In this document: positions 1 to 33,333 of the stretch, one piece after another
How the letters are laid out: each line of letters starts with the position of its first letter
Numbering within the stretch: position 1 is the first letter of the stretch
Source: Acidobacteriota bacterium
GTDB taxonomy: Bacteria; Acidobacteriota; Terriglobia; Acidiferrales; UBA7541
Direction of reading: 5' to 3'
Assembly: GCA_003133505.1 (NCBI GenBank)
Contig: PKXT01000006.1
Coordinates: 1-33,333, forward strand
DNA: 33,333 nucleotides
Program-made: the position numbers and the translations under genes
The notes under the pieces: model-generated
Seen by the model: the letters and a program-made list of their open reading frames with translations, nothing else
Database searches by the model: none
What the model was told of the DNA's origin: nothing

Positions 1-416
1 CGCAGGACTTAGGAGATGTTCTGTCGAGTTTCGGGCAGTCTTGGCGAGTCACGGTTAGGCGTAAATCCCATATAAAATAAAGAATGAGTCGCGTCGAGTC
101 CCGGCCTGTCCGGGGCGAGCGCCAAACGATCAGCCACTCCAACGGTACGCGCAGGACTATGAATCCTGCGTGTAGCGAATAGAGGCGATTTAAGACGCCC
201 TTCAAAACCCCTCGCCCGTTTACTCGAGTAACCCCGAAATCGTTTGCCGTACGCCAGAGGAATCGCGGCGCTGGCCATCCTGGCCCCGAGCTCTAACGCT
301 TTACTCGTGGGCGCGGTCAAGCGATAACCGTCACCGGCAGGTGACATCGATGAGCTGGCCTGCGTCTCCGATCGGATTCCCCCACATACGTACAAAACCG
401 TACAGACATGGTTTTG
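1..416. other. Helix-rich non-coding segment; candidate structured RNA of unassigned family, continuing past the left window edge
   Basis: The only ORF here (9..395, minus) lacks the strong third-position GC bias of neighbouring genes and translates to an R/S/P-rich product that does not look like a protein. Hairpins: 150..170 (CGCAGGA / 7-nt loop / TCCTGCG), 184..199, 330..345 (GTCACC/GGTGAC), 393..416. Long-range 7-bp pairing 113..119 with 211..217. An AT-rich patch lies at 70..85. Confidence 0.3.
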
Positions 417-449
417 GGGCTGGGCTAGAATTCCCTCGCCATAGAGTTT

Positions 450-493
450 GGCGGCCAGTCACCCCCAACTACCCCTTTATTTGACTGGCCGCC
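450..493. repeat. Perfect 12-bp inverted repeat GGCGGCCAGTCA / TGACTGGCCGCC with a 20-nt spacer, followed by a 7-bp GC hairpin at 504..525
   Basis: Read directly from the sequence. It lies between the non-coding segment and the 606 gene and could be a 5' leader structure, an operator or a terminator. Confidence 0.6.
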
Positions 494-605
494 GCGAACA
501 AACGGGGCGGACGAATAGCCGCCCCGGTCCCGCCACTTAGTCCACTCGCTCCACTCACCGTCGCTTTGGCATTCACCGTGCATTTCCTTCGCTTCGGGGT
601 GAACC

Positions 606-1274
606 ATGAAAAATTTCTTGCTGGCTACAATCTTGCTCGGCATGGCGTCCGCCGCCGGTGCGCAGGGATTGAACGACTGGAATCTGGTTAACCCGGATAG
701 CGTAAAGCCTGCCGCCGAAACTACTCGGCCGCGCGCCCCAAGGCCGAAAGTAATAATCGTACCGCCGCCCACGGTCTCAGGCTCCTTCGTTACACCTCCC
801 ATCGTCGGCAAACCAATCATCCTCCAGGAGAGCACGCCCGTTCGCTTGCGCATTGCCGAGACCGTATCGTCGTCCGATGCCCACCTGAATGACAACGTCG
901 AGTTCGAGGTGCTCGAGGAGGTGAAAGCTGGCGGCGTAATTGTGATTCCCAAAGGTTCAACGGCGATTGGAACGGTGACGGAAGCGGAGCCCAAGAGACG
1001 GATGGCTCGTGGCGGGAAATTGGAGATCGCTCTGGATTTCGTCCGTCTTCCCGACGGAGAGAAAGCGGCCATCCGTGCTACGAAAGGTGGTAACGGTGGT
1101 GGTCACATCGGGGGAATGACAGTTGGAATAGTTGCGACAGCCGTGGTCTTCTGGCCCGCGGCGCCTCTTTTTCTTCTAGTCCACGGCAAGGACTTGACCA
1201 TTCCTAAAGGTACGGAATTTCCCGCCTTCGTGGATGGAGATATGCATCTCAACTCTGCTGACTTCCAGGATTGA
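606..1274 (+). CDS. Secreted hypothetical protein; the only plus-strand gene and probably host flank
   Basis: ATG start. N-terminal signal-like MKNFLLATILLGMASAAGAQG, a Pro-rich linker, a beta-rich body and a C-terminal hydrophobic segment (VGIVATAVVFWPAAPLFLLV). It is convergent with the prophage block and ends at the hairpin 1284..1300. Confidence 0.75.
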   Translation: MKNFLLATILLGMASAAGAQGLNDWNLVNPDSVKPAAETTRPRAPRPKVIIVPPPTVSGSFVTPPIVGKPIILQESTPVRLRIAETVSSSDAHLNDNVEFEVLEEVKAGGVIVIPKGSTAIGTVTEAEPKRRMARGGKLEIALDFVRLPDGEKAAIRATKGGNGGGHIGGMTVGIVATAVVFWPAAPLFLLVHGKDLTIPKGTEFPAFVDGDMHLNSADFQD

Positions 1275-1300
1275 AATAAAAAAAGCGGGGCGCGCCCGCT
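1275..1300 (-). terminator. Rho-independent terminator closing the leftward gene block; may also act on the plus-strand gene
   Basis: 6-bp GC stem AGCGGG/CCCGCT (1284..1289 with 1295..1300) and a 5-nt loop. On the minus strand it is followed by TTTTTTTATTT (1275..1283). Extra hairpins lie at 1301..1316 and 1354..1376. Confidence 0.8.
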
Positions 1301-1391
1301 GTAGCTTATGAGCTACAACGAACGACGCCCCGCGTGATTGCCGGCTGGATCGTGGCCCCGCGCTTTTAGCGGGGCCGCTGCCGGAATGGGT

Positions 1392-1688
1392 TTACCTGCA
1401 CTGATCGGGCGGCATCGGAGGACAGGTTTCCGGTGGAACTGGCGAGGTCGTCCCTGCCGGAGTCACAGGAGGTTCGGGTGGAACCGGTGAAGTCGTTCCG
1501 GGCCAGCAGCGCGGATGCGGACCGCACTTGTTGTCGCCACCATCGGTTAACGAGTGTGACGGACGGACAGCGGCATGGGTGGCAAGCCAATGGCGAGTGA
1601 ATGGAACCGCATTGGCGTGATGGACGGCAAAGCTCGCGCCCAGCGCGAGCACTGCAACTGCCAGAAACAAACGTAAGCGTGATTTCAC
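1392..1688 (-). CDS. Small secreted Pro-rich protein with a tandem 15-aa repeat
   Basis: GTG start 7 nt after GGAGGG. Signal MKSRLRLFLAVAVLALGASFAVHHANA. Repeat GTTSPVPPE occurs twice with a 45-nt period (about 1432 and 1477). Four Cys in the mature part. Confidence 0.7.
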   Translation of the reverse strand: MKSRLRLFLAVAVLALGASFAVHHANAVPFTRHWLATHAAVRPSHSLTDGGDNKCGPHPRCWPGTTSPVPPEPPVTPAGTTSPVPPETCPPMPPDQCR

Positions 1689-1757
1689 AGCTATACCCTC
1701 CGGGCAAAAAGCCCTGGTGTTGGATTTACAACTTCGGTTTAGGTCCTTCGGCGAGGA

Positions 1758-2225
1758 TTAAACTTCGCTGAGCGCAGCGGTGGGCGTGCCGACGGAATAC
1801 CAGACGCCGCCGTAGGCCGCCAGAGTGACGGAATCGCCGGCGTTCGCATACGTGGCCGTATCGTCCGCGCCATTGATCCCGTCGGCCGGCGTGGTGACGG
1901 TGTGGGCGTGCGCGGTCTTTCCGACGATAGTCATCACCAGGCCGTCGTTGCCCGGAGGCGTCGCGGAGGGAAGTCCAGAGACGGGAAGGGCGAGCGTGGC
2001 AAGGAGAGCCGTGGCCTTATCCAGAATAACGAGGCCGGGCTTTAAGGCGATGGCGCCGTTGGCGGTAAGGTGCTGGACGGTGCCGAGCATCGTGTCCAGG
2101 ATGGCCATGTTGGCGTCATGCGTTTGCGCGTGAACCTTGTCGTAATCGCCGTTTGCCGGCGAGTGCGTGGCCACCGCTACGCCGTAGGCGTTGGTTAGGC
2201 CGAGATTTGCGGTTTTGGCGGACAT
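1758..2225 (-). CDS. Hypothetical protein with a fibre-like C-terminal beta module
   Basis: 155-aa ORF. The C-terminal pattern (ALLATLALP...GLVMTIVGKTAHAHTVTT...INGADDTATYANAGDSVTLAAYGGVWYSV) has the same layout as the two repeats of the 9665..10447 fibre. Confidence 0.65.
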   Translation of the reverse strand: MSAKTANLGLTNAYGVAVATHSPANGDYDKVHAQTHDANMAILDTMLGTVQHLTANGAIALKPGLVILDKATALLATLALPVSGLPSATPPGNDGLVMTIVGKTAHAHTVTTPADGINGADDTATYANAGDSVTLAAYGGVWYSVGTPTAALSEV

Positions 2226-2242
2226 GGGAATTTCTCCTTGGG

Positions 2243-2271
2243 AATTAAAAAGGGGAGCCTGGCGGCTCCCC
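2243..2271 (-). terminator. Rho-independent terminator downstream of the 2388..2699 gene
   Basis: 8-bp stem GGGGAGCC/GGCTCCCC (2252..2259 with 2264..2271) and a 4-nt loop. On the minus strand it is followed by TTTTTAATT. Confidence 0.75.
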
Positions 2272-2387
2272 TCGGTACAACTCCGTAACCCTGTTTCCGG
2301 ACTGCACCAGCTCTCGGAGTTACGGCACTGCGTCTTTTTTAGGTTGTGTCTAATGCGAAGGAAGGTTTTGCTTCCGCTCGCAAGATC

Positions 2388-2699
2388 TTAAAAATTGGGA
2401 CCACAGCCGAGCAGATCGCACGGCTTGCACCAATAGGGAAGAGAGTTGGACTTTTTGGCGGCGACCTTTTTCGCCTTGTCCGCCTTGGCGCACGCGATAG
2501 CGCAACTGGCCGACATAGCGTGGCCTTTCGCCGTGCCAGGGCCCGAGCCCGGGCATTCATCGGATCCGGGATTCAGCACCGTGGGGCATTTCACGGACGC
2601 GCTCTGCGGACATCCACTGGTGGACTGCGCGTGCGCAAAGCCGATCGAGGCCAAAACCAAAACGAGAATTGCGAGTGCGTGAATCGTTACAGCTTTCAT
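2388..2699 (-). CDS. Small secreted Cys-rich protein
   Basis: Signal MKAVTIHALAILVLVLASIGFAHA. The mature part is about 78 aa with 10 Cys and a Lys-rich patch (KADKAKKVAAKK). SD-like GGAGAGG lies upstream and the gene has its own terminator. Confidence 0.75.
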   Translation of the reverse strand: MKAVTIHALAILVLVLASIGFAHAQSTSGCPQSASVKCPTVLNPGSDECPGSGPGTAKGHAMSASCAIACAKADKAKKVAAKKSNSLPYWCKPCDLLGCGPNF

Positions 2700-2772
2700 G
2701 GTGCCTCTCCGCGGTTGAAATTTGAAGGCGGACTTTTACGCGGCCCGCCAGCGCGATCCCAACAGGGGATGT

Positions 2773-3171
2773 CTAGCTTGGTTTCGCCGCGAGCGTGGTG
2801 CTCGTGGGGAAGTTGAGGATTCCCACCAGAGCGGTGTTGGCATCGGCGACGAGCTTGGCGATTTGCGCCTGCTCCGCGGCAGAAAGCGGATAGCCGAGCG
2901 CGGAGAATTCCTCGACCACCGAATCAGCCGAAAGGCTGACGGCCATGGATCCCTGCTGCGCGCTGGTCATATTGGGGTTCGCCGCCTGGGCCACCTGCGC
3001 GGCAGTGATGTTTTTCACAATCGGCGCGAGAACGTTCTCGACGGTGGTAAGGATCGGCAGGGCGCCGGGAATGAATGCGGCCACGTCGTTGGCCACCGCT
3101 TCGCCCTCCGGCGTGTACTTCACCAGGTCCTTGCCCACTTTTTCCAGAAAACTCAGAAACTTATTTGCCAT
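2773..3171 (-). CDS. Hypothetical protein (132 aa, Ala/Val-rich, probably helical)
   Basis: ATG start. The composition looks protein-like, whereas the antisense ORF 2722..3525 is R/G-rich. Confidence 0.65.
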   Translation of the reverse strand: MANKFLSFLEKVGKDLVKYTPEGEAVANDVAAFIPGALPILTTVENVLAPIVKNITAAQVAQAANPNMTSAQQGSMAVSLSADSVVEEFSALGYPLSAAEQAQIAKLVADANTALVGILNFPTSTTLAAKPS

Positions 3172-3189
3172 TCTTCCTCCGTTTTATTT

Positions 3190-3480
3190 TTACGCTGTCG
3201 CCGCGCCGATTTTCTCGGCGAGGATATTAAGAATTTTTCCCCAGTCGTCCGGAACCAGCCATCCCTTGTGGCTCTTGTCCAGCCCGGTGACGGTGAGGGT
3301 TTGCTTGGCGGGATCATAGACCCAGCCGAAAACCACTCCGTGAGACGTGGCCTGTCCGGTATCGGCGCCCACATCGAAACCGCTCTTGGCCGCGGCGACG
3401 ACGATCTCCGCATGTTTTTCGGGCGTGATGCCGAAGAAGACTTTGGAAATGGTGCTCTTGGAATTATCAGGTGGAGTCAT
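3190..3480 (-). CDS. Hypothetical protein (96 aa)
   Basis: I take the internal ATG at 3480 (MTPPDNSK...). The upstream part of the tracked 3190..3798 ORF overlaps the holin-like gene in another frame and is Arg-rich. Confidence 0.55.
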   Translation of the reverse strand: MTPPDNSKSTISKVFFGITPEKHAEIVVAAAKSGFDVGADTGQATSHGVVFGWVYDPAKQTLTVTGLDKSHKGWLVPDDWGKILNILAEKIGAATA

Positions 3481-3530
3481 AATGGCGCGAATGGTACCAC
3501 AAGCACCCAATTGCGCAATACATAAAACTA

Positions 3531-3818
3531 CTACCGGACCAGGGTGAGATCGGTTTGCGTGGTTTCTGTCTTCGTGACGCTTACCTGTACCACCGGGAGC
3601 GGCGACTGCTTCAGGTAGAACATCGTGTTCAAAATTCCGCCGCAGAGAAAAGTAATCCCCATCAGCCCGAACGTGCTGGCCACGCCGTGCGCGGTTTGCA
3701 GATTGAATTTCGCGCTGTCGATCATGGACGCGCCGAAGGCGGAAACCACGCTGGTTGCCCCGCCACCAATGAGCGCCGCGCCGAGTCCATGCAGCCATAT
3801 TTTCGTGTTGTTATTCAT
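3531..3818 (-). CDS. Holin-like membrane protein (95 aa, two predicted TM segments)
   Basis: Start taken at MNNNTK (ATG 3816..3818), overlapping the stop of the upstream gene. Hydrophobic segments: IWLHGLGAALIGGGATSVVSAFGA and VASTFGLMGITFLCGGILNTMFYL. It is the last gene of the lysis cassette. Confidence 0.6.
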   Translation of the reverse strand: MNNNTKIWLHGLGAALIGGGATSVVSAFGASMIDSAKFNLQTAHGVASTFGLMGITFLCGGILNTMFYLKQSPLPVVQVSVTKTETTQTDLTLVR

Positions 3819-4005
3819 CGTAGTAATCGCCGCCGGCCGGTTTCCTGCGCAGCCGTGGCAGGCTGGGATGTCCCGGCCAAACGGGAATCGCAATGGGAGC
3901 TTTGGCTGTCACTCCCTGGTAAGTGCTTCCCGGGGGCGCCGCCTGGGGAATGAAAGCGCAGCTCACCGAGCAGAGCGAAAGTAGTACGGCCGCGAGCGCC
4001 TTCAT
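3811..4005 (-). CDS. Small putative lipoprotein, possibly spanin-like
   Basis: MKALAAVLLSLCSVSC carries an imperfect lipobox and the mature part is Pro-rich. ATGA overlap with the endolysin stop. Confidence 0.5.
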   Translation of the reverse strand: MKALAAVLLSLCSVSCAFIPQAAPPGSTYQGVTAKAPIAIPVWPGHPSLPRLRRKPAGGDYYDE

Positions 4006-4436
4006 TGGTAGCGCGGAACGCGGGCGAAAACCTGATCGGCATAATCTTTATTGCCGCCGCCGTTCCAGAGCTCGAGGCCACGATGAGGATCGCCGCGCGC
4101 TTCGGAGATTTTCTTCACCAGGTGGACGCAGCCCCATTCGAGCCCTGTTGCGGGATCGCATAGCGCGGGGATCTTCCCGGGATATCCATCCTCGATCGCG
4201 CACTGGCCCATGAGCTGCATCAATCCCCAACTGATCGAGCAGCAGACTTCAAGCGTGGGCGGCAGATGTAATGGCGCAACATAGCGCACGCGGAACGCCG
4301 GCTCGTACCGCACCGCCCACGCGTTCCAGCCGGATTCCTGTTCAACCACAGCGCACACCAGCGGAGCCGCCAGCATGTGCCGGATCGCCGCGGCCTTGGC
4401 CAGGGCGATGAGATCTTCTTTTGTTGGAGGCGTCAT
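4002..4436 (-). CDS. Endolysin of the lytic transglycosylase / lysozyme-like (SLT) type
   Basis: Motifs VEQESGWN (catalytic Glu-Ser), GLMQLMG and WNGGGNKDYADQV are typical of SLT-domain enzymes. ATGA overlaps occur at both ends. Confidence 0.8.
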   Translation of the reverse strand: MTPPTKEDLIALAKAAAIRHMLAAPLVCAVVEQESGWNAWAVRYEPAFRVRYVAPLHLPPTLEVCCSISWGLMQLMGQCAIEDGYPGKIPALCDPATGLEWGCVHLVKKISEARGDPHRGLELWNGGGNKDYADQVFARVPRYQ

Positions 4437-4681
4437 TTCCCGTGCTCCTCGAAATCCATCCAGCGGATCGGAGGAGGCTCGCCAAGCTCGATGCCCTTGG
4501 CCCGGCAGATCTTGGTGAGCGCGTCGTAAATGTGGGGCAGGTGATTGGTGGCCATGTCGCGGACAAACTTCCGCTCGATCTCGCCATCGCGCATACGGCG
4601 GTAAAAGTATTTCAAGAGGAAGAGAACTTGGACGAGTAAAGCGAGGGCAAGCGGCGTTTCGTAGTTTTGAGCGGGGATCAT
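4433..4681 (-). CDS. Single-pass membrane protein, first gene of the lysis cassette (holin, antiholin or spanin-like)
   Basis: N-terminal TM segment TPLALALLVQVLFLLKYFY followed by a charged soluble tail. Translationally coupled to the endolysin. Confidence 0.5.
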   Translation of the reverse strand: MIPAQNYETPLALALLVQVLFLLKYFYRRMRDGEIERKFVRDMATNHLPHIYDALTKICRAKGIELGEPPPIRWMDFEEHGK

Positions 4682-4755
4682 GTGTCAGGCCTTTTGGTGC
4701 CCGAAGTGGCAGGGCGAGGACGCCGCGCGCAATTGGCGCAGCGCCTCGCGGATGG

Positions 4756-5166
4756 TTATATGACGGTGATGGCGAAGCCGGTGGGAGCGGGAGCGGTAAT
4801 CGTCACGGTGATCGGACTCGAAACCGGCGAGCTGCTCGTGCTGCCGTTCGCGTTCACCACATTGGCCACCACTCCGTAAATGTGGGGCCCATAAGTGGGC
4901 GTGGCAATTGTCGCGGTAACCGACAATGCCGGCGCGGCGACAGTGGCTTCCGGGACGGGGTCTTGCGCGTTGCTGATGTCTTCGACGGTGAAGCTGGGAA
5001 TGCAGTTGGTGGTCTGCGTGGCCGTACATGCCGCGCCCTGCTGCCCCGCCGGCGCGAATGTGTAATCCCAGCTCGCGTTGAGCTGACTCGCGCTCGAATC
5101 GTTGCACGCCGCCAGGCATCCCGCCAGGCAGAAAAGAGCTATTAGAGCTACATATTTGAATCTCAT
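4756..5166 (-). CDS. Lipoprotein with an Ig/Fn3-like beta body
   Basis: MRFKYVALIALFCLAGC carries the canonical lipobox L-A-G-C. The mature part is Thr/Ala/Ser-rich. Confidence 0.7.
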   Translation of the reverse strand: MRFKYVALIALFCLAGCLAACNDSSASQLNASWDYTFAPAGQQGAACTATQTTNCIPSFTVEDISNAQDPVPEATVAAPALSVTATIATPTYGPHIYGVVANVVNANGSTSSSPVSSPITVTITAPAPTGFAITVI

Positions 5167-5202
5167 CGTTGAAACCTCCAGGAGATAAGTAAATTTGAAT
5201 AT

Positions 5203-6618
5203 TTAGAGATGTGCGCCGAGCATGACGAACTGGACGTGGGTGTCATCGGCGAGGATGTGCATTCCGCCGTCAGGTTGGCGCCAGCCGAGGGGCCCGACGG
5301 GATCTCCGCCGAGAAAGCTGAAGCCGGCCGTGGCGCCGCCGGCGAGCGAATAGGGGCCGACGTCGCCGGTGCGAAGGAAGAAATCGGGCGTGGAATAGAT
5401 TGTGAAGTTGTGAGCGGACGTATCGGTATTGCGCACCAACAGAATTTCGTGGCCACTCAGCGGCGCGGCATTGCCGTTGACCGTATCGGCGGCGGTGAAG
5501 CTGAGGTTTAGCGATCCGGGCGTCACGTTGCCGGCATCCGGTCCGGGGACGATAGTAACCTGGAAATTGGTGGGAGCCGACGGAGTCCACGTGGATCCCG
5601 CTGCGGCGTCGAAGGCCGCGATGGCTGCGTCATAAGCCGCGGTATAGGTTCCCGAGCAGGACGGTCCGTAGGCGATGCAGTAATCCGGCTGGGCCATTTC
5701 GACTACCTGAGCGTCGCGCGTGGCCGCAAAGGGCAGCAGGGTAACGGGCGATCCCACTGCGCAGTTGCCATCGGGGCAAGTGGGCACGGCGAACTGCAGA
5801 TCGTGAAACGCCGTAGGATATTCGGCGAACTGGGCGCACCAGTTGGCGTCGCAGGGTTGGCCGGAATTCCACGCGGTGATGTCGGAATCCTGCAGGGACT
5901 CCTTGCCGATCCCCCAGCGCGCGCCGACCGCGTACGCCGCGATGTTATTGGAAAGAGCGATGGTGGTGGAATTGCAATTCCCGCCATAGCAATCCACCCC
6001 GACCTGCACCGGGTTGCTGCCCGGGGGAACGTTGCCGATCATGGTTTCGAGGTAGGACTGATATCCGGCCTGGGTCAATCCGTAGGTGCTTTCCTCCTGA
6101 GATTTGCACGGCGGAAAAATCTCGCCTCCGGCGCCCAGCCCGACGCGAATGAAGCCGATGCGCGAATCGCTTCCATACCTGGCGATCGTCGCATTCAGAA
6201 ATCCACTGTACGCGGATATAAAAATCGGGTTGGTGAAGTTGGGCGCGTAGCCGGTGCCGGCGTTCACCGCGCAGCTCACCATGGCGGGGAGCTGGTTGAG
6301 AACGTATGAAGGGGCGGCGGTGACGCTGAGGTTATCGGCGGTCACTCCCCAAATTACCAGAGCAGTTTTTTTGCCTGCTCCGGCCCAGGGCGCGATTGCC
6401 GTTTCCACCGTGCTCCAATCCAGAGTTCCGCTGCCGTTGTCAATGGTGGACCATGGCACGAAGATTACCTGGCCCTTCACGTTGGCCTGGGAGAGCAGGT
6501 AGCCATTCGCCGTGCTGTTGGGCGTGACCGCGTACACTCCCGTCGGATACTGGGCTCGCGCGGAGGATCCGAAAAGGGTAATCAGCAGCAGGAATGAAAA
6601 CAGGAATATTTTTCGCAT
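5203..6618 (-). CDS. Secreted two-domain protein: glycoside-hydrolase-like (TIM-barrel-like) N-domain plus a C-terminal beta-sandwich paralogous to 22474..22935
   Basis: Signal MRKIFLFSFLLLITLFGSSARA. N-domain motifs VIFVPWSTIDNGSGTLDWSTVE...GKKTALVIWG and IRVGLGAGGE resemble GH42/GH5-like barrels; this is an inference. The C-domain (5203..5588) aligns with the 153-aa secreted protein. Confidence 0.6.
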   Translation of the reverse strand: MRKIFLFSFLLLITLFGSSARAQYPTGVYAVTPNSTANGYLLSQANVKGQVIFVPWSTIDNGSGTLDWSTVETAIAPWAGAGKKTALVIWGVTADNLSVTAAPSYVLNQLPAMVSCAVNAGTGYAPNFTNPIFISAYSGFLNATIARYGSDSRIGFIRVGLGAGGEIFPPCKSQEESTYGLTQAGYQSYLETMIGNVPPGSNPVQVGVDCYGGNCNSTTIALSNNIAAYAVGARWGIGKESLQDSDITAWNSGQPCDANWCAQFAEYPTAFHDLQFAVPTCPDGNCAVGSPVTLLPFAATRDAQVVEMAQPDYCIAYGPSCSGTYTAAYDAAIAAFDAAAGSTWTPSAPTNFQVTIVPGPDAGNVTPGSLNLSFTAADTVNGNAAPLSGHEILLVRNTDTSAHNFTIYSTPDFFLRTGDVGPYSLAGGATAGFSFLGGDPVGPLGWRQPDGGMHILADDTHVQFVMLGAHL

Positions 6619-6634
6619 GGGATTCGAAAAGAGC

Positions 6635-7681
6635 TCAGGCGTTCTTCGCGCGCATGTTTACGGCGGCGGCGATGATGACCGTGGTCGGCAGGATGGGAAA
6701 GAGGTAGCGATCGATCGAGCCGTCGGAACTTATCACGCCAAACTGCGCGGCGGTGAGAGCTGACGTTCCCCAGGGCGAGCCGGTATTTGGATCCACCGGA
6801 AAGAATCCCTGGCCGTCGGCATAGGAGCTGGGCGGCACGAAGGGAATCACCGGCTCGGCTGCCGCAGTCGTTCCTGAATAGCAGGCCGCCTGGATGTAGG
6901 TCGCGGCGACATCTTCGAGATAGGTGGTGTCGTCGTCCGGAGGGATTTCGTACACCTGCTTGTAGTTGGTTCCCAGGTTGGTGCCGCCGCGCGTCCAGGT
7001 GTTGGCTGTGCCGTTGGCGTCGGGCATGCCGCACAGAATCTGTATATTGCCGAGAAAGGTGTTGCAGCTTGTTCCGCTATCGTCGCAGATGTATACGTCG
7101 TCAACGAACGCCTGAAAGTTATTGGCGTCGAAGCCGAGATCCCATGAGCTGATGGTGATGGCGCCGATCAGCGGGTTGGCGGTGTACTGGGTATCCTGGT
7201 CGGCGAGGGTAAGCCACACCGTGCCGTCCACATTAAGCTGACACTGGCCGGAGATGTGGTCGATGGCGACCTTCACTTCGATGTAATGGAAGCAGCCAAA
7301 CGGCAATGCTTGCGAGGAAGGCGAACCCAGCAGGACGTACCCGGCGCTGATGCTGCCGCGATAGAACTGGAAGTGTCCGCCGGAATCGAGGAATAGACCG
7401 ACCTGCGTCTGGCTGCTATCGAGGAATTCGCAAATGGGAATCTGGATCGAATTGTTGATCACGTTCAGGGCGAAGCCCAGAAAGTAGGTTGCCTGGGTGG
7501 GAATGTTTTTCTGGACGAAGACTGGCGCACGCCCCAGCGCGTTCGCGATCTCGAGTGCCTGCGCGCCGGTGCGCACACTGGCGGACTGAATCTGCGGATA
7601 GATGCCGGAGACGCCCACCAGGTCCCACTTCTGGCTTGGATTGGTGTAGTGATCAAAGCTGTCGCAGAAGACTAGAGCCAT
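6635..7681 (-). CDS. LamG / concanavalin-like jelly-roll protein (tail-associated, hypothetical)
   Basis: N-terminus MALVFCDSFDHY with a beta-rich body, a pattern I associate with LamG-like phage proteins. No signal peptide. Confidence 0.5.
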   Translation of the reverse strand: MALVFCDSFDHYTNPSQKWDLVGVSGIYPQIQSASVRTGAQALEIANALGRAPVFVQKNIPTQATYFLGFALNVINNSIQIPICEFLDSSQTQVGLFLDSGGHFQFYRGSISAGYVLLGSPSSQALPFGCFHYIEVKVAIDHISGQCQLNVDGTVWLTLADQDTQYTANPLIGAITISSWDLGFDANNFQAFVDDVYICDDSGTSCNTFLGNIQILCGMPDANGTANTWTRGGTNLGTNYKQVYEIPPDDDTTYLEDVAATYIQAACYSGTTAAAEPVIPFVPPSSYADGQGFFPVDPNTGSPWGTSALTAAQFGVISSDGSIDRYLFPILPTTVIIAAAVNMRAKNA

Positions 7682-7712
7682 GAGGTTGTCCTGGGGAAAA
7701 ACTGGGGGGAAA

Positions 7713-9656
7713 CTATTCGGCTTCGATACGCAGGTGAAGATCGTATTGCGGGCTGCCGCTCGCTCCGGAGACAGTGGTGAGGTATTTCAGCGCCGCGCTG
7801 GTGAGCGCGTAGAACTCCTGGCAGCCGCCCAGATTGGCTCCCAGCGTGGCCAGATTGATGGTGCTGGTGGCAAACGTTTCAGCCTGAGCATTGTCGGTAT
7901 AAGTGAAGCTGAGGCTGACTGTGCCAGCGGATCCGGCCGTGGTGGTGGAGAAGTAATAGCACGCGCGGAACATTCCGTTGGCGCTCGGAGTGAGGAGGGA
8001 AGTGGATCCAATGCTGCTGGTTTGCGCGGCGGAATCCACCGGCAACGCCGCCGCATACGCGCCGCCGCGGACTTCATGACTCAGCACGACGTCGGCCGTG
8101 GCGCCGCCGGAAACCGAGTTCATGGCCTGGCCGATAATGTCTCCCGGATAAAACCAGCCCGTGCCGATGTCGCGGCAATATGCGGCAGTCCCTGTGCCAA
8201 AACTCAAGTAGTGCCCGATTGTGATGGTGTTGTCTGCCAGGCATCCACTGACGCCGTCCGCATCGAAGCCGAGATTGTAGAGCGAGGTATTTTCGCCTAG
8301 GCCGATGGCGCCAAACTGGGTGGTGGTGGCCGGCGCATCCTGAAAGGAATCGGCAGTCGTATTGAGCACCTGCAGGCGTGCAGTGTGGGTTGGGCCCACA
8401 GCCTGAAACGTGGCGATGGTCAGCGAGCCATCAAGAACTTCACGCGCGCCGAAGGATGACGAATTATTTTGGCTGTAGGCGCACCACAGGCAGTGTCCCG
8501 CCGCGTTGTTCATCCCGTATCCGTAGACGACAGCACCGCTGTTAATTTCAAAGCTGTAGCCATTTCCGGAGGTTGGTTGCAAGTCGATCATTCCTGTCGT
8601 TGAGCCGCCGCAGCAGCTTCCCTCAATAAGTTGTCCAGTACTCCGCTGGACTCCCCACCCGTTTCCGCCCATGTCGGTGGGCGTGATTCCTAGTGAGGTC
8701 GGGCCAGTCCAAAGCGCCAGCATGTTGAAAGCATTGTCAGCCGAGCGGCCGACGATGCCGCCGCCAATTCCGTTGCCGGTCGGCGCATTGTTCATGTTCA
8801 CGGTGTAAGTTCCCGCGCCGCTGTTGGTGGCAACCGCCATGCCCACCGTGTTTCCGTAGGCCGTCGGGTAAGTGCTGCTTCCGGTGTCGTGGCAATCGCC
8901 CGCGATCGTCACGGAGTTAATCACGTAGTCGCCCGCGGTGGTGCCGCCATCGAATACGCAGGAGACGCCTACGCCGGAGATCGCAATCGTGGCTGTCCCG
9001 GAAGTTCCCGCATTGGCGGTCACGATTCCAATCTGTAGCGCGATTGTATCCGTGGTCGCGGTGATGATGGCTTTCTGCACCGAAGTCATTTTTGCGAGCT
9101 TGTTTACCGTCGTGCCGGTGGTCGTGTCGTTGGGGATGGAGAGATTCACGCCCGAGCCGCTGGCGGTGACGGTGCAAGTCGAACCCAGGACGCAGCTCGT
9201 TCCATTCACGGTGGTGGATGGAGCGCAGGTGGATCCCAGCGTGCAGCTCGTCGATCCCACCGTCATGCTGGAATTGGTTAGCCCGGCATTGCCCAGCGTG
9301 CCGCTCCACACCAGCTTCACATTGCCCGCCGAGGGATTGGTGAAAGTTAGCGTCAGGCCGTTGAACGCGAGGGCATCCTGAAAATTCACCGTGCTCGAGG
9401 ACGAAAGTCCCGTGCCGTCCACCTGGAAGGTGGTGCCGCTTCCCAAGGCGAAAGCCGACCAAGTGTTTGTGGACGTGCAGCCTTCGTAGGTAGCATTGCC
9501 GCCGCTGACCAAGGAAAAGATTTGGTGCGTGTTGCACGCGCCAGGCAGCGAACCGCCGTAGCGGGTATCCGTCGCGGCGCCGCCCTGGGCGAATGCCGAT
9601 AGGCTGACAAGAAAAACGGCCGCCAGAAGGCAGCACAATGACAATAGTTTGCGCAT
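7713..9656 (-). CDS. Large Gly/Thr/Ser/Cys-rich beta protein with a Sec signal peptide (fibre-like or exported adhesin-like)
   Basis: Start taken at MRKLLSLCCLLAAVFLVSLSAFA-Q (ATG 9654..9656), because the tracked start at 9689 overlaps the upstream gene. Contains repeated GSTC motifs (VGSTSCTLGSTCAPSTTVNGTSCVLGSTCTV). Confidence 0.7.
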   Translation of the reverse strand: MRKLLSLCCLLAAVFLVSLSAFAQGGAATDTRYGGSLPGACNTHQIFSLVSGGNATYEGCTSTNTWSAFALGSGTTFQVDGTGLSSSSTVNFQDALAFNGLTLTFTNPSAGNVKLVWSGTLGNAGLTNSSMTVGSTSCTLGSTCAPSTTVNGTSCVLGSTCTVTASGSGVNLSIPNDTTTGTTVNKLAKMTSVQKAIITATTDTIALQIGIVTANAGTSGTATIAISGVGVSCVFDGGTTAGDYVINSVTIAGDCHDTGSSTYPTAYGNTVGMAVATNSGAGTYTVNMNNAPTGNGIGGGIVGRSADNAFNMLALWTGPTSLGITPTDMGGNGWGVQRSTGQLIEGSCCGGSTTGMIDLQPTSGNGYSFEINSGAVVYGYGMNNAAGHCLWCAYSQNNSSSFGAREVLDGSLTIATFQAVGPTHTARLQVLNTTADSFQDAPATTTQFGAIGLGENTSLYNLGFDADGVSGCLADNTITIGHYLSFGTGTAAYCRDIGTGWFYPGDIIGQAMNSVSGGATADVVLSHEVRGGAYAAALPVDSAAQTSSIGSTSLLTPSANGMFRACYYFSTTTAGSAGTVSLSFTYTDNAQAETFATSTINLATLGANLGGCQEFYALTSAALKYLTTVSGASGSPQYDLHLRIEAE

Positions 9657-9664
9657 GTTTTGTC

Positions 9665-10447
9665 CTAATTGTTGGCGACGACCCACCAATTGCTGCCGTC
9701 GGATTCGACAGTGAGGTACTGAAACTGGTTGGGCAGGCTCCAGGAGCTTTGCCCGTCAATGGTTTGCGAGGACGTCGTCGCGATGGTGACCGCTCCGGAT
9801 CCGGAATCCACTTTCTTGATGGTGGAGCGCTTAGCGGCAATCCCCACCGCGGTGGGCAGCGTCGCTGTGAGCGCGCTCGAACCAGTGGTGAAAAGCACGG
9901 TGTTATCGGCATCAGCCAGCGCATAGCTGACGGACTTGGCCAGCGGCGCGTTGAGCGTAGCCGCCAGAGTTCCGGAGCTCGTGACCGGCGATCCGCCGAC
10001 GCTCCATCCTGGCGGCATGCTGAGCCCGACGGATGTGACTGAGCCGCCGCCCCCTCCGCCGCCTCCGGAGATCTCAACCACATTCGTGCCGTCCGAATAG
10101 ACGAGCGCGTAGCCCGCACTCGCCAGCAGGCTGACGGTGGATCCAGGCGCGCCAGTAACTTCGACGATGATGTTGTGGCCGCCGGTGGTTTCGTTCACCA
10201 CGATAAAGGTGCGCGGCACGCTGGCCGGCAAAATCAAATGCTTGTCACCAGTGAGCGCGCCGCTCAGCACGTGGACCATGGCTGAAGCGAGCTGCGCCTG
10301 GGTCAGCGTTACATCCGAGCCGCCGGTCGGCCAGGAGGCTTCGGCATTCGTCGCCAGGTCGAGACCGAGGAACGCGGCATTGCAGGGGACTTCGCCCTGG
10401 TTCTGATTGTTGGCGATGTAGGCGAGGGCCAGGCTGGGAGTGCTCAT
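9665..10447 (-). CDS. DUF2793-like tail fibre protein with an internal domain duplication and a Gly8 linker
   Basis: The N-terminus LALAYIANNQNQGEVPCNAAFLGLD resembles the DUF2793 start seen next to GTA-type gp15 genes. Two similar beta modules are separated by GGGGGGGG. Confidence 0.6.
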   Translation of the reverse strand: MSTPSLALAYIANNQNQGEVPCNAAFLGLDLATNAEASWPTGGSDVTLTQAQLASAMVHVLSGALTGDKHLILPASVPRTFIVVNETTGGHNIIVEVTGAPGSTVSLLASAGYALVYSDGTNVVEISGGGGGGGGSVTSVGLSMPPGWSVGGSPVTSSGTLAATLNAPLAKSVSYALADADNTVLFTTGSSALTATLPTAVGIAAKRSTIKKVDSGSGAVTIATTSSQTIDGQSSWSLPNQFQYLTVESDGSNWWVVANN

Positions 10448-10456
10448 TCGTTTTCC

Positions 10457-12295
10457 TTAGAGAGTGACGGTCGCGGGAAAGCCGAGATTCACGACGGCGG
10501 ACACCTGATAAATCTTCATGTGGATCGAACTCTGCACCGAGCCGAAGTCGGCGGTTTGGTCCGCGGCGGAATAGACGGTGGTCGGCGAAATAAGCCCGGT
10601 GATTTGCCGGACGATAACCGAGCCGTTATAAATATCCACTTCGTAGAGCTCTTCCTGTTCATAGAGCGGAACTTCGGAAAGTCCGCCCAGCCAGGTCGCT
10701 TCAGCGTCTCCACCGATGCGCGTGCGGCGCACCCAGGCGATGGTGAGATCGCCGGACATATCGCGGCTGCCGGTGACCTGGCACGGCGCGTAAGGCTTCA
10801 GGTCATTGCCAACCAGGGTGAATTGCTGGATGGAGCCGCTGGTGACGTCCTGGCCGACGGAAACGCCGCGATAGTCGTAAGGCTGATTGAGCAGCGAAGA
10901 AGGATTCTGGACGCGCTGGATTCCCGAGATCGGCACAACCACCAGGTCTCCGATCGCGTGAGTGCCGCAAGCCCACTCCGTGCCGCGGCGGCCGCGCAGC
11001 AAGCCGCTGACGGTCCACGTCCCGTCCATGTTTTGCACGGCGTTCTCGAACTGCATGATTTCCCAGCCGTTGGCGGCCGAGCCGACAATCAGCGCGTTCG
11101 CGCCATTCAGTATCTGGAGCTGGGTGACGCCGGCCAGCGCCGCTCCGGGAGTTTTCAAAGCGATGGTGAGCGAGTTGGCATTGTCCCAGACCCACGGTGA
11201 CGCGGGAGAGCCGAGAGCGTTGGTGGCATAGCCGTAATAAATCGCGTTCGGCGCGGCCGAGTCCTGGGTGTAAGTGGAATTGTCGGCCGAGCGCATGAGC
11301 GCCGCGCCTGCCCACTGCGGCAGCGTGGAGCTTAATCCGAAGTAGTAGCCCGTGCCCGAGGGATTGGAATCGCCGTCGCGCAACAGGGGAATATCGAATA
11401 GGAACGTCTGCGGCGGTCCAACATAGCGCAGCGCGGAACGTTTGAAATTGATGATCCCTGCGCCGTTGCCGACGCGGCTGCCGCCGACTCCGAAAGGCAG
11501 AGGCTTATAGATGGCGCCCTCTTCATTGAGCGTTTTGAACTTGGAGACAAAGCCCTGGCCGATTTCGTGATCGGTAATGCGCACTCCCCAGGTGATGGTC
11601 TCGTAAATAAACTGGATGACGTCGGTGGGATCGTAGAGCATCGCGACCGCGCGCCAGTCGTTGAAATCGAATGCCTGTCGGCCCACCCATTCCCAATAGA
11701 GCGCCGCGGCGGCAATGTTGATGGCCTGGTCGGGAGTCATCACCAGCGGATAGCTCAACTGCTTTTGCTGCTTGGTGGTGACGATGCGCGAGTTGCGTTT
11801 CCAGCGCTGCGAATTGGACTGGTAATCGAGCTCGATGTCGGTATAGGTGACTATGCATTCGAGCGGCAGATCCTGCTCGTCGCCGAATTGTTCGGGAATT
11901 ACTTCGGCGTCGTCACTCACCAGGCCGAGATCGCTTTCAGGAATGGTAAGTGTTTGCGCGGGGAGTCCGCGAGGGACGAATTTGAGCTGTCCGCCAGACT
12001 CGCAGGCGTCGATGAAATACGCCTCCATGATCACGCGGATGGCGTCCGCGGCCGAAGTGGCCCGGTCAATCACGTAGCCGATGCAGGTGTTATTCGGCTG
12101 CAGGTTCGCCGAAGTGAGCAGCGCGACGTTAACCTGGCTGCACTCGAGGCCCGCGCGAATGCACAGGTCCAGGATGATGCAGGCAATCCCGCACGACGCT
12201 GGGATGATGACTTCCAGCGCAACCTGTGTAAGGCGCATCCCCGGCGGGATGGGGTTCAGGACCTCGAGAGCTACCTGTGTCAGACGTTCGGACAT
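10457..12295 (-). CDS. Host-specificity protein, C-terminal portion (RcGTA gp15-like, Phage-tail_3-like)
   Basis: ILDLCIRAGLE...GYVIDRATSAADAIRVIMEAYFIDACESGGQLKFVPRG matches the central region of gp15-like proteins. It is in the same frame as 12302..13195, separated by TAA plus two codons. No SD precedes the ATG. Confidence 0.85.
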   Translation of the reverse strand: MSERLTQVALEVLNPIPPGMRLTQVALEVIIPASCGIACIILDLCIRAGLECSQVNVALLTSANLQPNNTCIGYVIDRATSAADAIRVIMEAYFIDACESGGQLKFVPRGLPAQTLTIPESDLGLVSDDAEVIPEQFGDEQDLPLECIVTYTDIELDYQSNSQRWKRNSRIVTTKQQKQLSYPLVMTPDQAINIAAAALYWEWVGRQAFDFNDWRAVAMLYDPTDVIQFIYETITWGVRITDHEIGQGFVSKFKTLNEEGAIYKPLPFGVGGSRVGNGAGIINFKRSALRYVGPPQTFLFDIPLLRDGDSNPSGTGYYFGLSSTLPQWAGAALMRSADNSTYTQDSAAPNAIYYGYATNALGSPASPWVWDNANSLTIALKTPGAALAGVTQLQILNGANALIVGSAANGWEIMQFENAVQNMDGTWTVSGLLRGRRGTEWACGTHAIGDLVVVPISGIQRVQNPSSLLNQPYDYRGVSVGQDVTSGSIQQFTLVGNDLKPYAPCQVTGSRDMSGDLTIAWVRRTRIGGDAEATWLGGLSEVPLYEQEELYEVDIYNGSVIVRQITGLISPTTVYSAADQTADFGSVQSSIHMKIYQVSAVVNLGFPATVTL

Positions 12296-12301
12296 GGAGT
12301 C

Positions 12302-13195
12302 TTAGCACTGGCACAGAATCGGGAACTGGATCAGGGCGCGAGTGTTGGGAATACGGTTGCCGAAATTGGCCAGCGGCAAATTGGCCCAGGTGAAATAGTT
12401 GAGCGCGGTGAATGCCGGAGTGATGGCTGCGCCTTCAGCCGCCTGGATGAGCGGATCGGGGAGCTGCGTTCCGGGGCCCGCGCCGGAATAAAACGTGGGC
12501 GTGCCGTAGTACTGCCTCAGCGTTTCCCATGGCGGAGGATCTGAGGGGTCCGGATCGCTGACATAGTAGGGCTCGACGACGCCCAGCGAGGTACCCGGAC
12601 CGTTCGAAACCATGCAAACCCAGATTTGTCCGGCGTCGGTGGCTTCGTCGCCAGGGTTATAGACCGTCTGGTTGTTCCACGGGCCGTAGCCGCTGGCAGT
12701 GTTCCAATAAGTCTGGTTGGTTCCCGGAATGATGTTGGTGTTGGTGAGGATGCAGATCCAGCCAACGCCGCCATAGTTCACCAGGTTGCCGGGATTGTAG
12801 AGCGTGGCCGAATTCCACGGCGGATAGAACTGCGAGGGCAGATCCTGCGCCGGGTCCGGGTTGGTGTCGTAGATTAGTTTGCTGTCGCCATAGACCTGCA
12901 GGATCGCTGCCGACCCTTCGCAGAAGGCCATGGCGATGCTGGCCTGATACAGATATCCGATAACCGAGCCGCCTCCTTTTTTCGAAGGGGTGACGGTGGT
13001 GTAAGTTATTCCGGTGGTCCAGATGAGCTGGCCGGGAATGCGTTGGAAGCCGTAGCCGAAGGGAATCGGCGCGCCTGGCGCGGAGCTGGTGATTTGATTG
13101 TTGGTGACCGGCGCGGGCGGCGCGGGCTTGTTGAGCAGCCCGCCCAGAAATCCCACTCCAATTTCGAGCGCCGGAACGATGATGAGCTGAGCCAC
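12302..13195 (-). CDS. Host-specificity protein, N-terminal portion (gp15-like) with an inserted pair of CBM5/12-like repeats
   Basis: PIPFGYGFQRIPGQLIWTT, YQASIAMAFCEG and DPLIQAAEG...LPLANFGNRIPN match the gp15-like N-domain. The insertion lies at 12596..12817. Confidence 0.8.
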   Translation of the reverse strand: MAQLIIVPALEIGVGFLGGLLNKPAPPAPVTNNQITSSAPGAPIPFGYGFQRIPGQLIWTTGITYTTVTPSKKGGGSVIGYLYQASIAMAFCEGSAAILQVYGDSKLIYDTNPDPAQDLPSQFYPPWNSATLYNPGNLVNYGGVGWICILTNTNIIPGTNQTYWNTASGYGPWNNQTVYNPGDEATDAGQIWVCMVSNGPGTSLGVVEPYYVSDPDPSDPPPWETLRQYYGTPTFYSGAGPGTQLPDPLIQAAEGAAITPAFTALNYFTWANLPLANFGNRIPNTRALIQFPILCQC

Positions 13196-13716
13196 TACTC
13201 AATCCCCGGAAAAGTGAAAATAGCCTTGATGTGCGACACGTGGTAACCACGCAGCCCGTGCTCCACCACGCGGCGAATTCCTGAAATATCCAGCGCGTGA
13301 ATCACGCCCAGCGATCCTTGCAACATAGTGGCAATTCCCACGTGGCAGGCGATGCGCGGATTCTTGATGGCCAGCAGATCTCCTGGCTGGATCTGGTGGC
13401 CTTCAGGCATTTCAACCAGGCGCTGCCGGCAGATTCGCAGGACCATGTCGTCGCCCGGCTGGGCTCCATAGTTGACGTGGTCGTAACGAGTGAATGGATT
13501 GCCGAGCGTGTCCACGAGGCCCAGCTCTTCGCCAACCATCAGCGGCAAGCCCACGCAGTCGCACGCTTTCCCCTTTTCGCGTCCTTGATGGCGAAATGGC
13601 GTGCCGATATACGTCCGCGCGGACGATACGATTTGTTCTATGGTGACCAGCGGATATGGCGGGAAATCACTTCGCCTCAGATTCTTAAAACCGGGCTTGC
13701 TTAGATCGCAGGGCAT
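13195..13716 (-). CDS. NlpC/P60-family phage cell-wall peptidase (RcGTA g14-like)
   Basis: The GKACDCVGL (catalytic Cys) context, a downstream His, the protein size and its position after the DUF2163 gene. Confidence 0.8.
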   Translation of the reverse strand: MPCDLSKPGFKNLRRSDFPPYPLVTIEQIVSSARTYIGTPFRHQGREKGKACDCVGLPLMVGEELGLVDTLGNPFTRYDHVNYGAQPGDDMVLRICRQRLVEMPEGHQIQPGDLLAIKNPRIACHVGIATMLQGSLGVIHALDISGIRRVVEHGLRGYHVSHIKAIFTFPGIE

Positions 13717-13720
13717 AGTC

Positions 13721-14674
13721 TTAGCCGCCGCCGGGGTTGCCGACGTTGTAAGTCGCGTCGGGAATGGTGTAGAGCGAATCGGCGCCGGGAATGAACGGCT
13801 CGCCCTGAAAATTCACGATGTTGGTGTAGCGGGCGCAGCCGTTCGAATCTATGGTGTGATCGCAGCCTGGCTCAATGTAAAACGTGTTGCCAAATACCGG
13901 CTGGGCAGGCAGCGGCAGATACATGGTGAGCACCGTGCCGTCCCAGCTCTTGATCTCGAAAGCGTCGCCGGCAAGTGCGCCGGTGTTGAAGTGGATGAAT
14001 CCGTCATTGAACCAGCCGGCCGGCGCGGCAACGAGCGGCGTGGACGATCCCACCATCAGCAGTCCGGCTTCAGGGGTGACATGAAGATTGTCGGCTGAAC
14101 CGCTTACCGTGCCGTTTTGCCGCCACAGGGTGACGTCAATCATGCACAGGTACTTCGACGTCAGATCGATGCCGTTCAGGCCGGAGCCGAAGGTCGCGCG
14201 GCACATCGCTCCAAACTGGTGGCTGATGTTGGTGGAAAGTTTCGAGGCCAGGCCGCGGCATTCCACAGTGAACAGGCCATTCTTCATCTTGACGATGCCG
14301 AAATAGCCGGTACGGATGATCAGCGCGCCCTGGCTGAGATTGCTCCAGTTGACGATGAAGACGGTGAGCGTGGCCCCATCATATTTGCAGGCGCGGATGT
14401 CGGCTTCAGTAATGCTGCCGGATTCGAGAAAACCGGTGGATTCGGAATTGTCTACGGACAGGTCGCTCTTGAACTGGTTGGCGGTGTTGGCATAGCCGGT
14501 GGAGGCTTCATAGTCCACCAAGCCGTCGCCATCGCCCAGATCGAAAGGGAGTTCCTGGTCGAGCGTGGTGAAGCCGAGAATGGTTCCGTCAACGCGCTTG
14601 ATCTTCCAGCACCACGCGAGCGCGGTCTGGCCGCCGCTGAGATGCGCCTGTAGCCCTGACGAGCACGTTTTCAT
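13721..14674 (-). CDS. DUF2163 / BR0599-like distal tail protein (RcGTA g13-like)
   Basis: LQAHLSGGQTALAWCWKIKRVDGTILGFTTLDQELPFD at the N-terminus and CDHTIDSNGCARYTNIVNFQGEPFIPG at the C-terminus. Confidence 0.8.
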   Translation of the reverse strand: MKTCSSGLQAHLSGGQTALAWCWKIKRVDGTILGFTTLDQELPFDLGDGDGLVDYEASTGYANTANQFKSDLSVDNSESTGFLESGSITEADIRACKYDGATLTVFIVNWSNLSQGALIIRTGYFGIVKMKNGLFTVECRGLASKLSTNISHQFGAMCRATFGSGLNGIDLTSKYLCMIDVTLWRQNGTVSGSADNLHVTPEAGLLMVGSSTPLVAAPAGWFNDGFIHFNTGALAGDAFEIKSWDGTVLTMYLPLPAQPVFGNTFYIEPGCDHTIDSNGCARYTNIVNFQGEPFIPGADSLYTIPDATYNVGNPGGG

Positions 14675-14688
14675 AGAATCACTGAAAT

Positions 14689-15390
14689 TTAATAATTCGG
14701 CGGCAGGACTTCGACCAGCTCGACGGAATGGACGCTGATGATGGGCTGGCCGCCGGGGATATCGGACTCTTCGACTTGGGGCTCGTACTGGTCTTTGTTG
14801 AACCGCACGGGGATATCGAATTCGCAGTCGGCGGTGATAACCACGGCGCCGCCCGGGGCGCTGTCGAACGTGACCAAACCAGTGGTGGCGTCGAGGGTAT
14901 AGGCGTTCACGGCTTGCACCACGCCATTCAGATAGATATTCAGAGTGCGCCGCAGCGGCACGCCGAGATAGTTCATCACCGACGGATCCACAATCTTGGT
15001 GAGGTTGCGGACGTAGCTGCGAGTCAGCCCACCGCCCGGCGGCCCGACAGTGGACGTTTTGGTAAGTTGAAAGACGGTCAGCGCGCCATTGCCCACGCCG
15101 ATGATCTGGCCACGCGCCTTGCCGTTGACGTGATCATAGAACCGGAAAGCGTCTCCCTGGCCGGAGACTACATCGAAAAACGCGCGCAACTGCTCGATGA
15201 AGAGCAGCCGACCGACGGTGAGGGGCCCCGGAGTCGTCAGGTCCACGGTGTACTTCGCGTGAGTTTGCGACCAGTTTTTGTTGCGTTGTTCCTGGCCGCC
15301 AAAGCCTTTGTTGACAGTGGTGAAAAATCCGTCCCCGCCCAGCCGCTTGAAAGCAATGGTGCGCGGAAATTCACATTCGAAGAACGCCAT
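14689..15390 (-). CDS. DUF2460-family distal tail protein (RcGTA g12-like)
   Basis: MAFFECEFPRTIAF...GGQEQRNKNW motif. TGATG overlap with the tape-measure stop. Confidence 0.8.
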   Translation of the reverse strand: MAFFECEFPRTIAFKRLGGDGFFTTVNKGFGGQEQRNKNWSQTHAKYTVDLTTPGPLTVGRLLFIEQLRAFFDVVSGQGDAFRFYDHVNGKARGQIIGVGNGALTVFQLTKTSTVGPPGGGLTRSYVRNLTKIVDPSVMNYLGVPLRRTLNIYLNGVVQAVNAYTLDATTGLVTFDSAPGGAVVITADCEFDIPVRFNKDQYEPQVEESDIPGGQPIISVHSVELVEVLPPNY

Positions 15391-18300
15391 CAGCGGCCAT
15401 TCCTTTTGAGTGCGATGGACGTGTCGCGGGCGTGGCTGGCAGCCGTTTGCGCTTCCGATCGGCGGAAGCTGTCGGCATCGCTGACGCCGTGATAGTGGTT
15501 GGTCTGGTTGACGGTTGTGCCGCCGCCCATTTTGAGCGAAGGGGAGACGCTGCCGCCGGACCGTCCAGCGAACAAGATCTCAGGATGATCCTCGCCCACC
15601 AGGTAAGCTTTGCCGGGAGTCATATCGCCGCCATCGGCAAGGCCTCCGCCAAATGCGGCGGAGATCGCGTCGGAGAATGAGCCGCCGGAATCGCCTCCAG
15701 CGCCAGACAATCCTGGAAGCTGGATGCCGCCCAGGCCTCCACCTGCCCCCGAAGCGCTGATCACATACATCGGATTGCCCTGGGTGCCGAGAGCCGAACT
15801 GGACGACGTACCGCCGCCGCCGGGCGCGCCAATTCCGAATTTGCCGAGCACTCCGCCGAGCAAGCCGCTGATTCCCGAAGAACCGCTACTGCCCCCAAGC
15901 CCTGGAATAAGGCTGCCGAGAATTCCCGTGGACGAAGTGCTGCCCGGAGTGGACAGCCCGGTAGAGTTCACCATGGACACGAACATAGGATTGCCGGCGC
16001 TAGAGCCGAGCTGGCCGGTCTTTACAGCCGAGCCAAAAAGCGCGGTGGTAAGCGAGCCCTCGGCGGATTGCAGACCGCTCTTGACGAGTGATTGCCCGAG
16101 CTGGGTGGCGATCTGACCGAAGTTAAACTTCTGGCCAGTGAGCATCTTGGCTATTTCGTCATTCACCCCATCGAGCGCAGTCTTGAAGGCCTGAGCAATG
16201 TTGGCGGCGGCGTTCTGCCCTTCGAGCTGAATTTCATTCAGCACCGCACGAACCTTGTCGCCGAAGGTGCCCACCTCGAGCGCGGCGCGGTCCCAGTCTT
16301 CGATCAGCGTGCGCTGGGAGTCGTGCAGCCGTGCTTCGTTGAGCAGCTCGGAATTGGCCATATCAAAATTGGCCTGCTGAATGGCGATGATGTTTTGAAT
16401 GTATTGCTGCGATTGCTGCGCGCGTGCGGTGGCCAGCTCGGCTTCCTTCGAAGCGATCAGCGCATCGGTGGATATCGTGGATTGCCCGGCGGCCAGCTCG
16501 GCCGATCGGAGCTTCGAGAGCACGTCGATTTCCGCCTGGATGGCGGGGACGCGGCTGAAGGACGCGACGGATTCCCCAGCGCCGGCGAGCTGTTGAGCAT
16601 CGCTTTCCTGCGTGACGCCTGCGCGGATTCCAGCGAGCTGATTCGGAGTGGCACCTTTGTGCGCGGGCTCGGCAGCCCACTCATTCACTTTCTGAGTGAT
16701 GGCAAGCTGACGGCGCGCGTCTCCTCCACGCACAAGGGCTAACGTATTGTCATTGAGCGCCTTGGTCTCGGCGGAGACTTTGTCTATCTCCTCGTTGAAG
16801 TCCTTGGTTAGCTTTCCTGCTTCGAGCTGCTTCTCGGCCGCGGCTGCCACGCCCATTTTCAAATTGAGCTGGTCCAGCTCATTGACCAGCGGAGCGAGCG
16901 CGGAGGAAGTAGCGCCGTAAAGCTTCAGCTTGGCAATCAGCTCGGTAAGATCGCCCGCTTCCTGCCGGTATTTCTCGAGGGGCGCGCCACCCTGCGCGGT
17001 CGCATACGCCGCGGGGCCCAGCCCATGGGCTTTGGCCAGCGCATCGAGTGCGGCGGTTTCCTGCTGGGTTTTGCGGATGAATTCGTCGAGGCCTTTGTTG
17101 TCTTCGAAGCCGGCCTTATACGCTTCCGTAAGAGTAATGAGATCGCGGATCTGCTGCTTTTGCGCTTCGGTGACCGAGCGGCCGCCATTTTTCGCGGAGA
17201 TCTGCAGGCGCGCGATTTCCTCGTTGGCTTTTTCAGCGGCAGTGGCCAGGATTATGCTGGCTGTCGTTCCACCCACGGCGCGAGCGAGCTCGGCTTCCGC
17301 GGCTGCTTCGTCCTTCAATCGCGCGATGGTTTCGGCAATCACATTGATGCGCGATTTCGCCGCGGACGTATCCGCGTCACCACCGCCGCGCGGCCGCTGG
17401 GGACCGGTAGTTCCTTGAAACGGAGGCCGTATTAAATCCGCCGCGAATTTGGCGCTATCAGATGCCGCGCCCTTCGCATCGGCATAATATTTTGTTGCTC
17501 CGCCGCTGGCTTGATCCCAGGATTTTTTCAGCCGGGCTACTCCATCGACGAGATCTCCGGCTGTTATTTCGGCGACACCAGTCATGGCATCGCCAACAGC
17601 AGCCAGCTCGCGCACTGTGACCTGAAATACGTCAATCAGTTCGCGGAATGTGAGCACCGTGAGATCGCCCATGAGCAGGGCGCCCTTTGCGATATTGCTC
17701 ATCCACGTAACGGCAGTTTCTGCCCATTGTTGGAATTCAGTGCTTTGGGATAACCGGGTCACCATGCTGGCGATGGCCTGGAGGCTCGGCAACAAGGCTC
17801 GCAAAAGATTGAGCGAGAGGCCTTCGCCGGCAGCCGTAATCTCATTGAGTGACTGCTCGAATTTGTCGGCCGCTTCGGCGGTCTGCGTACTGAGCACGAT
17901 GCCCAGCTTTTGCGCGGTGGCCATGTACTGGTCGATTCCCGCGCGCCCCTGGTTAAGAATCGGTATAACGTCAGCTCCGCTTTTCCCGAATAGCTGGATG
18001 GCAAGAGCCCCCTTGGCGGGACCATCGGCCATGGCCGCGAATTTATCGGCAATGCTTTTGAAAATCTCCTGGGTAGGCAGGAGCGCGCCATTGGCGTCGC
18101 GCACGGCAATGGTCAGGCGCGTGTAGGCGTTAGTCGCGCCGTGCGGCGCAGTGGCGGCCGCAAAGGCGGAACGGTTCATCCGCTCGAGCGAAGTATTCAT
18201 CGCCTCGGCCGACACGCCGGATTGCTTGGCGACAAATGCGAACCCGCTGAGGGTTTCCACGCTAACGCCGGTCGATTGCGAAAGCGCATACATTTTCGCC

Positions 18301-18698
18301 GCGGATTCAGCAGTGTGCAGCGCCAGGGTGATAATTCCCGCGCCGGCGGCCACTCCTGCGATTCCAATTCCAATAACGCCCTTTCCCGCGAGGCCCAGCA
18401 CAGCTCCGAATTTTCCGAAGCTGCCCTGCGCTTTTTCGAGCGCCTTGGGCAGCGCAGCCACCGCGCCGATCGCCGTTCCCATGCTCTTCGCGGCCAGCGT
18501 GGCGAAGACGCCGAATTGCGCACCAAGGGCGTTTAGCGGCGCGAGCGCAACTGTCTCGAGAGCGCCGAGCTTGGTAAACGAATCGCTGATCTCCCGGCCA
18601 GCGCGTGTTGCAGCGCTTCCGGCCTGCTTCATCCCGGCCAGAAACTCGGCCTGATTCAGCAGGAGATCAACTCTTAGGGAACCTACAGCGTCAGCCAT
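15390..18698 (-). CDS. Tail tape measure protein (1102 aa)
   Basis: Size, position after the chaperone genes, a long Ala/Gln/Glu-rich helical body, a Gly-rich C-terminus and the motif GKAYLVGEDHPEILF typical of lambda-like tape-measure C-termini. Confidence 0.95.
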   Translation of the reverse strand: MADAVGSLRVDLLLNQAEFLAGMKQAGSAATRAGREISDSFTKLGALETVALAPLNALGAQFGVFATLAAKSMGTAIGAVAALPKALEKAQGSFGKFGAVLGLAGKGVIGIGIAGVAAGAGIITLALHTAESAAKMYALSQSTGVSVETLSGFAFVAKQSGVSAEAMNTSLERMNRSAFAAATAPHGATNAYTRLTIAVRDANGALLPTQEIFKSIADKFAAMADGPAKGALAIQLFGKSGADVIPILNQGRAGIDQYMATAQKLGIVLSTQTAEAADKFEQSLNEITAAGEGLSLNLLRALLPSLQAIASMVTRLSQSTEFQQWAETAVTWMSNIAKGALLMGDLTVLTFRELIDVFQVTVRELAAVGDAMTGVAEITAGDLVDGVARLKKSWDQASGGATKYYADAKGAASDSAKFAADLIRPPFQGTTGPQRPRGGGDADTSAAKSRINVIAETIARLKDEAAAEAELARAVGGTTASIILATAAEKANEEIARLQISAKNGGRSVTEAQKQQIRDLITLTEAYKAGFEDNKGLDEFIRKTQQETAALDALAKAHGLGPAAYATAQGGAPLEKYRQEAGDLTELIAKLKLYGATSSALAPLVNELDQLNLKMGVAAAAEKQLEAGKLTKDFNEEIDKVSAETKALNDNTLALVRGGDARRQLAITQKVNEWAAEPAHKGATPNQLAGIRAGVTQESDAQQLAGAGESVASFSRVPAIQAEIDVLSKLRSAELAAGQSTISTDALIASKEAELATARAQQSQQYIQNIIAIQQANFDMANSELLNEARLHDSQRTLIEDWDRAALEVGTFGDKVRAVLNEIQLEGQNAAANIAQAFKTALDGVNDEIAKMLTGQKFNFGQIATQLGQSLVKSGLQSAEGSLTTALFGSAVKTGQLGSSAGNPMFVSMVNSTGLSTPGSTSSTGILGSLIPGLGGSSGSSGISGLLGGVLGKFGIGAPGGGGTSSSSALGTQGNPMYVISASGAGGGLGGIQLPGLSGAGGDSGGSFSDAISAAFGGGLADGGDMTPGKAYLVGEDHPEILFAGRSGGSVSPSLKMGGGTTVNQTNHYHGVSDADSFRRSEAQTAASHARDTSIALKRNGR

Positions 18699-18701
18699 GG
18701 T

Positions 18702-18917
18702 TTAGAGATCCAATTCGCGGGGCGGTTTGGACGTGCCGGCGGCGAATTTCTGGTAGGTGGTAAGCCCGGTATGGAACGAGGCGAGCAGCAGCTCTTCGTG
18801 AGTGGGCGGCTCGGGTTTGGGCGGAGGCGGCAACTTGGCCCAGGACGCGCGAAGGCGCAGCCATTCGGAGAGTTTGAAGTTAGGCGGACAGATGACGGCG
18901 AGATTATTAATTTTCAT
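18702..18917 (-). CDS. Small hypothetical protein between chaperone and tape measure
   Basis: 71-aa ORF with an ATG that overlaps the end of the frameshift extension. Contains a Pro-rich centre. Confidence 0.5.
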   Translation of the reverse strand: MKINNLAVICPPNFKLSEWLRLRASWAKLPPPPKPEPPTHEELLLASFHTGLTTYQKFAAGTSKPPRELDL

Positions 18918-19715
18918 TGACGATGGGCGGACCTGAGCCGAAGACGGCGCGGAAGGCGGCGACAGCCTCTTCTTCGGTTTGGACTTTTACGGGCAGCGCG
19001 AATTCAGGAAAAATGTCACCGGGTGAAACGGGAGATGACTTCTCGCCACGAAACGGATTGGCGTTGTAGATGGTGGAGGCGATAACCGCGGTATTGAACC
19101 GCGCTGTTTTGCGCCCAGCCTCGGCACGCTCGAGCAGAGCCTCAAATTCGCCGGAGGTTAGCCGCCAGAACTCCCGGTCGCTAAGTCCTAGGTCGTAGCG
19201 GGCAACGGCCCAGAGGTCCCGCCAGGTGGGTTGCTGGCCAGCTCCGGCGCCGGTGGCGCCGCCTGGCCGCCGAAAGGGTCGCGCGTGGGATCCTCATCGG
19301 CCAGCGTTTCCTTTCCCTTGGCGCGGATTTCGCTCATGAGCTTGCGGCGCTCCGGAGAGAGCGAAGCGAGGTGCGCATCCCACAGGGCTTCGTAAACCTG
19401 TTTGGCGTTTTCGTCGGTAACGTAGGAGCGGATGACTTCGAGCCCTTCGTCACTGTCATATTCGGGGTTGTGCGCGAGCGCGGCGGCCCAAAGCAGCGCG
19501 GAAAGACGCCTGGCGTCCATTCCCGCCCAGATTTCAAGCGGTCCCTGGGCGAGCGTATTGACGCCGGATTTTTCCTCGAAACGCACCATGGAGCCGTTCT
19601 CGAGGCAGAGCTTGAACTCAGCGGTGAATTCGCCCTCGGCATCGTGAAGATCGAGCTTCAGGGGAATAGACGGAGTAATCGAGCGGCGCAGCGCGGGGCG
19701 CTTATCTTTCGGCAT
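18907..19715 (-). CDS. Tail assembly chaperone frameshift product (gpGT-like, -1 programmed frameshift near 19272..19278)
   Basis: The -1 frame is open from about 19296 to the TAA at 18907..18909 and has no start codon of its own. It encodes ...RYDLGLSDREFWRLTSGEFEALLERAE..., which resembles the small g10.1-type ORF of GTA-like clusters. Confidence 0.65.
19188..19715 (-). CDS. Tail assembly chaperone (gpG-like, zero-frame product)
   Basis: Position between tail tube and tape measure, SD GGAG upstream, an acidic/Pro-rich C-terminus and an associated -1 frame extension. Confidence 0.75.
   Translation of the reverse strand: MPKDKRPALRRSITPSIPLKLDLHDAEGEFTAEFKLCLENGSMVRFEEKSGVNTLAQGPLEIWAGMDARRLSALLWAAALAHNPEYDSDEGLEVIRSYVTDENAKQVYEALWDAHLASLSPERRKLMSEIRAKGKETLADEDPTRDPFGGQAAPPAPELASNPPGGTSGPLPATT
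19272..19278 (-). promoter_or_regulatory. Candidate -1 slippery heptamer C_CCT_TTC
   Basis: The zero-frame codons gaC CCT TTC (RDPF) fit the X_XXY_YYZ pattern. The site lies downstream of the last -1 frame stop and upstream of the G stop codon. Confidence 0.5.
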
Positions 19716-19740
19716 TGGTTATCTCCTTGGGGAGAAGCTA

Positions 19741-19845
19741 GGGCTGGCACGTCGCGGAATGCGCACCAGCCCTTCGGCAGCGCCGCTCCTAACGGGGGAG
19801 GAAGAGAGCGGCTACAACGACGTCAGGCCCGAATGGTACCATTCG
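19741..19845 (-). promoter_or_regulatory. Structured 150-nt spacer containing a hairpin (19741..19772) and a perfect 16-nt palindrome CGAATGGTACCATTCG (19830..19845)
   Basis: Read directly from the sequence. It lies between the 19866..20297 stop and the chaperone start. Confidence 0.5.
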
Positions 19846-19865
19846 CGCCCACTGGTTGAAAAACG

Positions 19866-20297
19866 TTATTTCTGCTTTCGTTTCGTGACTTTGAGCTGAG
19901 AGCCCATCTCTTTCGTATCGAGAGCGGCGTAGAACCGTTCCCGTGCGATAGTGCCCGATTTGCCAGGCAATAGCGAGACGAATTTATGCGCACCTCGGCA
20001 CACCACGAACTTATCCACGCGGCTGAACAGTTGCTCGAAGATCTTTGGCGGACAGGCTTTCGCGAGCGCCAGAGCTCCGGCTGTATCCACGTGGGTTTCC
20101 GTGCGTGTCGAAAGGCGCAGATCGTACCCGGCACCTTCGAGGAGCATGGTCTTTTCGGCGTTGTGCGGAGTTTTGCCCACCGCGCGGACCAGGTCGCTCA
20201 GCTCCGTGCGGAGCCGGGCGACCTCTTTCTGCGCGGCGAGATACTCCGTGGCCTTCGCGTCAATATTGGCGGCGGATGGTGAATGCTGTTTTTTCAT
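19866..20297 (-). CDS. Hypothetical protein inserted between tail tube and chaperone (cargo-like)
   Basis: 143-aa ORF with an N-terminal coiled-coil-like segment (ATEYLAAQKEVARLRTELSDLV) and a basic C-terminus (KVTKRKQK). There is no counterpart at this position in the canonical gene order. Confidence 0.65.
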   Translation of the reverse strand: MKKQHSPSAANIDAKATEYLAAQKEVARLRTELSDLVRAVGKTPHNAEKTMLLEGAGYDLRLSTRTETHVDTAGALALAKACPPKIFEQLFSRVDKFVVCRGAHKFVSLLPGKSGTIARERFYAALDTKEMGSQLKVTKRKQK

Positions 20298-20300
20298 GGT

Positions 20301-20744
20301 TTACGGCGTGGAAGTCCAGACAAACGGGCCGGTGATCTTGATCGAGGCGGTAAACTTCACGATCTTGTCCACCGGGATATCGGGTTCGAACGAAGTGACG
20401 TAGCCCGTGAAGTCGTATCCGCCGTTCGGGCCGCTGGCGAAAACGAGCTTGAAATTGTTCAACTGGCCGGTTTGCAACGCGGCCTGAAGAGCCAGTTGCC
20501 CGGTCGCCGTGGGGAGGAAGTTGCCGTCGAGTTTTATCTCGCCGTTATCCAGCATCGTCGAAATGAATTCCTTGTTGATGCCGGATTCGAAATTGCTCGC
20601 GTCGTCGGTATCCAGCTTATTTCCCGAGGGGGAGCACTTGTTCACTTCCTCGATGGGAATGTAAGCCGTGGGACTGGGAAAGACGTTGCCGATTTCAATC
20701 TGTGTTCCGCGGCCGCTGAAAGCTTGTGTGCCTGTGTAAGTCAT
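20301..20744 (-). CDS. Major tail (tube) protein
   Basis: 147 aa, SD AGGAGG upstream, positioned after the tail terminator genes. Beta-rich sequence of the Phage_tail_2 / TP901-1-like type (LDGNFLPTATGQLALQAALQTGQ...FTGYVTSFEP). Confidence 0.75.
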   Translation of the reverse strand: MTYTGTQAFSGRGTQIEIGNVFPSPTAYIPIEEVNKCSPSGNKLDTDDASNFESGINKEFISTMLDNGEIKLDGNFLPTATGQLALQAALQTGQLNNFKLVFASGPNGGYDFTGYVTSFEPDIPVDKIVKFTASIKITGPFVWTSTP

Positions 20745-20804
20745 TGGTGCCTCCTGGAAGATGGGGAATGGAAGATTCGCGCGGCTGCCTGGCGCGTCAG
20801 GGGA

Positions 20805-21068
20805 TTACAGTTTTGCGGGGGCGACGGACGCGGCGGGCGAGCTGACGGTTTCGAGCACGCCGTACCAGACAGCGAGAGATTTTTGTTTGCCCTTCAGATC
20901 CACTTCGCCCGGAAAAGCCACGCGGACGCAACGGCCGTCGGAGCAAATGCCGGTCACTTGTCCCTCGCGCGAATCGAGCTTGGGAAGCACGTCGGGATCG
21001 GTCAGCCGGACCTTGTCGCCAGCCTTGAACGTGCCCGCGGGCATTTTTTGTGCTTTTTCATTAGCCAT
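20805..21068 (-). CDS. Small hypothetical protein (87 aa)
   Basis: ATG-initiated ORF in the operon frame, lying between the DUF3168-like and tube genes. Confidence 0.55.
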   Translation of the reverse strand: MANEKAQKMPAGTFKAGDKVRLTDPDVLPKLDSREGQVTGICSDGRCVRVAFPGEVDLKGKQKSLAVWYGVLETVSSPAASVAPAKL

Positions 21069-21086
21069 GTTTTTCTCCTGGAAAAA

Positions 21087-21530
21087 TTAACTTCCGATAT
21101 CGGTGAAGAGAATCATCACGTCCACCGTCGTGCGGTACTGAAACGGGCCGTCCTCGAACAAGTCCTGCTCGCTGGCCAGGGTAATTTCGTTAACGATTGT
21201 GCCGTCACTAAGGGTCTGTGAAAGGCCCAGCAGCAGGGACTTCACCGCGCGAGCCAGCGTCTTGGCGGATTTGGCGGAAACCGCATAGCAGGAAAATTCG
21301 AAGCGGCCACGCTGCAGCGGGTCTTCGCCCTCAAACACCGGATTGCCGGTGCCGGAGATCTGCGAATAGACGATGTAGGGCGCGAGCGTTCCTTCCGGCG
21401 CTGAAACAAAGAAGATGCCGCTGTCGTTGACCGTGCCGTTGCTCGTGGTTTTGCGCGTTGCCGGCGTGCCGATAAGCGTGGTGATCGCCGCGGAGGTCGA
21501 GAGCAGATTGTAAAGGCCGTCAGTCAGCAT
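21087..21530 (-). CDS. DUF3168-like tail completion / terminator protein
   Basis: Size, position and the pattern LYNLLSTSAAITTLIG...IFFVSAPEGTLAPYIVYSQIS...RGRFEFSCYA. Confidence 0.7.
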   Translation of the reverse strand: MLTDGLYNLLSTSAAITTLIGTPATRKTTSNGTVNDSGIFFVSAPEGTLAPYIVYSQISGTGNPVFEGEDPLQRGRFEFSCYAVSAKSAKTLARAVKSLLLGLSQTLSDGTIVNEITLASEQDLFEDGPFQYRTTVDVMILFTDIGS

Positions 21531-21534
21531 CGGT

Positions 21535-22080
21535 TTATTCGAGAGGAATGCCGGAATCTATGAGCGATTGGCGGATGCCAAGGCGGAGCTTCTCCAGAAC
21601 CTCGCCCTCCGTTTCGTCGAATGCCGGCCGGACAAAAGGAAAAGCGGGCATCCGGTCGCCACTCTGGTAACGCTGATAAATCTTGCGGGCCAGGCCGTGA
21701 AGGTTTCGGCCGTGGGTTTCATTTCCCCGCACGCGCGGGCCGGTGCCGAATTCGAGCCATTTGGCCCAAAATGCTTTTTTGGACGGCCCCACGCTCATCG
21801 TCGCGGAGACATCGCTCTTCGTGCGGATCACAATCGCGATGTTCTCGGCAATGAAGCCGGCGGGTTCCGGATCGTCGTTGGCTACGGATTTTCCGTTCTT
21901 GCCGCCGTGGTGAGCGCCGCGGCGCACGAGCGCGGCGATGGCATTGCGCCAGACTTCCCCCACTTGGTGAAGGACGTCCCGAACGATGTGACGCGCCGCT
22001 TTGAGAGGCAATTCTTCGAGCTTGTGCTCGAACTCGGCAAAGCCGGTCAGCTTCACCTTGATATCGAAGGCGCCAGGCAT
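21535..22080 (-). CDS. HK97 gp10-family head-tail protein
   Basis: The motif WLEFGTGP...MPAFPFVRPAFDE is typical of the HK97 gp10 family. Confidence 0.8.
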   Translation of the reverse strand: MPGAFDIKVKLTGFAEFEHKLEELPLKAARHIVRDVLHQVGEVWRNAIAALVRRGAHHGGKNGKSVANDDPEPAGFIAENIAIVIRTKSDVSATMSVGPSKKAFWAKWLEFGTGPRVRGNETHGRNLHGLARKIYQRYQSGDRMPAFPFVRPAFDETEGEVLEKLRLGIRQSLIDSGIPLE

Positions 22081-22448
22081 TACCAGGTATTTGCGGAATC
22101 GTTTCGCTCGACGCAGATCAGGCGGAGGACGTGGGCGACTTCATCGGGGTTTAATTTTACTTCGATCTGAAAAGTTCGCGTGTTGCCTTCGGCGTCGTTG
22201 AACCAGACCAGATCCTTGGCGAGCACTCCTGGCATCCAGCGAATGGTAACTAGGTGAGTGGCCTCAGATACCTGCTGCTGCGCGTTATAGAGGTCCTTGC
22301 CGGTGAGCGTGACGATCTCGGCGTAAACGCTGGCATATTTGCTGGCGTCGTTCTTGGACCACCCGCCGGAGCTGTCCTGAGTGGTATTCGGATGGGCAAG
22401 CTCCACCGGGTGGCGCAATTTTCCAGCAGCTATTCGTGGCGATGGCAT
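22080..22448 (-). CDS. Head-tail adaptor (head closure, SPP1 gp16-like)
   Basis: AGKLRHPVEL...QDSSGGW...VYAEIVTLTGKDLYNAQQQVSEATHLVTIRW matches the head-tail joining family pattern. Confidence 0.8.
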   Translation of the reverse strand: MPSPRIAAGKLRHPVELAHPNTTQDSSGGWSKNDASKYASVYAEIVTLTGKDLYNAQQQVSEATHLVTIRWMPGVLAKDLVWFNDAEGNTRTFQIEVKLNPDEVAHVLRLICVERNDSANTW

Positions 22449-22473
22449 GGGGGGAAAAGACCGCTAATTGTTT

Positions 22474-22935
22474 TTAGCGGAGGACGTAGTAAACGGTGAA
22501 AAGGATCAGGGCGTTGGAACCCTGAAAATGGACTGTGCCGTCCGACTGCTTCCAACCCGTCACTCCGCCGAGGAAGCTAAAGCACGCGGTGGTATTGAGG
22601 GCTATGGAATAGGCGGTAATGTCCGACGTGCGGCCGTATTGGTCGGCGACCGAATTGATTGTGATGGTATAGGCGGTGGATCCGCTGGAATTCGTCGCGC
22701 AGAGCACTTCGTGGCCCGATAGCACGGTGGAATTGCCATTGGTGGTGTCCGCGGCGGTTGAGCTGATGGTCAGCGCGCCAGAGCCCACTGCAGTGGGATA
22801 CGGGCCGACGGGAGTTTGCGCGTTGATGTTGGTGGGCGATGTGGCGAATGCCGGCATGGCCGGCGCCAGCAACAGCGCGAGAGCGAGTGCGAAATATCCA
22901 GCGACGTGCAGCAGCTTACGGAATTTCTTGGTCAT
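22474..22935 (-). CDS. Secreted beta-sandwich protein embedded in the head-tail joining genes
   Basis: Signal MTKKFRKLLHVAGYFALALALLLAPAMPAFA. The body shares TAADT-NGN, LSGHE-L, FSFLGG and GW-Q-DG motifs with the C-domain of 5203..6618. Confidence 0.75.
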   Translation of the reverse strand: MTKKFRKLLHVAGYFALALALLLAPAMPAFATSPTNINAQTPVGPYPTAVGSGALTISSTAADTTNGNSTVLSGHEVLCATNSSGSTAYTITINSVADQYGRTSDITAYSIALNTTACFSFLGGVTGWKQSDGTVHFQGSNALILFTVYYVLR

Positions 22936-22950
22936 TGTTTCTCCTTAAAT

Positions 22951-23865
22951 TTACCGGGTGGGGTTGTAATCGCGAACGCGATTAAGAGCAATGAGGCGCT
23001 CGATGTGATTGGGGATCACGTAAAGATTCACATCGGTGAGCGTCTCTCGGTTTTCGTACATGTCGGCGACGATGGCCATCAGCGCGACCTTTAATTGCGC
23101 AGGAGCGGTTGCCGCGTCGCTGCCGTAGCCCGCGGTGAAATAGATCTGCACTGCGTCGGGAACGCGCAACGTAGCCGGCCAGACCTGGCCATAGAGCGGA
23201 GTAAGCCGCGGCGGCTCGGCATCCATGCTGACAATGAAATCGCCGAGCTGAGGCGAGGGAAGCACGTTGGACGCCGGCGCGGCACTCTGATACGTCCAGG
23301 TGAGCTGATTATCGACCGTCGTTCCGCTGAGATTCCACGCCGGTGCGGTGGATCCGCTGACAGAGACTCCGATGTTTCCGGCTTCGGAGACGGCTGTAAC
23401 CTGCTGGAGATTGCCGTTGGAATCCACCACCTGGTTGCCGATGACATAGGCTTTGTTGGCCTGCCAGGGGAAAGGCGTGGGATTCAGGGTGTAAGTGTTT
23501 CCGTCCGTCCCGATGTAGCTGATATAGGCGACGTTGACGACGGGCGAGCGCAGCAGCTTGATTTGGTGATGCTCAAGATGGTGGTCGCGCGAGTAGCGCG
23601 GCGCGGCGGAATAGTAAATTCCGGATCCGGCCCAGCCGCTGCCTTCGTGGAGGTGAGGGAAGCTATCGTGCGACTGGCGATATAGCTTGTTGACCAGGCT
23701 CCGGCCGGAATCGCTTTCCACGCCCTCGCGCGCCGCCGGTATATAGGTTCCGCTGATCAGAGCGTCCTGGCTGATATCGCCTGAAGAAATACGGGCGTGC
23801 AGCTTGACGGTGGCCAGTGAGACAGGCTCGGCGATGGGCGGCGTGATGATGGCGAGAGTGGACAT
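22951..23865 (-). CDS. Head-tail connector (gp6 / phiE125 gp8-like), 304 aa, carrying an internal inserted domain
   Basis: N-terminus EPVSLATVKLHARISSGDISQDALISGTYIPAAREGVESDSGRSLV and C-terminus ALMAIVADMYENRE are the connector hallmarks. The insertion is at about 23281..23475. Confidence 0.75.
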   Translation of the reverse strand: MSTLAIITPPIAEPVSLATVKLHARISSGDISQDALISGTYIPAAREGVESDSGRSLVNKLYRQSHDSFPHLHEGSGWAGSGIYYSAAPRYSRDHHLEHHQIKLLRSPVVNVAYISYIGTDGNTYTLNPTPFPWQANKAYVIGNQVVDSNGNLQQVTAVSEAGNIGVSVSGSTAPAWNLSGTTVDNQLTWTYQSAAPASNVLPSPQLGDFIVSMDAEPPRLTPLYGQVWPATLRVPDAVQIYFTAGYGSDAATAPAQLKVALMAIVADMYENRETLTDVNLYVIPNHIERLIALNRVRDYNPTR

Positions 23866-24081
23866 TTAGTTGGTCAGAGATTTTCGACTTCGTGTTTTCT
23901 GCTTTTTGCCGTGAGCTGCAGGAGCTGCAGGGACAGCGGCTGGCGGCTGGATGATATCGACGGCCTTGGTTTCATAATTAACACGCACCGCGCGGCCGTT
24001 GGCGATCAGATCCTGCGCGACGGGGAACGGAAATTCCTGAATCTCGCCGGCATAACGGCCGGTGAGGATTTTTAAGTACAT
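23866..24081 (-). CDS. Small hypothetical protein (71 aa)
   Basis: ATG-initiated ORF that abuts the connector start. The C-terminus is basic. Confidence 0.55.
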   Translation of the reverse strand: MYLKILTGRYAGEIQEFPFPVAQDLIANGRAVRVNYETKAVDIIQPPAAVPAAPAAHGKKQKTRSRKSLTN

Positions 24082-24092
24082 CGGCTACCTCG

Positions 24093-24139
24093 AAAAAGAG
24101 GGGCCGGAAGCAGCTCCGGGGGGAGCCGGAGCCGCTTCC
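24093..24139 (-). terminator. Hairpin plus T-tract, probably a partial terminator after the capsid-proximal genes
   Basis: Long imperfect stem GGAAGC..GCTCCGG / CCGGAGC..GCTTCC across 24106..24139. On the minus strand it is followed by CTCTTTTTC. Confidence 0.5.
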
Positions 24140-24198
24140 GTTTTGTGAGCTGGCGTGCTTGCCAGTTCGGGAGGAACAACCTTGGTGTCCGCCTGGCG

Positions 24199-24675
24199 TT
24201 ACACGCAGACGGTGGGGGACTGGTCTTCGGCGAAGCGCGCGCCGCTGAGGACAACGATTACCGCAGCTAGATCCACATTGGCGCCATTGGCGAGCACCAC
24301 CTGGACATAGTCATAGCCCGCGTCGAGCGCCTGCGCATCGAGTTCGATGACGTAGAAAATATTGGCGTTCGCCGAAGGCTGAAAGCCCGCGCTGGTTTCG
24401 GCAGTGAGCGCTCCGAGCACATCATCCGATGCGCCGGAAACCTCCTGCTTGAAGACGTTGAACGGAATGGCGGTCGCGCCGGCGCCGGCGGCGCTGGTGC
24501 ACTCATTCACTACGATCGAAGTCATCTGCGCGGCCTGCGCGCCGAGGCTGATGATGATGGTGGCGTGCTGATAATCGGCCATCGAAAAAGCCTGCGCGGT
24601 CTTTCCGCCGCTGGCGCTGACGGGCGGCAGGGCATTGACCACATGGCCCTGTTGTGCGACTACGAATCCCTTCAT
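24199..24675 (-). CDS. Hypothetical capsid-proximal protein, possibly a decoration or cement protein
   Basis: 158-aa beta-rich ORF directly after the major capsid gene. The functional assignment rests on position only. Confidence 0.5.
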   Translation of the reverse strand: MKGFVVAQQGHVVNALPPVSASGGKTAQAFSMADYQHATIIISLGAQAAQMTSIVVNECTSAAGAGATAIPFNVFKQEVSGASDDVLGALTAETSAGFQPSANANIFYVIELDAQALDAGYDYVQVVLANGANVDLAAVIVVLSGARFAEDQSPTVCV

Positions 24676-24709
24676 GGATTTTCTCCTCGAATCTAAATTT
24701 GGAAAGCAG

Positions 24710-24733
24710 CGGGCCCCGACGAATCGGGGCCCG
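24710..24733 (-). terminator. 9-bp GC hairpin just downstream of the major capsid gene (attenuator or terminator)
   Basis: CGGGCCCCG / 6-nt loop / CGGGGCCCG. The following T-tract on the minus strand is weak (CTGCTTTCCAAATTT). Confidence 0.5.
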
Positions 24734-24752
24734 GAGGGTGGATCGCTCCTAA

Positions 24753-26048
24753 TTAGGAGCGGGTGGCCAGGGTGATGAACGGGGACAGCGTGTTGCTGCC
24801 CTGAAACGGGGTGAGGGGCTTCTTCCAGCTCGGCTGGCCGTCCACGCGATAGACGAAGCGGTACACGCCTTCATCGGTGAGGAACTGGACGTGGATGGAG
24901 TAGTCCTGCTTCGGCGCGCCCTTGTCGATGAGCAGGTACTGGCTCAGATCGGCGAGGATGATGTCGCCGGGGGTTCCCAGCGTGGCGCAATACTCCACGG
25001 GGATCACCGGCTTGCCGAGAATCATCCCGTACGCATTGTTGTTGTTCCCGGGAGGAACATAGATCCGGGAAAGATCGCTCAGGATCACGCCGGAGCCGGA
25101 ACCGAGTGTCAGGTTGTAGAGCTTCGGCTCGACGTCGATGTTGATGAGCCATGCGGCGCTCGCGCGGCTGCGCGGCCACATGCGCGAATACATGTTGATC
25201 AGATCCTGGGCATCCACGGTGGCGCCGGAATCGCCGGAATCCTTGGCGATCTGCAGCGTCGCGCCGGCATTCAAAATGCCGAGCGGCTGGCCGGAGCCAG
25301 TGCCGTTGATGATGGCGTTCTCGGTCTTGAAGGTCATTTCTTCCGAGAAGGCTTCCTGGATGACGGCCTGGAGGGCCACGGCGTCTTCCATGAGCTCATC
25401 GGTGGCATAGCACAGGGCGATGAGCTTGTTGGTCTGCAGTTCGATCTGGCGGAACTTCGGCTTGGACTTCGTGAAGTTCGCAGCTTCGTTCACCCAGTAG
25501 GCTAGAACTCCGCCCCACCGGGATCCGTCAACGCGGCTGTCTTCGTCGATGGCGTTAATCTTGATGCCGTTGGAGGTGCCGGAGATGGGGATCTTCCGGA
25601 CGCGCTTGGCCACTTCGCCCAGGTCATAGATGCGCTGGATCAGCTCGGCCGAGAAATCCTTCTGGACGAGGAATCCGCCATCGGATGGAATTGCTTCGGA
25701 GAGGCCATTGGCCGCCATAAGGCGCGGATCCATGATGCTGCCGTGGGAGAGAGCGTGCTTCGCGACCGCCTGAAGTTGCTGACCGAGAGAAGCAAAGCCT
25801 CCCGTCTTGGCGGACATTCCAGTGGCATTTTCGGCATCGGCGACGGGTGTGCCGCGCTCGATGGCCTGCAGTTCGTCTTCGTGCGCGAGCTGCAGCACGG
25901 TGGCCTTCAGGCCGTCCAAGCCAGCCTGATATTCGGTTTCCTCGGCTTCGGTGAAGACGCGGTCCTCAGCCTTGGCCTTATTCAGCAATGCGCGGAGAGC
26001 TTTTTCCTGATCGCTCTTGCGCTGCCGCAATCCTTTGATGTTAGACAT
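24753..26048 (-). CDS. Major capsid protein, HK97 family, with an N-terminal delta-like coiled coil
   Basis: 431 aa. The roughly 100-aa N-terminal region is charged and helical. Body motifs (WVNEAANFTKSKPKF, NAIINGTGSGQPLGIL, ILGKPV) are typical of HK97-fold capsid proteins. Confidence 0.95.
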   Translation of the reverse strand: MSNIKGLRQRKSDQEKALRALLNKAKAEDRVFTEAEETEYQAGLDGLKATVLQLAHEDELQAIERGTPVADAENATGMSAKTGGFASLGQQLQAVAKHALSHGSIMDPRLMAANGLSEAIPSDGGFLVQKDFSAELIQRIYDLGEVAKRVRKIPISGTSNGIKINAIDEDSRVDGSRWGGVLAYWVNEAANFTKSKPKFRQIELQTNKLIALCYATDELMEDAVALQAVIQEAFSEEMTFKTENAIINGTGSGQPLGILNAGATLQIAKDSGDSGATVDAQDLINMYSRMWPRSRASAAWLINIDVEPKLYNLTLGSGSGVILSDLSRIYVPPGNNNNAYGMILGKPVIPVEYCATLGTPGDIILADLSQYLLIDKGAPKQDYSIHVQFLTDEGVYRFVYRVDGQPSWKKPLTPFQGSNTLSPFITLATRS

Positions 26049-26206
26049 CGGGGGTTTCTCCTGTCGTAGGTTTTTCGTTCGGGGTACGGGGTGTTACTTC
26101 GCGGGTGCGTGGGCGCGATCGCGCTAGCCGTCGGGCAGGCGATCGGTCCTTATGCCGGCATGCTCACCATTGGGTGAGGAGTTCCCGGCGAAATTTGTTT
26201 GGGATT

Positions 26207-27403
26207 TTAGGCGTTCTCGATGAGATCGAGCTCGTGTTCCCGCATGGCGAGAGATTTCGCCGCGGGAATCAGCTCCGGAACTTCAGCGGCCGGAGCAGGC
26301 ACAATCGTTTCCGCGGCAACGGCGGAATTGGCATCGGGATTATCGGGATCCTGATCGTCGTCTTGCTGGAATGGGCAGCCGTTTTCCGCGCAGGCCTCAT
26401 CGGAGCAGTCTCGCGTGGTGCAAGCCCCACAGTTGCCGGCCGAGCAGGCATCGCAGGCTTGTCCATCACCAAGGCACTGGCAGCCACCGTTGTAATCGCC
26501 GGCGACCAGGGCGGCGCTAAGAGCCGCACTCATGCGGCGGGGCGCAGCGCCTCCGGAGAGTTTGCCAATCACCTGATCGAGCGAGGCGACGCGATCGGCC
26601 ATTCCTTCGGTCACCGCATCATCGGCCAGCAGCATGCGCCCCTGGCCGAATCCGGATTTCACGCTGGACTGGCTGACGCGGCGGCCGGTAGCGACGGCTT
26701 TCACAAACATGCCGTAGAATCCGTCCACTTTGGCCTGCATTGCGGCGCGCGCTTCGTCGGAAAGGGGCTCGTAGGGATTGCCTTCGGTCTTAAACTTGCC
26801 CGCGCTAATCAGGGAGATTTTCAAGCCCTCTTTTTCGAGCGCCTGGGAAGCGTCTTCATGCTGGCAGAAGACGCCGATGGATCCGCACTGGCCGCTGGGG
26901 GTGATGACGATTTCGTCGGCCGCGCTGGCCAGCCAGTAGGCGGCGCTCGCGCACATGGGATTCACCACCGCGGTAATTTTCTTGCCTTGGCCGCGCGCAG
27001 CGAGCATTTCGGCTGCCAGCTCGGGAATGCCTTCGACGGCGCCCCCGGGCGAATCCACGTCAAACACAATCGCTTTCACGGCCGGATCGGCGATGGCCGC
27101 TCGGAACGCTCGCGTAAGGCCAGCGACAGTTGTGCCGCCGGATATCTGGGACATCAGGGAAATTTTCTGGGAGATGACTCCATAGATCGGAATCACCGCC
27201 ACCGCGCCGAATTGCTTGCCGGCGGGTCCGGATACGCGCGAAGCGTGGAACGTTTGCGGCGCCAGGCGCAATTGGATTTCTTGCTGGGTGAGTTTTTCCC
27301 CGGAGGCGCGCAGGGCGATGAGCGCGGTGATGGTCCTGAATTTGTCGGGGAGGATGGCCCAGGGCTTTTGAAAGACTTCGTTAAACACGTGCTGGTATTT
27401 CAT
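26207..27403 (-). CDS. S49 (SppA/ClpP-fold) prohead protease with a C-terminal scaffold-like tail containing a Cys-rich cluster
   Basis: Start taken at MKYQHVF (ATG 27401..27403). Motifs VIPIYGVI, VFDVDSPGG, NPMCASAAYWLASAADEIV, GSIGV and SAGKFK are S49 hallmarks. Confidence 0.85.
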   Translation of the reverse strand: MKYQHVFNEVFQKPWAILPDKFRTITALIALRASGEKLTQQEIQLRLAPQTFHASRVSGPAGKQFGAVAVIPIYGVISQKISLMSQISGGTTVAGLTRAFRAAIADPAVKAIVFDVDSPGGAVEGIPELAAEMLAARGQGKKITAVVNPMCASAAYWLASAADEIVITPSGQCGSIGVFCQHEDASQALEKEGLKISLISAGKFKTEGNPYEPLSDEARAAMQAKVDGFYGMFVKAVATGRRVSQSSVKSGFGQGRMLLADDAVTEGMADRVASLDQVIGKLSGGAAPRRMSAALSAALVAGDYNGGCQCLGDGQACDACSAGNCGACTTRDCSDEACAENGCPFQQDDDQDPDNPDANSAVAAETIVPAPAAEVPELIPAAKSLAMREHELDLIENA

Positions 27404-27641
27404 CGGTAAGCTCCTGTGGGGCGGCCACAAAATTGAAGGCGGCGGGGCCGATCTGCACCAGGCGGAATTCCTGGTCGGGGAAAGTCGCTTCGAGGTGATC
27501 GGCTACTTCCTCGAGCAGTGTGTCGACGCCGGCGGATGTGAAGCGGCTGCGGGGCCCCGCGCGATACGTCCTCGTTACGGGCTTCTCCCGTCCTGCGAGA
27601 AAAACCTTCATGGCCACACTTTTGAACATGCGCTCGCTCAT
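27381..27641 (-). CDS. Small hypothetical protein between portal and protease
   Basis: 86-aa ORF with an ATGA overlap with the portal stop and a 23-nt overlap with the protease start. Confidence 0.55.
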   Translation of the reverse strand: MSERMFKSVAMKVFLAGREKPVTRTYRAGPRSRFTSAGVDTLLEEVADHLEATFPDQEFRLVQIGPAAFNFVAAPQELTDEIPARV

Positions 27642-29383
27642 TGGGAAAGTTCCCTGCGCTGGCGGCGTTTTTTGCCGAGGGCCATGGTGGCGAGCTGCTC
27701 GGGCGCAGTGTCTTCAATCCAATCTAGAACCGCGGCGCGTTCACCAGAACTTTGTAAGGCCAGCGATCGGAGATTGACCGCGGCGTACTGCATGGCGGCG
27801 GTGGGCGAAATGTTGAGAGCACGCGACACTGTGTGTGCGTGCTCCTGGTAGAAATACTCGGCGGAGGAAAGGAACGCCGCGGGATCCTCGGCAAAGCGGG
27901 TATTCAGCTTGCGGAGTGCGGCGGTTTCGCGGCGCACCATGCGGCCCGCGGCATCGAGCGCGAAGACCTTCAGGCGGGCATGTAAGGCTCGAGCTTTGGG
28001 ATCGTCCGCGCCTTCGTCATCGGGATTATCGTCCGGAGGATTATCGAGATCGTTTTCAGTATCCGGTTTGCCGGGCGTTGCCGGCGTATCTTCCGTGCCA
28101 ATCTGGCCTGGAGCGGGTTCCGGAGGTTCCTGGCCGTTAACCAGCATATTGAGCGGCCGCCAGTAATCGTCGCCGCCGTCTTCGTGCGAGACAGGATTCC
28201 AGTTTTCGAAGCGGCAGACGCCGTTGGTATTGAGAAAGCCATTGATCTTGGCGATGGCATAGCCGTCCATGCGGTCCTTGAAGGCGCCGCGGAGCAGCCC
28301 GTCCAGAAGGAATTTGGCGAAGTATTCGCCCTGGCCGTCCCCCACCACTTCCGTGAGGGGGTCAATCATGTCTACGGCGATGCGGCGTTCCCAGCGGTTG
28401 GCGATGAGCTGCATGCAGCCGGTGACGAACTCGATTCCTTGATGCTCGATGTTGTTATTGGTCGAGCGCTCGAGGATGGCGACCTTGTGCGGCGGAACGA
28501 GATACATTCCGCAGATTTCCTCGCGCGAGGCTTTAATGGCTTCGAGGAACTGAGCGTCCTTGTTGGACATGGCGATGGTTTTGTATTCCATCCCCCTATC
28601 GAGCACGGCGGTTGTGTGACGGTTTTCGCCGGTCTGAGACTTCTGCCAGCTATTTTTGTACTCCGCACGCGCAGCATCATCACGGAAAAGAGTGCCGGGA
28701 CCGGTGAGGTAGCCCCGAGGTTGGGCGTCGTTGCGCAGGAAGCGGCCAAAGTAATCCTGCATGCCCAGGGCGTTGCCAATGGTTTCGCGCTGGAGCGCGA
28801 TAGGGCTGAGCCCGACCAGTCCGTCCTGCGATTGCCCGCGCAGGTGGAACATTTCATCCTGGGTGAACCAATCAATTTCCGCGGTGAAGCGAGAGCGCAC
28901 CTGGTACTTCAGGCGGCCGTTGGGGAGGCGATAAACATTCACCAGATCGGGGTGAATGGGGATGAGCTGGTCAATCGCTCCGCGGGGCCCGGGAAGGATG
29001 CGGGCGAAGGCGTTTCCGCGAAGGTCCAGGTGGGTCTGCATCAGTTCGATGAATTCGAACGACGTCTGCCACTGGTTGGGGGAGTTATGCAGCACCTGGT
29101 AGAGCGGATGGTCCGTGGCGCGCTCTTCGCGGCCGTCGGAAAAGCGCTGGAAGATTTCGAGAGGGCAGGCGGCCAGTGTCTCCGATCGGACGCGCACGCA
29201 GGAGTAAACGACGCTGAGGCGCATGGCCGTCTCGGGACTGACCGCCATGCCGGCGGAGGAATCGGAACCGCGGGGCTGCCACCAGTAATCGTCAATGGGC
29301 GGCAGCGACTGGCCCATGAACGAGGCGCGAATTACCGCTGCGCCATAGGCAATCCGCTGAAATAGGGGCATGCGCGCGCTCAT
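27638..29383 (-). CDS. Portal protein, HK97 family
   Basis: 581 aa located directly after the large terminase (ATGA overlap). VYSCVRVRSETLAACPLEIF and LVGLSPIALQRE are typical portal patterns. The C-terminal tail is acidic. Confidence 0.9.
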   Translation of the reverse strand: MSARMPLFQRIAYGAAVIRASFMGQSLPPIDDYWWQPRGSDSSAGMAVSPETAMRLSVVYSCVRVRSETLAACPLEIFQRFSDGREERATDHPLYQVLHNSPNQWQTSFEFIELMQTHLDLRGNAFARILPGPRGAIDQLIPIHPDLVNVYRLPNGRLKYQVRSRFTAEIDWFTQDEMFHLRGQSQDGLVGLSPIALQRETIGNALGMQDYFGRFLRNDAQPRGYLTGPGTLFRDDAARAEYKNSWQKSQTGENRHTTAVLDRGMEYKTIAMSNKDAQFLEAIKASREEICGMYLVPPHKVAILERSTNNNIEHQGIEFVTGCMQLIANRWERRIAVDMIDPLTEVVGDGQGEYFAKFLLDGLLRGAFKDRMDGYAIAKINGFLNTNGVCRFENWNPVSHEDGGDDYWRPLNMLVNGQEPPEPAPGQIGTEDTPATPGKPDTENDLDNPPDDNPDDEGADDPKARALHARLKVFALDAAGRMVRRETAALRKLNTRFAEDPAAFLSSAEYFYQEHAHTVSRALNISPTAAMQYAAVNLRSLALQSSGERAAVLDWIEDTAPEQLATMALGKKRRQRRELSQ

Positions 29384-31185
29384 ATGGTGAACACCACGGG
29401 CGCGCCGGAATCGAGATCGGGATTGGCGATAGCGCGGCCCAGGGCCATCAGCGTGGCGACGATGCCGTCAATCTTTTCGGAGGACTTGGATTTGTCAGGT
29501 TTCATATTGCCAGCGGGATCCTGAGTGGCGACCAGGTTGGAAGCCATCCAGCGGAGAATCGGATTGCCAAGGTGAGCCAGCTTCTTGCTATAGACCAGGG
29601 CGATAATCTCGCGCATGGGTTCGGCGAAGGATTTCATGCCCTGCACGAACTCCACGCACTCGACGCCTTCAGCGATCAGCTCGGAAACAATCTGGGTGGC
29701 GCCCCAGGAATCGAAAGCCAGTTCGCGAATTTCATATAGAACGCGATCGCGGAGAATCTTTTCGCGGATGGCGCCATAGTCGATGACGTTGCCTTCCGTG
29801 GCGCGCAGCCACCCTTCGCGGATCCAGACGTCGTAGGGAACGCGGTCGCGTTTGACGCGCTCTTCCACGCGATCGTAGGGGATCCAGAATTCAGGAAGGA
29901 CGATCCAGAGTGGCAGATCGTCGGTTGGCGGAAAGAGCTTGACGAAGGAAGCGATGTCCCACTTGCTGGCGAGATCGAGCCCGGCAAAGCAGGTGCGGCC
30001 GAGGAGCCGTTCTTCCAGTTCAGAACGAAGCGCGCGGGGATGAGGCGCGGTTTTCGGATTCGGGTAAACGTCGAAGCCGGTGCACTGGGCCCACTGCTCC
30101 ATGGGGATGATGCGGGTTTCCTGCTGGGTCCACACATTGAGGTGTAGGCGAAGGAAAGCGTTGAGCGCGGCCGGCTGTTGCTTGGCTTTGTGGGCTTTGC
30201 GGCGGAGATCGTCAATATCGACGGAAATGCCGAAATTCGGATTGCATTTGGCCCACTCGTTTTCCTCTTCCCACTTGTTGGGATCGTCCAGCGCGGCGAT
30301 GAAAACGAAATAGGTATCGTCCTCGATAATCTCCTCGAGGATGCGGATGCCGTACTCATGCTCGCGCCAGCAGATGGATTCGCGATCGTAACCGGCAGTG
30401 GTGATGGCGATGATAAGAGGCTGAGTGCGCGCGCCGGTGGCGGTATCGATGACGTCCCAGAGCTTGCGGGACTTGTGAGCGTGGAGCTCGTCAACCAGGG
30501 CGCCGGAAATGTTGAGGCCGTCGAGAGTGTCTTCATCGGCGCCGAGCGGCTCCATTTTGGAAGAGCTGCCCGGGTGATTGAGATTGTCGCGAAACTTAAC
30601 GATGTGCTTGGAGAGCGCGGGGGATTTGTCGCGCATCCGGACGGCTTCACTGAAAACGATGCGGGCCTGATCTTTCTTGGTGGCCACGCAGTAAACCTCG
30701 GCGCCGGGCTCGCCATCGGCGAAGGTAAGGTAAAGTCCGTCGCCGGCCAGCAGAGTGGACTTGCCGTTCTTGCGCGGAATTTCGATGTAGGCAACACGGA
30801 AACGGCGGGTGCCGTCGGCGCGCATCCATCCGAAAAGGACCCAGGTGAGGAATTGTTGCCAGGGCTCCAGGATGAAAACTTTGTTGGCCCACTTGCGGCC
30901 CTTGCTGTGGCGGAGGAGCGGAAAGAAATCGAGGGCATGCTGCGCGGCGGCCCTGTCGAAATGAAGTCCGCGGCGAGCGCCATCAGCGAGATCGCGAAGA
31001 TGGCGCTCGCAGGAGAGACGTATCCCTTTGCACGCCGGTACGCGGCCGGCGAGGACGTCGGCGACATATTGCTCGGCCGGGTGGAGAGAGGCAACGGCCG
31101 CTTCGCGAGACTGAGCAGGCTTTTTGCGAGGCGCGACATTAGTTGACTTGTTTACTCGGCGCGGGGCGCGCGGTTTGCGTTTCAT
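29380..31185 (-). CDS. terL: Terminase large subunit (Terminase_1 family)
   Basis: Walker A-like EIPRKNGKSTLLAG, ATPase and nuclease halves, and appropriate size. The start is uncertain: I took ATG 31183..31185 (MKRKPRAP), which overlaps terS by 47 nt. The tracked start at 31251 gives a longer overlap. Confidence 0.92.
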   Translation of the reverse strand: MKRKPRAPRRVNKSTNVAPRKKPAQSREAAVASLHPAEQYVADVLAGRVPACKGIRLSCERHLRDLADGARRGLHFDRAAAQHALDFFPLLRHSKGRKWANKVFILEPWQQFLTWVLFGWMRADGTRRFRVAYIEIPRKNGKSTLLAGDGLYLTFADGEPGAEVYCVATKKDQARIVFSEAVRMRDKSPALSKHIVKFRDNLNHPGSSSKMEPLGADEDTLDGLNISGALVDELHAHKSRKLWDVIDTATGARTQPLIIAITTAGYDRESICWREHEYGIRILEEIIEDDTYFVFIAALDDPNKWEEENEWAKCNPNFGISVDIDDLRRKAHKAKQQPAALNAFLRLHLNVWTQQETRIIPMEQWAQCTGFDVYPNPKTAPHPRALRSELEERLLGRTCFAGLDLASKWDIASFVKLFPPTDDLPLWIVLPEFWIPYDRVEERVKRDRVPYDVWIREGWLRATEGNVIDYGAIREKILRDRVLYEIRELAFDSWGATQIVSELIAEGVECVEFVQGMKSFAEPMREIIALVYSKKLAHLGNPILRWMASNLVATQDPAGNMKPDKSKSSEKIDGIVATLMALGRAIANPDLDSGAPVVFTI

Positions 31186-31705
31186 TGTTCGGCTGAGGCG
31201 ACTTTCCAGCGAGGAACTTGGCGAACGGATCCTCATCGGCCTTTTTCTCAATGCGAAGGCGCGATCGGGACGCTGGCGTGAGACCGAATTCGATGAGGAA
31301 GGACTTCATCAGCTTCTGCGCGTCGTTGGAAATGGTGACGGCGGGATTGCGTTTGTATTTATAGCCGACGATGACGGCGGCTTCGCCCTGGCCCTTGGTG
31401 ACGGGTTCTTCGACGATCAGGCCGTGGAGCGCGATTTCCGCTTCCGCTTCCATCCAGCGCGAGAAATTGTGGCAGTAGGCGGCGAGCGCTTTGCCGTCAA
31501 CGATGCTGAGAACGTTGAGAGTGAGCAGCTCGGCAACGATGGTGCGCCATTCCTTTTGCGCGGCAAGCGAAAGTCCCGCGGGCATGGGTGGTTCGCCAGG
31601 CTGGGGCGTGGGCTTGTCCTGGTTGAGGGGACGTTTGCCGGGATTGCCCTGCAGCTTGCGGACCGCAGTCGGTTTCGGACGACGGCCACAGCCCTTACCG
31701 CCCAA
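31139..31705 (-). CDS. terS: Terminase small subunit (P27 family)
   Basis: The N-terminus GGKGCGRRPKPTAVRKLQGNPGKRPLNQDKP is the P27-family signature. TTG start 5 nt after GAGGG. Positioned between the HNH gene and terL. Confidence 0.8.
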   Translation of the reverse strand: MGGKGCGRRPKPTAVRKLQGNPGKRPLNQDKPTPQPGEPPMPAGLSLAAQKEWRTIVAELLTLNVLSIVDGKALAAYCHNFSRWMEAEAEIALHGLIVEEPVTKGQGEAAVIVGYKYKRNPAVTISNDAQKLMKSFLIEFGLTPASRSRLRIEKKADEDPFAKFLAGKSPQPNNETQTARPAPSKQVN

Positions 31706-31750
31706 AGTTGGCCCTCAAAACAGAAATTTTTAATTCGCGGGTGTGTGCTT

Positions 31751-31769
31751 GAGACCGTGACACGGTCTC
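31751..31769. repeat. Perfect inverted repeat GAGACCGTG-A-CACGGTCTC in the HNH-terS spacer
   Basis: Read directly from the sequence. It sits in a 110-nt non-coding spacer where cos or regulatory sites of HNH-dependent packaging modules are often found. Confidence 0.6.
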
Positions 31770-31815
31770 CGCGCGGCGGGTCCTCGAAGAAAAAGACCCC
31801 CCTACCCCTACACCC

Positions 31816-32217
31816 TCAGCGCGCGCGCTTTCGTCGCGCAAAGTTAGAATCCTTCGTGGCTGTCTTCCAGCTATGACATTCATGGCAAGCACCTTGCAGG
31901 TTATCGAGTGAGTCGTCGCCAGCGGGCTTAGGCACAATGTGATCTGCATCCGTACTCGCTGCCGGCAGCTCGTGCCCTACGCCGCGGCCGCACATGATCT
32001 GAATGCGGCACAGTGGATCGCGCGCCAACACAACGAGCCTCAGCTTCCGCCACTGACGGCCGTATCCGCGCGCGTGCGCCGAGCCGCGCTGATCATCGAA
32101 GCTTTTCCTGCTCTGCCCTCGTGCTACTCCATTCCTCGCATGCGCGACGCAATAACGTTCTTCGCACAACGCGCCGCAGCCAGGTTGCTGGCAAACCTTC
32201 TTCGCCGCATAAGGCAT
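31816..32217 (-). CDS. HNH endonuclease (packaging-associated)
   Basis: Cys-rich N-terminus CQQPGCGALCEERYC, DADHIVP and NLQGACHECHSWKT form an HNH motif. The gene lies immediately upstream of terS. Confidence 0.85.
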   Translation of the reverse strand: MPYAAKKVCQQPGCGALCEERYCVAHARNGVARGQSRKSFDDQRGSAHARGYGRQWRKLRLVVLARDPLCRIQIMCGRGVGHELPAASTDADHIVPKPAGDDSLDNLQGACHECHSWKTATKDSNFARRKRAR

Positions 32218-32243
32218 CGCTCAATATTTCCGAATCAGGGAGT

Positions 32244-32516
32244 TCACTCCCCGACGTTTTCCCGGTCACCGTCCTGAAATTCGCAGTAGATCGCGATATC
32301 CGGATCGTTCGAGCGATCCGCTGTCAGCGTTTCACCTGCGTCGCAATACCAGAATCCGCCATCGAACGCGACATAATCGCCGTTCTCCGGTGGCAGCGAT
32401 GAATAGTAAGCCGGCTGCACCCGCGTCATTGACGGCAGATCCGCCACTTTCATTTCCGTGCCGGATTGCGGGAACAGCAACGCCGCCGCTGCCATTAGGA
32501 TCATCAGTAGTCTCAT
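32244..32516 (-). CDS. Small secreted hypothetical protein
   Basis: Signal-like MRLLMILMAAAALLFPQSG and an acidic mature part. Confidence 0.55.
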   Translation of the reverse strand: MRLLMILMAAAALLFPQSGTEMKVADLPSMTRVQPAYYSSLPPENGDYVAFDGGFWYCDAGETLTADRSNDPDIAIYCEFQDGDRENVGE

Positions 32517-32561
32517 CGGCTGGGAAATAGCGGCTGGAAATTTTACAGGCTGGTGAATTCT

Positions 32562-33002
32562 TTACTGTGCCCTGAAGACATCAAGAGAGTAGATGTTGAC
32601 CGTGTTAGGAACATCCTGATAAACCTGCAGATCGCACATCCAAATTCCCGCAACCTCAAACAAGCCGTCCTGTGAAATAGGTTGCGTTGAGGAATGAGAA
32701 GTCACCTCACCGGTGCGCTCGTTCGTGACCCGTATCGAACCCCATGTGTAGGCCTTGTCGCCGTAAATTGTGACGTAATATTGCTTCATCCCACAGTGGA
32801 GTTCCACGTCGTAAACGTCTCCGGCCACGGCATCGGAAAGCGGAAGCGTCATAACGCAGAGCTTGTCGTAATTCGGCCCACCCTGGGGGAAGATAAGGCC
32901 GCCGCCATGAAGGTTAATGGTGAAGACGACATTATTCGAAGGCTCGGTACCCCCGCCAACCGTTGACCGCGTGCCCGGCAATGGGGGCAAGGCGCTCTGC
33001 AA
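32562..33002 (-). CDS. Hypothetical protein (start uncertain)
   Basis: The ORF opens with TTG and has no clear SD. The body is beta-rich (YDVELHCGMKQYYVTIYGDKAYTWGSIRV) and the local GC is visibly lower. Confidence 0.45.
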   Translation of the reverse strand: MQSALPPLPGTRSTVGGGTEPSNNVVFTINLHGGGLIFPQGGPNYDKLCVMTLPLSDAVAGDVYDVELHCGMKQYYVTIYGDKAYTWGSIRVTNERTGEVTSHSSTQPISQDGLFEVAGIWMCDLQVYQDVPNTVNIYSLDVFRAQ

Positions 33003-33038
33003 GGACTGTCAGAAGGCAAACGAACAAGGTCGGTAAAG

Positions 33039-33317
33039 TTACACCGACACAAACGTTATTTCCCACGCCGGGCCTACCAACTCGCCGTCAAGCACGGTGT
33101 AGTAGCGTCGTAATTCGCTGACTTTCAGGCCATAATCCAGAGCTATGCTTACTGCGCGAAGTCCTGTGGCGTGCGAACCATGAAATCGTATCGTCGGCTC
33201 AAAGAAAGCGTGTCCTCGCCCCCCTTCACAAGACTCAAAAGTTTCTATTCCGCTCCCTGATAATACCTTTACTGCCTTGCGGATGCCGGGGTCTATTTTG
33301 CTGTAGGGTGGAGTCAT
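33039..33317 (-). CDS. Hypothetical protein (92 aa)
   Basis: ATG-initiated ORF with protein-like composition and no recognisable motif. Confidence 0.5.
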   Translation of the reverse strand: MTPPYSKIDPGIRKAVKVLSGSGIETFESCEGGRGHAFFEPTIRFHGSHATGLRAVSIALDYGLKVSELRRYYTVLDGELVGPAWEITFVSV

Positions 33318-33333
33318 TTTCTACTTGACATTA

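Follow-up and report, generated by a model that had tools for sequence, protein, structure and literature searches.

Assembly of a tailed-phage particle ends with its outermost parts, the receptor-binding proteins, and Sec delivers proteins to the periplasm only. We know of no tailed phage that routes virion proteins through Sec, and the literature we searched held no description of one. Here we analyse a four-gene block (A–D) in the tail-fibre slot of a 33,333-nt stretch of Acidobacteriota DNA (GCA_003133505.1, contig PKXT01000006.1; hereafter the window), in which three products open with export signals, and ask whether these proteins belong to the virion or act outside it. We interpret the block as the end of a late operon that handles receptor binding and glycan processing, in a temperate Acidobacteriota siphophage from soil. 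Our preferred reading, held with somewhat less than even confidence, is that the signal-bearing products are peripheral virion proteins that undergo export and periplasmic oxidation and join the particle at lysis.

Gene layout and export signals

The block lies on the minus strand, flanked by tail-tip genes and a lysis cassette, and all four ORFs that the initial annotation placed at 4756-9656 are present there on that strand. The features used below are as follows (a slash marks a predicted cleavage site).

22474..22935, minus strand: neck-module gene p153, flanked by the head-tail adaptor and head-closure genes
10457..13195, minus strand: host-specificity (gp15/J-type) protein; phrog_4271, Phage-tail_3, Rcc01698_C; split over two ORFs (12302-13195 and 10457-12295)
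9665..10447, minus strand: 260-aa tail protein; phrog_11585 and phrog_11660 'tail protein'; no signal
7713..9656, minus strand: gene A, ORF of 647 aa; Sec-signal-bearing, Cys-rich, fibre-like protein
9588..9656, minus strand: signal peptide of A (aa 1-23); predicted SPase I site AFA/Q
8793..9143, minus strand: A-domain (aa 172-288); conserved beta-sandwich, near-invariant Cys pair, pLDDT >90
6635..7681, minus strand: gene B, ORF of 348 aa; conserved tail-region protein, cytoplasmic, no signal
5203..6618, minus strand: gene C, ORF of 471 aa; Sec signal, GH-A-like (beta/alpha)8 barrel, C-terminal beta-rich domain
6553..6618, minus strand: signal peptide of C (aa 1-22); predicted site ARA/Q
5584..6552, minus strand: barrel domain of C (aa 23-345); AF2 pLDDT >90
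5206..5583, minus strand: C-terminal domain of C (aa 346-471); paralogue of p153
4756..5166, minus strand: gene D, ORF of 136 aa; lipoprotein (lipobox, GGAGG ribosome-binding site, single start)
5116..5166, minus strand: lipoprotein signal and lipidated Cys17 of D, from the rule-based signal test
3811..4681, minus strand: lysis cassette of three ORFs, directly downstream of D
4433-4681, minus strand: 82-aa one-TM protein of the cassette (ORF sequence)
4002-4436, minus strand: SLT-type endolysin of the cassette (Pfam SLT match)
3811-4005, minus strand: Pro-rich 64-aa lipoprotein-like ORF of the cassette (ORF sequence)

A is 647 aa long, not the 648 aa first given. From the 260-aa tail gene through A, B and C to D the gaps are 8-36 nt (8 nt between the tail gene and A); the gap from D to the lysis genes, among which we infer holin and spanin roles, is 74 nt. 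Additional small signal-like ORFs lie past the lysis genes. The 260-aa tail protein, initially called DUF2793, has no Pfam match at E<=0.1 and matches PHROG tail families instead; its residues 1-132 are conserved in three related loci (L024, L032 and L092), and its C-terminal half has motifs in common with signal-bearing A-like proteins. Together with the two host-specificity ORFs and B, it would form a set of ordinary cytoplasmic tail-tip proteins.

Signals were called by an in-house rule-based test (n-h-c layout, AxA, lipobox) together with conservation in homologues, not by SignalP or LipoP. A begins MRKLLSLCCLLAAVFLVSLSAFA/QGG, C begins MRKIFLFSFLLLITLFGSSARA/QYP and D begins MRFKYVALIALFCLAGC, with the lipobox L-A-G-C17. 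Each has two net positive charges ahead of a 10-residue hydrophobic core (Kyte-Doolittle mean >3) and small residues at -3/-1, and A and C are predicted to carry canonical Sec signals with an AxA/Q end. The initial annotation had described export-type N-termini on three of the four genes, with B as the exception; its sequences are as quoted, and B is negative on every element of the test. Within the block three of four genes are signal-positive; of the 21 phage genes elsewhere in the window, one is (Fisher p = 0.007).

Whether translation might begin downstream of these segments, as had been raised at the outset, can be read from the start codons. Ahead of codon 49, A has in-frame starts at codons 1, 5 and 7 only. 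Its residues 24-47 are conserved in P0004, a full-length homologue that retains MRKLLS...AMA/QGG, and over the first 50 codons the two show 10 codon differences that are synonymous only. The next start in C is codon 28, downstream of a conserved P-T-G motif, and D has one start only, 7 nt from an upstream GGAGG. None of the three has a start that bypasses the hydrophobic segment, so the segments are translated. Across more than 60 homologues the signal is kept while its sequence drifts; two homologues of C (P0076 and P0075), for example, differ in their signals yet continue into one shared P-[ST]-G-[VI]-[YF] start.

The cysteines are consistent with passage through an oxidising compartment. 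Mature A has 16, in paired spacing (138/144, 155/161, 233/255, 472/494 and others), and mature C has five short-range pairs; in related loci signal-positive ORFs contain 1.93% Cys against 1.44% (p = 8e-10). The repeated GSTC motif first noted in A amounts to two copies, plus the variants GSTSC and GTSC. Canonical signals, the lack of alternative starts, paired cysteines and signals kept in dozens of divergent homologues together give good support for genuine export of the three proteins A, C and D, encoded where tail fibres are expected.

We consider it very improbable that the hydrophobic N-termini are non-functional, through a wrong start or by chance, and that the proteins are ordinary cytoplasmic fibres. 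Such an artefact would fit the use of an in-house test, which in related loci is also positive for 15-24% of the remaining ORFs that reach 150 aa, and the case of p153, whose signal-like N-terminus (aa 1-31; codon 1 with an AAGGAG ribosome-binding site) would be bypassed by initiation at an in-frame ATG at codon 27, giving a signal-less product like most p153 homologues. The background positives cluster beside the A-like gene, however, and the test is positive in only 4 of 82 tailspikes elsewhere and, in a Brevundimonas phage, in none of 13 proteins from the tail region; A, C and D moreover offer no alternative start, and the feature outlasts the sequence drift described above.

The A-domain and its link to tailspikes

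The 72 homologues of A are mostly signal-bearing, and its A-domain shares about 50% identity with some 70 proteins. The domain is present at 43 viral and 32 genomic loci, the latter nearly all Acidobacteriota, and by this distribution it appears to be the hallmark of an Acidobacteriota (pro)phage family. On IMG/VR contigs 40 of 43 A-domain proteins have signals, compared with 3-12% of genes 4-6 positions upstream; the gene directly downstream is signal-positive in 79% of loci, and in related loci the A-like gene is regularly the first of a signal-bearing run. In siphophage relatives the A-domain starts 1-8 residues past the cleavage site and the C-termini behind it vary, which is the usual layout of receptor-binding proteins. 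One related phage (L006) has a signal-bearing A homologue alone after gp15.

The structural model of A is confident for aa 165-290 and aa 470-530 only. In BFVD, Foldseek matched it to fibre-type phage proteins (E down to 1e-9). Bdellovibrio mosaic adhesive fibres are cell-surface fibres built of phage-fibre-like modules, and one of these, Bd2133 (PDB 8ond), is the top PDB match of the model; the match is weak and not significant (E 3e-3), and the protein is cellular, not phage-encoded. No virion-attachment domain was identified in A itself, and the head-binding profile has no match in the window.

In P22-like Acidobacteriota prophages the A-domain protein is encoded after putative ejection-protein genes, identified by size, composition and position; in two of them (L043 and L008) its start and the stop of the gene before it overlap. 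Here a tailspike nozzle-binding ('head-binding') domain occupies the mature N-terminus, from residues 24-37, directly behind the signal. Its profile matches solved tailspikes: 9vyg (E 4e-11), 7eeq 'tailspike head-binding domain' (1e-9) and 9vyh (2e-9). Of these, 7eeq comes from the Pam1 tailspike, where it makes the attachment to the tail nozzle (PMC13243795). The Acidobacteriota prophages share with these Pam1-type tailspikes both the N-terminal domain and the order internal/ejection proteins, tailspike, lysis genes. They differ in that the known domains are leaderless and start at residue 4-12 (residue 4 in the annotated tailspike of Xanthomonas phage PBR31, which has the same synteny and no signal), whereas theirs lie behind a Sec signal of 20-30 residues in proteins with 2-3% Cys. 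In the best 80 IMG/VR loci, 78 of 82 nozzle-binding-domain proteins lack a signal. Unlike either group, A in the window has the A-domain without the N-terminal nozzle-binding domain.

The trait extends to Tunturi_1, a cultured podovirus with a reported lytic infection cycle. Five of its proteins are signal-like: gp12, gp13, gp14 (annotated 'tail spike'), gp16 and gp17 (annotated 'virion structural'). They are encoded in one region, between the 'tail protein' and the endolysin, and such proteins take up about 12 kb of the 63-kb phage; the four large proteins have 10-32 Cys and gp16 (149 aa) has 2. Judged from these genomes, the signal-bearing arrangement is widespread in Acidobacteriota phages. 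It is not universal: L092, a relative with the same tail module, has no signal-bearing gene, so particles of that type can do without such proteins, and the Tunturi_4 siphovirus has no signal-bearing genes of this kind.

The glycosidase-like C, its putative partner D and gene B

Modelling bore out the first description of C as glycosidase-like plus beta-sandwich. Its barrel matches GH35 beta-galactosidases, GH14 beta-amylases and a mannanase in the PDB (Foldseek E ~1e-9). R158 and E307 are invariant among relatives, and G164 of a consensus GGE motif is nearly so. In Pfam searches C belongs to no GH family, and Glyco_hydro_42 gives a weak match in 6 of 63 relatives. On the model, C is a GH-A-type (beta/alpha)8 barrel and a putative glycosidase. 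The C-terminal domain is 41% identical to p153 over 121 aa (tblastn on the window, E 5e-19) and has standalone homologues of ~120 aa. C-like genes occupy three genome positions across phages, including behind the portal gene (L089) and ahead of terminase (L012), which is moron-like behaviour. D resembles the N-terminal part of P0078 (40% identity, E 1e-16); P0078 is a signal-bearing fusion of D-like and C-like proteins in a related phage.

B, initially called LamG-like, has no Pfam or PDB match in sequence searches that would confirm this. It matches phrog_2448; none of the 14 members of its family is signal-bearing, the N-terminus MxLLFCDSFDHY is conserved, and its slot behind the tip protein is the same in Brevundimonas phage Fanboy and in the siphophage locus L092.

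The main rival to attachment at lysis holds that A, C and D are late periplasmic or outer-membrane proteins that bind or cleave glycans of the infected cell's envelope, capsule or EPS, and so might ease release, destroy receptors on debris or block superinfection. We think it rather unlikely as a whole, and more plausible for C and D. It is favoured by a signal-bearing GH-A-type barrel with 790 relatives, mostly with signals or lipoboxes, by the adjoining lysis cassette, by the absence of such genes from L092 and Tunturi_4, and by one cellular A-domain protein, encoded at an EPS locus. In related loci, signal-bearing neighbours encode lectin-type (Laminin_G_3/DUF2341), Ig-like (He_PIG) and phage tail collar domains and a sub-threshold chondroitinase-B match (E 0.006), and about 5% of prophage CAZymes are reported to carry signals (PMC13507307). 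Like those soil 'AMG' glycoside hydrolases, C is a glycosidase-like prophage protein with a signal; unlike them, it lies in a structural operon, outside the Pfam GH families, and has a domain paralogous to a neck-module gene. Action outside the virion leaves unexplained, however, the nozzle-binding domain right behind the cleavage site, the lack of a signal-less receptor-binding candidate in that slot in L006 and L043, the regular placing of the A-like gene at the head of the run, and the ~12 kb that a lytic-cycle phage of 63 kb devotes to such proteins.

The two options first proposed thus divide between the genes. For C and D, an exported glycan module in place of virion structure is a reasonable fit, because C-like genes occur at three genome places and D is fused to a C-like enzyme; it is not the best reading for A. 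For A an unusual route of fibre assembly is better supported, because signal-bearing A-domain relatives carry a tailspike nozzle-binding domain and the model of A is fibre-like.

A possible route and its precedents

If peripheral virion proteins are attached at lysis, A (a fibre) and C (a GH-A-type glycosidase) would be export precursors with SPase I signals, and D, with an SPase II signal, would be the lipoprotein partner of C. They would cross the inner membrane through Sec and undergo disulfide folding in the periplasm; before lysis, trimming of glycan in the envelope or EPS is a possible role for C and D. Attachment would follow lysis: once holin, endolysin and spanin merge the compartments, A would be added to otherwise complete particles, which C might also join through its p153-like domain.

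Filamentous-phage g3p and g8p are virion proteins with cleavable Sec signals, as proposed here, and g3p has periplasmic disulfides. They are extruded at the membrane into a non-tailed virion, however, and are not added to a particle built in the cytoplasm. Sec-exported and SAR endolysins, such as Oenococcus fOg44 Lys44 and P1 Lyz, likewise use host Sec late and wait outside the cytoplasm for the holin, but are peptidoglycan hydrolases that never enter the virion; the fold of C is a GH-A barrel, not that of a lysozyme or transglycosylase, and the phage has its own SLT endolysin besides.

By analogy with SAR endolysins, uncleaved N-termini might tether the fibres to the inner membrane until the holin collapses the membrane potential, which would free the fibres and make them accessible to particles. 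Late-operon products adjoining a holin/endolysin cassette and hydrophobic cores 15-18 residues long, compatible with weak membrane anchors, fit such tethering, which we nonetheless regard as improbable: nearly all family members have small -3/-1 residues and then Gln, the SPase I cleavage signature, and the paired cysteines favour a periplasmic mature domain, which before lysis is out of reach of the cytoplasmic particle anyway.

Slightly more improbable still is that the prophage expresses the block and thereby alters the lysogen surface, the lysogenic conversion raised initially. The phage is temperate, given an integrase downstream on longer contigs; small signal-like ORFs lie past the lysis genes; and the block sits in the tail-fibre region, a known moron position for exported genes (lambda lom, phi80 cor). 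We disfavour this reading because the block shows no sigma-70-like promoter within or before it and a sole, weak terminator-like match (9634-9619, within the signal-coding region of A), because its genes are tightly spaced with the tail genes (8-36 nt), and because the lytic-cycle Tunturi_1 shares the trait. The promoter argument is weak, since the scan used the E. coli consensus. Lambda Lom and Bor, phi80/N15 Cor and T5 Llp are, like A, C and especially D (by size and lipobox), signal- or lipoprotein-signal-bearing products of phage genes beside host-specificity or fibre genes. They are small, single-domain outer-membrane proteins or lipoproteins with their own expression signals, acting in lysogens or early infection, whereas A and C belong to the late operon and are large and modular, with the character of fibres or enzymes, and D is tied to C by gene fusion.

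Late genes of the window

The window carries the late genes of a siphophage on the minus strand, in the usual siphophage order, with four open reading frames (ORFs), denoted A, B, C and D, between the tail-tip genes and the lysis cassette.

Late genes of the window, in gene order
Minus strand, first group: large terminase, portal, major capsid, head–tail adaptor, head closure, neck, terminator, tube and tape measure
22474–22935, minus strand: p153, 153 aa, between the head–tail adaptor and head-closure genes
Minus strand, second group: DUF2460, BR0599, NlpC-like, host-specificity (two ORFs) and a 260-aa tail protein
10457–13195, minus strand: host-specificity protein (gp15/J-type), two ORFs of 297 aa and 612 aa, 6 nt apart
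Minus strand, third group: A, B, C and D, then the lysis cassette
7713–9656, minus strand: A, 647 aa
6635–7681, minus strand: B, phrog_2448 family, no signal
5203–6618, minus strand: C, 471 aa
4756–5166, minus strand: D, 136 aa
3811–4681, minus strand: likely lysis cassette (82-aa protein with one transmembrane segment, SLT-type endolysin, Pro-rich 64-aa lipoprotein-like ORF)

The protein encoded by C is present in at least 36 blocks of a metagenome collection, on contigs of 33–48 kb, and the window phage is taken to be temperate because an integrase follows the lysis genes on the longer of these contigs. In species-representative genomes, loci encoding the A-domain (residues 172–288 of A) are almost all from Acidobacteriota (Terriglobia, Bryobacterales), which identifies the host phylum.

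Two assignments of the initial annotation found no support in sequence searches. B, described there as a LamG-like jelly roll, has neither a Pfam match nor a PDB profile match to Laminin_G-type or ConA-like domains, and the 260-aa gene directly upstream of A, given as DUF2793, matches no Pfam family at E ≤ 0.1 and instead matches phrog_11660 ‘tail protein’. The N terminus of the B family is conserved and signal-less in 14 of 14 members, and the slot of B after the tip protein is also kept in a Brevundimonas phage and a related siphophage. As judged from their sequences, B and the 260-aa gene encode tail proteins of the ordinary cytoplasmic kind, which would make the block a mosaic of cytoplasmic and exported products.

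The host-specificity gene is split in the same way in two related loci (L032 and L070), and we therefore set aside the idea that it is a pseudogene; in three others (L024, L092 and L006) it is a single ORF of roughly 1100–1230 aa. The N-terminal half of the protein contains weak CBM_5_12 repeats.

Export signals on A, C and D

Signals were called by a rule-based test together with comparative evidence, rather than by SignalP or LipoP. The Sec/SPase I type was defined by a positive n-region, an h-region of 8–15 or more hydrophobic residues and small residues at −3/−1, and the lipoprotein type by a lipobox, [LVI][ASTVI][GAS]C, closing a signal. The N termini of A (MRKLLSLCCLLAAVFLVSLSAFA, followed by QGG; charge +2, KD 3.12, AFA/Q, the slash marking the predicted cleavage site) and C (MRKIFLFSFLLLITLFGSSARA, followed by QYP; charge +2, KD 3.18, ARA/Q) show all the features of the first type, whereas D, which begins MRFKYVALIALFCLAGC, carries an L-A-G-C17 lipobox after MRFKYVALIALFC. 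The test found nothing resembling a signal in B. Signals are thus present on three of the four block genes, compared with 1 of 21 other phage genes in the window (Fisher p = 0.007).

These results agree with the initial annotation, which had proposed export signals on A, C and D and none on B, and they are reinforced by the homologues: the signal is kept while the sequence diverges in 40 of 43 viral A-domain proteins (43 loci on IMG/VR contigs), in 20 of 32 genomic ones and in most relatives of C. True starts downstream of the hydrophobic segments are ruled out by the start codons in all three genes. Ahead of codon 49, A has in-frame starts at codons 1, 5 and 7 only, and its residues 24–47 are conserved with the homologue P0004; the next start in C is codon 28, past a conserved P-T-G; and D has a single start, with a GGAGG site. 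The test is selective: it flagged none of the 13 tail-region proteins examined from a Brevundimonas phage and, among tailspikes elsewhere, 4 of 82. We regard an artefact as highly improbable.

Mature A contains 16 Cys, with obvious pairs at 138/144, 155/161, 233/255, 472/494 and more, and mature C contains five short-range Cys pairs, the pattern expected of proteins that fold outside the cytoplasm. Export of A, C and D is well supported by these predicted features. That the hydrophobic segments with their predicted cleavage sites serve instead as uncleaved signal-anchors is very improbable.

The A-domain and tailspikes preceded by a signal

Protein A has one full-length relative, P0004 (36–46% identity, with the same kind of signal), whose gene directly follows the 1228-aa host-specificity gene of another phage. 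About 70 other proteins match A at residues 172–288 only, with roughly 50% identity; this A-domain has a near-invariant Cys pair and is modelled at pLDDT >90, the mean for the whole of A being 63. Searched against BFVD, the model of A retrieved collagen-, Mtd-N-, S74-chaperone-, Stf-repeat- and C1q-type phage proteins (E 1e-9 to 1e-4), a modular fold of the fibre type, and its PDB matches were weak. A has no match among 50,697 GenBank phages, and sequence searches of the PDB with A, B and C yielded nothing usable. Neither the four block proteins nor the 260-aa protein match a Pfam family, and no PDB entry was matched significantly by the profiles of the A-domain (alignment A3), the p153 family (A4) or the B family (A5). 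Loci were collected with the trimmed domain alignment A3, as the whole-protein alignment A2 was too loose for this use. The slot of A, after the tail-tip and host-specificity genes and before the lysis genes, recurs in L006, L013, L024 and L032.

Three phage architectures share a layout in which cytoplasmic, Cys-poor tail genes are followed by genes for large, predicted exported, Cys-rich proteins and then by lysis genes.

Architectures sharing the layout
GTA-like siphophages: the window, L006, L013, L024 and L032
P22-like prophages: L008, L027, L030, L040 and L042–L046
Cultured podovirus Tunturi_1, an Acidobacteriota phage with a reported lytic infection cycle

Around the A-domain gene of the IMG/VR loci, 3–12% of genes at 4–6 positions upstream are signal-positive, rising to 79% at the next position downstream and 53% at the second, and signal-positive ORFs of related loci have a higher Cys content (p = 8e-10). 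In a sample of ten loci, the signal-bearing neighbours contain Laminin_G_3/DUF2341 lectin-type domains, a phage tail collar domain, a He_PIG Ig-like domain and a sub-threshold chondroitinase-B match (E 0.006). In Tunturi_1, signal-like starts occur on gp12, gp13, gp14 (annotated ‘tail spike’), gp16 and gp17 (annotated ‘virion structural’), the four large proteins having 10–32 Cys and gp16 (149 aa) having 2. PHROGs searches with the P22-like neighbours and Tunturi_1 gp11–gp36 were uninformative, PDB sequence searches with gp14 and gp17 gave no match, and signal peptides go unmentioned in the paper describing the Tunturi phages. Some phages lack the trait: neither a second cultured phage, Tunturi_4, nor the related siphophage L092 has signal-bearing genes of this kind. 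A literature search found no proteomics for any Acidobacteriota phage.

In the P22-like prophages, the A-domain gene follows three Cys-free genes that probably encode ejection proteins, given their size, composition and position, and in L043 and L008 its start codon and the stop codon of the gene before it overlap. The predicted mature N terminus of these A-domain proteins is a conserved domain of around 100 residues, and its profile (A6) matched three PDB entries, 9vyg ‘tail spike protein’ (E 4e-11), 7eeq ‘tailspike head-binding domain’ (E 1e-9) and 9vyh (E 2e-9), the next match having only E 0.2. The 7eeq domain attaches the Pam1 tailspike to the tail nozzle (PMC13243795). Pfam has no match on the P22-like tailspikes, the nozzle-binding domain being seen only by the custom profile, and A6 finds this virion-attachment domain in the P22-like relatives and not in A itself. 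In every Acidobacteriota case, the domain starts at residue 24–37, right after the predicted cleavage site. In the annotated tailspike of the Xanthomonas podophage PBR31, by contrast, the same domain begins at residue 4 without a leader, in the same gene order, and among nozzle-domain proteins from the best 80 IMG/VR loci, 78 of 82 lack a signal, with the domain starting within the first nine residues in 76 of them. This difference suggests that a complete canonical tailspike acquired a Sec signal in an Acidobacteriota phage lineage. Among siphophage relatives, L013, L024 and L032 encode proteins whose A-domain starts 1–8 residues past the cleavage site, with variable C termini behind it, as is usual for receptor-binding proteins.

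Two observations concern related genes elsewhere. In PBR31, a cultured proteobacterial phage, the gene after the signal-less tailspike (L094, 5139–5948; ‘putative structural protein’) has the signal-like N terminus MKKLIALFSLFCTSAFG. In seven Acidobacteriaceae/Terriglobia chromosomes (L056, L058, L059, L063, L066, L069 and L071), a recurrent element encodes an A-domain protein of 1600–2200 aa (signal-like in 6 of 7) and a protein of roughly 770–920 aa (signal-like in 5 of 7, with a Beta_helix match in L058), together with a large terminase, a HipA_2 kinase, DUF3037 and a portal gene. Upstream of the terminase are the fibre-like genes, and the head module contains the kinase/DUF3037 pair. As this locus holds terminase and portal genes, we rejected the view that all A-domain genes in bacterial genomes are cellular. 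Not every family member is phage-borne, however, because the A-domain protein P0027 lies in a true cellular EPS locus (L007; epimerase, He_PIG protein, acyltransferase, flippase, glycosyltransferases and Wzy).

The reading that we favour, at a probability slightly short of even, is assembly in two compartments. Heads and tails would be built in the cytoplasm, and receptor-binding fibres, tailspikes and depolymerases would be exported by Sec; we infer the steps after export, in which these exported parts would become disulfide-bonded in the periplasm and would attach to the particles only once lysis has brought the two compartments together. Addition at lysis is physically plausible. In P22 and T4, tailspikes and fibres join the particle last, and complementation in vitro shows that finished particles can still receive them. 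Two-compartment assembly would explain the signals on peripheral components only; the late-operon position, with 8–36-nt gaps, no internal promoter-like site and a single, weak terminator-like one; the phages without a signal-less candidate in the slot; and the trait in a cultured phage with a lytic infection cycle. More tentatively still, many Acidobacteriota tailed phages may assemble in this way, with A of the window, and perhaps C and p153, as examples.

Every component of this reading is already known, but the assembly route would be new for Caudoviricetes, and a full-text literature search turned up no report of tailed-phage fibres or tailspikes that carry signal peptides. If true, it would break the textbook rule that all tailed-phage parts are made and joined in the cytoplasm, and a signal peptide would no longer be grounds for excluding a protein from the virion. 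Annotation practice would be affected, given that at least one study has taken a lack of signal peptides as support for a phage origin of fibre-like proteins (PMC6199706). Tunturi_1 and its host, both in culture, offer a testable system, and the route would be relevant to engineering disulfide-requiring receptor-binding proteins.

C, D and p153

Residues 24–343 of C are modelled as a (β/α)8 barrel of the GH-A type at pLDDT >90, and the best structural matches of this barrel, at probability 1.0, are GH35 β-galactosidases, GH14 β-amylases and a GH5 mannanase; the earlier description of C as glycosidase-like is thereby upheld. In the family alignment, E307 is invariant and a GGE motif (E166 in C) is the consensus, which makes these two residues candidates for the pair of catalytic glutamates that clan GH-A enzymes have on strands 4 and 7. 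As to curated glycoside hydrolase models, C has no Pfam match and 6 of 63 relatives match Glyco_hydro_42, weakly. The relatives come from an exhaustive search, a word-index search having yielded only 2 matches, and form an uncurated family of roughly 790 proteins, mostly with signals or lipoboxes. D is 40% identical (E 1e-16) to the N-terminal part of P0078, a single signal-bearing protein in which a D-like part precedes a C-like barrel, suggesting that D and C work together. We set aside D as the o-spanin, because it is fused to a C-like enzyme elsewhere and a separate candidate, the Pro-rich 64-aa lipoprotein-like ORF, overlaps the endolysin stop. No clear i-spanin was identified in the lysis cassette at 3811–4681.

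The C-terminal 125 residues of C form a separate domain, otherwise found in standalone proteins of around 120 aa, and the neck-module protein p153 is its paralogue (41% identity, E 5e-19). The N terminus of p153 is signal-like (MTKKFRKLLHVAGYFALALALLLAPAMPAFA, followed by TSP), with an AAGGAG site upstream; initiation at codon 27, an in-frame ATG, would yield a product without the signal, as in most standalone homologues, and a signal-less homologue occupies the equivalent position in another phage. In two other signal-bearing homologues, this internal start is absent. Both the export of p153 and the fusion of its domain to an exported glycosidase would fit two-compartment assembly if p153 decorates the neck or head, and are uninformative if it is not structural.

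The initial annotation suggested an exported glycan module rather than virion structure or, alternatively, an unusual route of fibre assembly. For C and D the glycan module is the more natural reading, whereas A-type proteins, with their tailspike-domain relatives, are better read as exported virion parts. Applied to the whole block, the main rival to two-compartment assembly, in which these proteins serve as exported helpers on the envelope or EPS of the host itself and stay out of the virion, seems to us the less likely of the two, although several observations favour it. C-like genes stand ahead of the terminase in one phage (L012) and after the portal gene in another (L089), one A-domain protein belongs to a cellular EPS locus, and signals were reported on 5% of prophage CAZymes in a survey (PMC13507307). 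In L012, which shares a contig with L006, the signal-bearing barrel gene is fused to a D-like domain and lies just upstream of a methyltransferase and the terminase; in L089, it directly follows an SU10-type portal gene, with start and stop overlapping. This bears on soil-virus ecology, in which glycoside hydrolase genes of viral contigs linked to Acidobacteriota are usually taken for auxiliary metabolic genes; in the window, the glycoside-hydrolase-like C is in a structural operon, is predicted to be exported and has a domain in common with a neck-module protein.

Variable position among related phages, as expected of lysogenic-conversion morons, was found for C and D only, A keeping its slot. 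Between 4400 and 10000, a scan with an E. coli-type consensus found no promoter-like site, which is weak evidence, and the sole terminator-like match is weak and lies at 9634–9619, inside the signal-coding region of A. As an explanation for the block, morons are very improbable. A true moron region is possible at 606–2699, near the integrase end, beyond the lysis genes, where strong terminator-like hairpins lie at 2273–2250 and 1300–1284 and three small ORFs have signal-like starts.

Small signal-like ORFs beyond the lysis genes
2388–2699, minus strand: 103 aa
1392–1688, minus strand: 98 aa
606–1274, plus strand: 222 aa
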